A stretch of DNA of 64,000 bases, taken from Spirochaetia bacterium. GTDB taxonomy: Bacteria > Spirochaetota > Spirochaetia > DSM-27196 > Salinispiraceae. This document shows positions 1 through 64,000 of this stretch, in pieces. The number at the start of each line of letters is the position of its first letter. The stretch's first letter is position 1. The notes beneath the pieces were generated by a model. It saw only the letters and a program-made list of their open reading frames with translations, ran no database searches and was not told the DNA's origin. Location: positions 96,001 to 160,000 of the forward strand of contig JBBRCZ010000003.1 of the NCBI GenBank assembly GCA_038204425.1, in the 5' to 3' direction. The translations under genes and the position numbers were made by a program.

Positions 1-437
1 GCTCGCTTGGAACAAGTGATCCAAAACTAATGAGCTATGTGTTTGGATTTCTCAAGAAAAAAAACTGGGCTTTCCTCGACTCACGCACCAGCACAAAGAC
101 TGTAGCTCGTATAATTAGCAAAGAATTTGGCGTTCCATTGATTGAGAGGGATATATTTTTGGACAACCTTGAACAAGAAGAGGCAATCCGAGCTGCTTTG
201 CAGCGCGGTCTGATAAAAGCACGCCAACAGGGCTACGCGGTAATGATTGGCCACGTCTGGTCTGACGACTTGGTCAAGGTTCTTTTTGACGTCTATCCCC
301 AGATTCTGGAAGAGGGTTTTGACTTTGACACTATTGCGTCTTGGTTCTTGGGAGCCAAAGGTTTGAGTCCTGGCAATCCTGAAGCGCCTATCTTTTTTGA
401 AACAGGAAACAATGGCGATGATAGTTCTCGGTATTGA
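1..437 (+). CDS. Divergent polysaccharide deacetylase family protein (YibQ-like), C-terminal part, truncated by window start
   Basis: The frame is open back to the window edge. Motifs FLDSRT, RDIFLDN and IGH are typical of the family. Confidence 0.8.
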   Translation, partial: SLGTSDPKLMSYVFGFLKKKNWAFLDSRTSTKTVARIISKEFGVPLIERDIFLDNLEQEEAIRAALQRGLIKARQQGYAVMIGHVWSDDLVKVLFDVYPQILEEGFDFDTIASWFLGAKGLSPGNPEAPIFFETGNNGDDSSRY

Positions 438-1434
438 GAGTTCATGTGACGAGTGCTCGATAGCCTTGGTAGAAGACGGAAAGCGCATCCTTGGTCACGT
501 TATTCACAGTCAGGTTGAGATTCACAAAAGCTACGAGGGAGTTGTGCCAGAGATTGCCAGTCGAGCGCACTTGCAGACCATAGCTCCGGTTTTTGATGAA
601 ACCTTAAAACAGTCGGGGCTAAAACTGGAGCATATTGAGGCATGTGCCGTTAGTGTTCAACCTGGTTTGAGTGGTTCTTTGCAAGTAGGATTGTCCTTTG
701 CCAAAGGGTTTTCCTGGGCTCGTGGCATCCCGTACATTGGTGTTGATCATATTTTGGGCCACTTGTATGCCGCACAATTAGAAGTCTCAATCGACTACCC
801 ACATTTGGCGCTATTGGCTAGTGGTGGTCACAGCATCATTGGTATCTGTCACAGCTTTGAGCGTTTTGAGGTACTTGGTGCCAGCATAGATGATGCGATA
901 GGGGAAGCCTTTGATAAGGTGGCTAAGCACCACGGTCTGGGCTATCCTGGTGGCAAACTTATTGACGAGTTGGCACGTCAAGGAAAACCTTTGGCGTTTA
1001 AGTTTCCGCTCTCTCGTCTAGACCCGACCAAACATCGCTTTGATGTATCATATTCTGGTCTCAAGAACGCAGTCATAAATCAGTCTGACAAGTTTTGGGA
1101 CGGTCGCAGTGAAAAAAATCTGCCTAATATTGCTGCAAGTTTCGAAAAAGTGGCGGTTGATATGTTGTACAAACAGGTTTTAAAAGCAGCTGAACAGACA
1201 GGCCTATCAGTTTTGGTGGCAGGCGGTGGGGTGGCTGCCAACACGTATTTGCGCACACTGATGAACGAAAGCAAACACTTGCAAACTTACTATCCATCCT
1301 TGCAACTTTGTGGCGACAATGCAGCAATGATTGCTGGCCTCGGGTACCACTTTCTTAAGGCTGGACAACACTCCACCTGGGAGCAATCAGTTAAGTCTCG
1401 AGTAAAAGACTTTAGACATCTGCCTCTATCATAA
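418..1434 (+). CDS. tsaD: tRNA N6-threonylcarbamoyladenosine transferase TsaD
   Basis: LGIESSCDE, GVVPEIASRAH, HxxGH, DDAIGEAFDK, SYSGLK, DNAAMI. ATG 418 was chosen from AGGA spacing; 412 is possible. Confidence 0.97.
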   Translation: MIVLGIESSCDECSIALVEDGKRILGHVIHSQVEIHKSYEGVVPEIASRAHLQTIAPVFDETLKQSGLKLEHIEACAVSVQPGLSGSLQVGLSFAKGFSWARGIPYIGVDHILGHLYAAQLEVSIDYPHLALLASGGHSIIGICHSFERFEVLGASIDDAIGEAFDKVAKHHGLGYPGGKLIDELARQGKPLAFKFPLSRLDPTKHRFDVSYSGLKNAVINQSDKFWDGRSEKNLPNIAASFEKVAVDMLYKQVLKAAEQTGLSVLVAGGGVAANTYLRTLMNESKHLQTYYPSLQLCGDNAAMIAGLGYHFLKAGQHSTWEQSVKSRVKDFRHLPLS

Positions 1435-2404
1435 AGTCGGTGGCCAGTTTCTCTAGGTCTTCAAAGTCTTCTGGTTCAATAACTTGAAGTTTAAATTCGT
1501 TGGCAATTATCTTGAGTGCTATGGCATCAAGTGCTTTGACAAAGGCAAGATCGCTCTTATGTTTTGACAGTAGTTGACGCTTTATAATCGACTGGCGTAC
1601 TTCGTCTTGCCATGGCAAGAAAGCAATGTATTCAATCGCAATGCCTAAATATCGTGCACAAATCTGTCGAAGTCGCGAGCCTAGTCGTAGTTCGTCAACG
1701 TCTTTGCCCATATTTATGATAACGCGCGGCATAAATGATGCAAAGCGTTCGCGTAGCTTGAGGCCTTTTTTGGGCTCTAGTGCCTGGACTTGGTCCAAAC
1801 AATCGGCCAAGCTTGCAACCTGAGGCGAGTCTTCTCCAGCTTCTCGGCGTGCCGAAAAAAAGTTTCTGACTATCTGGCGTGAATCACCCTTGGCAGGAAG
1901 TGACATCAGCATCAGCCTGTAGAGTGAAGTCTTAATAAAACTGTAGGCGTTTAGGATTGAGGTAGGTTCGGGGCTGGAAACCACAAATCCAAGTTCGGCC
2001 GTTAGCCAAACATCGGTAGTGTTAAAATGGGTGCCCGCGCCAAGGTCCAGAATGATATAGTCGGCCTCCAGTGTGTGCAGTTCCTTGAGCAGCTTTTGCT
2101 TGCGCAAAAAACTCATGTTTGCGGTTCCTGGCATAAGACTGTCGCCGGCCACAAAGAAAAGATGTGCTTGGTCGAGAGCTTGAACTAAAGTCTTAAGTTC
2201 TATTGTTTTATCGTTAAAATAGCTGCCGAGGCCAGGGCTGGTATTTTTGATCCCCAATATGGTATGAGCATTGGAACCACCAAAATCCATGTCAACCAGA
2301 ACGGTGGTCTTGCCATGGCTTGCCAACAAGGAAGCGAGATTTGCGGAAATAACCGACTTACCAACACCACCTTTTCCGCTTGCTAAAGGAATTATAATAG
2401 GCAT
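1412..2404 (-). CDS. MinD/FlhG-like P-loop ATPase
   Basis: Deviant Walker A SGKGGVGKS, plus VDMD, DLGAG and PEPTS motifs. Confidence 0.85.
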   Translation of the reverse strand: MPIIIPLASGKGGVGKSVISANLASLLASHGKTTVLVDMDFGGSNAHTILGIKNTSPGLGSYFNDKTIELKTLVQALDQAHLFFVAGDSLMPGTANMSFLRKQKLLKELHTLEADYIILDLGAGTHFNTTDVWLTAELGFVVSSPEPTSILNAYSFIKTSLYRLMLMSLPAKGDSRQIVRNFFSARREAGEDSPQVASLADCLDQVQALEPKKGLKLRERFASFMPRVIINMGKDVDELRLGSRLRQICARYLGIAIEYIAFLPWQDEVRQSIIKRQLLSKHKSDLAFVKALDAIALKIIANEFKLQVIEPEDFEDLEKLATDFMIEADV

Positions 2405-2564
2405 AATTTTAAGTATAGAAGCAGCTCAGCAGAAAGTGCGAGAAAACATGCGTCAATTGTCAAAGTCTTGGAACGCTGGCTGGCAGTTTCGCTTGAAATG
2501 TCTCGCCCGCTTAGCCTATTATAAGCGGAATTGTTAAAACTATAAGTCGCTACTAGGAGTTGTC

Positions 2565-3050
2565 ATGTCGTTGTGCCCATGTGGATCAGGAAAAGCCTTA
2601 GAACTTTGCTGCCAGCCTTACATTTTGAGTCAAGCCAAGGCACCAAGTGCCGAGGCGCTGATGCGAAGTCGTTATAGTGCATATGTCTTACATGCCATTG
2701 ATTATATATTGGCTACAACAACCACCCATGGTGGCAAAGACGTGGATCCTGCTTCTACTAAGGCCTGGGCTGAGGAATCGACCTGGCTGGGTCTAACCGT
2801 TGTCAGAACAGAAAAAGGTGGTGCCATCGACAACGAAGGCGAAGTTGAGTTTATCGCCCGTTACAAGCAAGATGGCAAAGAAAACAAACACCATGAAGCA
2901 GCCTTCTTTAAAAAGGAAGCTGGGGTCTGGCTTTACGACCATGGCAGTCTGGTTACCGAAACGGTAGTGCGATTAAGTCCAAAACAGGGAAGAAACGATC
3001 CGTGCCAGTGCGGGTCGCTCAAGAAATTCAAACACTGCCATGGCAAGTGA
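2565..3050 (+). CDS. ychJ: YchJ family protein with N- and C-terminal SEC-C motifs
   Basis: CPCGSG...[46 protein letters not shown] upstream. Confidence 0.92.
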
Positions 3051-3062
3051 TAGACTTGGCAG

Positions 3063-3785
3063 ATGAACGTCATGATAGATAATGGTCGGATTCTTGAGCG
3101 AGTAAAAAAACTGCTGGCACTCTCTCAAAGTCCCAATGAAGCCGAGGCTGCTTCCGCGTTGGAAAAGGCACATGAGCTTTTACGAGACTACAACTTAAGC
3201 ATAGAAAACATAACTGTTGATTCGGACTATGCAATCGATGCCTACGAACAAGGCACGAGGCTTCAATCCTGGAGATTGGTGTTATTGTCAGTGCTGTGTG
3301 ATTGTAACTACTGTAAACTTTTGGAATCTCGTGACTATCTCCAGCCAGGTGATGCGGCGGACACACGCACGATCTATACGCTAAAGATTGCTGGCAGGCC
3401 GCACAATATCGATGTCTGCAAAAGCTTGGCAGACTATTTGCTCAAAGCTGTTGAAAGACTTGCCAAGGTTATGGCAAGCGGCAAAGGGAAACAGTACATT
3501 TCCAGCTACAAGATGGGCTTAAGCAGCAATTTGATCGAGCGCCTAAGGCAACTTAAACAAGAGGATAGTCTGCAGGCAACCGGGCATGAGTTGATTGTTA
3601 GAGAGAGCGAAAATGTTGACGCATTTCTGAGTCAAAAATTTGATAGGTTGAGAAATAAGACAACTAGAGCACGAGTCTCGCAAGCAAGTGCTTATGCCCA
3701 AGGCCAAAAAGACGGCCAAAATATTGCTCTCAATGCTCAAGTTCGCAACCAGGCCCGCAGCGATGCGACTAAGGCGCTTAACTAG
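3063..3785 (+). CDS. DUF2786 domain protein
   Basis: N-terminal ILERVKKLLALSQSPNEAEAASALEKAHELL and C-terminal AYAQGQKDG. Confidence 0.8.
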   Translation: MNVMIDNGRILERVKKLLALSQSPNEAEAASALEKAHELLRDYNLSIENITVDSDYAIDAYEQGTRLQSWRLVLLSVLCDCNYCKLLESRDYLQPGDAADTRTIYTLKIAGRPHNIDVCKSLADYLLKAVERLAKVMASGKGKQYISSYKMGLSSNLIERLRQLKQEDSLQATGHELIVRESENVDAFLSQKFDRLRNKTTRARVSQASAYAQGQKDGQNIALNAQVRNQARSDATKALN

Positions 3786-3876
3786 CCAATCATTCTTAAA
3801 GACATAACAGCAAACAGTTTCCTTCTAAGTGTGGTATACTATAGGCACAGCAAGCTTTTGCAAGGAGCCTAAAACA

Positions 3877-4887
3877 GTGGACACCGATGCCTTGCTTTCC
3901 AAAATAATTGCTCTCACCCAAAGAATTTTACTTCCGGCAGGCCAAGAACTTGCATTAATTTTTGAAGAAACCAGTCAAGTGCTTTCCCAAATGGACCCAA
4001 GTATCAGGCCCCTTGCTAGTAATGGCGGACTCGGCGGTCTGATTGAGCTGCATCGGGATCTACCTTGTATTATTGTTCCCGATCTGCACGCTCGAGTTGA
4101 CCTGCTTCCCGCGCTCTTACAAACCGTGCCCCCAAAGCAAAGTTTGACTACACTTGAGCTTCTGAGTTCCAACGCTATCCAAGTCTTGATGTTGGGGGAC
4201 GGTCTGCACAGCGAAGGGGCCGAAGCTGCACTACGGTGGCACAGTGCATGGAACGAGTACCTGATGGATTGGAGCGAGAGCTCTGCCATGGATCAGGAGA
4301 TGACGCTTGCGTTTAACGCTATGGAACAAGTCTCGCTACTCTTAAGAGCCTTTTCTGAACAGTTCTTTTTCTTAAAGGGAAACCACGAAAACATACTTAA
4401 TGAAGAGGGTGGGGGTAACCACCCTTTTGGTAAGTTTGCTGATGAAAGTCGCATGACTTTGACCTGGACAGCACAGTTTTTGGGAGAATCATTTCTTAAG
4501 CACTATAGCGTTTTTGAAAAGTCATTGCCCTTGGTAGCACGAGGCAGGAATTTTCTATCAATCCATGCCGAACCAGCTTTTGCTTTGGCGCCAAGTGATG
4601 CAATAGATGCCTATCTAAACCCACTCTTAATAGAAGCTTTGACCTGGACAGCCAATGGTGGCGCCCAAGCTGATGCTGTAAAGCTAAGCTTGGCTGCCTT
4701 TCTGCCACCAAAAAGCAGACCCGGATTGATTTTTTGTGGGCACCGCGTAGTAGCTGAACGCTTTGCCCTGCGCAGCGCAGGACTTTTGGTTCAGATACAT
4801 GATAAAGAGCGTTTGCAGGCCGCTATAGTCTACCCAGACAAAACCTTTGATCCAAAGACCGCTATCTTTGACTTAGTGGCAAACTAG
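3877..4887 (+). CDS. Calcineurin-like metallophosphoesterase
   Basis: DLH, GDGLH, GNHE, H and GH motifs. GTG start at 3877 follows RBS AAGGAG and a TATACT -10 box. Confidence 0.8.
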   Translation: MDTDALLSKIIALTQRILLPAGQELALIFEETSQVLSQMDPSIRPLASNGGLGGLIELHRDLPCIIVPDLHARVDLLPALLQTVPPKQSLTTLELLSSNAIQVLMLGDGLHSEGAEAALRWHSAWNEYLMDWSESSAMDQEMTLAFNAMEQVSLLLRAFSEQFFFLKGNHENILNEEGGGNHPFGKFADESRMTLTWTAQFLGESFLKHYSVFEKSLPLVARGRNFLSIHAEPAFALAPSDAIDAYLNPLLIEALTWTANGGAQADAVKLSLAAFLPPKSRPGLIFCGHRVVAERFALRSAGLLVQIHDKERLQAAIVYPDKTFDPKTAIFDLVAN

Positions 4888-6317
4888 GCCTTTGGTTTCT
4901 TCTTGCTTTTGACAATCGCCTTGTCATCAAAGACCACAATTGTTCCATTGAAATTTATCACATCTCCTGGACTGAGTTCCTTCTTGCTGACCGTTTTATT
5001 GTTGACCACCACCGTGCTGCTTGAAATCAGAGTATATTTGCCCGTGATAGTGTCGCGGACTATTGTTACAGGGTTCGTTTGCAATTGGGTGTTACCGGCA
5101 ATCGTGAGATCCGCAGTAGTATCTGCTCCAATAATGGTGCGATCGCCTACTTCCAAGAAGCGATTGGTGTTTACAGCACCCGGACCGTAGAGCAGCTGCA
5201 AGTTGGCGCTCGAGCTAGGTTTGTCCAGCTTTACCAAGGCCAAGAGCAACCAAGCCAAGAGAGCAAGTGGCATCAGAAAGTAAATCCAAGGCGGCAAAAG
5301 TGTAAGCGCTTGGCCAAAAACAGTACCAACATAGTAATAACGGGTAGATTCTGCCTGTTGTGCACCGTCGGTAAAACGTAGTTTTACCCATCGTTTGTCC
5401 CCATCAAGCATCAAAGGTCGATAGTCAATTCGAATTTCCTGGACAATACTTTGATGAATGCTGCGATAAATTGCTATTAGTTCGTTGTCGTCCTTAGCAT
5501 CAAATACCGCACCGCCAGACGCGATGGCTATTTCGGACAATTGACTATCTTTGGCATCAGGCCCAAAATTAACGGCAAAGATGGTCCAACCTTGCAAAAT
5601 GGCCTCGTGTAGCGCTTCTTGAGCAGTAAAACTTCGGTTTGCAAACTGAGGGCTGGGCTTATTCTCAAAATCTTTAAATGGATAGTTAACGCCGTCGGAA
5701 AGCACTATCATCGCTTTGCGTCCATTTATGGTCTCACCCTCGGTGCTCGCCATGGTTATGCCCGCATACAGCTCGGTATAACCGTCTTCTCGTGCTGGTC
5801 TAACTATGCTAGATATGGCGGCCGAGACAGTCTGCTTGTCTATCTGCGGGCGTAGCAAGTTTTGGTAGCGAGTATTGAATACCGCAAGCCCTATACTATC
5901 TGTCGGTCCAGTGACCGAAAGCAAAAAATTACTCGCCGCACGGTTGGCTGCAAAAAATCGAGTCTGAGCCAAATCCTCGGTTTTCTTGCCATCGAGTGTG
6001 TCGTACATGCTGCCCGAGTTATCGAGCAAAAACAAGAAGGAAATGCCGGCACTTACGTTGCTGTCGACCGAAATAGTCACATCCCCAGCTGGGATAAACT
6101 GTTTACCGTCGGCCGACTCCAAGATTTCCAGATTGCCTTCTAAAGAATTGGGAACAGAATTTTTGACCAAGCTTTGTATAGTGGCATAGACCGTATTTTT
6201 CTGTTCTGTCAAAAGTAGACTGGGATCAATCTGTGTAATAAAGGCACTTTGGGACGAACCGAGAGCCACCGCCACAAACAAGCAGGCTAGCTTTATGGTA
6301 ATTTTAGATAATTTCAT
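4884..6317 (-). CDS. Exported VWA-domain protein with TM segment and C-terminal FHA-like domain
   Basis: Signal peptide, MIDAS LLDNSGSM..T..LSDG, TM near aa 340-363, C-terminal VVVN...LSPGDVINF. Confidence 0.85.
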   Translation of the reverse strand: MKLSKITIKLACLFVAVALGSSQSAFITQIDPSLLLTEQKNTVYATIQSLVKNSVPNSLEGNLEILESADGKQFIPAGDVTISVDSNVSAGISFLFLLDNSGSMYDTLDGKKTEDLAQTRFFAANRAASNFLLSVTGPTDSIGLAVFNTRYQNLLRPQIDKQTVSAAISSIVRPAREDGYTELYAGITMASTEGETINGRKAMIVLSDGVNYPFKDFENKPSPQFANRSFTAQEALHEAILQGWTIFAVNFGPDAKDSQLSEIAIASGGAVFDAKDDNELIAIYRSIHQSIVQEIRIDYRPLMLDGDKRWVKLRFTDGAQQAESTRYYYVGTVFGQALTLLPPWIYFLMPLALLAWLLLALVKLDKPSSSANLQLLYGPGAVNTNRFLEVGDRTIIGADTTADLTIAGNTQLQTNPVTIVRDTITGKYTLISSSTVVVNNKTVSKKELSPGDVINFNGTIVVFDDKAIVKSKKKPKA

Positions 6318-6328
6318 AGACTTCCTTC

Positions 6329-7216
6329 TCAGCCAAAATATCCGTAAAGGATTTTTGCGCTGCCAATTTGTATGACGTCGTCAAGCTTGAGTTGAATCTT
6401 ATCAATCTTGACTTCATTTACTAATACTGTTCCATCTCGAGCTTGCAGAACGACAGCATCTTTCTTGACCTGCAACTGGGCATGTAGCGCCGCCACGTCG
6501 TCGTAGCCAATCAACACAATGTCTGACCTTGTATGCTGGCCAATCGTAAGCCGACGCTGATTTACTAAGAACTCTTTTCCTTTTTGTTGTCCATTGAGGA
6601 CCTTAAGGCTACCAAGTGAAAATCGCTTTTCTAATATCGAATAGAGTAAACTTATGCTTGCTCCCAAAAGAATTAAAGCTATTAGACGGCCGAAGATAAA
6701 GCCAGGGAAGTGAATAGTGCTGGCAATAAACACCAATCCACCCAAAAGACCTCCAAAAAGGCCCCCGGTGATACCAAGCAAGGTCTTTTTAAACGACATA
6801 GATCGCAGTCCTTCGCTTGCGCCAATTGCCGCGCCCAAAACAGCCCATGCACTGGCTTGAGCCAGAATTAGGCCAATGCTTGCTTTGTCTGAGCCGGCCT
6901 GAGTCAGCTGATCACCGGCGGCAAACAGCAGGCTTTGGGCTAAGAAAGCGCCCAGTATTGCACCAACAGCCCCAGTCAAAAGGCCTGACAACGCTCCCCA
7001 AAGTGCCTTAGAAACAGATCGAGTTAAGACACCTTCTGTTGATCCAAAAAAGGCGCCGAGCACTGAACCAATCACTAGCCCCAAGCTAAGCGTAAACCAA
7101 AAATATGAACCAAAAGCCGATTGCAGGCTCATTAGCGTCTCAATCGCTGGCCATACGAATAGGGCCGATAGAACGCCGATGGTTACCAGCACAAGTCTTC
7201 GTACCAGATAGGTCAT
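6329..7216 (-). CDS. Multi-pass membrane protein with C-terminal FHA-like domain
   Basis: About 6 Gly-rich TM helices, then LKVLNG..GKEF..LTIG..DIVL..HAQL..VNE..DDVIQIG. Confidence 0.85.
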   Translation of the reverse strand: MTYLVRRLVLVTIGVLSALFVWPAIETLMSLQSAFGSYFWFTLSLGLVIGSVLGAFFGSTEGVLTRSVSKALWGALSGLLTGAVGAILGAFLAQSLLFAAGDQLTQAGSDKASIGLILAQASAWAVLGAAIGASEGLRSMSFKKTLLGITGGLFGGLLGGLVFIASTIHFPGFIFGRLIALILLGASISLLYSILEKRFSLGSLKVLNGQQKGKEFLVNQRRLTIGQHTRSDIVLIGYDDVAALHAQLQVKKDAVVLQARDGTVLVNEVKIDKIQLKLDDVIQIGSAKILYGYFG

Positions 7217-9168
7217 GGTATCTCCTTAATGATTGGGTCCGTAGACCCAGGTTTGAATAAAACAGAAACATTGCGTCTGGTATCGGAACGCAGATCCAAA
7301 TTAATATGGGTTTTCTTTGATCCTGTCTGAACTTCTATGCGTAGCGCACCTGGACTCAACGCTAGAAAAAGTGGCTTGTCAGCTTCAAGATTGAGCGCTA
7401 TCAGTTTAGGCGTCTTTTCTCCATTTAGCATGCTGCGGCGACCGTTGATACTGAGGGTCAATCCTTCAATCTTACTTGAGATAACCAAGGCACCCGAACG
7501 AGCCTGCATTGAGATGTTGAGTCGCAGGTCGCTTTGCAGAGGACCAACATCAATCGAGAGTTCTTGTTGGTAATAACCAGGCGAAGCAACTCTAAAGCGG
7601 TAGTTTTTTCCACTTACAAGACGTTCTTTTGGATAGTCTTGCAGATTTTCCCAGATTGCGCTCTCGTTTTTGATCATAATTTGAGCCTGAGCAGTAATGT
7701 CTTGATTAATACGCCTATCAAAAACATTGAACTTGAGTCTCAATGTCTGGGCAACACCGGTTTCTGCAGGATACTTGAGTACCAAACCAGACGAACGACC
7801 CTCGGACTTTTGTACTGAGTGTGGCTGCAGATAAAAGAGCTCTTGGTAGAACTTGTTGTCGATACCAAGCTCCAGAAAGTACCATCCCATCGGCAAAAAT
7901 GTGCGATCTGAGCTAGTTTTTCCTTGCTTGCCCACACCAAAGAAGCTCAAGAGGCTGTTGTAGAAGGATGGCGTTGGCAAATTGGTAGGCGCAGCCAAAC
8001 CAGAAGCCTTGTCAGTATTTGAAGGCGAAAGAACGGGCCTAATTTGTGCACTCAGGAGTGGCGTTGTCAAATCTAGTGGCTGTTGCTCAGAAAGGATTTC
8101 TAGTCGTACGGCACCGTGACTTTCTGCGTAGAACCACTCAAACCACAATCCGCTGTATATTAGGTAGGCAAAAATTGTAGACAAAGCAAAAATAATCAGC
8201 AATTGAGTCGAAACCACGCGCTTTATTGACTTGAGAATGCCCACTTTAGGCGGTTGGTATTTGACATTATTCATCAGTGCGACTAGATGTTTGTCGAGTT
8301 CAGTTGCTTTTTCTTTTTTAAGTCTTTGTTCGAGCAAGTCGATCACCTGTTGCATATCGCGATAGCGTTCTGTTTTTTTGGCGCGTATCATTTTATTGCA
8401 AAGTCTGATGACCGTGGAGTCGAGTCGGGGATTTAGTTTTTTGACTCTAAGATACTTGCCTTTTTTAATTAACAAAAGATTGCTTGGCGACAAATCTCCT
8501 GCAAACGGCTTTTTGCCAGTCACCATTTCGTAGAGCATTACGCCCATAGCGTAGATATCTGCGCTCTTGTCAACGGATTTTGTGTTCTCAAATTGTTCTG
8601 GCGGCATGTAAGAAACGGTGCCCAAGGTCATGCCGTGCGCAGTAAGTCCATCACTTGATGGATCAGAGTTGCTTTCATACCCAGCGATGCCAAAATCGAC
8701 AAGTTTAACTTCTCCTGTTTTGGATATCAGGATATTGGCTGGCTTAATGTCACGATGAATCACACCGCAATCATGCGCGTATTTTAAAGCCTTTGATATT
8801 TCGTAGAAAATTGACAGCGCGAGAAGGCTTGGCAGAGAGCGTTGTTGACGAATAAGTTCGTCGAGCGAAAAACCATCAACATATTCTAGAACAATATAAT
8901 AAGAGGAACCCTCTTTAAAATGGTCATAAAAATTGACGATGTTCTTGTGTCTAAAGTCCATCATAATTTCGGCTTCTCGTTTAAATCGCTCTATAAAGTG
9001 CGGGTTACCACGCACCGAAAGTTTCTTAATTATAACAGAGCGTTTGAGCGTTGGATGCATAGCTTTAAAGACAGACCCCATGCCACCTTTGGCAATCAGA
9101 CCTTCTATGCGGTACTTACCAATAGTTTCGGGCAAAGCTGCCGTAGTGGGGGCCTCTTTAGCGCTCAA
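7213..9168 (-). CDS. Hanks-type Ser/Thr protein kinase, single TM, with PEGA-like extracytoplasmic region
   Basis: GGMGSV, IIKK, RFKREA, HRDIKPAN, DFG, GTVSYMPPEQ and DIYAMG. TM near aa 322-345. Confidence 0.95.
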   Translation of the reverse strand: MSAKEAPTTAALPETIGKYRIEGLIAKGGMGSVFKAMHPTLKRSVIIKKLSVRGNPHFIERFKREAEIMMDFRHKNIVNFYDHFKEGSSYYIVLEYVDGFSLDELIRQQRSLPSLLALSIFYEISKALKYAHDCGVIHRDIKPANILISKTGEVKLVDFGIAGYESNSDPSSDGLTAHGMTLGTVSYMPPEQFENTKSVDKSADIYAMGVMLYEMVTGKKPFAGDLSPSNLLLIKKGKYLRVKKLNPRLDSTVIRLCNKMIRAKKTERYRDMQQVIDLLEQRLKKEKATELDKHLVALMNNVKYQPPKVGILKSIKRVVSTQLLIIFALSTIFAYLIYSGLWFEWFYAESHGAVRLEILSEQQPLDLTTPLLSAQIRPVLSPSNTDKASGLAAPTNLPTPSFYNSLLSFFGVGKQGKTSSDRTFLPMGWYFLELGIDNKFYQELFYLQPHSVQKSEGRSSGLVLKYPAETGVAQTLRLKFNVFDRRINQDITAQAQIMIKNESAIWENLQDYPKERLVSGKNYRFRVASPGYYQQELSIDVGPLQSDLRLNISMQARSGALVISSKIEGLTLSINGRRSMLNGEKTPKLIALNLEADKPLFLALSPGALRIEVQTGSKKTHINLDLRSDTRRNVSVLFKPGSTDPIIKEIP

Positions 9169-9701
9169 CTTGTTTGGTCTCCGACGTTTCTGTTGACCAT
9201 AACAAAGGAGGTACTGATGGTGCTAGTAAGTTCGTTTAAGCGCTCCGTTTCAACTGTTGGAGCGAGTGAGCTGCGAAAACACGCGATTTTTAAAACTGGA
9301 CTGGTCCTGCGGATGGGACCCTGCTTAAAATTGGCAGTAGCATCGGTTTTTAGATCGCTATCCATTACACATTGGTCTCTGCTCTCTTGTTGTGGAACAT
9401 CTTTACGAAGACCAATCGATGCGTAAGCCACTTTTCGGGTGCCGTTTTGGAGCGGACCAACGTTTACAAGGGAACCGGAGTAGGTCATAAGAATAGCACC
9501 GTGTTGATCAGTGGCCTTAAAGCTTTCTACCTCTTCCATTTCGTTTTGAGCTACTGTTTGTTCAAATCTTAGTTTTTTTTCTAACCAAGCTGTAGCCAAT
9601 ACTTCTAGAGATTCATCGCCATCCGCTAGTCCGGAAGTTTGAAAGAGCTGGTTAATGTGTGCCTGAATAAATCCTTCTAGAGAATCAAAGTTTTTCCCCA
9701 T
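9165..9701 (-). CDS. Hypothetical protein, first gene of the kinase operon
   Basis: 178-aa ORF with RBS AAGGAG and a 4-bp overlap with the kinase start. Confidence 0.8.
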   Translation of the reverse strand: MGKNFDSLEGFIQAHINQLFQTSGLADGDESLEVLATAWLEKKLRFEQTVAQNEMEEVESFKATDQHGAILMTYSGSLVNVGPLQNGTRKVAYASIGLRKDVPQQESRDQCVMDSDLKTDATANFKQGPIRRTSPVLKIACFRSSLAPTVETERLNELTSTISTSFVMVNRNVGDQTS

Positions 9702-9859
9702 TTAGTGCTCCTTATCAGTGCTGGGTTTAATGTACTAAAAAAGTACCGCGACGACATTAAAATATTGGTTATTATGGAAATAAATATAATAATAGACTTT
9801 TTGTTTAACAAAATAAAAATTATTCAACTTATTCAACCTATTCTGAGCATGGCTTTAAA

Positions 9860-9893
9860 AATAAAACAGCAAAGTAATTAGCCTTGCTGTTTT
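9860..9893 (-). terminator. Intrinsic terminator after pstS
   Basis: Inverted repeat AAAACAGCAA/TTGCTGTTTT followed by a T-rich tail on the minus strand. Confidence 0.65.
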
Positions 9894-9926
9894 CTTGGGC
9901 ACGGATGCTCTAGAGATTGAGCTCGA

Positions 9927-11069
9927 TTAGTAGCCGTTAGCCTTAATATCAGCAATTACAAGCTGACCGAGAGCTTCGCCTTGGTACTTGAGAGTGGAAA
10001 TCATTCTTTCAGCAATAGCCTGTGCGTCGCTGGGCAAGCGAGCAAAGCTTAGGCCTTCGTTGGTGTTTTGACCCTCAGTTACTATCCAGTACAGGAAGCG
10101 AACCAGTTCTGCTGCTTGATCACGGCTGCCGATTGCTTTGTTCTTCTCAAGGTTTTCGTAGACAAGGATCCAAGAGAAACCGGCAATTGGGTAGCCTTGA
10201 GCCGCTTCAGTATTGGTAACCATAATGCGGCCATCTTCAGGAATAGTTACGGCTGCTGCAAGACTAGTAGACTGAAGTGATGGATCAATGGTGTTACCTG
10301 CGCTGTTGATCACCTTACCATATGCTATTTTGTTGAGCACAGCATAAACAAGGCTATTGTAACCAAGTGCACCAGGTGTGTTCTGAACGATACCAGCCAC
10401 ACCTTCGTTGCCGTTACCGCCATTGCCTACAGGCCAATTGATTGAACTTCCAAAGCCAATCTTGTCGGCCCATGTCTTGTTTACTTTGGTGAGATAGTTG
10501 GCAAAGACATTAGTGGTTCCAGAACCGTCAGAACGATGAGCGATCTTGATTGGAAGACTAGGTAATTTTACTCCGGGATTGAGAGCAGCTATCTTGGCAT
10601 CATCCCAGCGAGTAATCTCACCAAGGAAAGCACCGGCAATAGTGTCTGCATTAAATACTAAGCGCTCTTTCACACTTGGAAGGTTGTAGGTTAAGACAAC
10701 ATCGCCTAAGGTAATTGGCAAGTTATAAGCGATACCAGCGGTGTTGGTTTTGACAAGTTCCATATTTTCGTCGCTCAGGAATGCTTCAGAAGCGCCAAAC
10801 ATAATGGTCTGTTCCATAAACTGACGCACCCCGCCGCCAGAACCAATCGATTGGTAGTTAATGCTAACTGCACCCTTGGAAAGCTCACGATATTCGTCAG
10901 CCCAAGCTGTTACGAGCGGTGCTGGGAAGCTAGCACCTGCGCCCAAAAGTTCGACGCTTGCTCGAGCCATCTTTGCGCCGGCCTTGTTATCAGCCTTGTC
11001 ACCCGCGCCACAAGCGCTCAGTGCTACGGTTACCGCCAGGACAAGCATGCCCCTCAAAATCTTGATCAT
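9927..11069 (-). CDS. pstS: Phosphate ABC transporter substrate-binding lipoprotein PstS
   Basis: GAGASFPAP, YQSIGSGGG, HRSDGSGTT, GNEGVA, YPI and lipobox LSAC. ATG 11069 follows AGGAGG. Confidence 0.95.
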   Translation of the reverse strand: MIKILRGMLVLAVTVALSACGAGDKADNKAGAKMARASVELLGAGASFPAPLVTAWADEYRELSKGAVSINYQSIGSGGGVRQFMEQTIMFGASEAFLSDENMELVKTNTAGIAYNLPITLGDVVLTYNLPSVKERLVFNADTIAGAFLGEITRWDDAKIAALNPGVKLPSLPIKIAHRSDGSGTTNVFANYLTKVNKTWADKIGFGSSINWPVGNGGNGNEGVAGIVQNTPGALGYNSLVYAVLNKIAYGKVINSAGNTIDPSLQSTSLAAAVTIPEDGRIMVTNTEAAQGYPIAGFSWILVYENLEKNKAIGSRDQAAELVRFLYWIVTEGQNTNEGLSFARLPSDAQAIAERMISTLKYQGEALGQLVIADIKANGY

Positions 11070-11119
11070 GATTCCTCCTATTACTCGCTTGAGTTTATTG
11101 AAAGGTAATAAGCAAAAAT

Positions 11120-11153
11120 TAAATTCGGTACGTAATTCAGTTAGAATTCCGTT
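11120..11153 (-). promoter_or_regulatory. Candidate Pho-box-like direct repeats upstream of pstS
   Basis: AATTCGGT, AATTCAGT and AATTCCGT at 11122, 11134 and 11145 (11-12 bp period). Confidence 0.4.
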
Positions 11154-11426
11154 TCTTGCCCGGCAATCTGCCCTAAAAAGCACTATGTGCTGCTTAGGAT
11201 TATCCAGCATATTTTTTTGAGTCCTTACTGTCAGCGGCCAGGGTTCTGGTGAGACGATAATGCGCTAAGAGCGTTTCCAGGTCAGATTCCAGTCTACCCA
11301 AAACTTCAAAGGCGCAACGGGTGGTCCATTTGCTCGTAGACGCCTTCTGTAAATTCGTGAATCTTTGCTTTTGTTACAAAAGCTTAATAACTTGGAGAAT
11401 TGTGCTTTAGCTAGTATTTTTTGAGA

Positions 11427-11774
11427 ATGGAAGAAACCCTCGATAAACGAAGCCTATCCGCCGGTGACGAAGCGTCACGAGTATTGGCACTTAAATTAAA
11501 AGACCGTTCATATTTTATTACCAAATCTTTTACTATCGGACGCTACACAAGAAGTGAAATTCCCTTGCCTAGAGACGTCCTGATATCACGGCGCCATGCG
11601 CGTATTGAATACGAACAAGGCCTCTATCACATTCAGGACCTGCATAGTAAAAATGGAACCTATCTCAACGGCGAGCCATTGGTCGGTGGTCAGAAGTATT
11701 TGTTGTCCTTTGGAGATACCGTTACTATAGGCAAGACGGTGATCACGGTTTCTTCGGCTGGGGTAGTGAGTTAG
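11427..11774 (+). CDS. Stand-alone FHA domain protein
   Basis: Canonical TIGR, ISRRHA, DLHSKNGTYLNG and GDTVTIG. Confidence 0.9.
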   Translation: MEETLDKRSLSAGDEASRVLALKLKDRSYFITKSFTIGRYTRSEIPLPRDVLISRRHARIEYEQGLYHIQDLHSKNGTYLNGEPLVGGQKYLLSFGDTVTIGKTVITVSSAGVVS

Positions 11775-12069
11775 TGAATAAATGGTATTACTCGCACAAG
11801 CCAGCATGATGTGTGAAGCCAATTAGAGTATAGGCAAAGTCTTGGGTTTTGCAGCATAAGTAGTCAGACTTTTTTATTTTAGGCACTTAAATGTGAGCAA
11901 GCTCCCTTTCTTCTCTAGTTTCATATTCACTTTGAATGCCGATTCAAAATTCTACGTAATTTCCAAAGAAAGCGAACAATCTTAGAGGACTATCTATAGT
12001 GATTCGTCGTTTTTTCTTTAGTATTTTCGTAGTTCTTGTGAACTGAATATTTGATTCTTTTGCAAGCCT

Positions 12070-12091
12070 AAAAGCCGTTATTCCAAACGGC
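12070..12091 (-). terminator. Possible intrinsic terminator
   Basis: GCCGTT-TGGAAT-AACGGC followed by TTTT on the minus strand. Confidence 0.4.
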
Positions 12092-12234
12092 CACTTAAAA
12101 AAAATCTCCGCTGATCGTGACCCCCACTGGTTTGCTATCTCAATGGACCAGTCGACCGGAATAGCACGGAAACACGTTGATTTTAAGTACTACCGGGTCA
12201 CTCGGTTGCCCATGCAGGGCTTTTTGTTTTTGAA

Positions 12235-12251
12235 TGGAGGTGGCGGGTATC
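12235..12251 (-). repeat. 17-bp exact duplicate of the tmRNA 3' end (att-like direct repeat)
   Basis: TGGAGGTGGCGGGTATC occurs at 12235-12251 and at 12409-12425. Confidence 0.9.
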
Positions 12252-12372
12252 CCTTTCAGTCGTCGACGTCCTGTCGACTCCTTACAGGCCGGCCCACCTG
12301 ACTGGCGGTGGACTTCCTGTCCGCCTTCCTGGGCTAGGCGCCCAGCGTCAGATGGGCTTCGATACCCGTTGC
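12235..12372 (-). ncRNA. Putative structured ncRNA or tRNA-end-associated repeat element
   Basis: Nested helices CGGGTATC/GATACCCG, GCCCATCTGAC/GTCAGGTGGGC, CTGGGC/GCCCAG, GGAC/GTCC and GTCGAC/GTCGAC. GC-rich relative to its flanks. Confidence 0.55.
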
Positions 12373-12376
12373 AAAT

Positions 12377-12401
12377 AAAAAAACCCTTGCGTTGCAAGGG
12401 C
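12377..12401 (-). terminator. Intrinsic terminator of ssrA
   Basis: CCCTTGC-AAC-GCAAGGG followed by a T run, just after the tmRNA 3' end. Confidence 0.85.
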
Positions 12402-12408
12402 TTAAATT

Positions 12409-12752
12409 TGGAGGTGGCGGGTATCGAACCCGCGTCCTGGTGGGCAGAACGTGAACTTCTACAGGTTTAGTTCATTGTTGTAGTCGGACAGTACGAGCGC
12501 AATGAACAACGCTTTACTATCCCATTCCGGTTAATCTCCCTCATGCAACCCGGACACAGCACTCGGAAAGCCCTGGTTTGTTACAGACCCTAGTTGCCTC
12601 AAGGCGGCGTCAATAAGGGTCCGGCTAAAGCACTTAAGCGGCTAGAGCGTAATCTGCGTTATTATTTGCAGTTATTGTTTTGCCGGTCAGGAGACGACAC
12701 TCCACCTGCAACCCATGCCCATACACGCACCAGTCGAATCCATTACACCCCC
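12409..12752 (-). ncRNA. ssrA: tmRNA, tag peptide ANNNADYALAA (12669-12634)
   Basis: 5' GGGGGUG pairs with 3' CACCUCC-A including the G3:U Ala identity pair. Also GGAUUCGAC, T-arm GCGGGUUCGAUACCCGC, resume context AUAACU-GCA, tag ending LAA*. Length 344 nt. Confidence 0.98.
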
Positions 12753-12766
12753 GTAATGGTAATGCA

Positions 12767-12795
12767 ATACTACTCAATACAGTCTGTTGTGACAA
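12767..12795 (-). promoter_or_regulatory. Sigma70-type promoter of ssrA
   Basis: TTGTCA-17 bp-TAGTAT, ending 14 nt upstream of the mature 5' end. Confidence 0.65.
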
Positions 12796-12824
12796 GTACA
12801 ATCTTTGTGGACAAGGACCAAGGG

Positions 12825-13634
12825 TTAAACCTTAAGAAAAGGCAAAACTAACGGTAGCAGAGTCTTGTTGCATGCCAGTGCCGAAATACCAAGTTGCCTC
12901 TCGCCCTCCATGTCGACAAAGGCAGCTCCAGCTTCTTCAAAGATTGGTTTGAGCGCGGCTATATCCCACAAATGCATGGCCGGATCAAGCATGATGTCAG
13001 CTCGGCCAGCAAGCAACATCAGATAACCGTAGCCGTCACCCCAGCTGCGCGACAGAGCGACTTGTTTCAAAAGCTCAACCGTTTTAGGTCTTTGCTGTAT
13101 CAGATGACTGGGATCAGTGCACAAAAGCCATGCTTTTGAAAGGCTGTCACAATCACGCAGTTTGGCGGGAGCATTGTTGTAAAAGGCACCCAAGCCCCTG
13201 GCTCCCCATGCCGTCTGATTGAGAATTGGTTGGTGAATTATGCCCAAGACTGGCCGTCCATCGTGCATCAAGGAAAGCAAAAACGTGTAGAGTGGCAAGG
13301 CGGAAATAAAACTTTTGGTTCCATCGATCGGGTCAATAGTCCAGGTCCAAGGGCTGGCTGCGGTTTTGTTGCCCCATTCTTCACCAATAATGCCATGCGT
13401 CGGGTAACGTTGCTCAATAATGCTGCGGCACAAACTCTCAGTCTCGCGGTCGGCTACGGTAACAGGACTTTGATCGTCCTTTAGCTCTACGGCAAAAATC
13501 CCGTCAAACCACGGTTTGGTGTTATCGCCGGCTTTTTTGGCCAAATCGAGCGCAAAATCAAGGTATGGCTGCAATTCTTGAGGGCTGGGTAGTGGGCTGG
13601 TACCTGCAAGTGGGGGCTTAGCGATTGTTGCCAT
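12825..13634 (-). CDS. Inositol monophosphatase family protein, probable histidinol-phosphate phosphatase (HisN-like)
   Basis: SPVTVADRETE, GEE, DPIDGTKSF, WGDGYGY and WDIAAL. Confidence 0.8.
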   Translation of the reverse strand: MATIAKPPLAGTSPLPSPQELQPYLDFALDLAKKAGDNTKPWFDGIFAVELKDDQSPVTVADRETESLCRSIIEQRYPTHGIIGEEWGNKTAASPWTWTIDPIDGTKSFISALPLYTFLLSLMHDGRPVLGIIHQPILNQTAWGARGLGAFYNNAPAKLRDCDSLSKAWLLCTDPSHLIQQRPKTVELLKQVALSRSWGDGYGYLMLLAGRADIMLDPAMHLWDIAALKPIFEEAGAAFVDMEGERQLGISALACNKTLLPLVLPFLKV

Positions 13635-13653
13635 ATCTTACTCCTAGTGACGT

Positions 13654-14136
13654 TTAATGTTCAAATCTGTCTCGACTTTGGCGAGCTGCTTCGCGGTCTA
13701 AGTCACGGCTCTTAATGTCGTCGCGCTTGTCGTAAGTCTTTTTGCCCTTACACAAGCCAACTTCAATTTTGATCAAGCCACCCTTGGTATAAATTTTGAG
13801 CGGAACCAAGGTGTAGCCTTTTTCGTCAACTTTGCGGCGCAGCTTTTCTATTTCTGCCCGGTGAGCCAAGAGTCTGCGGGAGCGCGTTGGTTCGTGGTTA
13901 AAAAGATTGCTCTGGGGCCACGTGTTTATCTGCAAGGATTTGAGAAACAAAGAGCCATTGCGGGCCTCTATCCAAGCATCAGAAAAGCTAAAGTGATGTG
14001 CTTTTAGGGACTTAACTTCACTGCCCATCAAGCTGATGCCGCACTCCAACGTATCGTCGACGTGGAAATTGTGATATGCTTTTTTGTTGCTGCCGAGGAT
14101 CGCATTGGTCTTTCGACCGCCTTCTTGGGTAGCCAT
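13654..14136 (-). CDS. smpB: SsrA-binding protein SmpB
   Basis: NKKAYHNF, GISLMGSEVKSL, RRLLAHRAEI, KGKKTYDKR. Confidence 0.97.
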   Translation of the reverse strand: MATQEGGRKTNAILGSNKKAYHNFHVDDTLECGISLMGSEVKSLKAHHFSFSDAWIEARNGSLFLKSLQINTWPQSNLFNHEPTRSRRLLAHRAEIEKLRRKVDEKGYTLVPLKIYTKGGLIKIEVGLCKGKKTYDKRDDIKSRDLDREAARQSRDRFEH

Positions 14137-14141
14137 GTTTC

Positions 14142-15773
14142 TTACTCTTCCGTCGACAGAACTAAGGCCAACCTAAAACCAAGATAAGGGAAGGTGCTTG
14201 AGGCGAGCATTCCGGCCGGTGCATCGATAATCACTTCATTGGCACGATTTATCCAAGAACCGCCGACAATTTGATACAGCTGGTAGTCAAATGCGGTGAT
14301 TGTTTGCTCTTGCTTGCCGTTTAGACTCAGCCCAGGCGTATAGGGGCTCAAAGTCCACTCCCAAAGACTGCCATCCATATCGTTAAGCAGACCATTTTTG
14401 TTGGTCGAAAACTCACTTTGCGTTCTTTGGGCGTCTTTGGCAAACCAAGCACTGCCCAATCTGCCACTTTGTTCGACGGCTTTGCGTGCACGCAACCATT
14501 GCTCTGCACTGGGAAGGCTGGCTTTGTAACCAAGGGCTTTGAGGCTAGGGTCCACTTGAGTTTTATTAAACCAAGCTATATACGCTTGTGCTGCATAAAA
14601 ACTAACCCCAGATACAGGTGCATTTTGATTGCTGCTTTGTTGGTTTGACTGGCCAAATCCTTGTGGCCCACTTAGTGGCAAGTCGCCTAGGTAATCGTTG
14701 GTTACAAGGTTTTCTTTTTTTAAGCTATCCGCATTTTCTGGCTTCCAAGCAGGATTATCATCAATGAATCGTTGATAGCTTTTTCGATTGAGTTCGTCCC
14801 TCATTACAAAGTATTTTTGAGTGCCACTTCCAAATTCAACAAAAGTAATACCGGAGACCACCCGTTGATTGCCGAGAGTTACTGGCTGGTAGGCTGGGCG
14901 GCTTGGATTGCCATTGCTGTCTTGATAGGCTCCAAAAAGCTTCTGTAGCTCGAGGTCAAGTAAGTTCCCGTCAGAGACCAAAATATCTTTTGCATTTTCG
15001 GCCAAGCTTCGCAGGGAATTTGCCAGAGAAAGTGGCGATGGACTTGGACTGGCAGATGCCATCAAAAAAGAAGCTCGCGCTGCATCACGAAGTTGTTGGC
15101 GCGACGTCGATGATGCTAAAGCCGCCAAGGAAAAAGATTGTGCCAGGTCTCGTGTTATTGGTGCCACTCTTGTCTCGCTCGTTTGAGGGCGTTCTTTGCT
15201 GATAGCAAACAAAACAGTGTGAGTGGCATCGTACAAGGCTGGGGGAGCTTGATAGATTTGATCATGTTGCGGGTCCAAGGCCCAAATTCCAGCCTCAGAC
15301 AATGCTTCTGAAAGAATCGCTTGTTTGGAGCTAGAAATGTCAATTGGAACAAACACTTCGTGTCTAAACCAGCCAAATAGGCTGGCAAAAATTGTCCAAG
15401 CGCTCTCAATGTTTTTTTCTGTTTTGCCGTGGTCTCCATAGATTAATGTGAGCTTGTAGCTGCCAGCTGGCACAAAAACCTCAAGCGGACTAGTGCCGTA
15501 GAACACATCATTTAAATAGATAGCGCTCTTGTTAGGCTGCGAAACTATCTTAAAGTGTGTTCCTGGGCTCACAAGACCGGGTACAACAAAGATTACGAGC
15601 AAAATTAGCACCAGCAAGCTACTATAGAGTGGCACTATGTATTCAAGCGGTTTCTTGCCAAACAGGTTTGGTAGTTTGACCGCCTGAGGTGGCTGGCTGG
15701 TCTGACTTGCCTTGTCAGTTTTTTTGACGTCATTTTGCGTCTTGGCACTGTTTTTTGGGCTGGAAATTTTCAC
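14142..15773 (-). CDS. Membrane-anchored PEGA plus formylglycine-generating-enzyme (SUMF1)-like domain protein
   Basis: TM, PEGA (SQPNKSAIYLND..GTSP), PVSGVSFYAAQAY..W, LPSAEQW, DMDGSLWEW, GGSW, GFR. GTG 15773 is preferred because the ORF-track TTG lies inside a -35 box. Confidence 0.8.
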   Translation of the reverse strand: MKISSPKNSAKTQNDVKKTDKASQTSQPPQAVKLPNLFGKKPLEYIVPLYSSLLVLILLVIFVVPGLVSPGTHFKIVSQPNKSAIYLNDVFYGTSPLEVFVPAGSYKLTLIYGDHGKTEKNIESAWTIFASLFGWFRHEVFVPIDISSSKQAILSEALSEAGIWALDPQHDQIYQAPPALYDATHTVLFAISKERPQTSETRVAPITRDLAQSFSLAALASSTSRQQLRDAARASFLMASASPSPSPLSLANSLRSLAENAKDILVSDGNLLDLELQKLFGAYQDSNGNPSRPAYQPVTLGNQRVVSGITFVEFGSGTQKYFVMRDELNRKSYQRFIDDNPAWKPENADSLKKENLVTNDYLGDLPLSGPQGFGQSNQQSSNQNAPVSGVSFYAAQAYIAWFNKTQVDPSLKALGYKASLPSAEQWLRARKAVEQSGRLGSAWFAKDAQRTQSEFSTNKNGLLNDMDGSLWEWTLSPYTPGLSLNGKQEQTITAFDYQLYQIVGGSWINRANEVIIDAPAGMLASSTFPYLGFRLALVLSTEE

Positions 15774-15779
15774 AAGGGC

Positions 15780-15809
15780 ATTATAGGCTCGCGCGTTTTG
15801 GCTTGTCAA
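15780..15809 (-). promoter_or_regulatory. Consensus sigma70 promoter for the FGE-smpB-hisN unit
   Basis: TTGACA-18 bp-TATAAT, 6 nt upstream of GTG 15773. Confidence 0.8.
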
Positions 15810-15855
15810 TCAAAGCTGGCACATGCTACGTTGCTAGCAGGAGAATTAACCGTCA

Positions 15856-16842
15856 ATGATTGTTGCCGAAAAACTGCTTAACTTAACTGAGCGCTACCTA
15901 ACGTACCGCAGAGTAAAAAAATACAATCATCGTCAAAAACAAGCAAAAAAACATCCGATTAGAGATTGGATTGAGGCGTTTTTGTGGGCAGTAATGATGG
16001 TTCTCTTTATTAATCAGTATTTTTTCCAAGCCTACCAGATTCCCTCTGGATCAATGATTGCTACTTTGTTGGAAGGCGACAGAATTTTTGTTAACAAGGT
16101 GATCTACGGGCCAGAGTTGCTGCCGGGCCTTGGCAAAATAGCAAGTCCTATTGTGCCAAAACGTTATGATGTTATGTGTTTTGAGAATCCAGACTACGTT
16201 ACTCGTGGCGTTGTTTTTAGCGTGGTACAGCGGCTGCTCTACATGCTTACCTTTTCGATGGTAGATATTGATAGAGGTGCCCAGAACGAGGAACGTCATT
16301 ACCTATTGATTAAACGGGTAATTGGCGTAGAAGGAGACAGAGTTCGCTACATAGACGGTGATTTTTATATCAAACCTCAAGGCGGCCAATGGCAAGACGA
16401 AGAGCAACTCAAACAGCGTACGAGTTATAAACACCAACTCAACAGATTGGTAATGCCAACCCAATTAGAAGAACAGCGACTAGGGACCAGAAACATGCTC
16501 ATTCGCCAAAGGCTGGACGAGATTCGCATGGGCTATCCACTGTCGTTTGCTAACCTTGGCTCAGAAAGCCACCCGACACGGTCCAGAACCGAGCCTTTTG
16601 GACCGGCCTATGATCTGGCGACAGAATCCTATGCAATCAATCCACAAAATCGCGTAAACCGACAAAGTTATGGTAAATACTATTCTGGTTGGTACTTAGC
16701 TGCCAATCAGATTTTGCCATTGGGTGACAACCGCGATAACTCTTTGGACGGGCGCTACTTTGGGCCGGTAAAAACCGAAAAAGTACTTGGTCAGGCCATG
16801 TTCATTTATTGGCCTATTCCACGCCTGACAGTTATCCGTTAA
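15856..16842 (+). CDS. lepB: Signal peptidase I
   Basis: IPSGSM (catalytic Ser), GDRIFVNK, IKRVIG (catalytic Lys), GDNRDNSLDGR. Confidence 0.95.
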   Translation: MIVAEKLLNLTERYLTYRRVKKYNHRQKQAKKHPIRDWIEAFLWAVMMVLFINQYFFQAYQIPSGSMIATLLEGDRIFVNKVIYGPELLPGLGKIASPIVPKRYDVMCFENPDYVTRGVVFSVVQRLLYMLTFSMVDIDRGAQNEERHYLLIKRVIGVEGDRVRYIDGDFYIKPQGGQWQDEEQLKQRTSYKHQLNRLVMPTQLEEQRLGTRNMLIRQRLDEIRMGYPLSFANLGSESHPTRSRTEPFGPAYDLATESYAINPQNRVNRQSYGKYYSGWYLAANQILPLGDNRDNSLDGRYFGPVKTEKVLGQAMFIYWPIPRLTVIR

Positions 16843-16861
16843 GTCGGGAGAACGGCAAATT

Positions 16862-17608
16862 ATGATTCGTGAACTTCCCAGTTACCGACGCCAAGGTGGC
16901 ATCAAGCGCACCTTGAGAGGCTTCTTGTTTTTGCTGCTAAGTCTTTTTCTCTCGGTGATTATTGTCGAACAAGTATTTGTAAATACTCGTTTTGTAGATT
17001 CGGTGTCAATGGAACCTGCTCTCAAGAATGGCGACGCCATTGTTGTCAGCCCCTTTTTGTATGGCAAGTCAAATGTTTTTGACAACGGCACTTGGTTTGA
17101 CTTTAGTAAGCCCAAGCGTGGTGAAGTGGTAGTAGTTTTGCCACCGTATAGTCTCAAACTTGGATTTTTTGAGAAAATTTTTGACTCAGTTTTGCGCTTT
17201 GTTAGTTTGGGTAAACTTGAGTACCATCCAGACCGTAGCGATTCTCTTCCTTGGGAGACCTCAAATGTCGTACGTCGAATTATTGCTGTTGCTGGAGACG
17301 AAGTGTACTACTCTGCTGGTATTTTTTTTGTTAGACCCAAAGGTGCGGAAGGCTTTCTTGATGAGCGTCAGGTCTCCCAGAAGCAATATTTGACCATCGT
17401 CCCTCCCTCACTACGCTTAAATGATAGCAGTATTATTGCTGATAAAAGTTCTGTTTTGACCGTTCCGGAGAATAAATTCTTTGTGGCTGCTGACAACCGG
17501 TTTGGTTTTTTGGATTCGCGGCATTGGGGTCTTATTGGGCAAGGAGATTTACGTGGCCTTGTGCTGTTGCGGGTATGGCCATTTGAACGCTTTGGAGAGC
17601 TCAAGTAG
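16862..17608 (+). CDS. Signal peptidase I paralog with the catalytic Lys replaced by Arg
   Basis: SVSMEP, RGEVVV, VVRRIIA, ADNRFGFLDSRHWG. Confidence 0.85.
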   Translation: MIRELPSYRRQGGIKRTLRGFLFLLLSLFLSVIIVEQVFVNTRFVDSVSMEPALKNGDAIVVSPFLYGKSNVFDNGTWFDFSKPKRGEVVVVLPPYSLKLGFFEKIFDSVLRFVSLGKLEYHPDRSDSLPWETSNVVRRIIAVAGDEVYYSAGIFFVRPKGAEGFLDERQVSQKQYLTIVPPSLRLNDSSIIADKSSVLTVPENKFFVAADNRFGFLDSRHWGLIGQGDLRGLVLLRVWPFERFGELK

Positions 17609-17736
17609 AACCACAAACTACCCAGCCTGCGCAGTCTTTCTTGACAGTAGGGGGGGAAGGCGTGCTAACTTTTTGATGTTAGCAATACTATCAATCAGAT
17701 TACCGGACAATGTGGCGTTCCGGTCAGGGAGTTTAA

Positions 17737-18480
17737 ATGTCCGGACATAGCAAATGGGCAACCATCAAGCACAAAAAAGGCGCAGCCGACGCCAAGCGCG
17801 GGCAAATTTTTACCAAACTTATCAAAGAAATTATGGTTGCTGCCCGAATGAGCGGGGGTGACATAGACATGAACCCCAGACTGCGCACCGTGGTACTCAA
17901 GGCTCGTGCCGCCAACATGCCCAAGGATAACATCGAGCGTGCTATCAAAAAGGGCACCGGCGACCTCGACGGACAAAGCTTTTCAGAACTGACCTACGAA
18001 GGCTATGGTCCTGGCGGCGTAGCAATTATTGTGGAAACCCTTACTGACAATAAGAACCGAACTGCTGCCGACGTGCGTAGTATTTTTACTAAAACCGGCG
18101 GCAACCTTGGTGCCGAAGGTTGTGTTTCCTACATGTTTAATCGCAAAGGAACGCTCAGTTACGATGCTCAAAAGTATAGCGAAGACAAAATACTAGAGCT
18201 GGCACTTGAGGCTGGTGCTGAGGACGTTGTTTCTGAAGGCGGCGGCATTGATGTAAGTTGCACACCCGAAGACTTTGAGGCTGTACTCGATGCACTCACT
18301 AAGGCTGGTTTTGAGCACGAAAATGCAGAAGTTGGTCTAGTCGCAGATACCTCGGTAAGTCTCGACAAAGAAACTGCCCGTAAGGCCATTAAGCTCATCG
18401 ACCTTTTGGAGGCCAACGACGACGTGCAAACGGTGTCGACCAACATGGATCTTCCTGACGACTTTGACATGGACGAATAA
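17737..18480 (+). CDS. yebC: YebC/PmpR family protein
   Basis: [40 protein letters not shown]. Confidence 0.97.
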
Positions 18481-18485
18481 CTATT

Positions 18486-18989
18486 ATGGTAAGAATTCTT
18501 GGGCTTGATCCGGGCTTGGCGGAAACCGGCTTCGGTATAATTTTGGCCCAAGGTTCTGTGCTCAGACATCTTGCTCATGGCGCTATTAGTACCGATGCCA
18601 AAATGAGTCTTGGAAGTCGATTGCATGTGTTATTCTTACGCCTTCAAGAGATATTTGCTCAATATCAAGTGGGAGAAGCATCAATCGAATCGCTTTTTTT
18701 TGCCAAGAATATCAGCTCTGCAATCCCAGTTGCCCATGCGCGAGGTGTCATGTTGCTGGCTTGTGCACATGCCGGCATTCCCGTTTGCGAGTACACCCCG
18801 CCAGAGATCAAACTCGCGGTCTGTGGTCACGGTCGGGCCGACAAAAATCAAGTTCAAGAGATGGTCAAAGTGCTGCTAAGTTTAGATTCAATTCCCAAGC
18901 CTAACCACGCCGCCGATGCCCTTGCGGCAGCGATTTGTCAGGCTCACCGCCGCGGCTTCAACAGTGCTCTGAGCAAAGGAATGGCATAA
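18486..18989 (+). CDS. ruvC: Holliday junction resolvase RuvC
   Basis: ILGLDPG..TGFG, IESLFF, YTP..IK, HAADALA. Confidence 0.96.
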   Translation: MVRILGLDPGLAETGFGIILAQGSVLRHLAHGAISTDAKMSLGSRLHVLFLRLQEIFAQYQVGEASIESLFFAKNISSAIPVAHARGVMLLACAHAGIPVCEYTPPEIKLAVCGHGRADKNQVQEMVKVLLSLDSIPKPNHAADALAAAICQAHRRGFNSALSKGMA

Positions 18990-19621
18990 TGATAACCATG
19001 TATAACAGCATATCGGGTACCTTGACTGGACGCTTGATAGAAACAGCCGGCCAACAAGCCTGTGTTGAGACAGGTGGTATTGAGTGGATACTAGAAATCA
19101 GCAAAAGCAGTTTTGTTGATCTGCCGGCCGAGGGCAGTCAAGTTAGGCTCTACGTCTATTGTCATACGCGAGAAGATCAAGCCTACCTATGCGGGTTTCT
19201 CAAGCTTGAAGAACGCCATCTTTTTTTGGACCTTCTCAAGGTAGAAGGCATTGGCCCCAAGCAGGCACTTAAGATTTTATCCGGAGCGCAGGTAGATCGT
19301 TTGCTCGTTTTGCTGGAAGAAGGCAATGTAGAAGGACTGGAGCAGTTGCCAGGTCTTGGAAAAAAAACCGCCCAAAAGATGGTACTAACTCTCAAAGGCA
19401 AGCTCAAGCTAGATGATGAAAGCCCGGCCGCTAAACAACGTAGCGCAACCATCGATATCGCCAAGGACTATGAGGAGCTAGCTCAAGCCTTGGTTCAAAT
19501 GGGTTATGATCGCAAACTTGCCGTTGTTGCGCTCAACAAACTCATACCTGAGTTCAAGGATTTTCCCAAAGCTCATCAAGAGCAAGAGCTATTGCGTCGA
19601 GCTATTATAGATCTATCCTAG
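18989..19621 (+). CDS. ruvA: Holliday junction branch migration protein RuvA
   Basis: [32 protein letters not shown]. Start overlaps the ruvC stop (TAATG); 18998 is an alternative. Confidence 0.95.
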
Positions 19622-19628
19622 GGGCAGT

Positions 19629-20714
19629 ATGAAATCTACACAAGAACGTACAGACAATCAGGATTTTGAAGATGCTGACGCGACGCTGCTCAAAAAAGAC
19701 TTTGTTGGAGGTGATGAGCAAGAAGAAAAGATTAGACCACGTCGACTAGAAGACTTTAAGGGTCAAAACAGTCTAAAAACTAACCTGTCACTGTTTGTTC
19801 AGGCCGCTCGGCAACGTAATGAAGCCTTGGATCACGTTTTTCTCAATGGTCCACCGGGTTTAGGTAAAACCACCTTAGCCGGCATAGTGGCCCAAGAGAT
19901 GGGAGCCGAGATCAGGTTTTCGTCAGCACCAGCCCTGGATAAACCACGCGACTTGGCCGGCATTTTGACCGCAATCACTCCTCGATCAATCTTTTTTATA
20001 GATGAAATCCACCGGCTCAAACCGGTTCTCGAAGAAATGCTCTATATTGCGATGGAAGACTTCGAAATAGACTGGATTATCGGCCAAGGACCTAGTGCGC
20101 GCAGCGTCAGGATCCCGTTGCCACCCTTTACTCTTATTGGTGCCACCACCAAGGCTGGGATGGTTGCAGGGCCCTTGATTACGCGCTTTGGAATCAATCT
20201 CAGGTTTGACTTATATCAAGCGGTCGAACTGCGAGAAATCCTAGATAGGTCGGCGCAGATTATGGATTGTAAGGCCGAGGGAAGCGCCCTTGATCTACTT
20301 GCACAATCCAGCCGTGGAACCCCTCGTGTTGCCAACAGATTGTTACGGCGTATGCGTGACTTTGCCCAAGTCCTAGAAAAAGGTGTCGTCAAAGAATCGA
20401 CAGTGGTCGAGGGACTCAAAAGACTCGGCATAGACCAACTAGGTTTGGAAGAACAAGACAGGCGTCTTTTACGGGTTATTATTGAACACTATCAAGGTGG
20501 ACCGGTTGGAGCAGAAACACTTGCCATCTCGTTGGGAGAATCCGTCGACACCATAGAAGACGTCTATGAGCCCTATTTAATCCAACTTGGTATGCTAAAA
20601 CGAACCCCGCGCGGCCGAGTTGCCGCCCCAAGAGCCTATGAGCATCTTGGTCTGGGCCTGTCAGCTGCCAATGAAAGTAGACTAAAGCATGAAGACCAAG
20701 GATTTCTTTTTTGA
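19629..20714 (+). CDS. ruvB: Holliday junction helicase RuvB
   Basis: [38 protein letters not shown]. Confidence 0.98.
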
Positions 20715-21714
20715 ACTACCGCCAGAACTGATTGCCCAAGAACCGCTCAGTGAACGTGGGCAGTCTAGGCTCTTAGTGTATCGTCGCTCAGATGGCAGCA
20801 TTGAGCACAGTAAGTTTGACAACTTGCCAAACATCTTAGCCGCTGATACCTGCATGGTATTTAATAATTCACGTGTTCGCAAAGCACGCATTTTTGCGTG
20901 CAGTCAAACCGGTGCTCGATTTGAACTTGTCTTGATAAAAGCACTCGACCCTGAGCACAAGACTTGGCAGGCAATTGTAAAAAAGTCAAGCCGACTCAAA
21001 CTGGGCCAAGTACTGAGCTGTGAGGAAGGCATAAGTCTCAAAGTCGGGCCGGGTAGAGACGGTCTACACGAAGTGTATTTTGAAGCAGGCTTAGAAGAAT
21101 CTTGGCTTGAGCGCCATGGTCATGTACCTTTGCCACCTTACATTAGGCGTACTGACAACAAGCTAGATCAAGAACGCTATCAAACAGTTTTTTCTCGCCA
21201 TATCGGTTCGGCAGCAGCACCTACCGCGGCACTTCATTTTACCAAGCAAATTCTCGAAGCTATCGATCAACGCCAGATACAAAGGCTCGAGTTGACGCTC
21301 CATGTTGGCCTAGGTACTTTTTTTCCGGTAAGGGCCGACAGCATAGAAGACCACACTATGCACAAAGAGTCCTTTGAAATTCAACTCGAAGTAGCCCAGG
21401 CCTTGGACCAAGCCCGCAATGCGCGCAGACCAATTTTGGCTGTCGGCACTACTTCGGCGCGCAGCCTGGAATCCTCACTTGACGCAGAAGGCAAGATTCA
21501 GCACGGCCAAAGTGACACTTCTATCTTTATATATCCAGGTTATAAGTTTAGACTGGTCAATCAACTGCTAACCAATTTTCATACTCCAGAATCCACACTA
21601 ATAATGATGGTCTCGGCGTTAATTGGGCGAGAAGAAGTAATGCGCATTTATCAAGAGGCCATAAAAGAGCGTTACCGCTTTTTTTCATATGGCGATGCAA
21701 TGTTGGTTCTATAA
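20689..21714 (+). CDS. queA: S-adenosylmethionine:tRNA ribosyltransferase-isomerase QueA
   Basis: [43 protein letters not shown]. Confidence 0.97.
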
Positions 21715-21716
21715 CT

Positions 21717-22349
21717 TTACTGCGGTATTGGAACCATCGGGTAGGTGTTGTTGTCCATGCTTCTAAATTCCTGCCTCACCAAGGATAGCTTAACTAGGTG
21801 CTTTTCTATTATGGCTTGGTAGTTTAATTCCCCCGACAAGATGCGAAATGCCTGATCTTCCCAAAGTTGCAGTTCTTCAAGACGAATCCAGCGATGCTTT
21901 TGCGTCTTCTTGGCGTCGTTAACGGCAAGCTCCCAATAGACCAAGGCAAATTTCATTAATGATTCAGCCTTATCAAGGCTTTCTAGGTTAAGTTCTTGCC
22001 AAGGCGCATTGTAGAAATAGGCAGCCTGTTTGTTAAATCGACTCGCCCATTGCAAATATGACTCAACTAACTGCAAATTGATATGCATATCAAAAAGGCT
22101 ACGATACTTCTCCCACTCATTCTTATCTTTGATGCGCGCCATGGCGTTGAGTGGATTGGCAAAATCGGCCCTTCGCGTTTGCTCAAGCCAATGAACATTT
22201 TCCGCAATGTCTTCATTGCCCTGAAGCAACTGTTGGTGGTAGAGACGGTAAAGTTGTTCTTTGTACATTAGGCGATAGGCCCAGGACTGACTGACAAAGC
22301 CAAGCAAGAGTAGACAAAGCATTAGCAGACGAATAAAAAAAGGCTTCAC
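21717..22349 (-). CDS. Hypothetical exported helical protein
   Basis: Signal-peptide-like N-terminus. Starts 2 bp downstream of tmk. Confidence 0.75.
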   Translation of the reverse strand: MKPFFIRLLMLCLLLLGFVSQSWAYRLMYKEQLYRLYHQQLLQGNEDIAENVHWLEQTRRADFANPLNAMARIKDKNEWEKYRSLFDMHINLQLVESYLQWASRFNKQAAYFYNAPWQELNLESLDKAESLMKFALVYWELAVNDAKKTQKHRWIRLEELQLWEDQAFRILSGELNYQAIIEKHLVKLSLVRQEFRSMDNNTYPMVPIPQ

Positions 22350-22351
22350 TC

Positions 22352-22990
22352 TTATTGTATCGGCGTGATATCCAAAAAAGTACAGATCTGTCTATGTTGG
22401 CTTTGAATGTCTTGTGAGCCATCTAGGCGCAATATGCTTACCAATGGGTAAAGCGTTTCTATTTTTTTCATAAGTTCCCGATAGCGAAGGGCTACTTTGT
22501 TAAGAAACTCGTCATTCTCATAAATTTCTGGCGCAATGTCTCGCTTTTTGCGTCGCTCGGCCGAGACTTCGATAGCAAGGTCGGCAAAAATCAAGTGCGA
22601 TGGCAGAGGAAATTTTTGGTTGAGTTGCCATACCTGCTCAGGATCGCTACTTAGACCTTGGTAGGCCAAGGACGAAGGAAAGTAGCGGTCGCTTATTACC
22701 CACTTTCCTGAATTTATGGCTTGTACCACGCCATTGTTGCCAAATATATGTTCTTGACGATCGGCAGCAAAGAGAAGCGCCATGGTCCATGCATCAACTT
22801 TAATTTTGCCCTGCAGGATCTGACGGATCAAAGTGCCAATCTCCGCTTTTTGAGGTTCACAACTTGCTATCGCTTGGTAGCCAAAAGCCTGCATCGCTTG
22901 GTGTAAGAGTGCGCTCTGTGTGCTGGTACCGGCACCGTCAATTCCTTCGATAACTACAAAGTTTTTCAGTATTTCTCTGTTACTTGCCAC
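22352..22990 (-). CDS. tmk: Thymidylate kinase
   Basis: EGIDGAGTSTQ, LLFAADR, SDRY, SSLAYQ. Confidence 0.93.
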   Translation of the reverse strand: MASNREILKNFVVIEGIDGAGTSTQSALLHQAMQAFGYQAIASCEPQKAEIGTLIRQILQGKIKVDAWTMALLFAADRQEHIFGNNGVVQAINSGKWVISDRYFPSSLAYQGLSSDPEQVWQLNQKFPLPSHLIFADLAIEVSAERRKKRDIAPEIYENDEFLNKVALRYRELMKKIETLYPLVSILRLDGSQDIQSQHRQICTFLDITPIQ

Positions 22991-23088
22991 TACCAGTCAC
23001 CTTTTTAAACGCACAGTCTTTGTGCTACATGCTATCATGCCGACCTTAACTATAGCTATATTATAACTGTAAGCAGAAAGGATTCCGT

Positions 23089-26000
23089 TTGAGAAGACCA
23101 TCCCGGATCAAAAAAGCCTTGCCTCTTATTGTTCTCGGGTTAGCTATACTTTCAGGAGCACTCTTGGTTCAGCCTTTGGAGTCTCTGTTGATCGCAAGAT
23201 TGGAACTGATCAAACAAAACTTGTTTTCGGATCTTGAAGCACGCTGGGGTCTGGTGGTCAGTTACGAAAAGCTTGATCCATCCTTGCTTTTAGGTATCAA
23301 GATAGTTGGGCTAAATCTTCGCTGGCGAGATGGTGAAGACTTTTTTTCTAGTCGTGATGTTTTTCTGGATCTCGATTTTTTTCAATTGTTACTTGGTGAC
23401 CCGCTAAAGGCCTTCAAAGCGATGGATCTTAGGGATGCGGAACTCTCAATGGACTTTGAGAATCAAAAAGAAAAACTGTTGCTACTTGGTCTAAGTCTTG
23501 ACGGAGACAAAGCCGCAGTTTCCAACAATCCTGACTGGACTGCGGAGTCAGTTTTGGATCTGCTGGCTCAAACCTTACCGACTGATGTCGACTTTAGGCT
23601 GCGAAATTTTCGCATTAAACTGCGAAGTGAACAAGGAAGCATTCGATTACAGATTGATACTGCAGCCTTAAAAAATCTCGAAGACGTGCTCAACTTGGAT
23701 TTTTCTTCTGACTATGAGGTTCGCCTAGCTGATGGCGTGTTTTTGGGTCAAAAAATAGCTGCGGATCAAGCCTTGATTAGTGCTAACCTTTGGTTAAAAG
23801 CGCAGTTTTTTAAGGATGTGAAACGCATTACTCTTGAGTTGGCAAGCAAACGTTTTCAGACACCTTGGTTTGATCTTAGACAACAAAGCTTTGCAATGAC
23901 CTTCACAGAAAAAGGCTTCAGGATTCAAAAAAAGGTCGATGAGCAGGCCTTTGACGCGTTTCTTAGCTTTGATGCACTCAAAGGTTTGGTCAACGTCTCG
24001 GTTCAGGCAAAAGAATGGCAGCCATCCAGCCTTTTGGACCTAAAACAAAAGACCGACAAAAATCTACTAGAACTGCTGAGTTCACGCTTAGATGCAGACC
24101 TAAACTTAACCTGGTCGCCAAGCAACAATGCCCTGCGTTACGATTTTAATGCCAAGGCCGCTGGAAGTCTTTTGCAATTGGGGCCTAGTACTGTCGAGCT
24201 TGTTGCCTCAGGCACTCATGAATCTAGTACGATTTCTAAGTTGGAACTAAAAAATTCGCAACTTGCGTTGTCTTACAAGGGATTGTACGCCTTTAAAGAT
24301 CACTCACTTAATGGATTACTAAAAGCAGATTATCTGGGGCTCAGTGACTTTCCTGTTCGCTTTGAAACTCAGCTACGTGGTAATCAGTATCTTGGTTATC
24401 AATTACTTCAAAACAGTCTCGATTTGGCGCAACAAAAAATAGTTTTTGATGAGACAGTTTTGATTAGCCGGGCCAATCAAGTTTTCTTGTCTGGGCGTTT
24501 ACATCCGCAAGGTGATGCCTCGCAGCAAAGCGTAGTGTTTGACCTCAAGTATAATCTAACAAATGGCAAGTTTGCCGAGTCTAGCTTTGATGTTCAGGAT
24601 TGGTTGATAGACAAGGATGATCCAAGTATACGCAAGGCATTGCGACTTGTCGGCTTAGCCGATTCTGTAATTGATGGAGAATTTGTACCAAAAACTGTCA
24701 GGGTTTCCTTGCAAGCCCGCCTCGACCAAAATAGACCAGAGCCAATTGAGATCGATAAGTTGGAACTCGTCGCCAATGGTCCCAATATCTCTTTGGTGAT
24801 ATCCGGGTCTTGGAAAGACCAAAAAATTGCACTGGACACGCTGATTGCAGAGCTAAACGGCATCAAACTTAAAGCAACTGGAAATTTAGATTTTAGAAAA
24901 AACGGCCAATTGAGTTTTGGTGGTGAGTTTAGTCTAAACGAAGCTACTAACGTACCGATTACTATCAACTATTCACCAGAAGGAACACTGGAACTCAGTT
25001 CGGAAAAGAAACTCTACGCCTTTGTAGAATTTAAATCAGGTTCTGCAAGCGGCTTTTTTCAAACCGAAACTTTTCCTCTGCAATACGGTGGAATTGCAAC
25101 TGGAATCTCCTCCAATGGTAGTTTTTCACTTGCTAGTGATGGTAATTGGAAAGTGGTAGTTAGGAGTTTAGACGCCGGCACCATTGCCTTTAACCCACTT
25201 AGACCCGACGCCCGCCTCCGCATTAAGGCCAATGACATTACCCTTGATTCTCGCGGAGGCAAGGTGGGAACACTCATCCTTCAAGACAGTTTTTCCATCC
25301 TAAGTGGACCAGTTAACCTTACTTGGCAGGGTGGGGCAGATAACGGCATGCAACTGGATGGTAATCTTGAATCAATGGGATCAGGTTTCTTAATTAATTC
25401 TCGACCCAACAAAGAAACCATCAGCATTAAAGGCAGCTTTAGCAGCGATAGTACACACTTGGCCGTTTCCGTAAAGGCTATGCCAATCCAGAGATTTTTG
25501 ATTCTTGGAATTGATGGTCTCGTGGACCTCGATGTAAATCTTGTTCAGAGCGACGGTTTGCTTTTAGTTGACGGGCTTGCCACGCTCAATAACGCAGCAT
25601 TCAATCGTAGCGAAGTGCAAGGTCAAATCCCTTTTACTTTTAGTAATCAGGTTCTTACTATCAAAGACATGTGGGTTAGCATGGATGCTGTTCGTTTTGA
25701 CATGCAGCAGTTTAGCTACGATATAGGCGGCAGCCGTTTAAGTTTTGCTGGTTTACTTGGTTCGGAAAGTGTGCGTAGTCAAGACCGAATTAACTGGCAA
25801 GGCGACTTGCAATGGAAGAGCGACGCTTTTCCGCAAGAACTAAAAGGAAGCTTACTTGCCAATAATTTACCTGACTATTTGTCTCCCAACAAGCAATGGA
25901 ATTTTGAACTGAGCACAGGAGCTGATGGTCAGAGTATTTCACTGATAGACCTTGAGTCGGGCCTAATCCGCGCTGGTATTCAGAACAACGCTGGGTTCTT

Positions 26001-27501
26001 TCTCGACTTGCAAAAGCCCTTGCCATTTTCTGCTCGCATCGAAGGTAGCCTAAAGGATGGCTACGTCGAGGCCAATATTCAGAACCTTGTCGTCGACATG
26101 AGCTTGAGCAAATTGCTGCCTTTTTCTGAAGCCTTTTGGCTAAGCAAGGGAACTCTAAGCGGATCGTTGCGCATGGTAGGAAACATTAATAATCCTGGCT
26201 TTTATGGAAACGTTAAAATCGAAAATGCAACTGCCCAGGTGGCGCAAGTGCCAGAACCACTTTTTTTTGAGCGGGCCTATGCAGTTTTTGAAGATCGAAG
26301 TATCCGTGTACTCCCGTTTTCGGTCAGTCAGGACAAGTCAATAGCGCGAGTAGAAGTCAAACTGCAACTTGACAACTGGCAAGCCCCGTTAACGGTGGTA
26401 GAGGTCTCCACCGAAAGTCAGCCTGGTGTGCGAGTCAAAGCTGAATTTCCCAATATTTCTATAGACGGTTACGCACAAGGGAACCTTAAACTAATCTTTT
26501 TCCCGTACAAAATGGAAATTACAGGCAGTCTGGTGGCCGAGGAAACTACCATTAGTCTTGCTCCAAATCAAATTGCCAATCAGTCTCAGCTTGAGTCTAG
26601 TTCTGACTCCACTGAATACTTTACCTTTGTGGATCTCTCGCTTGTTACTAGCAAAGGTGTTGAATTTATATGGCCAAATAGATCGTTACCTGTTCTGACT
26701 ACTTTTCTCGACATCGGACAAAAAATGCGCCTAATCTATGATGATGCGAGTGGATTATTTTCATTCAAAGGCCAAGTTAAAGGTAAGGGCGGAGAAATCA
26801 CTTACCTAAAACGTTCTTTTTACCTAAAAGAGACCTTAATTGATTTTAACGAAAATCAGCTTTCCTTCGATCCTATTGTAAGCTTAAGAGCAGAGCTTCG
26901 TTCCATCTATAACCGCAAACCAGCTAAACTGCTCTTGATTGTTGACCAAAATCGACTTAGTCAGTTGCAACCACGGCTGGAATCTGAGCCAGCATTAGGA
27001 TACAATCAGATAATCTCCTTGTTGACCGGAGGTACCCAAGTTGACGAGACGATTAGTATTGACACCCTAACAGGGGCTTTGCTAGAAACGGCGAGTCAAT
27101 ACGTTTTGATTAAGGAAGTTGAGTCGCGCCTTAGTAAGCTCTTGGGTCTTGACCTTTTTTCTATGAGGACAGGGATCGTCAAGAACGTGATCTATGATAT
27201 TGCAGATCAGTTGTCACCACTTGACAATGGAATTGTTTCACTTGGAAAGTACCTCGATGAGACTAGTTTTTTAGTTGGAAAGTACTTGGGAGAAGATTTG
27301 TATCTAGAAATGGGAGCAGGGTTTCAAAGTGATCAAACAAGCTTTAAACCATGGAATAAAGTGTTAGATATGACCATAAATCTTGAAGCGAGTCTCGAGT
27401 TCAAGACGCCCTATTTTGACTTACTATGGTCTGTAAAACCTCAGGACCTGCAGACCTTGTTTTTGAAGGACCAATCGTTTACCTTTACGTTTCGATTCTG
27501 A
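23089..27501 (+). CDS. TamB/AsmA-like translocation and assembly module protein
   Basis: 1470 aa, N-terminal anchor, beta-rich, DUF490-like C-terminus (GKYL...). Lies directly upstream of bamA. Confidence 0.8.
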   Translation: MRRPSRIKKALPLIVLGLAILSGALLVQPLESLLIARLELIKQNLFSDLEARWGLVVSYEKLDPSLLLGIKIVGLNLRWRDGEDFFSSRDVFLDLDFFQLLLGDPLKAFKAMDLRDAELSMDFENQKEKLLLLGLSLDGDKAAVSNNPDWTAESVLDLLAQTLPTDVDFRLRNFRIKLRSEQGSIRLQIDTAALKNLEDVLNLDFSSDYEVRLADGVFLGQKIAADQALISANLWLKAQFFKDVKRITLELASKRFQTPWFDLRQQSFAMTFTEKGFRIQKKVDEQAFDAFLSFDALKGLVNVSVQAKEWQPSSLLDLKQKTDKNLLELLSSRLDADLNLTWSPSNNALRYDFNAKAAGSLLQLGPSTVELVASGTHESSTISKLELKNSQLALSYKGLYAFKDHSLNGLLKADYLGLSDFPVRFETQLRGNQYLGYQLLQNSLDLAQQKIVFDETVLISRANQVFLSGRLHPQGDASQQSVVFDLKYNLTNGKFAESSFDVQDWLIDKDDPSIRKALRLVGLADSVIDGEFVPKTVRVSLQARLDQNRPEPIEIDKLELVANGPNISLVISGSWKDQKIALDTLIAELNGIKLKATGNLDFRKNGQLSFGGEFSLNEATNVPITINYSPEGTLELSSEKKLYAFVEFKSGSASGFFQTETFPLQYGGIATGISSNGSFSLASDGNWKVVVRSLDAGTIAFNPLRPDARLRIKANDITLDSRGGKVGTLILQDSFSILSGPVNLTWQGGADNGMQLDGNLESMGSGFLINSRPNKETISIKGSFSSDSTHLAVSVKAMPIQRFLILGIDGLVDLDVNLVQSDGLLLVDGLATLNNAAFNRSEVQGQIPFTFSNQVLTIKDMWVSMDAVRFDMQQFSYDIGGSRLSFAGLLGSESVRSQDRINWQGDLQWKSDAFPQELKGSLLANNLPDYLSPNKQWNFELSTGADGQSISLIDLESGLIRAGIQNNAGFFLDLQKPLPFSARIEGSLKDGYVEANIQNLVVDMSLSKLLPFSEAFWLSKGTLSGSLRMVGNINNPGFYGNVKIENATAQVAQVPEPLFFERAYAVFEDRSIRVLPFSVSQDKSIARVEVKLQLDNWQAPLTVVEVSTESQPGVRVKAEFPNISIDGYAQGNLKLIFFPYKMEITGSLVAEETTISLAPNQIANQSQLESSSDSTEYFTFVDLSLVTSKGVEFIWPNRSLPVLTTFLDIGQKMRLIYDDASGLFSFKGQVKGKGGEITYLKRSFYLKETLIDFNENQLSFDPIVSLRAELRSIYNRKPAKLLLIVDQNRLSQLQPRLESEPALGYNQIISLLTGGTQVDETISIDTLTGALLETASQYVLIKEVESRLSKLLGLDLFSMRTGIVKNVIYDIADQLSPLDNGIVSLGKYLDETSFLVGKYLGEDLYLEMGAGFQSDQTSFKPWNKVLDMTINLEASLEFKTPYFDLLWSVKPQDLQTLFLKDQSFTFTFRF

Positions 27502-27583
27502 GTAAAAGCAAGGTTTGAATCGGTGGAAGATGCCGCCATCGAGATTATGTTAAAAAACATAATAAAATTCGCAAGGAGTTTCT

Positions 27584-30190
27584 ATGCGCAAAATTTGCGT
27601 TGTCGTGAGTCTTTTTTGTTTTATCTCTTTTCTTGGCGCGCAAGAAACCGACTGGTTTATGGGAAAACCAATTGCTGACATCACTTTCCAGGGGCTTTCC
27701 CGAGTCAAAAAGGCCGACCTCGAGTCGCTCATTACGCCCTTTTTGGGAAAAACATTTAATGAAGTTTTGTTAAGTGATCTCAAACGTCGCTTATATGCCT
27801 TAGAACAATTTGATTATGTAGAGGAGTCTTTTGTCGCCTCGCCGAGCGACGCGCAGAAATTGATAGTTAGATTTAAGGTAATAGAAAGACCGCAAATTGG
27901 TGAGATTGTCTTCAAAGGCAACGTTAACAACCGAAGTGCCGAGTTACTGTCAGAAATTACTCTAAAAGTTGGTCAGGCCGTCTCAAAGGCAATCGCTGCC
28001 AGCGACGAAGCGGCACTACTTAAGTTTTACCTCAAAAACGGCTTTAGTAAGGCTAGAGTATCTTTTGCTGTTGAAAACGACGAAAAAGATCCTAGCTTGC
28101 AGCGCTTGGTTTTTGCTATAGACGAAGGCTTTAAGGCAAGTGTTAGAAAAATAAGCTTTGAAGGAATTCAGTTTGGCAATGAGACTACACTCAAAGGTCT
28201 GATGAAGACCAACGAACAAGCCTTGTTTAGTGCCGGCCTCTACCAAGCAGAAGTTTTGGAACTCGATAGAGAGGGTCTGCTTCGTTACTACCGTGAAAAC
28301 GGTTATATTGATGCCAAAATCGTTGATATCCGCGTTGACACCGAGTCATCAAATGATGATAAAAGGGACTATCTTAGCCTTGTGATTAGTATCGAAGAAG
28401 GTAGGCGTTGGTACTACGGCGGACTAACCATTGTAGGCAATCAAATATTTACAACAGACGAGCTACTCGCTTTGACGCGACTCAAGCCTGGCAGTATTCT
28501 CAACTTTATTCGTTTTCAAGCTGATTACCAAGCCATTACCGACAAGTACTATAAGAACGGCTACATTAACAACGAAATGCGTCTTGTTAATGAAAATCGT
28601 GACGAATCAAGTTCTACGATCAGCTTTACCATAAGCATAATAGAGAAAGGCCGGGCTTATCTAGAAAACATCATTGTCCGTGGTAACACCAAAACCAAGT
28701 CGGATGTAATCTTGAGGGAAATCCCCATTGAGCCAGGTGATGTTTTTTCTTCCTCACGCATTAGTGAAGGGTTTTTGAATCTCACCAACAAACGTTTCTT
28801 TTCTAACATTGTCCCCGAAACCCCAGCTGGTTCTGCCCCAGGTCTTTACGACCTAATCATAAATGTAGCTGAACAAAATACCACCGATGTTCGCCTTGGT
28901 TTTACCATCAGCGGCAGCTCTGACTTTCCGCTGGCCGGAATCTTTAAGTGGAGCGACACCAACTTTCTTGGACTTGGTCAAGAATTTTCACTTGATCTTA
29001 GCGTAGCAGAACAAGAGCAACGAGTTTCGTTTAGCTACGTGGATCCATGGCTTTTTGGCCCAAGATGGTCCGGTGGTCTAAGCTTGGGCTTTAGCCGTAA
29101 TCTAGTAAAGAATGTACTTCAAGACATGGTCGCACCATTTTTTGACAGCAGTGACGATCGCGTGCCTGACCCGTATACCGGTGCCTATGTTTTTAGCAAA
29201 TTGACCACATACAATGGGCTAGACTATGCAGCAGGCGATCCTTTTCCTGGCAATCCAAGTGCAGCTGACATACTTCTTTACTCACTGCAAACTGACTATA
29301 TCTATAACGGCGGCGCACAAGGTATTCCCAGTGAATACACTATGGAGTACGTAAACTGGGATATCAGTCTCGGCCTAAACAGCAGTATCCGTAGACGTAT
29401 TGATCCAGGTTGGGTGTTCTTTGGGTTTGGTCTTAGCTTTAGCTTAAACCTAGTTGAGTACGACGAGCAAAAATATCGCCCCTTGGCGCCGGAAACCAGA
29501 GCCAACCTCAATCAGTTTAAGTTCGAAAACAGGCTGGGCTTTACGGCCGGACTTGATGCACGTGACATAGTTTTTGATCCAGCCAATGGCTACTTTGTTG
29601 AGCAAAAGATTAACCTAACCGGAGGTTTGCTACTTGGAGATCGACACTTCATCAGAACCGATACCAATCTTCAAGCCTATATAACGCTTTGGAACGCGCC
29701 AACTGGTGATGATACGAGCTTTAAGACGGTTTTGGCTCTTAACTCCAGTCTAAGTGTGCTCTTTCCTCAGTTTTGGGCCGCAGAAGGACAAGATACTTTT
29801 CAGGTCGGTAAGAACTTCTTATACACTTCGCCTATGATCATAGGGCGCGGATGGCCAAGTCGAACCAATGGTCAAGCCCTCTTTAACAATTGGATAGAGT
29901 TACGAACCCCAATCGTGCCGCAGTTGCTGTCTTTTGATATATTTTTTGATATCGTGCGTTTGACCGAATCGCGTGATACTATTTTTAGTGCGGGCAGCCA
30001 GGGTTGGATTTTTGGTTTTGGTGCTGGTTTGAGACTTACCATTCCATCACTTCCGTTGAGGCTTTATCTGGGCAAACGCTTTGATTTTGACAACGACGGA
30101 AACATTCAATGGCAAAAAGGCAACATAGGCGCCGTTGACAGTGATCCCACTTCTGGGCTCGATCTAATGATAACCTTTTCATTTTTCTGA
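27584..30190 (+). CDS. bamA: Outer membrane protein assembly factor BamA
   Basis: Signal peptide, POTRA repeats (ERP.I..I.FKGN, Y..NGY, RGNTKTK..VILRE), NFLGLGQ, GFGAGLR, terminal Phe. Confidence 0.93.
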   Translation: MRKICVVVSLFCFISFLGAQETDWFMGKPIADITFQGLSRVKKADLESLITPFLGKTFNEVLLSDLKRRLYALEQFDYVEESFVASPSDAQKLIVRFKVIERPQIGEIVFKGNVNNRSAELLSEITLKVGQAVSKAIAASDEAALLKFYLKNGFSKARVSFAVENDEKDPSLQRLVFAIDEGFKASVRKISFEGIQFGNETTLKGLMKTNEQALFSAGLYQAEVLELDREGLLRYYRENGYIDAKIVDIRVDTESSNDDKRDYLSLVISIEEGRRWYYGGLTIVGNQIFTTDELLALTRLKPGSILNFIRFQADYQAITDKYYKNGYINNEMRLVNENRDESSSTISFTISIIEKGRAYLENIIVRGNTKTKSDVILREIPIEPGDVFSSSRISEGFLNLTNKRFFSNIVPETPAGSAPGLYDLIINVAEQNTTDVRLGFTISGSSDFPLAGIFKWSDTNFLGLGQEFSLDLSVAEQEQRVSFSYVDPWLFGPRWSGGLSLGFSRNLVKNVLQDMVAPFFDSSDDRVPDPYTGAYVFSKLTTYNGLDYAAGDPFPGNPSAADILLYSLQTDYIYNGGAQGIPSEYTMEYVNWDISLGLNSSIRRRIDPGWVFFGFGLSFSLNLVEYDEQKYRPLAPETRANLNQFKFENRLGFTAGLDARDIVFDPANGYFVEQKINLTGGLLLGDRHFIRTDTNLQAYITLWNAPTGDDTSFKTVLALNSSLSVLFPQFWAAEGQDTFQVGKNFLYTSPMIIGRGWPSRTNGQALFNNWIELRTPIVPQLLSFDIFFDIVRLTESRDTIFSAGSQGWIFGFGAGLRLTIPSLPLRLYLGKRFDFDNDGNIQWQKGNIGAVDSDPTSGLDLMITFSFF

Positions 30191-30210
30191 TTTTGGAGTA
30201 GAAATTAGCT

Positions 30211-30741
30211 ATGAAACAAGTAATTTGGCTTAGCGCCCTTTTTGTGGCGATTGTGGTTCTGGTTTCCGCTACCGCAACCCAGTTAACAACCGTTGCGATA
30301 GTAAATGTCGCAAGAATCTACACAACCTTCTTTTCAGAGTCCCAACAAGTGAGGGACTTTGAAAAGACCAAAAAGGTATTTCAGGACGAACTTAACAGTC
30401 ATCAAGATAAGTTGCGCCAGCTTCAGGAGCAACGTTTGACCGCCTTGGCTGCCAAGCGTAACAACGAAGTGCTTACCATTGAGAAAGAAATGTTAGAGCT
30501 GCAGCAGTTTATCAACGACTATCGTCGCCTCAAGCAAGCGCAACTCAAGGATATCGAAACTGCACTCAGGTCTGGGGATCAGTTTATGCAAGAACTAGCC
30601 GTTGCCATCAAGTACACGGCCGAGAGCGAAGGTTATACGGTTGTTTTAGATAAGGATGATCCCAGCCTTCGTTTTTGGAGTCCAGAAGTTGACATTACTG
30701 ACAAGGTATTGACCCGCTTGCGGGCTATGGTCGTTAGGTAA
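30211..30741 (+). CDS. OmpH/Skp family periplasmic chaperone
   Basis: VAIVN, coiled coil, A.SEGYTVVL, DITDKVL. Follows bamA. Confidence 0.88.
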   Translation: MKQVIWLSALFVAIVVLVSATATQLTTVAIVNVARIYTTFFSESQQVRDFEKTKKVFQDELNSHQDKLRQLQEQRLTALAAKRNNEVLTIEKEMLELQQFINDYRRLKQAQLKDIETALRSGDQFMQELAVAIKYTAESEGYTVVLDKDDPSLRFWSPEVDITDKVLTRLRAMVVR

Positions 30742-30766
30742 GTGATTGAACAAGTAAACAAGAGTT

Positions 30767-31234
30767 CTAAATAGCAGTTTTTTTGATTGATTCTTCAAGA
30801 GTTTGAACAACTATTTCAAAGCGTTTTCTGTTCTCCTCGCTCAGTTCTGCCAGTGCGCGATGCGCGTCAAGTAGATCACAGGCTTGGTTGTTGCAGAGAT
30901 CTTCAGATCTATCTGATGCAACTTGGGTATCAAATGTCTCTTCACTCACTTCGAATATTTTTTGAAGGCCCATTATGGTTAGCAGCTGACGGCATTCGGG
31001 ACTAGGCTTAACTAGAAATATTGCCAGGTGAGGAATCCTCTTCCAGACGCTAATCATTTGACCCATTACGGTGGAGTCCATGTAACAGCAGTTCTGTAAA
31101 TCTATCTTTATGGTAGCAAATGGTTGTTTAGATTGAAGATTGTCTACCATGGTCAGAAAGTTTTCGCCATGCAAACCGTTCATCTTCTTTGGTGCAACCA
31201 AATACAGGGTCTCATTTTTAATTCCGTACAACAT
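30767..31234 (-). CDS. STAS-domain anti-sigma factor antagonist
   Basis: IDLQNCCYMDSTVMG, LL.IMGL and C-terminal AHRALAELSEENRKRF. ATG 31234 preferred. Confidence 0.8.
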   Translation of the reverse strand: MLYGIKNETLYLVAPKKMNGLHGENFLTMVDNLQSKQPFATIKIDLQNCCYMDSTVMGQMISVWKRIPHLAIFLVKPSPECRQLLTIMGLQKIFEVSEETFDTQVASDRSEDLCNNQACDLLDAHRALAELSEENRKRFEIVVQTLEESIKKTAI

Positions 31235-31315
31235 GGTGTCAGTCAATATTACATTCCTTCCACTTGTGGTTTCCGGGTATACCAATATTCGCTTAAAATA
31301 CTATAATCACATGAC

Positions 31316-33961
31316 ATGTCTGATACAAGTCCTATGATGCAACAATATGAGGGAATAAAAAAACAGCACAACGATGCGATTCTTTTTTTTAGGCTCGGTG
31401 ACTTCTATGAAATGTTTAAACAGGATGCCTTCGAAGCCAATCGTATTCTTGGTTTAACGCTTACGCAACGTCAGGGCGTGCCAATGTGCGGAATCCCTTT
31501 TCATGCTTCAAAAACTTACATTGCTAAACTGCTTGCCAACGGAAAAAAAATAGCCATTTGTGATCAGGTGGCGCCAAGTCCGCAAAGTAAAGGAATAGCT
31601 GAGCGGCACGTTGTTCAGATTATTACCCCAGGAACGCTAGTCGACGGAGACTATCTTGATTCTGGAGCTTCCAACTATTTGCTATCAATTAGTCGACCCA
31701 ATGATGGTTGTTACGCTTGGGCACTGGCCGAGCTGTCGACAGGAGAGGTAAAACTCAAAGTTAGCAGTCAAGATCTTGCTGTAGACGATTTTTTGACTTT
31801 TTTGGCAAAGTACGCGCCGCGAGAACTCTTGGTTCAAGAAAGTATCGTGCACCAGAGCACCGATTTGGCCCGAGAACTCAAGAACCTTGATGGACTTGTG
31901 CTCAACCGCTTTGGAGATTGGCTCTACGATGTGGAAGAGACGCAGAAGAAAATGCAAGCCCTAATGGGTCTGGTAAGCCTCAAGGGATTTGGCATCCAAG
32001 AGGGTTCATTGCAGGTACATGCTATGTCGGCAATTCTACACTACGGTGAAGACACAGCTCGGCATCGCCTTGAACAGCTGCGAAACATATCAATTATCGA
32101 CGATGCAACCATGCTCAAGCTTGATGAAACCAGTGTCAAAAATTTAGAGCTACTATGCAATCTGCAAGATGGCGGGACCGCATTTAGTCTTCTGGCTCAG
32201 ATGCATCACACCAAAACACCCATGGGAATGCGATACCTGCGTCAAACAATTGTGGAGCCCTTGCTCAGTAAGAGCCTGATAGACAGACGCTTGCAAAAGG
32301 TCTCTTTTTTGTACCATCAGCAAGACTTTTTGACAGAGCTGAGAGTTTTGCTGTCCAGGGTGCAAGATATAGAACGAATAGCAAATCGAATTATTCTCGA
32401 TAGAGCCCATGCCAAGGAACTTCGCGCATTGGCCGCGTCCATTGATGCCATGATTGAGATAGAAGATAAAATTAGGCAAACCGACTTGGCTTCAAGCGAA
32501 GATCACCAAGAGACCCTTACCCTATGTGCTCAGACCGCAGATCTCATTCGAAAGGGTATTTTGGACGAACCTGCCGTTGTAGTACATGAGGGTGGCCTGA
32601 TACGGCATGGTTTTGACGAAAAGGTCGACTACTATCGCAGCCTGCAAAGTGACAGCGAGTCGATACTCGAAGCCTATGTCGAAGAGGAACGCAAGCTAAC
32701 CGGTTTAACCGCGCTTAAACTCAAATATAACCGCATAATTGGCTATTACTTTGAGCTTAGTAAATCGCACATCGGCGTCAAGCCCGAACACTTTATTCGC
32801 AAGCAAAGTTTGGTCAATGGTGAGCGCTTTGCGACCACCAGATTGCGTGAGCTTGAGGATAATATTTTGAGCGCTAAAGAGCTATGTATAGAGCGCGAGC
32901 GAGAAATTTTTCTGCAGTTGCGTGACACTATAAAATCAAGCATAAAGTCGCTTTTGGTGATGGTTGGCTCTATCGCTGAACTTGATCTCATAGCCTGTTT
33001 TGCCGTAACTGCCACCCAGCGCGGCTACAGTTGCCCGGTCATTTACGAAGACCAGCGCCTGCATATTTTGCAAGGCAGGCACCCGGTAGTTGAGCAACAT
33101 GTTGGACTTGGCAAGTACATTCCCAATGATTGTAGCCTGTCACTTGCCGCAAGTCCAGAAAAAGTGGCTTTGCTTACTGGTCCCAATATGGCAGGAAAAT
33201 CAACTTTTTTACGCCAAACAGCGTTGATAGTCTTGATGGCGCAGATGGGAAGCTGGGTACCGGCAGAATACGCAGAGATTGGCCTGACTGACAGAATTTT
33301 TTGTCGTGTAGGCGCTTCCGACAACCTCGCCAAAGGTGAGTCAACATTCTTGGTAGAGATGAACGAGACAGCCATGATTCTTAGGCACGCCAGTGAAAAG
33401 AGTCTGATCATAATGGATGAAGTTGGACGTGGGACTGGAACTCAGGATGGCCTTGCGATAGCTAGATCAATCTTAGAGTACCTGGTTAGCGTCATTCAGG
33501 CGCGATGTTTGTTTGCTACTCATTTTCACGAGCTGACCGAATGTGGCGTCAGTGGTTTTAGAAATCTTTCAATGTCGGTTCAGGAGTCGGACGGCAAAGT
33601 TTATTTCCTCAAAAAGGTTGTTGACGGTCCTTCAAGTAACTCATATGGGGTTCATGTCGCGCAATTAGCAGGTTTGCCCGACTCAGTAATCAGGCGCGCG
33701 CGCCTGCTGGTAGAGATCTCACTGGCCAAGCTGGAAACACGGCCCCAGACTACTTTGCCTCCAGTAGTGCAAGAAAATAATGCTGTACAAGAAAACAATC
33801 AAGATCAACAGGCAAGTCTATTTGACGACAGCGAAGAGCTCAGGCTTTCTCTGTTGAGCTTTAATACTGCCAACAAAACTCCCTTAGAAGCTCTCAATTT
33901 TCTCGACCAGGTCAAAAAGCGTTTTGGTCTTGAACAAACAATAAAGAAATCTCGCTCTTAA
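31316..33961 (+). CDS. mutS: DNA mismatch repair protein MutS
   Basis: FRLGDFYEMF, TPGT, TGPNMAGKST, STFLVEM, DEVGRGT, ATHFHEL. Confidence 0.98.
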   Translation: MSDTSPMMQQYEGIKKQHNDAILFFRLGDFYEMFKQDAFEANRILGLTLTQRQGVPMCGIPFHASKTYIAKLLANGKKIAICDQVAPSPQSKGIAERHVVQIITPGTLVDGDYLDSGASNYLLSISRPNDGCYAWALAELSTGEVKLKVSSQDLAVDDFLTFLAKYAPRELLVQESIVHQSTDLARELKNLDGLVLNRFGDWLYDVEETQKKMQALMGLVSLKGFGIQEGSLQVHAMSAILHYGEDTARHRLEQLRNISIIDDATMLKLDETSVKNLELLCNLQDGGTAFSLLAQMHHTKTPMGMRYLRQTIVEPLLSKSLIDRRLQKVSFLYHQQDFLTELRVLLSRVQDIERIANRIILDRAHAKELRALAASIDAMIEIEDKIRQTDLASSEDHQETLTLCAQTADLIRKGILDEPAVVVHEGGLIRHGFDEKVDYYRSLQSDSESILEAYVEEERKLTGLTALKLKYNRIIGYYFELSKSHIGVKPEHFIRKQSLVNGERFATTRLRELEDNILSAKELCIEREREIFLQLRDTIKSSIKSLLVMVGSIAELDLIACFAVTATQRGYSCPVIYEDQRLHILQGRHPVVEQHVGLGKYIPNDCSLSLAASPEKVALLTGPNMAGKSTFLRQTALIVLMAQMGSWVPAEYAEIGLTDRIFCRVGASDNLAKGESTFLVEMNETAMILRHASEKSLIIMDEVGRGTGTQDGLAIARSILEYLVSVIQARCLFATHFHELTECGVSGFRNLSMSVQESDGKVYFLKKVVDGPSSNSYGVHVAQLAGLPDSVIRRARLLVEISLAKLETRPQTTLPPVVQENNAVQENNQDQQASLFDDSEELRLSLLSFNTANKTPLEALNFLDQVKKRFGLEQTIKKSRS

Positions 33962-33996
33962 AAAATTGGAATCAACATTGCAGCAGTCTATTGAGC

Positions 33997-34701
33997 ATGA
34001 AGCTGTCAAATTTTTTGTATAATTTCCCTGGTCTGGAATGCTGTATTTGCGCCAACTATCTGGTAGACAGTTCTTCTAGGCTGCTTGGTATTTGTCATTC
34101 CTGTGCTAATTCTTTGCATCCTATCAGCGAACCATTTTGTAGTAAGTGCGGAATTAGTTTATTGTCCGAACAAGGTGACTGCCTAGATTGTAGGCCCTAT
34201 GAAGGGCCTTTTCCTCACCTCAAGATGCTCAGGAGCTGCTATCACTATTGGGGTAGTGCAGCCGATTTTTTGCTTGCCTACAAAAAACACTCGTGGATCA
34301 AACTTGCCAATTTCTTTGCTCGAGCACTCGAGAAGTCTTTGTCTGAGTTCTGGACTTCCGAGATGGTCCTGACTACAGCGCCCAGCACTTTTTTGTCACG
34401 CCATATGCGAGGTTTTGATCATACCAAAGCTTTAGTGACCGCCATGAAACCGCACTATCGCAGATCCTTTCAAAGGCTGCTCGTTAGAAAACCCGGCGCC
34501 AGCCAAAAAAGTCTTGGCCGTGATCAACGATCAAGCAACCTGATTGGCAAAATTGCCTATGCGGGTCCAAAAAGAACCAGTAACTGCGTCACCATCATTG
34601 ACGATGTCTGTACCAGTGGAGCAACTCTGTCTTGTTGTGCCGCTGTTTTGAAGGAAGCGGGGTTTGAGAAAGTCTACGCTCTTACCTTGTTTCGGGACTA
34701 A
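33997..34701 (+). CDS. comF: ComF family amidophosphoribosyltransferase-like protein
   Basis: N-terminal CxxC pairs, RGFD, Q..L.R.QR..N, IIDDVCTSGATL. Confidence 0.85.
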   Translation: MKLSNFLYNFPGLECCICANYLVDSSSRLLGICHSCANSLHPISEPFCSKCGISLLSEQGDCLDCRPYEGPFPHLKMLRSCYHYWGSAADFLLAYKKHSWIKLANFFARALEKSLSEFWTSEMVLTTAPSTFLSRHMRGFDHTKALVTAMKPHYRRSFQRLLVRKPGASQKSLGRDQRSSNLIGKIAYAGPKRTSNCVTIIDDVCTSGATLSCCAAVLKEAGFEKVYALTLFRD

Positions 34702-34732
34702 TGCAGGCCGGCCAAATTTGCCGCTGGGCCAA

Positions 34733-34761
34733 TTGACAAGCCAGGCTGAACGTGCTAATTT
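34733..34761 (+). promoter_or_regulatory. Promoter of the rimP-nusA-infB operon
   Basis: TTGACA-17 bp-TAATTT with an extended TG. Confidence 0.7.
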
Positions 34762-34786
34762 CAGGTACTTTTTGATCCAAGGCGTG

Positions 34787-34814
34787 AAAAGAGTCGGTCT
34801 CCGGCTCTTTTTTT
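34787..34814 (+). terminator. rimP leader attenuator hairpin
   Basis: AAAAGAGTCGG-TCT-CCGGCTCTTTT plus a T run, between the promoter and the rimP start. Confidence 0.75.
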
Positions 34815-34851
34815 ATTGACTTAGGTCATCCGTCATGGGGAGGCGTGGGCT

Positions 34852-35295
34852 GTGGGCGAGGACGAACTATACAAAGATTTAGAACCACTTATTGACGACT
34901 TGGGCGTAAAGCTCGTCGACTTTAGGTTGGTGCGCCTAAAAACAGGTACCAACGCTCAAATAGTTTTGTTTAAAGAAGGCGGTGTCGGCACCAATGAATG
35001 TGCCGATGTCTATCGTTTGGTCCTACCAAGACTTGAAGTGCTTTTGACAAGTCAGGATATTCATTTGGAAGTATCTAGTCCTGGCTTGGGCCGGGTTCTT
35101 CGACTGCCACGAGAGTACCCGATATTCTTGGGAAAAAATGTTGTAGTATATTTACGCGGTGGTAAGTCTCATCAGGGTAAACTGGTGGAAGCAGACGGTA
35201 GCGAGTTTCAAGTTTTGACCAAGGATGGATTGGTCGGACTCACTTATGACAATGTTCAGAAAACTAAATTAGAAGAATCACAGGAGGGGTCCTGA
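34852..35295 (+). CDS. rimP: Ribosome maturation factor RimP
   Basis: LEVSSPGLGRVL motif. RBS GGGGAGG. Upstream of nusA. Confidence 0.92.
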   Translation: MGEDELYKDLEPLIDDLGVKLVDFRLVRLKTGTNAQIVLFKEGGVGTNECADVYRLVLPRLEVLLTSQDIHLEVSSPGLGRVLRLPREYPIFLGKNVVVYLRGGKSHQGKLVEADGSEFQVLTKDGLVGLTYDNVQKTKLEESQEGS

Positions 35296-35297
35296 TT

Positions 35298-36932
35298 ATG
35301 GCAGCATCACTTTCCGAGGCAATTAAGCTTATTGTTCAAGAAAAAGGTATTTCTACCGAATTGGTTTTGCAAACCGTCGAAGATTTGCTCATGGCAGCTT
35401 ACAAGAGAAAATATGGTACCACTGAAAATGCAGTCTTTCAATATGACGAAGAAACTGGGGATGCGGCAATTCTAGCACGAAAACTCATCGTCGCCGAAAT
35501 TGAGGATCCAGTTTTAGAAATCACACTTGAAGACGCTCTGGCTTACGACACTGGTTGTGAACTGGGTGATGAGCTTTTGATCGAGATCGATCCGCAAGAA
35601 TTTGATAGGGTGGCAGTACAAAGTGCTAAGCAAAAGGCGCGTCAATCACTACGAGAGATTCAGAAAGATACGCTTTACTCAGAGTTCAATACCAAAGTCG
35701 GCGAGATGATTATTGGTTATTACCAACGCGAGCACAAAGGCAATATAATAGTTGACCTTGGTAAGGTTGAAGGTATAATGCCTAAACGATACCAATCGCC
35801 TCGTGAGGTTTATCGTGCCAATGATCGTATTAAGGCGATGATTTTTGAAGTCAACAAAACCCCAATGGGCTTGCAGGTTGTTTTGTCCCGAACCCACGTT
35901 GAGTTTGTAAAAAAGATTTTTGAGCTTGAAGTGCCAGAAATTTACGATAAAACGGTAGAAATTGTTAAAATTGTTCGCGAACCGGGATATCGAACCAAGA
36001 TTGCTGTTTATTCACATCGTGATGATATTGATCCAGTGGGAGCATGTGTGGGTCTAAAAGGTGTGCGTATTCAAGCTATAGTGCGAGAGCTTGAAGGCGA
36101 GAAAATTGACATTCTCAAATATGACATTGATCCTCGTTCATTTATTAGAAATGCATTGTCTCCCGCTGAGGTTAACCAAGTCGTTATAATTGACGAGCAC
36201 AAGCGGCAGGCGCTTGCGGTTGTCAATGAAAATCAACTTTCTTTGGCAATTGGTAAGCAAGGCTTAAACGTCAGGTTGGCCAATCGACTGGTTGACTGGA
36301 ACATTGATGTTAAAACAGAAGAACAATTCGCAAGCATGGACATCTCAGTTGAGAAGAAGATGGCAGTCAAAGCACTGTTTGGCGATATGGATGAGCCCGA
36401 ACTTATCACTAAGTTATCTGAGTTGGTTGATATGCCAGCCCACATCTTAGAAATACTTGAGCGCAATGGTATTGAGCTTATTGAAACTTTGGTTTCGCTC
36501 ACAACCGAGCAAATTCGTAAGATTGATGGTTTGACGGAAGCAGATGTTGAAAAACTAGAAGAAATCATTAATAGCAGTGTTGAGATCCTCGAGCAGAGCT
36601 CCGGCGAAGATCAGAATGGGCTTGCGTCTGACGAAAAAGAAGAATATTATAGGGACTTCGAAGGGGCTGGATCAGGCGAGCAATCTGGTCTTGTGGAAGA
36701 TGAGGAATATGAAGAAGACGAGGAAGAAGAAGAGATCTCCTTGGTTTCTGAGTTGCCCGGAATTCCACAAGGTATAATTGACGCGCTTGATAAAGCTGGT
36801 AAATCAGAAATCGTTGACTTGATTTCGATGACTCCAGCTCAGCTGCGATCCTTGGACGGGCTTACACCCGCGGATGTTGAGATTCTTCTGAATATCATTT
36901 CCGAAAACGTTGAGATTATCGAAGAAGAATAA
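35298..36932 (+). CDS. nusA: Transcription termination/antitermination factor NusA
   Basis: S1 and KH domains, FELEVPEI, REPGYRTKIAV, DPVGACVG, LAIGKQGLNVRLA. Confidence 0.98.
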   Translation: MAASLSEAIKLIVQEKGISTELVLQTVEDLLMAAYKRKYGTTENAVFQYDEETGDAAILARKLIVAEIEDPVLEITLEDALAYDTGCELGDELLIEIDPQEFDRVAVQSAKQKARQSLREIQKDTLYSEFNTKVGEMIIGYYQREHKGNIIVDLGKVEGIMPKRYQSPREVYRANDRIKAMIFEVNKTPMGLQVVLSRTHVEFVKKIFELEVPEIYDKTVEIVKIVREPGYRTKIAVYSHRDDIDPVGACVGLKGVRIQAIVRELEGEKIDILKYDIDPRSFIRNALSPAEVNQVVIIDEHKRQALAVVNENQLSLAIGKQGLNVRLANRLVDWNIDVKTEEQFASMDISVEKKMAVKALFGDMDEPELITKLSELVDMPAHILEILERNGIELIETLVSLTTEQIRKIDGLTEADVEKLEEIINSSVEILEQSSGEDQNGLASDEKEEYYRDFEGAGSGEQSGLVEDEEYEEDEEEEEISLVSELPGIPQGIIDALDKAGKSEIVDLISMTPAQLRSLDGLTPADVEILLNIISENVEIIEEE

Positions 36933-36967
36933 AGCATCGGATTGTTCCGACATCAAAAAGGTGAGGT

Positions 36968-39841
36968 ATGGCAGGAGAACAGGATAAAGAGGCGAAAAAA
37001 AAGACGACCTTGATCAAGCATCGCAAAGAAGATGGCGCACCAGCGCTTCCCGCTGGAGAAGTCGAACACAGTTCTGAGGGTCGGATTAAAGTTGTCAAAA
37101 AAAAGATGGTCGTCAAAGTCAGGAATCCAGCTGATCAAAAAGCAGGTGATCTTGATTCCGCCTCCGGCGATGCCACAACTCGGGCTGCGTCCACAGATGG
37201 GAAAGCTAGTCAGTCGGAACATATTCAAAAAGTCGGAAAACCTGTACCAGCCAGAAGCTCAAGACCGCAAGAATCTTCTGAGGTTGGCTCTGGTGATCCC
37301 AATGACAAGTCAAGGGACTACTCAAGTAAACAAGGTGTAGTAGGCGGACGCTACGTAGGGCCAGCTCGCCAGTACGCGCAGGCTCCCAGACCGGATGCTG
37401 ATCGTTCCAATGAACGAAAACCAGCTCCAGAAGCCGGTGCTGAACGCAGCTTTGAGAAACCGGCTGCTAGTCGGGACGGTCCTGAACAGCCAGCTATCGC
37501 AACACCGCCGGCAGATAAACCAGTGCGACCAGCCTATGACCGAAGTCCTTATCAGACACCAGGTTTTCAACCAAGCGGCTACCAGGGTCAAAATCCTAAT
37601 CCAAATTACCGCGGACAGGGTTCCGGCTATCAAGGTCAGAATCCAAATCCAAATTATCAGGGACAAGGCGGCTACCGACCGGGTCCAGGTGCTCCACGTG
37701 GTCCAGGCGGCCCTAGTGGCCCAGGTGGACCAGGCGGTGACAATCGTGGTCCTAGGCCAGGTTATGCTCCAAGAACAGGCGGTCCCGGTGGCCCAGGTGG
37801 ACCAAACCGAGGTGGCCCTGGCGGTAGGCCAGGATATGGTCCAAGACCAGGTGGTAGCAGCGGCGGCTTTGGGCAACGACCAGGACCGGCACAGTCAACA
37901 CCAATAGAAGCAGGAAAAGTAAGCAGCAAGAAGTTTGTTAAGGCCAAAAAGCCTGCTACGTACAACAAACGTGACCGAACGCAAGAAAAAGAGCTGCAGT
38001 TTAAACAAAAGAAAAACCAAGTTAAGACCAACCCAATTCCAAAGTCTATCGACATCATGGAAGTTGTAACGGTTGCTGAACTTGCAAGAAAAATGAATCT
38101 CAAGGCTTCCGACCTCATTTCCAAGCTTTTTGGCATGGGTATGATGGTTACCATCAATCAACAAATTGACGCCGAAACTGCCACCATCCTAGCTGGCGAG
38201 TACGACTGTCACGTAAATATAGTTTCACTGTATGACGAGACTTTGATTGAAGCAGAGAGTGGGGTTGAAGAAGATGTTGTTCTAAGGCCGCCCGTAGTTA
38301 CCATTATGGGTCACGTTGACCATGGTAAAACTAAATTGCTCGATGCTATTCGATCGGCAGACGTCGCAGCGGGCGAGTCTGGTGGTATAACCCAACATAT
38401 TGGTGCCTATCAAGTTGCCACTGCCAATGGGAAAATTACCTTCATAGATACACCTGGACACGAGGCCTTTACAGCCATGAGAGCGCGTGGTGCTCAAGTA
38501 ACTGACCTAGTAATTCTGGTTGTTGCAGCCAATGACGGCGTAATGCCGCAAACTGTTGAAGCCATTCAGCACGCACAAGAGGGCAAGGTTCCTATTATTG
38601 TGGCAGTTAACAAGGTTGATTTGCCCGACGCCAATATGGACCGCGTTAAGCAGCAGTTGTCAGAATACGGCATTTTGGCCGATGACTGGGGTGGACACCA
38701 TTCGTTCTTCCCAATATCTGCACTCAAAAAAATTGGGCTTCAAGAGCTGCTCGATGGCATTTTATTGCAAGCTGAAGTTATGGAGCTTAAGACCAACTCT
38801 AAATGCCGTGCAGAAGGTCGCATAGTAGAGTCTCGCATTGATCAAGGTCGTGGTATAGTTGCTACAGCCTTGGTTCAACGCGGTGAGTTGAGAATTGGCG
38901 ACAGTTTTGTGGCCGGTATTTATCCCGGTAAAGTGCGGGCAATGTTTAATGACAAAGGTGAGCGCATTGAAGTAGCGGGTCCTGCAACACCAGTAGAAGT
39001 ACTGGGTTTCACTGGGATTCCAGAAGCTGGTGATCCATTCCAGGTTACTGAAAGCGATAAGTATGCTCGGGAAATTGGCGAAAAACGACAAGAACTCAAA
39101 AAGGTTGAAATAGCGAAGAATGTTAAGCGTATAACACTCGACAATCTCTACGATTCTATTAAATTGGGCGAAGTCAAAGAACTTAAAGTTGTTATCAAAG
39201 GCGACGTGCACGGCTCTGTGGAAGCTATCAAGACATCATTAGAAAAGCTATCTACGCGTGAAATAGGTCTGTCGGTTATTACCGCCGCTGCCGGAGCTAT
39301 CAATGAAAGCGATGTCATGTTGGCGGCCGCATCCAACGCCATCATAATTGGTTTTCATGTGCGCCCATCGGTTAAAGCCCAAGTTTTGGCTGATCAAGAA
39401 AAAGTTGAAATTCGCAAATACAGCATCATTTATGACGTTGTTGAGGATATCAAGACCGCAATGGAAGGTCTTTTGGCACCAGAGTTCAAAGAAGAACAAT
39501 TGGCTACCGTTGAGGTACGCGAAGTATTTAAGGTGCCCAAGCTCGGAACAATCGCAGGTTCCTACATTACTAAAGGTAGCGTAAAACGTAATGCGATGGT
39601 TCATTTGGTTCGCGAAGGTATAGAGATATACACAGGAAAGATTGTAAGTTTGCGACGCTTTAAGGAAGATGTAAAGCAAGCAGAGGCAGGATTTGAATGT
39701 GGTATTGGTCTTGAGGGCTTTTCTGAAATTATGGTCGGTGACCAACTGGAAGTTTTTGAAATGAAAGAAATTGCCAGAAAATTGGGACAAACACTAATAG
39801 AAGAAGCTGCTGAAGTAGCCAAGAAAAAAGACAAGGCCTAG
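36968..39841 (+). CDS. infB: Translation initiation factor IF-2
   Basis: [37 protein letters not shown]. Confidence 0.98.
37577..37669 (+). repeat. 48-bp in-frame tandem duplication in the infB N-terminal region
   Basis: [11 protein letters not shown](R/Q)GQG occurs twice, starting at 37577 and 37625. Confidence 0.85.
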
Positions 39842-39844
39842 ATT

Positions 39845-40234
39845 ATGGCCATGCATAGGCAGACACGGGTTGAGCATTTATTGTCTCAACTGCTTGGCAG
39901 CATGATTGTCAGCGGAGAAATCAAAGATCCTCGTGTGAGTACTTTGGTTTCGATTGGTGATATTAGTGTGGCAAAAGATTTGTCGCACGCCAAAATAGGT
40001 GTCTCGGGTTACATGGATGACAAAGAACTTGAATTGGCTGTGGAAGGACTCAATTCCGCAGCTGGTTTTATTCAATCGAGACTTGCTAAGAGCCTGCAGA
40101 CACGGTTGACACCACGATTGCATTTTGAAGTCAACCGCAATATCAAGGCCGCCTTTGAAATGTCTAAAACACTGGATAGTCTAAATATTAAACATGAAAC
40201 AAGCGATGACAACGGCGGGGATAGCGATACTTGA
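39845..40234 (+). CDS. rbfA: Ribosome-binding factor A
   Basis: IKDPRV, DLSHAK, LNSAAGFI, RLTPRLHF. Confidence 0.95.
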   Translation: MAMHRQTRVEHLLSQLLGSMIVSGEIKDPRVSTLVSIGDISVAKDLSHAKIGVSGYMDDKELELAVEGLNSAAGFIQSRLAKSLQTRLTPRLHFEVNRNIKAAFEMSKTLDSLNIKHETSDDNGGDSDT

Positions 40235-41096
40235 TAAACCGGAAGGACTTACCTCCTTTCGGGCCTTAGGTGCGCTCAAAAGAAACTTATCAACCAAAAA
40301 AATCGGTCATTGTGGCACTTTGGATTTGTTTGCCAGCGGGCTGCTGCTTGCTTTTGTCGAAGAAGCTACTCGCTTAGTGCCCTGGTTTGTTGGTAAAGAC
40401 AAGAGCTACACTGCTCAGATATGGTTTGGTTCGCAGACAGACACCTTGGACCCTGGCGGCAAGCAAATTGCCAGCGCTGACGTGCCGTCACTCGAGCAAA
40501 TTCTGTCCGTTTTACCAAGTTTTGTAGGAAATATTGCCCAAGTGCCGCCAGCCTATTCGGCAATACACATTGATGGAAAGCGCGCCTACCAGCGCGTGCT
40601 TGCAGGGGAAGAACCGGCACTCAGACCACGTAACATAACTATTCACTCGATAGACTTTCTCAAATGGCAGTCGCCAGTAATGACCATTCAAGTGGCTTGT
40701 TCGTCCGGAACATACATACGTTCATTGGCACGTGACATCGCTTTAGCCTGCTCCTCGGTGGCACACCTGTCAGGTTTGAGGCGAACCCAACTTGGTTCAC
40801 TAAAGGAGTCCGACTCGCGGGTTTGCAGTCCAGATCAATGCGGTATCAATGAAGTTATATCGGGCAGGCGCGTACTTGATTTGATAGGCGAGGTGCAGTG
40901 TCTCGAGCTGCGAGAACAATTTGAAGCCGACTTTAAGCAGGGCAGAGCCATAAAAGAGACATGGTTTAGCTCGCTTGACCTTCCTATTGAATCCCAGACG
41001 GCTATGGTTGCCTGCCAAGATCGCATTGTAGGCGTCGTAACGCTGGTTAGACAGCAAGCTATACGCTACCAACAGGTTTTCCCTCGCGGAATATGA
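40194..41096 (+). CDS. truB: tRNA pseudouridine(55) synthase TruB
   Basis: DKPEGLTS, GHCGTLD, Q.PPAYSA, CSSGTYIRSLARD. Start may be 40206. Confidence 0.95.
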   Translation: MKQAMTTAGIAILDKPEGLTSFRALGALKRNLSTKKIGHCGTLDLFASGLLLAFVEEATRLVPWFVGKDKSYTAQIWFGSQTDTLDPGGKQIASADVPSLEQILSVLPSFVGNIAQVPPAYSAIHIDGKRAYQRVLAGEEPALRPRNITIHSIDFLKWQSPVMTIQVACSSGTYIRSLARDIALACSSVAHLSGLRRTQLGSLKESDSRVCSPDQCGINEVISGRRVLDLIGEVQCLELREQFEADFKQGRAIKETWFSSLDLPIESQTAMVACQDRIVGVVTLVRQQAIRYQQVFPRGI

Positions 41097-41099
41097 TAC

Positions 41100-41128
41100 T
41101 TGACATGGGTCGTTTATACCACGATAAT
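41100..41128 (+). promoter_or_regulatory. rpsO-pnp promoter
   Basis: TTGACA-17 bp-GATAAT. Confidence 0.75.
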
Positions 41129-41161
41129 GTCGCCATTATATTGTAGTCCAAGAACATAATT

Positions 41162-41280
41162 GTGACCTATAGCAAACGGAAAGCAGATAATTTTTTGCCG
41201 ATGATCGCAGCATTCTTTTGGGTGGCGCAGATCAGATAATCAAATTGTTACAGCATGCGCATACAAATTGCATAAGTCAC
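41162..41280 (+). promoter_or_regulatory. Structured rpsO 5' leader (candidate S15 autoregulatory RNA)
   Basis: Closing stem GTGAC-CTAT-AGCAA/TTGC-ATA-AGTCAC encloses three hairpins and ends just before the RBS. Confidence 0.55.
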
Positions 41281-41296
41281 CAAGAAGGAGCTGGAG

Positions 41297-41566
41297 ATGT
41301 CCATTACCAAAGAAAAAACTCAAGAGTTGATCACCACGTTTGGCGTTGGTGAAAAAGATACTGGTCGTACTGAAGTACAGATTGCTATCATTACAGAAAG
41401 AATTAGTAAGTTGACCGAACACTTAAAGTCTTTTGCCAAGGATCATAGTTCACGGCGAGGTTTGCTCAAGTTAGTTGGGCAACGTCGCCGACTCTTGAAG
41501 TACCTCAAGCGAGAAAAACTCGAAACCTACCGAGAACTGATTGCCAAACTTAACCTGCGCAAGTAG
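41297..41566 (+). CDS. rpsO: 30S ribosomal protein S15
   Basis: [30 protein letters not shown]. Confidence 0.99.
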
Positions 41567-41596
41567 TTTCCGCAAGCACTAAGACAAGGAGACTAT

Positions 41597-43681
41597 ATGC
41601 ACAAACTTTCTATTAAGATTGGCGAAAGCGAACTAAGCTTCGAAACAGGGCGCATGGCCAAACAGGCAAATGGTTCGATATTTGCTCAGTACGGTGGCAC
41701 TTCGGTGCTGGCTACAGTATGTTGTGGTACAAAAACCGTTGACAACCTCGACTACGTACCACTTTCGGTTGAGTACAACGAGAAATACTACGCTGCCGGA
41801 AAAATTCCAGGCGGCTTCTTAAAACGAGAAGCTCGACCTAAGGACAAGGAAATCTTGGTTTGCCGTTTGATTGACCGACCTATGCGTCCGCTTTTTGAAA
41901 AAGACTTCAAGAGAGAACTGCAGATCGTACCAACGGTAGTTTCAACTGACCAGATTAATCCATCAGACGTAATAGGGATTGTGGCATCTAGCGCTGCTGT
42001 TCATATTTCGGATATTCCTTTTCATGGTCCGGTTGGTGCCGTTCGTATTTGCCAGGTTGATGGCAAATTAGTCATCAACCCAACATTTCAGCAGATCGCC
42101 AAGAGCAAGTTGGAAATTATTGTTGCCGGCACAGAACAAGGTATTACCATGGTAGAAGGTGGTGCCAAGCAAGTTAGTGAAGAACTTTTGCTTGAGGCCA
42201 TTGAGCTGGCTCGCAAGCCTATAATCGAACTTTGCAAGATTCAACATGAACTGAGAAAGTTGGCCGGTAAGGAGAAACTTCCTTTGGTTCCCAACACCAG
42301 AAAACTCTCATCCTATGATGAGATTTGGGCCTTTGCTCTTCCAAAGTTTGACAAGGCTTGTTTTGTTAAGGGCAAGCACGAACGAAGAACGGCTATTGAT
42401 GAGGTTAAGGCTTCTGTCAAAGAAACGTTTAGCGCCAAAATTGCAGAAGACGAACTAGATCTTTTGCCAGCCATCTATGAAGAACTAGAAACCCATGTTC
42501 TCAGACATTCAATAGTAGACAAAAAAATCCGTGTTGATGGTCGCGGACCTGAAGATATTCGTAAGGTTACCGTTGAAGTTGGCGTTTTGCCGCGCGTTCA
42601 CGGATCTGCGCTTTTTACTCGTGGCGAGACTCAAGCCTTGGCGGTAAGCACGCTCGGAACCGTTTTTGATGAGCAGATTATGGATGATATTGACGGCGAT
42701 AAGCGCGAAAATTTTATGCTTCACTACAATTTTCCACCCTACAGTGTTGGCGAGACAGGCCGATTGGGAACTGGACGTAGAGAAATTGGCCATGGTCATT
42801 TGGCGCATAGGGCTCTTAAAGCAGTTGTTCCAGAGAAGAGTGATTTTCCTTACACTATCAGAGTAGTTTCTGAAGTTCTGGAGTCCAACGGTTCATCATC
42901 GATGGCGTCAGTTTGCAGTGGAAGTTTGTCACTGCTTCAATCTGGAGTTCCGTTACTCAAGCCAGTTGCTGGTATAGCAATGGGTTTGGTCCAAGAAGGT
43001 GATAAAACTGTGGTTATCAGTGATATTTTAGGTGAAGAAGATCATTTGGGCGACATGGACTTTAAAGTGGCCGGAACCGAAGATGGCATTACGGCTTTTC
43101 AGATGGATATCAAACTTCAAAACGTTAGCGCAGAGGTTATGACTCAAGCCTTGCAACAAGCCAAACGCGGCCGTTTACACATCCTTGGCATCATGAATCA
43201 AGTGCTTGCAAAGCCAAACCAAGAAATATCTGAGTACGCCCCACGCATACTTACCTTTAAGGTTGATGTAGAAAAAATTGGCTTGATGATTGGCCCAGGT
43301 GGTAAAACCATCAAGGGTATCAGCGAACGCTACGGCGTGGAAACCAATATTGAGAATGATGGTAGTGTAACCGTCTACGGAAAAGAAAAAAGTGGCGCAG
43401 AAGGCGCCAAAGAAGCCTTTATACGATTGCTTGAAGAACCTCAAGTTGGAAAAGTTTATGAAGGAACTGTTAAACGTATCATGGATTTTGGCGCCTTTGT
43501 TGAGTTTTTGCCCAGCAAAGAAGGACTCTGTCATATCAGCAAAATGTCTGCACGTCGCATCAACAAAGTTGAGGAAGTCTTGACCCTCAACCAGGTAGTG
43601 CAAGTACGCATCATTGAAATTGACAAAATGGGCCGCGTTAACCTTAGCCTGATATTTGAGAACAACGAAATAACCCAGTAA
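41597..43681 (+). CDS. pnp: Polyribonucleotide nucleotidyltransferase
   Basis: GKIPGGF, RLIDRP, RREIGHG, SNGSSSMAS, DMDFKVAG, KH and S1 domains. Confidence 0.98.
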   Translation: MHKLSIKIGESELSFETGRMAKQANGSIFAQYGGTSVLATVCCGTKTVDNLDYVPLSVEYNEKYYAAGKIPGGFLKREARPKDKEILVCRLIDRPMRPLFEKDFKRELQIVPTVVSTDQINPSDVIGIVASSAAVHISDIPFHGPVGAVRICQVDGKLVINPTFQQIAKSKLEIIVAGTEQGITMVEGGAKQVSEELLLEAIELARKPIIELCKIQHELRKLAGKEKLPLVPNTRKLSSYDEIWAFALPKFDKACFVKGKHERRTAIDEVKASVKETFSAKIAEDELDLLPAIYEELETHVLRHSIVDKKIRVDGRGPEDIRKVTVEVGVLPRVHGSALFTRGETQALAVSTLGTVFDEQIMDDIDGDKRENFMLHYNFPPYSVGETGRLGTGRREIGHGHLAHRALKAVVPEKSDFPYTIRVVSEVLESNGSSSMASVCSGSLSLLQSGVPLLKPVAGIAMGLVQEGDKTVVISDILGEEDHLGDMDFKVAGTEDGITAFQMDIKLQNVSAEVMTQALQQAKRGRLHILGIMNQVLAKPNQEISEYAPRILTFKVDVEKIGLMIGPGGKTIKGISERYGVETNIENDGSVTVYGKEKSGAEGAKEAFIRLLEEPQVGKVYEGTVKRIMDFGAFVEFLPSKEGLCHISKMSARRINKVEEVLTLNQVVQVRIIEIDKMGRVNLSLIFENNEITQ

Positions 43682-44154
43682 TGGAAGAGGCCACCTATCC
43701 TGGCATCAAAGAAAGAAGCGTAGAGCTTGAGTGGGTGCGATTGCACCCACTTGCTTCTGTACCCACTTATCAAAGCGCTGGTGCGGCCGGTGCTGATGTT
43801 TGTGCGTGTGTAAGTCAAGCTCTTGTTATCGAGCCGCAGTCGACTGTGCTGGTTCCCTGCGGCTTTGCTGTTGCTGTGCCAGAAGGTTTTGAGCTTCAAA
43901 TACGCCCGCGATCTGGTTTGGCACTAAAGAACGGCATCCATGTCAGCAATTCTCCTGGTACCATTGATAGCGACTACCGTGGTGAAATTAAAGTTATTCT
44001 CTTCAATAGTTCTTCAAAGTCTTTTACAATTGAACCCGGCATGCGCATTGCACAAGCTGTTTTGTCTCCCGTTTACCGTGCTATATTTGTTGATAAGTAT
44101 GTGCTTTCGGTAACTGAACGAGGAAGGGGTGGCTTCGGCAGCACTGGTCTATGA
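43681..44154 (+). CDS. dut: dUTP diphosphatase
   Basis: AGAD, RPRSGLA, GTIDSDYRGE, RGRGGFGSTG. Confidence 0.97.
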   Translation: MEEATYPGIKERSVELEWVRLHPLASVPTYQSAGAAGADVCACVSQALVIEPQSTVLVPCGFAVAVPEGFELQIRPRSGLALKNGIHVSNSPGTIDSDYRGEIKVILFNSSSKSFTIEPGMRIAQAVLSPVYRAIFVDKYVLSVTERGRGGFGSTGL

Positions 44155-45461
44155 ACAAAAGTCTGATTGGCAGTTTAAAACATTCTATAGGTTCAACACT
44201 CTTTAGATATATTGCCAAGGAATACGTATTTTCTCTTATAGTGGCCTTTCTGTTCTTCTTCGCCATTTTTTTTATCAACCAACTACTGGTCATTGCCCAA
44301 CAAATTTTGTCAAAAAAAGTTGACCTTGGCAAGACCCTTTTACTCATAATCTATGCCATGCCAGCCATCATTGCCTTGGCCTTGCCATTTGCCTCCTTAG
44401 TCGCCTCCTTAATGACTATCGGGCGCTTCTCAAGCGACAATGAGACCGTAGCATTCCAAGCCTGCGGTATCAATCTGATGCAAGTTTTTATACCTATCCT
44501 ATTGGTTGCGCTGGCAGTCGCTGGATTTAGCTTTATTGCCAATGACTATTTTTTGCCACTTGGGACTCTAAACTATGTGAGGTTATACCAAGAACTTATA
44601 TATTCCAACTCCGAGCTCATTGTAGAACCTTATGGCATTACTCGCTTTAGCAATACAGGTATTGTCAGTAGTGACGTCTCGCAAGGAAAATTTGGACCAC
44701 TCTTGTTGATCGACAGCGACGAAGAGGGGAGAACCCGTGTCATCAGCTCCAAATCCGCCCAGTTACTAAAAAACGACACGCAACTGGGTGTTGTTTCACT
44801 TGACCTGAATGATGTTAGGATTCTATCGCTTTCTAAAAACAGAAGCGATTTTGATGAGAGTCAAGCCTCGGTAATTACTTACAATATTTTGCTCAAGAAT
44901 CTCACTTTTGATCTCAACAACCCCGGGCCGCGTGAAATGAGTTCTGCTGACTTGCTCACCAAAATTGGGGAACTGGAACTCAATCATCGCAAGTCCCTAA
45001 AAAAGAAGTCCTTGGACAAAGAGCTTGCTTTTCTTGAGCTAGAAGAAGACTATGGCCGAGCAGGGCAGAATCGAATTGATGCAGGTTCTGGCATTAATAT
45101 TTTTCTTAAACCATTCTTGGAAAGGCTTGGTGCTTTTTCAACTGCCTTTGACTTGTTGCCACGAGATCGTACGTTGCAACTGTATTGGATTGAATTCTGG
45201 AAGAAGTTCTCTATCCCATCGGCTTGCTTTACGCTTATTTTCTTTGGTTTCCCTGCTGGCATGTTTGCCCGTAGAAGTGGTAAATCTATTGGTTTTGGAA
45301 TTGGTTTTGTTATAGCGGTTGTTTTTTGGAGTATGTTGCTTGCTGGTCAGACGATTGGCATGGACAACATAAGTCTATCTCCATTTGTTTTGATGTGGGC
45401 GCCCAATCTTTTGTTCTTGGCTATTGGTGTTGTGCTGATGATTAAAAGGATAGTTAGATGA
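44151..45461 (+). CDS. LptF/LptG family permease
   Basis: RYI..E, three TM, DNE..A..ACG, periplasmic region, KKFSIP, three TM, WAPN. Confidence 0.88.
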   Translation: MNKSLIGSLKHSIGSTLFRYIAKEYVFSLIVAFLFFFAIFFINQLLVIAQQILSKKVDLGKTLLLIIYAMPAIIALALPFASLVASLMTIGRFSSDNETVAFQACGINLMQVFIPILLVALAVAGFSFIANDYFLPLGTLNYVRLYQELIYSNSELIVEPYGITRFSNTGIVSSDVSQGKFGPLLLIDSDEEGRTRVISSKSAQLLKNDTQLGVVSLDLNDVRILSLSKNRSDFDESQASVITYNILLKNLTFDLNNPGPREMSSADLLTKIGELELNHRKSLKKKSLDKELAFLELEEDYGRAGQNRIDAGSGINIFLKPFLERLGAFSTAFDLLPRDRTLQLYWIEFWKKFSIPSACFTLIFFGFPAGMFARRSGKSIGFGIGFVIAVVFWSMLLAGQTIGMDNISLSPFVLMWAPNLLFLAIGVVLMIKRIVR

Positions 45462-46540
45462 GTGTGCTCAATCGCTATTTGTTAAGATTGTTTTTTCCGC
45501 GCTTTATTTTTTCGGTATTGTTTTTTAGCATGATTATAGAACTGATGGACCTGTTTTTAAACCTGGCTCGCTACATGCAACTCAAGACAGACTTGTCGAC
45601 TATTCTTTACTTGGTGCTGCTGTATTTGCCTAAGTGTGTTTCGTTTAGTCTTCCGGTTAGTATGATTTTTGCCGTCTCATTCACGCTAGGCAGCTTATAC
45701 GCCAACAATGAACTAATCGCTATTTTTTCCTCCGGCATTTCTTTGATTAAACTTTGTGTTCCCATACTCATAGCGTCTTTGATCATCTCGATTGGTTCGT
45801 TCTTTTTTGAAGAGTATGTGGTAATTGACACGGTTAAGGCAAAAACAAACCTTACCAGAAGTCTCTTGGGTTTTAGTGATAGTGGAGGCAACCGTAACAT
45901 TATTCTCTACGACAACAATGGCAAAATTGTTTATCAGGTTGCTGTTTTTATGGAACAAGAAAGTAGCCTACGAGATGTACTTGTAGTGCAAAGAAATCAA
46001 GAGAGTTCCATAGAGTTGGTCATCAAAGCTTCAGAAGCTGAATGGCAAGAATCATTGTGGCTTTTTAAGAATGTTGATCTCTACTATCTTGACACTCAAA
46101 AAGTTGGCAGCGTTAGATATGAACAAAAAGCGGAGTTCAGTTCTGAGCAATTTACCTTGGAGCCGCGTTCTTTTAGACGAGTTACTACCAACGTTGATGA
46201 ACTCAGGATAGCTGACGCCCAACAGTTTCTAACTGATCTAGAACAAACTGGGCAGACCTACAAAAATGCATTGTTGGATTACTATGAACGGTTCTCATTT
46301 GCTTTGACTCCTTTTATTGTTGCATTTGTTTCTTCCGCTATTGGCAGTCGTTTTAGGAAGAACATCCTGCTAATGAGCCTGTTGATGTCATTGCTTTTGG
46401 CAGTTGTATATTATGTGCTGCAAATGGTAGCCGGATTGTTTGCGCGCACAAATCTTATTGACCCCGTTTTTGGAGCCTGGCTGGGGGCAATACTCTATGT
46501 TGCAGCCGGAATAGTGCTATTTAAAAAGGCAAGAACGTAA
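45458..46540 (+). CDS. LptF/LptG family permease
   Basis: LNRYL, NELIAI.SSG, RFSF, GAW. Tandem with its paralog. Confidence 0.88.
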   Translation: MSVLNRYLLRLFFPRFIFSVLFFSMIIELMDLFLNLARYMQLKTDLSTILYLVLLYLPKCVSFSLPVSMIFAVSFTLGSLYANNELIAIFSSGISLIKLCVPILIASLIISIGSFFFEEYVVIDTVKAKTNLTRSLLGFSDSGGNRNIILYDNNGKIVYQVAVFMEQESSLRDVLVVQRNQESSIELVIKASEAEWQESLWLFKNVDLYYLDTQKVGSVRYEQKAEFSSEQFTLEPRSFRRVTTNVDELRIADAQQFLTDLEQTGQTYKNALLDYYERFSFALTPFIVAFVSSAIGSRFRKNILLMSLLMSLLLAVVYYVLQMVAGLFARTNLIDPVFGAWLGAILYVAAGIVLFKKART

Positions 46541-46542
46541 CT

Positions 46543-47667
46543 ATGACAATTTTCGAGAGCTCCGCTAACAGTAGCGAATGTTTGGCTAGAACCGGTCAAT
46601 TAAAACTTGCCCATGGATCAGTTGACACCCCGGCATTTATGCCTGTAGGTACATCAGCTACGGTCAAGGCAGTTGAGTTAGATGCGTTAGACAAAATGGG
46701 CTACTCGCTTATCTTGTCCAACACCTATCATCTAATGTTGCGCCCAGGCAAGGAAACCATAGAAATGCACGGTGGCCTACACAAATTTATGCAATGGTCC
46801 GGTAATATTTTGACAGACTCAGGCGGATTTCAAGTTTTTTCTTTGGCGCCGTTTAGAAAAGTTAAAAAAGAAGGCGTCAAGTTTCAAAGCCACATTGATG
46901 GGTCTATGCATTTTCTTAGTCCCGAGCGTGCCGTAGAACTGCAGTGTTCTTTCAATTCTGATATTCAGATGGTTCTTGATGTGTGCACAGCCAAGGGTGT
47001 GACAGAAAAAAAGGCTCTCGAGGCAGTTTATATCACTAGTGACTGGGCAAGAAGAGCACATCAGACCTGGCTTGGGAAGGTTTCCCAAGGGTACCAAGGA
47101 GCGTTGTTTGGCATCGTTCAAGGAAATTTTTTCAAAGAATTGAGACAAAGAAGTGCAGAAGAAATTTGCGCCTTAGATTTTCCTGGTTTTGCTATTGGAG
47201 GGCTTTCAGTTGGTGAAACCTTTGAAGAGTTTTCTGATTTTTTGTCGTTTACTAGTCCACTATTGCCGGCCTCAAAACCGCGATATCTAATGGGCATAGG
47301 TACTCCGGAATATATACTGCAAGCAGTTGAGTACGGCATTGATATGTTCGACTGTGTTTTCCCCACCAGGATTGCAAGAAACGGTACGCTTTTTACAAAA
47401 AATGGTAGGCTGGTAATCAAAAATGAGCGCTACAAGAATGACTTGAGACCAGTGGAAGAGCAAGGCCCTCTTAGCAGATACTCCCGTTCGTATCTAAGGC
47501 ATTTGTTTAAGTCGCAAGAAATTTTGGGGCCCATCTTGGCTAGTCAGCACAATCTCTATTTTCTTAAGAACATGATGACTGAAATCAGACAAGCTATTGT
47601 GACTGACCGCTTTAAAAACTACAAAAAGAATTTCCTAAGCGCGTATCAAGAGGGGATAGCACCATGA
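46543..47667 (+). CDS. tgt: tRNA-guanine transglycosylase
   Basis: TPAFMPVGT, NTYHL, TDSGGFQVFSL, GGLSVGE, DMFDCVFPTR. Confidence 0.97.
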   Translation: MTIFESSANSSECLARTGQLKLAHGSVDTPAFMPVGTSATVKAVELDALDKMGYSLILSNTYHLMLRPGKETIEMHGGLHKFMQWSGNILTDSGGFQVFSLAPFRKVKKEGVKFQSHIDGSMHFLSPERAVELQCSFNSDIQMVLDVCTAKGVTEKKALEAVYITSDWARRAHQTWLGKVSQGYQGALFGIVQGNFFKELRQRSAEEICALDFPGFAIGGLSVGETFEEFSDFLSFTSPLLPASKPRYLMGIGTPEYILQAVEYGIDMFDCVFPTRIARNGTLFTKNGRLVIKNERYKNDLRPVEEQGPLSRYSRSYLRHLFKSQEILGPILASQHNLYFLKNMMTEIRQAIVTDRFKNYKKNFLSAYQEGIAP

Positions 47668-49274
47668 GTGATTTGTTGCCAGCACTTGCTCAGCCACCCG
47701 AACAAGAAAGCAAGAAGCTTAGAATTAGCGCGCTAATAGTTATGGCTGGCACCGCTATGAGCAGAGTTCTTGGCTTTGTAAGAAACGCGGTCGTCAGCTA
47801 CTATTTTGGTGGGGCAGGTAAAGTTGACGTACTAAATGCCGTTTTTACCATACCAAATAATCTTCGTAAGCTAGTTGCTGAAGGCGCGCTGTCGTCGGCA
47901 TTTATACCGGTGCTTTCTTCCAGTATTGTTGACAACAAGAGCACGTTACGAAGTAAGGCTCTAGTAGAAACTCTTTTGACTTTTCAGTTTGTGCTCTTGG
48001 TACCGTTTCTGGTTCTTTCTGTCATTTTTTCGCAGCAAATAGTACAATCGATTCTTGGCTTCAGTGAAGCGTCTCAAAAAGAACTTGCTGGTCAGCTTTT
48101 TGCCTACATGATCAATTATGTACTTTTGGTAAGCATTAGCGCCATCCTGATGGCAGTTCTAAATAGTCACAATAATTTTGGTGTATCAGCCTTGGCACCG
48201 CTCATGTTTTCCATAAGCGTAGTTGTCTGTTTGGTGCTTTTTGCTGAAAAACTTTCCGTCTACGCACAGGTAATTGGTGTTTTATTTGGCGGTATTTTAC
48301 AGTTGGCGGTCCAGATCCCATCTGTGCTAAAACTTGGCTACCGGCTACGACTAAACTTTTCTTTCTTTAAGAACGACGACTTTAAAGCCGTCCTGCGACT
48401 TTGGGGGCCAGTTTTAATAACCTCGGCTGTGTTTTCTATCAATGAGATGATAGCCATATATTTTGCGTCCGCCTTGAGCCCCGGGAGTACTACTGCTATG
48501 CAAAATGCACTGGTATTCTGGCAGCTTCCCTTTGGCATCTTCTCGGCCAGCATAAGCACTATCCTCTTTCCCCGCATGTCCAGGCAGATCGCCAACGACG
48601 ATACCAGGGAACTAAAAAAGACGGTTGACTATGGTGTCTCTATGTTGATCTATCTCTTGGTTCCTTCCACGGTGGCGTTAATGGCTTGGGGAGAGGGTCT
48701 AATTAGTGTAGCTCTACAGCGCGGGGCCTTTACTTATGTTCATAGTCAAATGGCTGCAGATGTGCTCTTTGCCTATGCAAGTGGTTTGTTGTTTAGTGGT
48801 TTAGTAGGTTTCTTTCAGCGTTTTTTTTACGCCAACAAGAGTAACAAAGCTCCTCTTATAGCAGCCATTTTGATCCTTGCCAGTGATGTGATCGCAAGTA
48901 TAATCTTTATACAACTTGGCTTCGGTGTAAAGGGACTGGCCTATGCCAACACCATTGCGGGATTCTTGGGACTTATTGTTTTGTTTTTTTATGTCAGAAG
49001 GCGCTTGAATGGTATAAATATCCGCTCTCTACTAAAAAGTTTGTTATTAGCAGGGCTTTCATGTGTTCCTATGGTAGTAATAGCTTTATTTGCAAAGGAT
49101 TGGCTAGATACTATTTGGCGGCAGGGAAGCACTTGGCATGGCCTGTGGATTTTGGCAGCACTACTCTTAGCAAGTATGGTAAGCGTACTAGCTTTGTACC
49201 TTGTCACGGGAGTAAAAGTTGTCGATCTTTTGAGAAGAAGAGGCAAAAAAAATGAAGAACAAATCAAGAACTAG
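47664..49274 (+). CDS. murJ: Lipid II flippase MurJ
   Basis: SRVLGFVR, PNNLRKLVAEGALSSAFIP, QLPFGIF, many TM helices. Confidence 0.95.
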   Translation: MSDLLPALAQPPEQESKKLRISALIVMAGTAMSRVLGFVRNAVVSYYFGGAGKVDVLNAVFTIPNNLRKLVAEGALSSAFIPVLSSSIVDNKSTLRSKALVETLLTFQFVLLVPFLVLSVIFSQQIVQSILGFSEASQKELAGQLFAYMINYVLLVSISAILMAVLNSHNNFGVSALAPLMFSISVVVCLVLFAEKLSVYAQVIGVLFGGILQLAVQIPSVLKLGYRLRLNFSFFKNDDFKAVLRLWGPVLITSAVFSINEMIAIYFASALSPGSTTAMQNALVFWQLPFGIFSASISTILFPRMSRQIANDDTRELKKTVDYGVSMLIYLLVPSTVALMAWGEGLISVALQRGAFTYVHSQMAADVLFAYASGLLFSGLVGFFQRFFYANKSNKAPLIAAILILASDVIASIIFIQLGFGVKGLAYANTIAGFLGLIVLFFYVRRRLNGINIRSLLKSLLLAGLSCVPMVVIALFAKDWLDTIWRQGSTWHGLWILAALLLASMVSVLALYLVTGVKVVDLLRRRGKKNEEQIKN

Positions 49275-50664
49275 TCAGCTCTTGTCTGATATTCCCGCGA
49301 AATTGGTTTTGATTTTAATCACTCTTTTTCCGTTTACAAGTTTGGTTGCTCAAGATGTCGTCAAGTTGGATGAAGACAGTACTACCACAACGCTGGCCCC
49401 AAATGTGGAAGAGCTTAATCTTGGAGAAGCACGGCGGATTCTAAAATTTGGTACTAATGCTGCGGTACTATCAGTTGTGCAGCAGGCTATTGGCAACAAA
49501 GACGAGAGAGTCCGCGACGATATTCTATCCCTTTTTGACGCGATCGATGACAACGTTCGCGTAAAGGTGCTCGAGTATGGCCGAGTACTAAATATTTTTG
49601 ATTTGAGAAAAAGAGCTATTATGGTCCTGGAGAACTACAATGACAATAGCCCGGCCCTCAATCGAGAGATTTGTAGCTTTTTGCTGGCCAGCAAAGTAAA
49701 AGCAGACCAAAATTTGATTGATGTGCTTTTGGAAATTTGTCAGTCAAGTCGACCCGAGTTGCAGGCTGCGGCAATTTCTGCTCTGGCTGAGCTTGCTCCA
49801 CCTGCGACCGTAACTGATCTTATCAAACTATTTAAGCAGTCCAATATAAGTACCAACATCAGGGTAGAGATTCTAAAGGCACTTGGTATTCTTACAACGG
49901 AGGATGGTACCGTATTTTTGCGCACCATTGCGTCAGACAGCTCGGAAGAAAAGTCCCTGCAAAATCAAGCTCTTAGCTCACTTGGAAAGATTGGCGACCA
50001 AAGTAGTCTTGAGATTATCAAGGCAGCATTCACCAGCCCTGACGCGTTTCGTAGGGCCAGTGCAATTTCTGCCTTAACTGGGTATGACTTTGATAAAGTA
50101 GAAATTTTTTGGAGACAAGCATTAAGAGACGGCTATTGGCGAAATCGTAGCAATGTCTTGACGGCACTTGCAGATAAAAAAATAGAATCCTTTCTCGATG
50201 CCTATATTTTTATGTCTGAAAAAGATCTTGAACAGCCAGTCAGGATAGAAGCTTTTAAGGCTATCGCAGCATTTGGAAATGCCAAGGCTTGGGATTATTT
50301 GCTCAAAATCCTAGAAAATAAGCAAGCGCCCACCAATAGTAGAATCGTGGTTGTGGAACTTTTGGTAAGCCAGAATTTCGCCGCATCGGTACCCGCACTT
50401 ATGAGAATTTTAAATCAGGAATGGAGCAACGAAAAGTCTGCGTTGGTTCAGGCTATTGCCAGTCGTGCGAGCCAAAAGAAGGATTCTGCGGGCGGTCCAA
50501 TTTTTGAAAAAATGCTGAGTCATCCAAATATCGGTATTCGAGTAGCTGCGATTAGGGCTATCCAAGCCGCTGGTCTTGGCGTCTATCGTCAGCAACTTGA
50601 GAGTATGATCCCCAGTGGTGGTTCTATTAAGAGTGCCGTTGAGGATGCGCTCAAAACACTATAA
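49252..50664 (+). CDS. HEAT-repeat protein, probably exported
   Basis: Hydrophobic N-terminus and repeated R..A..AL helical motifs. Confidence 0.8.
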   Translation: MKNKSRTSQLLSDIPAKLVLILITLFPFTSLVAQDVVKLDEDSTTTTLAPNVEELNLGEARRILKFGTNAAVLSVVQQAIGNKDERVRDDILSLFDAIDDNVRVKVLEYGRVLNIFDLRKRAIMVLENYNDNSPALNREICSFLLASKVKADQNLIDVLLEICQSSRPELQAAAISALAELAPPATVTDLIKLFKQSNISTNIRVEILKALGILTTEDGTVFLRTIASDSSEEKSLQNQALSSLGKIGDQSSLEIIKAAFTSPDAFRRASAISALTGYDFDKVEIFWRQALRDGYWRNRSNVLTALADKKIESFLDAYIFMSEKDLEQPVRIEAFKAIAAFGNAKAWDYLLKILENKQAPTNSRIVVVELLVSQNFAASVPALMRILNQEWSNEKSALVQAIASRASQKKDSAGGPIFEKMLSHPNIGIRVAAIRAIQAAGLGVYRQQLESMIPSGGSIKSAVEDALKTL

Positions 50665-50691
50665 AAAAACTGCCCGATTGCTCGGGCAGTT
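50663..50691 (-). terminator. Intrinsic terminator after greA
   Basis: AACTGCCCGA/TCGGGCAGTT stem with a T tail on the minus strand. Confidence 0.8.
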
Positions 50692-50714
50692 GCAATTGAT
50701 TGCTTTACAGAATC

Positions 50715-53471
50715 TTATACGGTCAATTGGGTTGTAGTCTTGATCTTTGTCAAATCTGCCTTAACAATTGACTTTATTGAGTATTGATAGGTTCTCTCAT
50801 TAATAACAAACTTAAGTTTTTCGCCTGGTCCTTTTCGGTAGATCTCAGCACCAAAAGGAGAAAGGTAACTAATTACGCCCTCATCTGGGTTTGATTCCCA
50901 TGGACCCATAATCGTATAAGTTTCTTCGGTCTTGGTATCTTCGTTGATTAAGAGCACCTTGGTTCCAAAACCAACCCTGCTTGCGTCAACTTCTTCGATG
51001 TTAAAGGCCTTGGCGTGGTCGAGTTCGTTCTTCCACTTAGCAGCTGTAGCATTAAGAATTTCTTGGCGCTCTTTGGCAGCTTTGTACTCTGCGTTTTCCT
51101 TAAGGTCGCCAAAATCGCGAGCGATAGAAATCTCCTTGGAATTCTTCGCAACTTCGACTTCCTGCAAGTTTTGAAGTGCACGACTTTTTTCTTCATAAGA
51201 GTGGTAAAGCGCAAAGAATGTGCTGCGGTTCGAAGTCTCAATTTCTCGATCTTTGTCGTTCTCACCCTTAAACTTGAAGTCCGGAAATCGCTTTTTGATC
51301 AGAGTCTTAGCTTGGCGAGAAAACTCATGCTCAACTCCCCGTGACTCTTCCATTAAGTTGTAGACTCGTCCAATACCGTCTTTGTCAGCACTGCCTAAGT
51401 AATCTATGAGCATGTTTTCCTTAAACAGAATTGTAGAAGCCTGGCGGTTGAGTCGACGGTTTTCGCTCAGATCTTTCTTGTTTTCCAGTTCACGCGCCGT
51501 GATGTCTAGTAAGTGAATTAGTGCTATCAAAATCTTGTCGGACGGAATGTTGAGTTCTTTAAACCATTCTTCTTCCCGACAGTTCTTGAGAAACCAAACG
51601 GCGACCTCACGATTGTCTCTATAAGCAGTAAAAGCATTGGTGAACAATTCTTGAACCTTATCGGTATAGCCTGCTTTTATCAAATCATTGATATTGTCTT
51701 TGTGAAGTTGCAGTGGAAGCAAGCGCAGATAAATTGGAGGCCAGTTTTTAGTATGTTTTCGAATTATGCCGAGAAATTCTCTGCGTAACTCTGCATTATT
51801 TAGTCTAAGGAATACTGCTTCGGTGTCAGGTCCCAACGCTTCAATGGCTTCTCTAAAGTTAAGATTGACTCCAGGATTGAGGAAGTTAAAGTGCTCAATG
51901 ACTGATCTGACAACCAACATCGAACCCAAAGTAAACTCGTTGACCTGACTCATGTTTCGAACGTAGGCAACAAAGTAGCCAAACATTTCCCTGAACAAAT
52001 CTGACTCCACTGATGATTGTTGATCTTGATCCTGAACAAAGCCCAGAAATTCTTGCAGAATCTTGATTCTATTGAAAAACTCTTTTTCTGCCTTAAATCG
52101 ATTAAAGAACTTTTCTTCCAAACTAATCGGCTGCTCACGAACCATATATACATCTGGTTTGTCTGGCATGTTGCCAAAGGATTCGTCTGTTTTGAGCAAC
52201 TGACGAGCTTTGCTGCTCCAAGAGGTCCATTCGTTTGGTTCTAAGAGTTTAGAATCAGCAAGTTCGAGTTTTACCCGTTTCATGTCAGCTTGGTTATCAA
52301 AACTCTTGATTATGGTCTTTAGAGCCCAGATTGGATCCTTAAGAACTTTCTTTTTTAGTTCATCTTTCTTTTGAGTTGTGCGACAAACCCAAATGTGATC
52401 TTTGCCCAAAATTGTCAGCGCACTGACTGCCAACTTAAGTGACATCTTGTGACCCTTGGTTTTAATAAAGTCGATGGTAATAAAATCATCTTTGATTTCC
52501 ATTATTCGACCTACACCCCATGTTCTATGGTGGACGTAGTTGCCAGCATCAAATGAAATGTGCTTTTCAAAGTCAGCAATAGCATCGTGAACACTTCTCC
52601 AAGAAGCACCGATGTTGGACATGCGCAAGCATTCTTCAAGTTGACTATGATTTTGATGCTTGTTTCGATAGCAAATAACCAGTTCGTTGCGGGCAGTTGG
52701 ACTCTTAGGGTCGTAGTTTACAATTTTCTTGAGGATATCAAGCGCTATGTCCCATTTTTCAGCTGCCTTATAGGCAGGATAAAGGTCTTCGAGCAATTGT
52801 ACGGCCCGGTCTTCTCCCAAGACCTTGGATGCCTTGCCCTCAGCATGAAAAAAGAACTCTACTTCTTCGCTGGCTAAGTCGATTAGTTTTTTCCAGATTT
52901 CGCGAACCTGGCTAAACATCTTGCGATTGATGTAGCGGTGAAGGGCTTTCTTGTAGAATTGGATCGCTTCTTCTGTCTTGCCAAGACCCTCGGCACGTTC
53001 TGCCAACAATTTAACGATATCTGCTTCTTCGTAGTCAACACGAATCAGTTTTTCCCAGACTTCGTATTTTTTGGTTTCATTAGATTCTGCTTCATAGCAC
53101 TTGGCAAGCGTGCGGTAGGCGTGTTTATTTTCGCCAAAGCCAAGAATTCTTTCAGCCAATGATTCTACTATCTTCCAACGATTGTTCTCAATAAAAATAT
53201 TGATCAGAATTAGCAAATTGGCGTCGTTGATAGACTGTTTGGTTAAGTTAATGATGCCTGAAATATAGAGGGCTATGATGCTGTTTTTGCTGAGCTGCAT
53301 GTGTTCTTCACACAGAGCCAAAATTTCTTCTTGACATTTCTGTTCGAAAACTTCTTCCAGAAGCTCGTCCAATTCCTTGAAAACTTGGGTAGTGTAGTTT
53401 CCAATTGTAGCCCTGGTCCACTTCTCCTGATGGAGTTGTTCGGTGATCATGGAGATAAGCTGTTCAGACAT
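50715..53471 (-). CDS. greA: Transcription elongation factor GreA with long N-terminal TPR-like extension
   Basis: C-terminal EI..AR.FGDLKENAEY.AAK, GFGT, ISYLSPFG. About 750 aa of helical N-terminus. Confidence 0.92.
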   Translation of the reverse strand: MSEQLISMITEQLHQEKWTRATIGNYTTQVFKELDELLEEVFEQKCQEEILALCEEHMQLSKNSIIALYISGIINLTKQSINDANLLILINIFIENNRWKIVESLAERILGFGENKHAYRTLAKCYEAESNETKKYEVWEKLIRVDYEEADIVKLLAERAEGLGKTEEAIQFYKKALHRYINRKMFSQVREIWKKLIDLASEEVEFFFHAEGKASKVLGEDRAVQLLEDLYPAYKAAEKWDIALDILKKIVNYDPKSPTARNELVICYRNKHQNHSQLEECLRMSNIGASWRSVHDAIADFEKHISFDAGNYVHHRTWGVGRIMEIKDDFITIDFIKTKGHKMSLKLAVSALTILGKDHIWVCRTTQKKDELKKKVLKDPIWALKTIIKSFDNQADMKRVKLELADSKLLEPNEWTSWSSKARQLLKTDESFGNMPDKPDVYMVREQPISLEEKFFNRFKAEKEFFNRIKILQEFLGFVQDQDQQSSVESDLFREMFGYFVAYVRNMSQVNEFTLGSMLVVRSVIEHFNFLNPGVNLNFREAIEALGPDTEAVFLRLNNAELRREFLGIIRKHTKNWPPIYLRLLPLQLHKDNINDLIKAGYTDKVQELFTNAFTAYRDNREVAVWFLKNCREEEWFKELNIPSDKILIALIHLLDITARELENKKDLSENRRLNRQASTILFKENMLIDYLGSADKDGIGRVYNLMEESRGVEHEFSRQAKTLIKKRFPDFKFKGENDKDREIETSNRSTFFALYHSYEEKSRALQNLQEVEVAKNSKEISIARDFGDLKENAEYKAAKERQEILNATAAKWKNELDHAKAFNIEEVDASRVGFGTKVLLINEDTKTEETYTIMGPWESNPDEGVISYLSPFGAEIYRKGPGEKLKFVINERTYQYSIKSIVKADLTKIKTTTQLTV

Positions 53472-53552
53472 TAATGCGAACTCCTAAAGTTACGGTCTGT
53501 CACATGGGATTACCGTTTTTTTATTTATTACAATACTATACCCCGAAAGTAT

Positions 53553-54485
53553 TCAGCTTGTATACTGCTCATAAATACGAGGAGCCAGTCCCTTAATTTT
53601 GAGCAAGAGTTCTTTTATTCGTTTTTGTTCGTCCGAGGAGCGCTGGTAGTAATCAAGTAGCCAAAAATATTTGTTGACCAAGCGAGGAATTTGTAGGTCT
53701 TTTTCTACGGTTCCGTCCATCAGTTCTCGTTCAAGTTGGTAAATCGCTTGCAGAAGTTTGCCATATTCTAGCGCTCGCAACTCGCGACTTACGTTAAAGA
53801 CACCCAAAAGTTGGCCATAGATTGGTATCCATTCATTGACGAGTTTGCCCACATAACCGTCTTTTTTGACAGACTCAATGATTTTTCTAATTAAACCACT
53901 ATCTAAAGTTTCCAATCTAATCTGTTGAGCATCAATAAAAAAAGCTTCTCTAAAAACGACCTTGGATAGGTCGGGTTCATTTACGAGTGCATAGGCATCG
54001 GCCAACTCGGCCAGAATTTGAGGGTCATCTTTCCTGTTTTTGTTGGCTCCCTCCAAAAAGCGGACTGCCATATCAAAGTTACCGAGACACTTAAAACATA
54101 TGCCCATCCGTGACAGAATCTCAGGATCATGGGCTCCAGCCTCGTTGTTATAAACTGACAAAAAGCGCATAGCGCGTCCAAAAACGTACTGCCTGATTCC
54201 ATAAAGAATCCGGTCGTCTTCCAGGCCAATGCGGTCTTTAAAAGCTTGAAAGTTGGACCATTGGCTAATGAGTAGCTCACATTTTTCAAAGTTGCTTTCT
54301 GCCTGATCGAGCAAGCCTTGTCTTTCATGCCAGTAAATCAAATATTTTAAAAAGCCAAGAACAATTGGATCCTCAAAGTCCAAAGCTAGTGCCTGGTCAA
54401 GGGCCTTGCGTGCTTTTTGCAGGTCGTGATCCTTAAGCGCGTCTAGAGAGAGGTTTAGATAGTGACTTGCAGACAATCGTTCCAT
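53553..54485 (-). CDS. TPR-repeat protein
   Basis: TPR-like helices (G.CFK.LGNFD.A..FLE.A; LADAYAL). Confidence 0.78.
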   Translation of the reverse strand: MERLSASHYLNLSLDALKDHDLQKARKALDQALALDFEDPIVLGFLKYLIYWHERQGLLDQAESNFEKCELLISQWSNFQAFKDRIGLEDDRILYGIRQYVFGRAMRFLSVYNNEAGAHDPEILSRMGICFKCLGNFDMAVRFLEGANKNRKDDPQILAELADAYALVNEPDLSKVVFREAFFIDAQQIRLETLDSGLIRKIIESVKKDGYVGKLVNEWIPIYGQLLGVFNVSRELRALEYGKLLQAIYQLERELMDGTVEKDLQIPRLVNKYFWLLDYYQRSSDEQKRIKELLLKIKGLAPRIYEQYTS

Positions 54486-54521
54486 AGTGTCGATTGAATT
54501 ATACCTTTTGAAGTGGCAAAG

Positions 54522-56024
54522 TCAATCAAGCTGCTTTGATGCGTAAGTCTGCATGTCAAACTTCCGCTCAAGACCTTTATCATTCATATATCGAACAGTT
54601 CCAAAAATTGGCCTAGATGACCATGGGCGGTCGTGGACACCAAAACACCATGCGATGCCGGTATAACCGTTGGCGTCTCTGCCATCAAGTTGATAGCGGT
54701 CGTTTAGATAAACTGCAATATCATAGGCCTCACGAGGACTAGAGCTCCACTCAATAATTTTCTTGCCCCAATACATACGCATATAGCCGTGCATGCTTGC
54801 ATGATCTAGTAATTGTTTCTGGGCAGCATTCCACCAGCGGTCATGCGTCTGGGCTTGTTCGAGTTGCTTGAGACTGTAAGTATAAGGACGCGGGTCAGCA
54901 CCATGACTTAAGAGGCTTGCTTTGGCCCAAGGGCTTATACCTTCAAACGACTTGTAGTGTGGATTGTAGTTGACATAGTTAATGGCCAGTTCACGACGCA
55001 CGACTAGCTGCTCAAAAAAAGCACTTGCTGCTAAGGTTAGGCGTTGATGATAGGGGTTGAGTATTTCCAAGGCTCTGAAGTACTTGGCTTCTTGATGCGG
55101 TCTATAGTCAAAAACAATGCCTTCCTGATTGAGAAAGTCTAACACTTGTGCCAAAATATCGGAAACCGCTACGTGGCCAAAATGGATCCAGGCCGACAAT
55201 TGACTGGACGCATCCAAGGCTGGATCGTTATGTTTGAGATGGTAGTACTCTAACTTAAACTGTAAAAATCTATCAAGAGCTGACTGGGCTGCTTGTGCTC
55301 CTCCGTGGAGAAGCAAGGACTTTGCACCACTCACTTGTCCCAAATAGCGTTGTTCTACTAGCTGCCATTGGTCTAGGCTGCGCCAGACCTTAGCGCTGGC
55401 TTTGGTCTGCGCTTGAGACTGATGTCGCGGTACTGTATAAACCGTAGCCAATGAATCCGTCTTGACGCTATCGGTTTCCATTGCGACGGGGAAATGTTTC
55501 ATTATAGCTGGCCTAAAGACAGCCGCTGACCAGGCTTGCTTTGGGTAAGCAAGCTTAGCGGCAACCATGCTATCTGCTTCAATTTGGACACAGTCGCAGC
55601 CGCTTTGCTTGCTTGCGAGCGTCTCGATTAACACCGTGCGCCATTGTTTTTGCCAGTCAAGATAGCCAGTATCAAGTACAATCAAGCTCGCTTGCACTTG
55701 ATCAACTAGTTCAAATACGCGCTGAGCCGGGTTAGTGTATTCAGAAACAAGCACTACAAATTCCAGCCGGTCAGCTTCAAAACGAGCACGCGTTTCTTGT
55801 ATGCCTTCAAGTAGAAAACGATAGTGACTTGCATGTGCATTGGGTACATGTGGTGAAGTAACAAAAATCGTAACTAAGTCCCGACCTCTGCGGCCGGACT
55901 CCAAAAGTGCAAAATCCAAACAAAGATTATTATTTCTTCGTGCTGAGGCTTGCATCCAGTAGATGACGGGTCCCCGTTTATTTTCTTGAGCCTTGATATG
56001 CCACTGAACCCGGCTTGCTTCCAT
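54522..56024 (-). CDS. Class II CPD DNA photolyase
   Basis: VIYWM..S.R..NN, SQLSAWIHFGH, E..VRRELA.N, THD..WNAAQ, MHGYMRMYWGKKIIEW, DGRDANG, HDRPW. Confidence 0.93.
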   Translation of the reverse strand: MEASRVQWHIKAQENKRGPVIYWMQASARRNNNLCLDFALLESGRRGRDLVTIFVTSPHVPNAHASHYRFLLEGIQETRARFEADRLEFVVLVSEYTNPAQRVFELVDQVQASLIVLDTGYLDWQKQWRTVLIETLASKQSGCDCVQIEADSMVAAKLAYPKQAWSAAVFRPAIMKHFPVAMETDSVKTDSLATVYTVPRHQSQAQTKASAKVWRSLDQWQLVEQRYLGQVSGAKSLLLHGGAQAAQSALDRFLQFKLEYYHLKHNDPALDASSQLSAWIHFGHVAVSDILAQVLDFLNQEGIVFDYRPHQEAKYFRALEILNPYHQRLTLAASAFFEQLVVRRELAINYVNYNPHYKSFEGISPWAKASLLSHGADPRPYTYSLKQLEQAQTHDRWWNAAQKQLLDHASMHGYMRMYWGKKIIEWSSSPREAYDIAVYLNDRYQLDGRDANGYTGIAWCFGVHDRPWSSRPIFGTVRYMNDKGLERKFDMQTYASKQLD

Positions 56025-56144
56025 AACTCAATGGTAAACACGTCTCTGGAAATATGTCAGCCATTTTTGGCACATTTTGAAAACAAATTGCACTGGCGCA
56101 GGGGGTCTTCTTCTATTGATTTTGCTTGTGCTATAATTGCCTTT

Positions 56145-57647
56145 ATGGCCAGTTTGCCGGAAGAAACCTGTCGTGTGCTACTTGTCGACGATGAACCACT
56201 CTCAAGTCGCATCAACGCCTACATTGTCAAAGAGTCGGGCTTTGGAACTGCGCAACAATGTAACGATTCACGACAAGTGCTAAGTCTTTTGCGCGATGGA
56301 ATTTACGATGTTATATTCTTGGATCTCAACATGCCTTACCTGACGGGTCAAGAACTGCTGGATCAGATTGGACCTGAGTTTCCTGACATTCCAGTAATTA
56401 TCCTTACCAACGAAGACAAGGTCGAAACGGCCGTCGAGTGTATGAAGCGTGGCGCTTTTGACTTTATGACCAAGCCCATTGATCGCAACCGCTTTTTGTC
56501 GGCTCTTAGACACGCTGTGACCATAAAACAGCTCAAGCAAGAAGTCAAACTGCTTTCGTCGCGTCGTGATGACCACGATTTGGTTCATCCTGAGCTTTTT
56601 TCTGCAATAATTACTCGTTCTCCTTTAATGAAGTCAGTTTTTCTTTATATGGAAGCTATATCAGCAAGTCCGCGCACGTTACTAATTACTGGAGAAAGTG
56701 GTACCGGTAAGGAACGTATTGCAGAAATAGTGCACAAGCTTTCTGGTCGGACGGGTAACTTTGTACCGATCAACGTAGCTGGTCTGGATGAAACCGTTTT
56801 TTCTGATTCTTTATTTGGGCACTTGCGCGGCTCATATACCGGTGCCGAGGGGGCAAGAAAAGGTCTGGTGGAACAAGCTAAGCACGGCACGCTCTTTTTG
56901 GACGAAATAGGTGACCTCGACAGCGGCGCCCAGATTAAACTACTACGACTTCTGCAAGAAGGAGAATACTATCCGCTAGGTAGCGACACCGCCATGAAGT
57001 CACAAGCGCGTGTGGTAGCCGCTACCAATGCTAACCTGCACGAGAGCCAAGCCAATGGTTCTTTTAGAAAGGACCTCTATTATCGCTTAATAGCGCATCA
57101 AATTGTACTTCCGCCCTTGCGCGAACGACTTGAAGACATTCCACTCTTGCTAGAGAGTTTTGTTGCTGAGGCTTCTGCTGCTCTGGCTAGACCTGCCCCG
57201 GCAATCGATGAATCGCTATGTTCAGCATTGCAAGAGCATAAGTTCCCAGGAAACATCAGAGAGCTGCAAGCTCAAGTTTTTGATGCTGTAGGTAAAAGCA
57301 AAGGCTCAGTTTTGCGGCCGGAGCACTTCGGACTTAACAAACCAGTGCTGCTTGGTCAATCAATAGATGCCGCCATCAAAGAAACTTTGCAGCCAGAAAG
57401 TGATGATGCAATTATTAGCCAAGTCCACAATAGGGTTCTCACCGAAGACCCCGTAGCAAGCTTAGCCAAAATCAAAAAGATCCTCAGTGAAGATGGGCTA
57501 CCCAGGTTAGATCAGTTAGAATCCATACTCTTTGAATTGGCCCTCAAAAAAAAGGCTGGTAATCAAAGCGCTGCTTCCCATATAATTGGCGTATCACAGT
57601 CAACACTTTCTCGTTGGCTGCGCACCCAAGCTGAAGTAAAGGATTAA
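56145..57647 (+). CDS. NtrC-family sigma54 response regulator (REC-AAA+-HTH)
   Basis: VDDE, DLNMP, GESGTGKE, GSYTGA, LFLDEIG, FRKDLYYRL, FPGNIREL, HTH. ATG 56145 lies 7 nt after TGcTATAAT. Confidence 0.93.
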   Translation: MASLPEETCRVLLVDDEPLSSRINAYIVKESGFGTAQQCNDSRQVLSLLRDGIYDVIFLDLNMPYLTGQELLDQIGPEFPDIPVIILTNEDKVETAVECMKRGAFDFMTKPIDRNRFLSALRHAVTIKQLKQEVKLLSSRRDDHDLVHPELFSAIITRSPLMKSVFLYMEAISASPRTLLITGESGTGKERIAEIVHKLSGRTGNFVPINVAGLDETVFSDSLFGHLRGSYTGAEGARKGLVEQAKHGTLFLDEIGDLDSGAQIKLLRLLQEGEYYPLGSDTAMKSQARVVAATNANLHESQANGSFRKDLYYRLIAHQIVLPPLRERLEDIPLLLESFVAEASAALARPAPAIDESLCSALQEHKFPGNIRELQAQVFDAVGKSKGSVLRPEHFGLNKPVLLGQSIDAAIKETLQPESDDAIISQVHNRVLTEDPVASLAKIKKILSEDGLPRLDQLESILFELALKKKAGNQSAASHIIGVSQSTLSRWLRTQAEVKD

Positions 57648-57650
57648 TTT

Positions 57651-58397
57651 GTGGATACCAATAGGCCTTTTGCCAAAAAGATATTCTTTCTCTATCCGCA
57701 TAGTGTAGTCGAAGATCAAATGATTACCTTACTCATTCAGTCAGAATATGAAGTGGCCTTGATAAATGACTACAAAAAAGCGGGGCCGATACTCTACCGT
57801 TACCCTTCGTCGGTGATCTTTATCAATATTGAATCCGCACTCGATGAGTCCGGTTGGGAACAATTTATAAGTGAGTTGATGAGAACTCGAGAGAAACACG
57901 ATGCTCGGATCGGTATAGTTGTTTACAATCCCAGACCAGACTTGGCACAAAAGTATCTAATGGAGATTGGCGTGCAATGTGGCTTTGTTGGCATCAAGCT
58001 GGGACTGGCAGATAGCGCCCGCATCATACTTAAGACCTTGGAAGTCAACGAAGCAAAGGGTGGACGGCGTTATGTTCGTGTAAAATGTCCGGCTGGTAAA
58101 GCAAGTTTTAACATTACTAGCGGCGGTAGAGTAATTAACGGAAGCGTCTCGGACATTAGTTCTGCTGGTCTGTCTTGTGTCTTTTCTGAGACAATGATAC
58201 CACCTGTCGATTTTTCCGACATGCAACTGTCTTTATGGGGTATGTTGTTTAAACTACAAGGTCGCCAAGCTGGTGTGAGAACTGGGGAAAAAGGCGAAAG
58301 TCTGTTTGTAGTGATTTTTGAAGAACTTGATCGCAATACCAAAGGCAAAATTTACACTTTTATTAGAAAAGCACTGCAGGCTGAGGTAGACCAGTAG
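57651..58397 (+). CDS. PilZ domain protein
   Basis: RRYVR (RxxxR) and DISSAG (DxSxxG). Confidence 0.8.
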   Translation: MDTNRPFAKKIFFLYPHSVVEDQMITLLIQSEYEVALINDYKKAGPILYRYPSSVIFINIESALDESGWEQFISELMRTREKHDARIGIVVYNPRPDLAQKYLMEIGVQCGFVGIKLGLADSARIILKTLEVNEAKGGRRYVRVKCPAGKASFNITSGGRVINGSVSDISSAGLSCVFSETMIPPVDFSDMQLSLWGMLFKLQGRQAGVRTGEKGESLFVVIFEELDRNTKGKIYTFIRKALQAEVDQ

Positions 58398-58469
58398 CTC
58401 TTTTGCGTGGAATTTGATCAATATGGTGATATATTTTGCATCTATGATGCAGCAGTGGAGGCTAAAACT

Positions 58470-58907
58470 ATGAGAAGCAAAGGTGATTTTCCCAATTTAA
58501 ACGATCGTGAACCGGAAGGACTTAAACCAGAGGGGACCCCTTACCGAGTCTTGATTGTGGACGACTCACTTTTTATCGCCAAACAACTTAGCCAGATTCT
58601 TAGTTCCGAAGGTTTTGAGATTGCAGGTATTGCAAGTGATGGCGAAGAAGGTGTTAACAAATACAAAGAACTTCATCCCAACCTTGACCTAGTAACCATG
58701 GACATTACGATGCCCAAACTTGACGGAGTAAGTGCTTTGCAACAGATACTTGAGTTTGATAAAAACGCCCAAGTGATAATGATCTCCGCGCTGGGTAAGA
58801 ATGACTTAGTTAAGAATTCACTCATACTAGGCGCCAAGAATTTTATCGTAAAGCCGCTTGACCGGGCCAAAGTTCTTGAACGTGTTGTCTCAGTTCTCAA
58901 GAGATAA
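58470..58907 (+). CDS. cheY: Chemotaxis response regulator CheY (spirochete type)
   Basis: VDDS, DITMPKLDG, ISA, KP. N-terminal extension resembles Treponema CheY. RBS GGAGG precedes ATG 58470. Confidence 0.85.
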   Translation: MRSKGDFPNLNDREPEGLKPEGTPYRVLIVDDSLFIAKQLSQILSSEGFEIAGIASDGEEGVNKYKELHPNLDLVTMDITMPKLDGVSALQQILEFDKNAQVIMISALGKNDLVKNSLILGAKNFIVKPLDRAKVLERVVSVLKR

Positions 58908-59999
58908 ATCCGGGAAGTTTTGATAGAGCATCCGTATCCAATCTATTGGCTGACAATCCTCATTGTGGCAAGCGCCTTCTTGAAACTCCGATCTCAGATC
59001 GCCATCATGGATGAGTTGGTCATAGACCAGCTGCCATTTGTTGTTATGTAGATAGGCATCGATTACCGTGTGGCTTTTTTTAAGAGCTTGGCCCCACAAG
59101 TCTTGCAAAGACTCAGTCCGTACTTGGGTCTTGTAGCATGGATCGACCCACTCCTGTCGATTGCTATTACTTAAGAGCGACAAGATGGTTTGATTGCACG
59201 GTTCTATACCATTTACCACGCGTGGATGCAAAAGCGAAACGTAGTGTAAGATGTCTTCTTGCTCAGCCGTTTCAACGTACCCATTGGAACGCGCATGCAG
59301 ACAGGCTTGAGTTTTTTTGGCTAGGTCGCAATACTCAGTACTACTTAGCCCCATTGACCAATGATAAAATCCATTTGCATCATTTTTTGCATTCTCAAAT
59401 CGCTCTTGTAGCTGAGTGTCATTCAAACAGCGAGGGTAAACCTGCTTTAGTGAGTCCACTAAGCGGCTTGCAATCTCAGGGACTAGATCAGTTGCGTAAA
59501 GCTTTGGAAACAGTGCGCTATTGAGATTTTTCATATTCTTCCAAGAGCAGCAGTAGTGGTCTATCAGGCGTTCACAGACAACGTGTAAGTGCCGCCACGC
59601 GTCGGTATGACTCTGACTAGGTACTACCCAGCCTGAGCGAAAGTTTATCCAAGGATGCAAATTGCGGTCGAGTATGCCATGACTGAGAAATGCAAGTGAA
59701 AAAACAGTGGGTAAGTCAAGTTTGCCGCTGGCTTTTGTAAGCAAGGACTTAGTAACTTGAGCAAAACCGCGTCGATGTAAAGCTACGCTGATGTACAGAC
59801 CTGAGGGTTTGCTTCTGCGATTATGGTAAAACATGTCGGGCATCTGTGCTCCGTGGTTGAGCGCCACCAACGCTTGATGGTTAAACTCTGATAGAGGACT
59901 ATCTGGATCTAGACTAAGATCACTTAAGAGCGGCGCAAGATCCAAAAAAGGTTTCAGACTTTCGAGCGCAAAAATCAAATGGGCAAGCTGAGACGGCAT
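58890..59999 (-). CDS. Zinc-dependent phospholipase C-like family protein
   Basis: N-terminal MPxxxxH, GAQMPD, LH, H.ILD..LHP, H..CE..ID. Confidence 0.65.
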   Translation of the reverse strand: MPSQLAHLIFALESLKPFLDLAPLLSDLSLDPDSPLSEFNHQALVALNHGAQMPDMFYHNRRSKPSGLYISVALHRRGFAQVTKSLLTKASGKLDLPTVFSLAFLSHGILDRNLHPWINFRSGWVVPSQSHTDAWRHLHVVCERLIDHYCCSWKNMKNLNSALFPKLYATDLVPEIASRLVDSLKQVYPRCLNDTQLQERFENAKNDANGFYHWSMGLSSTEYCDLAKKTQACLHARSNGYVETAEQEDILHYVSLLHPRVVNGIEPCNQTILSLLSNSNRQEWVDPCYKTQVRTESLQDLWGQALKKSHTVIDAYLHNNKWQLVYDQLIHDGDLRSEFQEGACHNEDCQPIDWIRMLYQNFPDLSLEN

Positions 60000-60184
60000 C
60001 AGACTACTCTAATCAATTAGCCCAATAAGTGACAGGGGATTTTTGATGCAAGCAGCTAGTATCGCTATACAGAACAAGCCCCATTGATTAGAATAACTTT
60101 ATGTCAGCTCTGGCAAAATAATAACAAAAAGAGATTATCCACCCTGACACTTGGTGTCACTAAAGCGGATATCAGGAGGTCGTG

Positions 60185-61408
60185 GTGAATCAGGAGTCTC
60201 AATCTAAATTGATCTTGGTGGTCAATTGTGGCAGTTCCTCGCTAAAATATGAAGTCTTCTTTATGCCACTTGGTACCAGCCTCGGCAAGGGTATGGTAGA
60301 ACGAATAGGCATGCCTATTGGTAATCTTGACCAAAGCTCACCAAAGGGCAACTACCATCGTGACGCAGTTATTGAAGACCACACCACCGCTATGGATTTG
60401 ATGATACAAGCCTTGATAGACCCAGACATGGGGATTGTTTCTTCGCTAGAAAAAATAAGTGGCGTAGGTCACCGCGTAGTGCATGGTGGCGAAAAGTACG
60501 CCACGTCAGTAGTGATTGATGAACAAGTAATTAATGCTATACAAGAATGTATAGAGCTCGCACCACTACATAATCCCGCTAACCTAATTGGTATTCGGGA
60601 GTCGATCAGGCTTTTTCCTAAAGCAAGCCAGGTTGCGGTGTTTGATACATCGTTTCATCAGACTATCCCACCAGCGGCCTATCTCTATGGATTGCCGCGA
60701 GAACTATACGAAAAGTATAGGATTAGAAAATATGGTTTCCATGGTACCAGTCACCGCTTCGTTTATAAAGAAGCCGTTTCGTACATGAAACGCAGTGATG
60801 AAAATACCAATATTATTTCGTGTCACCTCGGAAATGGGGCAAGTTTGACTGCCATAGAAGCTGGCAAATCCATCGATACGTCGATGGGTTTTACCCCATT
60901 AGAAGGCTTAGTTATGGGTACGCGTTGTGGTGACATAGACCCTCAAATTGTTATTTTCCTGCTTGAACACGGCTATACCCATGAACAATTGAACACTATG
61001 CTCAACAAAAAATCCGGCCTATTGGGCATGACCGGTATTTCCAGTGATATGCGTGATGTCTACAAAGCTTCAATAGAAGGAAATCAAATTGCAAGTGATG
61101 CTCTGGATGTCTATGCTCGCCGGGTTAGGCGCTACATTGGGGCCTACATGGCAGAATTGGTAAAGGTCGACGCATTAGTTTTTACTGGTGGCATCGGGCA
61201 GTGGGCTTTTCACATGCGTGAACGAATTTGTAGTCGCCTTGAAAACTTAGGTATCTTTATGGACTACGAAAAAAATCGCAGCAACGGCCCCTCGATGGGG
61301 GTAGTGAGTACACCCTACTCGCCAGTTACTATTTTGGTAGTGCCTACCAATGAAGAACTGCAAATAGCGACTGACACGCAAAACTTGCTCAATGATAAGG
61401 TGATCTAG
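60185..61408 (+). CDS. ackA: Acetate kinase
   Basis: NCGSSSLKY, GHRVVHGG, LAPLHN, YGFHGTSH, HLGNG, TNEE. RBS AGGAGG. Confidence 0.97.
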   Translation: MNQESQSKLILVVNCGSSSLKYEVFFMPLGTSLGKGMVERIGMPIGNLDQSSPKGNYHRDAVIEDHTTAMDLMIQALIDPDMGIVSSLEKISGVGHRVVHGGEKYATSVVIDEQVINAIQECIELAPLHNPANLIGIRESIRLFPKASQVAVFDTSFHQTIPPAAYLYGLPRELYEKYRIRKYGFHGTSHRFVYKEAVSYMKRSDENTNIISCHLGNGASLTAIEAGKSIDTSMGFTPLEGLVMGTRCGDIDPQIVIFLLEHGYTHEQLNTMLNKKSGLLGMTGISSDMRDVYKASIEGNQIASDALDVYARRVRRYIGAYMAELVKVDALVFTGGIGQWAFHMRERICSRLENLGIFMDYEKNRSNGPSMGVVSTPYSPVTILVVPTNEELQIATDTQNLLNDKVI

Positions 61409-61411
61409 TCT

Positions 61412-63115
61412 TTGATTCCACCCTTGGTCACTTTTAGCATTCTTTGGCAATCTCGGACCTGCCCATACTTGCTTAAGCAATACCTGCGCTCGGGTGCGCC
61501 AAGTTCCAGCAAGTCTACAACACTTGGGAGCTTGGCAGGCATTTTTGAACAGGTTCGACTAAATTTACTCGGCGCAAGCAATAGCCAATCAGCCGAGGAA
61601 CTATTTGCCGAAGATCGATTTTTGAACTTTCAAAAAAGCCAAGTTATGGATCTTGCCAAGCAGTGTTTTTTGCAAGTAAGCATCATAGAATCTCAAACGT
61701 TATTTGCGATGGAAGGTGAGACGCTGCGTGAACTGGGATGGCTTTCGGCTAAGACCGATGGAAAACTACGAACAAAGAAAGCCTTAGTTTTGCATAAAGA
61801 CAATTGGCAGAGCGAACTAGAAGGCCTTCCTGGATTGGAATCAGCTACGTTTGTTTGGAAAAATCTATGCGCCCAGGTAGACTTTCTCTTTGTCATGCCT
61901 GATGGAAAGTTTGTCGTGCTAATGGTGAGCGCGAGTCCAAGAATCAAAGAATCACTTATTCAAGAAGCAGATTTTGCCCGTTATGTGCTCGAGAACTCTG
62001 GTATGGAAGTCGCACAGGTCTGGTTGCTTCATCCTAATGAATCCTACACTCGACCAAGCGGCCAAGGTCAGATTGACAATGGACAGTTCTTTTCGCTAAG
62101 TCCGCTGGGGCAAAAGCTCAAACATTTGAGCACAAGCGTGAGTTCGCAGCTTCCAACAATCTTTGCCAAGGCACTTGAAGCAGAGCCTTGTGACAGTAAA
62201 CAAGAATGCTTGTTTTGTACTTCGCAAGCCAAAGCCGTTAGCCCGGATAGTGTTCACACGCTACATAGGCCTGGCCAGCTGATTGAACTATTGGAGCAAG
62301 AGGGTGTTCACACTTTGGCAGAAACACAAACGGCATCGCTAAAGACGCGTTCCCAACTAAAAGAACGCCACCTAATTCAAATCCGAGCCCATCTGCAGCA
62401 AGAAGTTATTGTAGACAAAGTTGCACTTGCAGCATTCCTTGGCAGCCTTAGCAGCCCGTACTCGTTCTTGGATTTTGAAAGTACCTGTGAAGCTGTTCCT
62501 CCATTAGATCTGGCCAGAGTCTGGGAGCACTTGCCGTTTTTATTCAGTACCCACCAACTTTTGGGGCACACCTTGCAAAGCATTGCCTCCTGCACCAACG
62601 TCTTTGATCTAGACGATGATCTACTTCACCATAGCTATCTGATAGACCCCGGCGCAGATCGTCAACAGGGCGAACGGTGCTTGATAGAGGCTTTGCTAAA
62701 AGAGCTGCCAGCGCAAGGAAGCATTTTGGCCTACGGTGCGGCTTTTGAACGAAATGTTTTGCATCGACTTGCCCAGCGCCATCCAGATTTAAAACACCAA
62801 ATCACGCACGTTGCAGGGCGGATTGTAGACCTTCAAATTCCATTTGCCAATTTTTGGTTTTACCATCCTGGGCAAATGGGTAGGCTTAGTCTCAAAAAAA
62901 TCTTACCCTTAATTGGTGGCCGTAATCACAGTGCACTAGCCATTAGATCTGGTGGCGATGCCAACCAGCGCTACTATGAACTGTGCCACCCGGCCTTGGG
63001 CGGCATTAAATCTCGCGCTGAACAAGACCAGATAAGCAGAGACTTAACCTTGTACTGCACCATGGACACCCAAGGTCTGGTGACGGTCTTACATACCTTG
63101 ATTAGCCAACTATAG
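61412..63115 (+). CDS. DUF2779 domain protein (RNase H-like exonuclease C-terminus, degenerate nuclease-like N-terminus)
   Basis: FLDFEST, PFLFSTH, AY.A.FE..VL, VDL..PF, S.KKILP, YC.MDT. Confidence 0.75.
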   Translation: MIPPLVTFSILWQSRTCPYLLKQYLRSGAPSSSKSTTLGSLAGIFEQVRLNLLGASNSQSAEELFAEDRFLNFQKSQVMDLAKQCFLQVSIIESQTLFAMEGETLRELGWLSAKTDGKLRTKKALVLHKDNWQSELEGLPGLESATFVWKNLCAQVDFLFVMPDGKFVVLMVSASPRIKESLIQEADFARYVLENSGMEVAQVWLLHPNESYTRPSGQGQIDNGQFFSLSPLGQKLKHLSTSVSSQLPTIFAKALEAEPCDSKQECLFCTSQAKAVSPDSVHTLHRPGQLIELLEQEGVHTLAETQTASLKTRSQLKERHLIQIRAHLQQEVIVDKVALAAFLGSLSSPYSFLDFESTCEAVPPLDLARVWEHLPFLFSTHQLLGHTLQSIASCTNVFDLDDDLLHHSYLIDPGADRQQGERCLIEALLKELPAQGSILAYGAAFERNVLHRLAQRHPDLKHQITHVAGRIVDLQIPFANFWFYHPGQMGRLSLKKILPLIGGRNHSALAIRSGGDANQRYYELCHPALGGIKSRAEQDQISRDLTLYCTMDTQGLVTVLHTLISQL

Positions 63116-63191
63116 TGGGGCAAAAGTCCTCTATCTGTATTAGACTTGAGTAGAGCACAAAGACTCTAATGGAATGCTCAAGGAGAATTGC

Positions 63192-63434
63192 ATGTCCGAA
63201 CAAAGCCTAGAAACTATCTATGAAGCCGACAGCCAGATAGAAGCATCGGTAATTGAAAACCTACTTAGTACTAATGGTATTGCTTGCACCATCCGCAATG
63301 TTGGATTGCCGGGAGTTTTTGGAAGCAGCGCTGGAAAAAATCCCCTAGCAGAGTTGTACCAAGTCTTGGTAAAATCGACACAACTTGAACTAGCAGAACA
63401 GACCATTTTAGACTACCAATCGCCTGACGAGTAA
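63192..63434 (+). CDS. DUF2007 putative signal-transducing small protein
   Basis: IEA.VI..LL..NGI...VLV....E.A pattern. RBS AAGGAG. Confidence 0.7.
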   Translation: MSEQSLETIYEADSQIEASVIENLLSTNGIACTIRNVGLPGVFGSSAGKNPLAELYQVLVKSTQLELAEQTILDYQSPDE

Positions 63435-63457
63435 CGACTAAAAGAACCAATACAAGA

Positions 63458-63495
63458 GCCGTGAAGAGCAAAAATCTCATCACGGCCTTTTTTTT
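63458..63495 (+). terminator. Intrinsic terminator
   Basis: GCCGTGA...TCACGGC followed by T8. Confidence 0.7.
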
Positions 63496-63498
63496 ACT

Positions 63499-64000
63499 TT
63501 ATTCAGATAAGAAGTAATCCTTGTCGTAACCAAGGTCTCTTGAGTGTGGGTAGCGGCGCAGCAAAACACTAAAGTACTTACGAGCTTCATCGGGACGTTT
63601 GGTTTTCTTATAGTAATCACCCATTATTCGATAAGCATCGTAGGTTTGGCGGTTATCGTATTTTTCTAAATAGGCTTTGGTCGCATATGGTTTTACTAAC
63701 TCCATCGCCTCAATCCAGCTACTTTGTTCAGGCATATTGTTGAGCAGCCTTGCTCGTTCTATATCAATGTACATCTTGCCGGGGCCTGTTAATGACATGG
63801 CCAAAAACGTCCCCGTCGCGATTACAAAAACCACAACTGCCACAATAAAGACGGGTCTAAAGTGTTTAAACTCCAAAGCCGCTATGCGCTTCCTAAAGAT
63901 GATTACCGGTATCATTAGCAGTGTCAGAATCAGGCCAATATATTCATCAGCACTGCGTTGGTAAACCAATTCAACATCTGCCTGTTCTGGATAAATCAAC
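63499..64000 (-). CDS. Membrane protein C-terminus with a TPR-like helix pair, truncated by window end
   Basis: Open to the window edge. Two TM segments, then AYRIMGDYY...EARKYF...YPHS. Confidence 0.7.
   Translation of the reverse strand, partial: LIYPEQADVELVYQRSADEYIGLILTLLMIPVIIFRKRIAALEFKHFRPVFIVAVVVFVIATGTFLAMSLTGPGKMYIDIERARLLNNMPEQSSWIEAMELVKPYATKAYLEKYDNRQTYDAYRIMGDYYKKTKRPDEARKYFSVLLRRYPHSRDLGYDKDYFLSE

Follow-up and report, generated by a model that had tools for sequence, protein, structure and literature searches.

What is the structured DNA directly behind the tmRNA gene of this spirochaete, and what does it mean that its last nucleotides repeat the 3' end of that very gene? In the 64,000-nt stretch analyzed here (the window), ssrA was located on the minus strand at 12409..12752 by employing ARAGORN and Rfam (RF00023, 156.2 bits), downstream of smpB and of a gene of the inositol-phosphatase family. 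The gene has a promoter-like site at 12767-12795, specifies the tag ANNNADYALAA and lacks an encoded CCA. The original prediction of an exact second copy of the final 17 nt of tmRNA, 174 nt downstream, was borne out: tmRNA positions 57-73 (12409-12425) were found again at 12235..12251 (minus strand), with 157 nt separating the two repeats. These were the only two matches to the 17-mer in the window, even with 3 mismatches allowed, a setting at which 0.07 were expected by chance and 1 of 100 shuffles gave 2. The tmRNA 3' region, comprising the T-loop, the 3' strand of the T-stem, the 3' acceptor strand and the discriminator (12409..12428, minus strand), was the source not only of this direct copy but also of an inverted copy, complementary to 12418-12428.

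As also anticipated, the ssrA terminator lies between the two copies. A terminator scan placed an intrinsic-terminator-like hairpin (10 bp, stem 12381-12403) with a T tract at 12371..12403 on the minus strand; this hairpin forms the first part of the repeat unit, and the tandem units of relatives open in the same way. The 3' end of ssrA is a hot spot for integration, and one explanation, named beforehand as that which would undo the prediction, is a decayed att remnant, i.e., two att copies that remained when an ssrA-integrated island lost the DNA between them, the stretch itself being without function. That the 3' end of ssrA is repeated directly at a distance of only 174 nt is in line with such an origin. 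Neither an integrase or recombinase nor island cargo was detected among the neighbouring genes between or beside the repeats, in agreement with the earlier statement that no integrase is adjacent; the neighbours encode SmpB, an inositol-phosphatase-family protein (Inositol_P), and FHA and PBP-like proteins.

The adjoining region of the window (4884-11774) was seen to hold a cluster of genes of signalling type, encoding VWA, FHA/YscD-like, Ser/Thr protein kinase and PBP-like proteins as well as a small FHA protein on the opposite strand, and an A-tract with a hairpin at ~12200-12230 resembles the terminator of the convergent FHA gene. Elsewhere in the window (50715-53471, minus strand), a GreA fusion protein of ~906-918 aa was identified by a full-length match to NF011309 (E 6.8e-292), a long form that is presumably typical of spirochaetes. 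In agreement with it, PNPase assigned the organism to uncultured Spirochaetales/Spirochaetaceae, the best identity being 70%.

Beginning 38 nt past tmRNA and on the same strand, a folded module was delimited at 12235..12370 (minus strand), where it matched R2, our full-length family covariance model, at model positions 1-133 with 80.2 bits (E 7.9e-18). Near-complete folding of this GC-rich stretch had been predicted, and the 138 nt at 12235-12372 on the minus strand folded at -71.3 kcal/mol (z = -6.3; none of 200 shuffles reached this value); the same stretch on the plus strand gave z = -3.4. The helices that had been named were all present where they had been placed, together with the three hairpins and the tail. 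Firstly, an arm of inverted sequence, CGGGUAUCGAA (12358..12368, minus strand), corresponds to an inverted copy of tmRNA positions ~54-64 and is, as foreseen, the exact reverse complement of the tmRNA T-arm UUCGAUACCCG. The first 8 nt of this anti-T arm constitute the 5' strand of the closing helix P1 (CGGGUAUC/GAUACCCG, 12361-12368 with 12244-12251), in which 8 bp are followed by a free tail of 9 nt. The direct copy at 12235..12251 supplies both the 3' strand of P1, GAUACCCG, and the free 3' tail, CCACCUCCA, and P1 equals the duplex of tmRNA positions 57-64.

Inside P1, the P2 domain (12292..12357, minus strand) comprises an 11-bp outer helix around two hairpins (12329-12345 and 12304-12325). 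The outer helix (GCCCAUCUGAC/GUCAGGUGGGC, 12347-12357 with 12292-12302) contains one U-G pair and is continuous on the minus strand only, being broken on the plus strand, exactly as had been claimed. The 12304-12325 hairpin (minus strand) exposes CAGGAAG in its loop region. The P3 domain (12252..12291, minus strand) is an irregular helix composed of CCU/AGG, AG/CU, tandem G-A and GUCGAC/GUCGAC with a C-AGGAC-G cap loop (CAGGACG in the loop of the 12262-12278 hairpin, minus strand); it matched R1, a covariance model of the 3' domain built from 5 sequences, with 82.5 bits, showed covariation and is the most conserved part of the family.

The search for homologues behind tRNA genes, which the original prediction had proposed, returned many. 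A BLAST search of the unit against its own genome retrieved one further copy, a partial one that immediately follows tRNA-Leu(GAG) and its terminator; the 5' arm of this copy is complementary to the T-arm of tRNA-Leu and not to that of tmRNA, and the P2 of the window is 76% identical to this half-module. Starting from weak matches in relatives, full units were located behind tRNA-Arg, tRNA-Leu and tmRNA genes. Employing R1, matches with E<=0.01 were obtained in 53 of the 99 genomes belonging to this spirochaete order, one complete genome containing as many as 23; across the phylum, R1 matched 12 of 151 genomes, the own genome counted. Tandem arrays of up to 6 units, with a spacing of ~175-230 nt, were frequent in the genomes of the order.

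A total of 88 model matches at 51 loci gave 76 units once duplicated places and fragments had been removed, and in 66 of these 76 a tRNA or tmRNA gene was located directly upstream, on the same strand and within the locus examined. The ten units with no such gene were mostly situated at or near contig ends, and one of them followed a tmRNA missed by ARAGORN and found by Rfam. The upstream neighbours were tmRNA and tRNA-Leu (GAG, TAA, CAA, CAG), tRNA-Arg (TCT, GCG), tRNA-Pro (CGG, GGG), tRNA-Met (CAT), tRNA-Gly (CCC) and tRNA-Asn (GTT). Each unit consists of a terminator-like hairpin, an inverted copy of the T-arm of its neighbour, a core of ~110 nt and a direct copy of positions 56/57-73. Of the 66 units, 58 close with a direct repeat of 12 nt or more from the 3' end of their own neighbour, beginning at T-loop position 56/57. 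An inverted copy of 9 nt or more from positions ~52-68 of the same neighbour was found in 63 of the 66, at a median of 54 nt into the unit. In the units of relatives, the arm was specific to each neighbour, with a median inverted match of 12 nt to the cognate tRNA vs. 6 nt to non-cognate ones. Leaders folding at -8 kcal/mol or better preceded 60 of 63 units and were, by eye, mostly terminators with T tracts; this hairpin count alone was used, and a heuristic based on T runs undercounted terminators because A tracts pair with U tracts.

In the own genome, 4 of the 42 tRNA and tmRNA genes (tmRNA, tRNA-Leu GAG, tRNA-Gly TCC and tRNA-Pro GGG) carry an inverted T-arm copy of 11-17 nt at 38-47 nt downstream, while the other 38 genes showed 8 nt or fewer. 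Two contigs end inside modules, namely those behind tRNA-Gly(TCC) (L077, G000:C7:1-160) and tRNA-Pro(GGG) (L078, G000:C23:1-200). The module repeats apparently break the assembly of this genome, as expected for collapsed repeats. When the similarity of units was compared by category (same genome vs. same tRNA type), the difference was small (0.73 vs. 0.68), and the identity measure was inflated, with a baseline of 0.66-0.68. Some units (L056, L058, L067 and L052, with leaders of 89-168 nt) additionally contain a hairpin element of ~45 nt, placed between the 3' copy of one unit and the next terminator. For the tmRNA-linked unit L031 (G087:C365), a run of N (masked or withheld bases) lies inside the terminator hairpin of the leader, and the length of 285 nt is not meaningful.

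The structure was then assessed across the family. When 39 distinct modules were aligned with plain MAFFT, the whole stretch between the arms was alignable across tRNA types and genomes. Six helices were written down from this alignment and scored on it: 82.8% of the cells were paired, compared to 60.4% in shuffled alignments and at most 42% in slid controls, the latter being a lenient comparison because the structure was derived from the same sequences. We counted 303 double-change cells vs. 103 in shuffles, with changes on both sides in every helix, and RNAalifold recovered P1, P2b and P3 unaided. For P3, a model-fitted alignment of 68 distinct domains gave 95.2% paired cells, with slid controls reaching at most 49%, and 174 double-change cells vs. 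44 in shuffles. Further, G-U pairs exceeded A-C pairs in P3 (20 vs. 3), which favours the tmRNA-sense strand as the folding strand. Several features are fixed, i.e., the tandem G-A pairs beside stems, the GGAGGCGG junction and the two C-AGGAN-G hairpin loops; GGA occurs in 37 of 39 P2b loops and in 24 of 39 P3 loops, the other 15 P3 loops having CGA. Thus, covariation, which had been put forward as a check on the fold, was strong and extended to all six helices.

These data bear directly on the decayed att remnant. A family present in many relatives, together with strong covariation, is not what a mere remnant would leave: the interior between the repeats belongs to a family found in 53 of 99 genomes, with six covarying helices. 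Likewise, in a close relative represented by metagenome contigs, tmRNA differs at 18 of 353 positions (5%) from that of the window, but P3 and the 3' copy (12235-12292) are identical at 58 of 58 nt. An inverted T-arm copy at the standard distance of the family is also unexpected in a random remnant. We therefore regard this origin, which the original prediction had set as its refutation, as extremely improbable.

The same relative shows how units change. The 5' half of its unit is replaced by 125 other letters, and at least two units with a period of 174 nt precede the end of the contig, in comparison with the single unit of the window. Hence, copy number varies between close relatives, and units show mosaic evolution of their parts.

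The known element that most resembles the module had already been named as an analogue, and the comparison held. RtT repeats are 178-bp units of the E. coli tyrT-tyrV operon, reportedly the subject of earlier work by Egan and Landy, Rossi, Boesl and Kersten, and Rudd, and four RtT (RF00391) copies were located in the E. coli tyrT-tyrV region. Like the module, RtT is situated immediately 3' of a tRNA gene and in its orientation, has a branched interior and repeats the tRNA 3' end at the close of each unit; it can be tandem, as are many units of relatives. In the Rfam consensus of RtT, an inverted T-arm copy (GgGaaGGAU) pairs with the tRNA-Tyr 3' copy (AUCCuuCcC) and leaves a free tail, ccaCCACCA, which is the arrangement of P1 here. 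The two differ in that a terminator hairpin precedes nearly every spirochaete unit, whereas none lies between tyrT and RtT, and in that the direct copy of the spirochaetes lacks CCA, as do their genes, whereas the RtT tail includes it. In addition, RtT is hosted by enterobacteria rather than spirochaetes, and the spirochaete family, unlike RtT, is also found behind tmRNA.

Homology between the cores of the module and of E. coli RtT was considered and was unsupported by the model scores: on the RtT copies, R1 reached at most 3.8 bits and R2 5.1-9.8 bits (E 0.34-6), neither of them significant. We thus claim a shared design and not homology. Conversely, the Rfam scan of the module returned no described family, with RF00391 giving no gathering match in the window, and no match at E<=5 appeared in six module loci. 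Our literature search, which was not a full-text search, yielded no description of modules of such kind outside E. coli. What is new here is the tmRNA association and the detailed consensus, the design itself being already known from RtT. The original prediction of either a mini-element or a processed sRNA with a tRNA-like end gains in one respect, as the stretch belongs to a conserved module behind tRNA genes, and loses in another, the stretch being less novel than assumed given that RtT is a described element of the same design. The mode of action of RtT is stated to be unknown in a passage of a bioRxiv preprint (10.1101/2024.07.17.603846).

Taking the sequence comparisons together, we consider it fairly probable that the stretch behind ssrA is one copy of a conserved, folded module of ~135 nt which follows tRNA and tmRNA genes, has the design of RtT and is likely transcribed as RNA; the family itself, its linkage to stable-RNA genes, its arms, its fold and its variation in copy number are matters of observation. 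According to this reading, RNA polymerase would read through the ssrA terminator from the strong stable-RNA promoter and transcribe the module, P1 would clamp the ends of the module RNA, and the single-stranded, tRNA-like 3' tail left over would be where the tRNA 3'-end machinery trims the RNA. Trimming of this kind has been reported for rtT. The conserved purine-rich loops, including the two C-AGGAN-G loops, may bind a protein. Units would be gained and lost via unequal recombination between the 17-18-nt tRNA-end repeats, and short tracts of templated conversion from the tRNA gene, combined with selection on P1, may keep the anti-T arm in agreement with the local tRNA.

Some observations speak against the module being an RNA. 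Firstly, a strong terminator lies between tmRNA and the module, and nearly all units of relatives are similarly preceded; with this terminator upstream and no promoter-like site found between tmRNA and the module in the scan of the window locus, expression would depend on read-through. The sequencing runs retrieved for the locus were all metagenomes; the RNA runs among them cover the universal tmRNA T-arm only, and the remaining RNA runs contain 0.04 of the sampled words. Secondly, the anti arm includes the complement of T54-T55(-G53), which P1 does not need and which points to copying at the DNA level. Thirdly, gene islets are present inside or beside the module at two loci.

The latter observations would fit the main rival, a non-autonomous integrative DNA element derived, without cargo, from the islands that target tRNA 3' ends. 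Here, the unit would run from the copy of tRNA positions 56-73 through the terminator to the module, and the folded strand, or the inverted and direct copies together, would rebuild the target duplex for a recombinase acting in trans, and arrays would arise from repeated integration. A unit bounded by direct repeats of the tRNA end that brings its own terminator is compatible with this, as are the occurrence of the same core behind at least 12 tRNA species and tmRNA, with arms specific to each, the difference in copy number between close relatives, and the complement of T54-T55 in the anti arm, as a copy of the target would have. The att repeats of islands that integrate into tRNA and tmRNA genes with a tyrosine integrase resemble the module in that they are direct repeats of the 3' end of a stable-RNA gene, with the inserted DNA supplying the sequence right after the gene, and islets are found at two module loci. 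Unlike such islands, however, the module has 157 nt between its repeats, no integrase, a conserved and covarying interior and an inverted copy of the target.

The two loci with islets also count on the side of integration. In the own genome, an islet carrying a truncated Phage_integrase comes after the half-module of tRNA-Leu(GAG), and in G006, 11.4 kb of DNA with an ABC exporter set and an rve transposase lie between a tRNA-Leu fragment and a module. As evidence for a mobile element, both loci are anecdotal, given that islands tend to accumulate at tRNA genes in any case. At the own-genome locus (L076, G000:C1:572400-576638), tRNA-Leu(GAG) at C1:572544-572629 is followed by the left half of the module only (terminator, anti arm and P2), and then by an AT-rich islet encoding a HARE-HTH protein, a UDG-superfamily protein and a 157-aa Phage_integrase fragment. 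No distal copy of the tRNA-Leu(GAG) end with <=2 mismatches was found in the own genome, where the contig ends ~4 kb past the gene.

At the G006 locus (L169, G006:C1:3598000-3617999), two tRNA-Leu 3' fragments and three module copies were observed at ~2135-13770; one of these copies ends in a different tRNA-like 3' end, and an insert similar to the ~45-nt hairpin described above interrupts a tRNA-Leu fragment. The 11.4 kb, with 43% GC, carries genes for a C39-peptidase ABC exporter, HlyD and OEP proteins and the rve transposase, and is flanked on one side by a tRNA-Leu fragment with its terminator and on the other by a module whose own 3' end is this tRNA-Leu end. The 40 kb examined contained no intact tRNA-Leu gene. 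An insertion into the T-loop was considered as its origin and rejected, as R2 aligned a degenerate anti arm there; the locus is a deletion derivative.

Several findings weigh against integration. Most units by far have no linked recombinase, and the module of the window has none in its vicinity; covarying stems with fixed loops are more in keeping with an RNA or a structured ligand site than with protein-binding sites in duplex DNA; the same tRNA types are occupied across families, suggesting long vertical retention; and integration alone does not explain how the inverted arm comes to match a new target. On balance, we hold an integrative element to be rather unlikely, and retain the transcribed module as the preferred reading.

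How the arms follow their partners is informative with regard to a further alternative, an antisense regulator of the neighbouring stable RNA. In this view, base pairing between the anti-T arm and the T-arm of tmRNA or tRNA, in trans or within the read-through precursor, would control folding, 3' maturation or decay, and the 3' copy would compete internally and mask the arm. The arm is able to pair with either partner, and its complementarity to the T-arm extends beyond P1, covering T54-T55 and often G52-G53. In G006, moreover, the 3' copy has drifted, yet the arm matches the current tmRNA. The opposite was observed in G023 and G087, where the T-stem of tmRNA is now GUGGG/CCCAC and the module retains the GCGGG arm and the CCCGC copy; both remained unchanged despite the change in tmRNA, indicating that the arms stay matched to each other and that the arm follows its internal partner, not the changed T-stem. 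Further, a folded tRNA T-arm is a poor target for an antisense RNA, and the conserved P2/P3 core would be left unexplained. We consider an antisense role very unlikely.

As to a possible ligand of such a module RNA, its loops resemble those of CsrA-titrating RNAs of the CsrB/RsmZ type in displaying CAGGA(N)G, the CsrB repeat motif; there are two such loops per module, and they are multiplied by arrays. No Csr/Rsm family model matched the window, and one unit of G031 gave a weak rsmX match of 26.2 bits (E 0.2), the gathering score being 56. A csrA gene is present in the own genome (G000:C3:15761-15919), as it is in 93 of the 99 genomes of the order, with or without modules and with no correlation; this near-universal presence is therefore uninformative on a role as sponge. 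Unlike Csr/Rsm RNAs, 15 of the 39 P3 loops of the family have CGA and not GGA. Judging from the loop motifs, a CsrA-sponge role of the module may be pursued as a lead only.

Finally, the closing helix recalls the folded single-strand attP elements of the CTX-phage/IMEX type. In the CTX phage, the single strand folds to form a dif-like site; in such elements, as in the module, an inverted copy of the target folds on a direct copy to give an image of the target duplex. No gene for a module-linked recombinase acting on single strands was found. RtT-type modules might be self-tailoring hitch-hikers of stable-RNA genes that an enzyme acting in trans inserts, multiplies and re-templates behind any tRNA or tmRNA gene, sometimes with cargo. 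The folded strand would then rebuild the duplex of the neighbour's T-arm/acceptor region for a recombinase or repair enzyme acting in trans, and the cargo would sit between the terminator and the module. We consider this distinctly unlikely; if it were true, it would define a previously unrecognised class of mobile DNA that targets tRNA ends, from enterobacteria to spirochaetes.

In practical terms, arrays of the module break assemblies and can be mistaken for integration scars. The rtT element of E. coli has for decades been an unexplained curiosity of one operon, and the same design is now found in a distant phylum, where the spirochaete family, with its well-defined consensus, its two covariance models, its variation in copy number and complete genomes with up to 23 matches, offers material on which its function may be tested.
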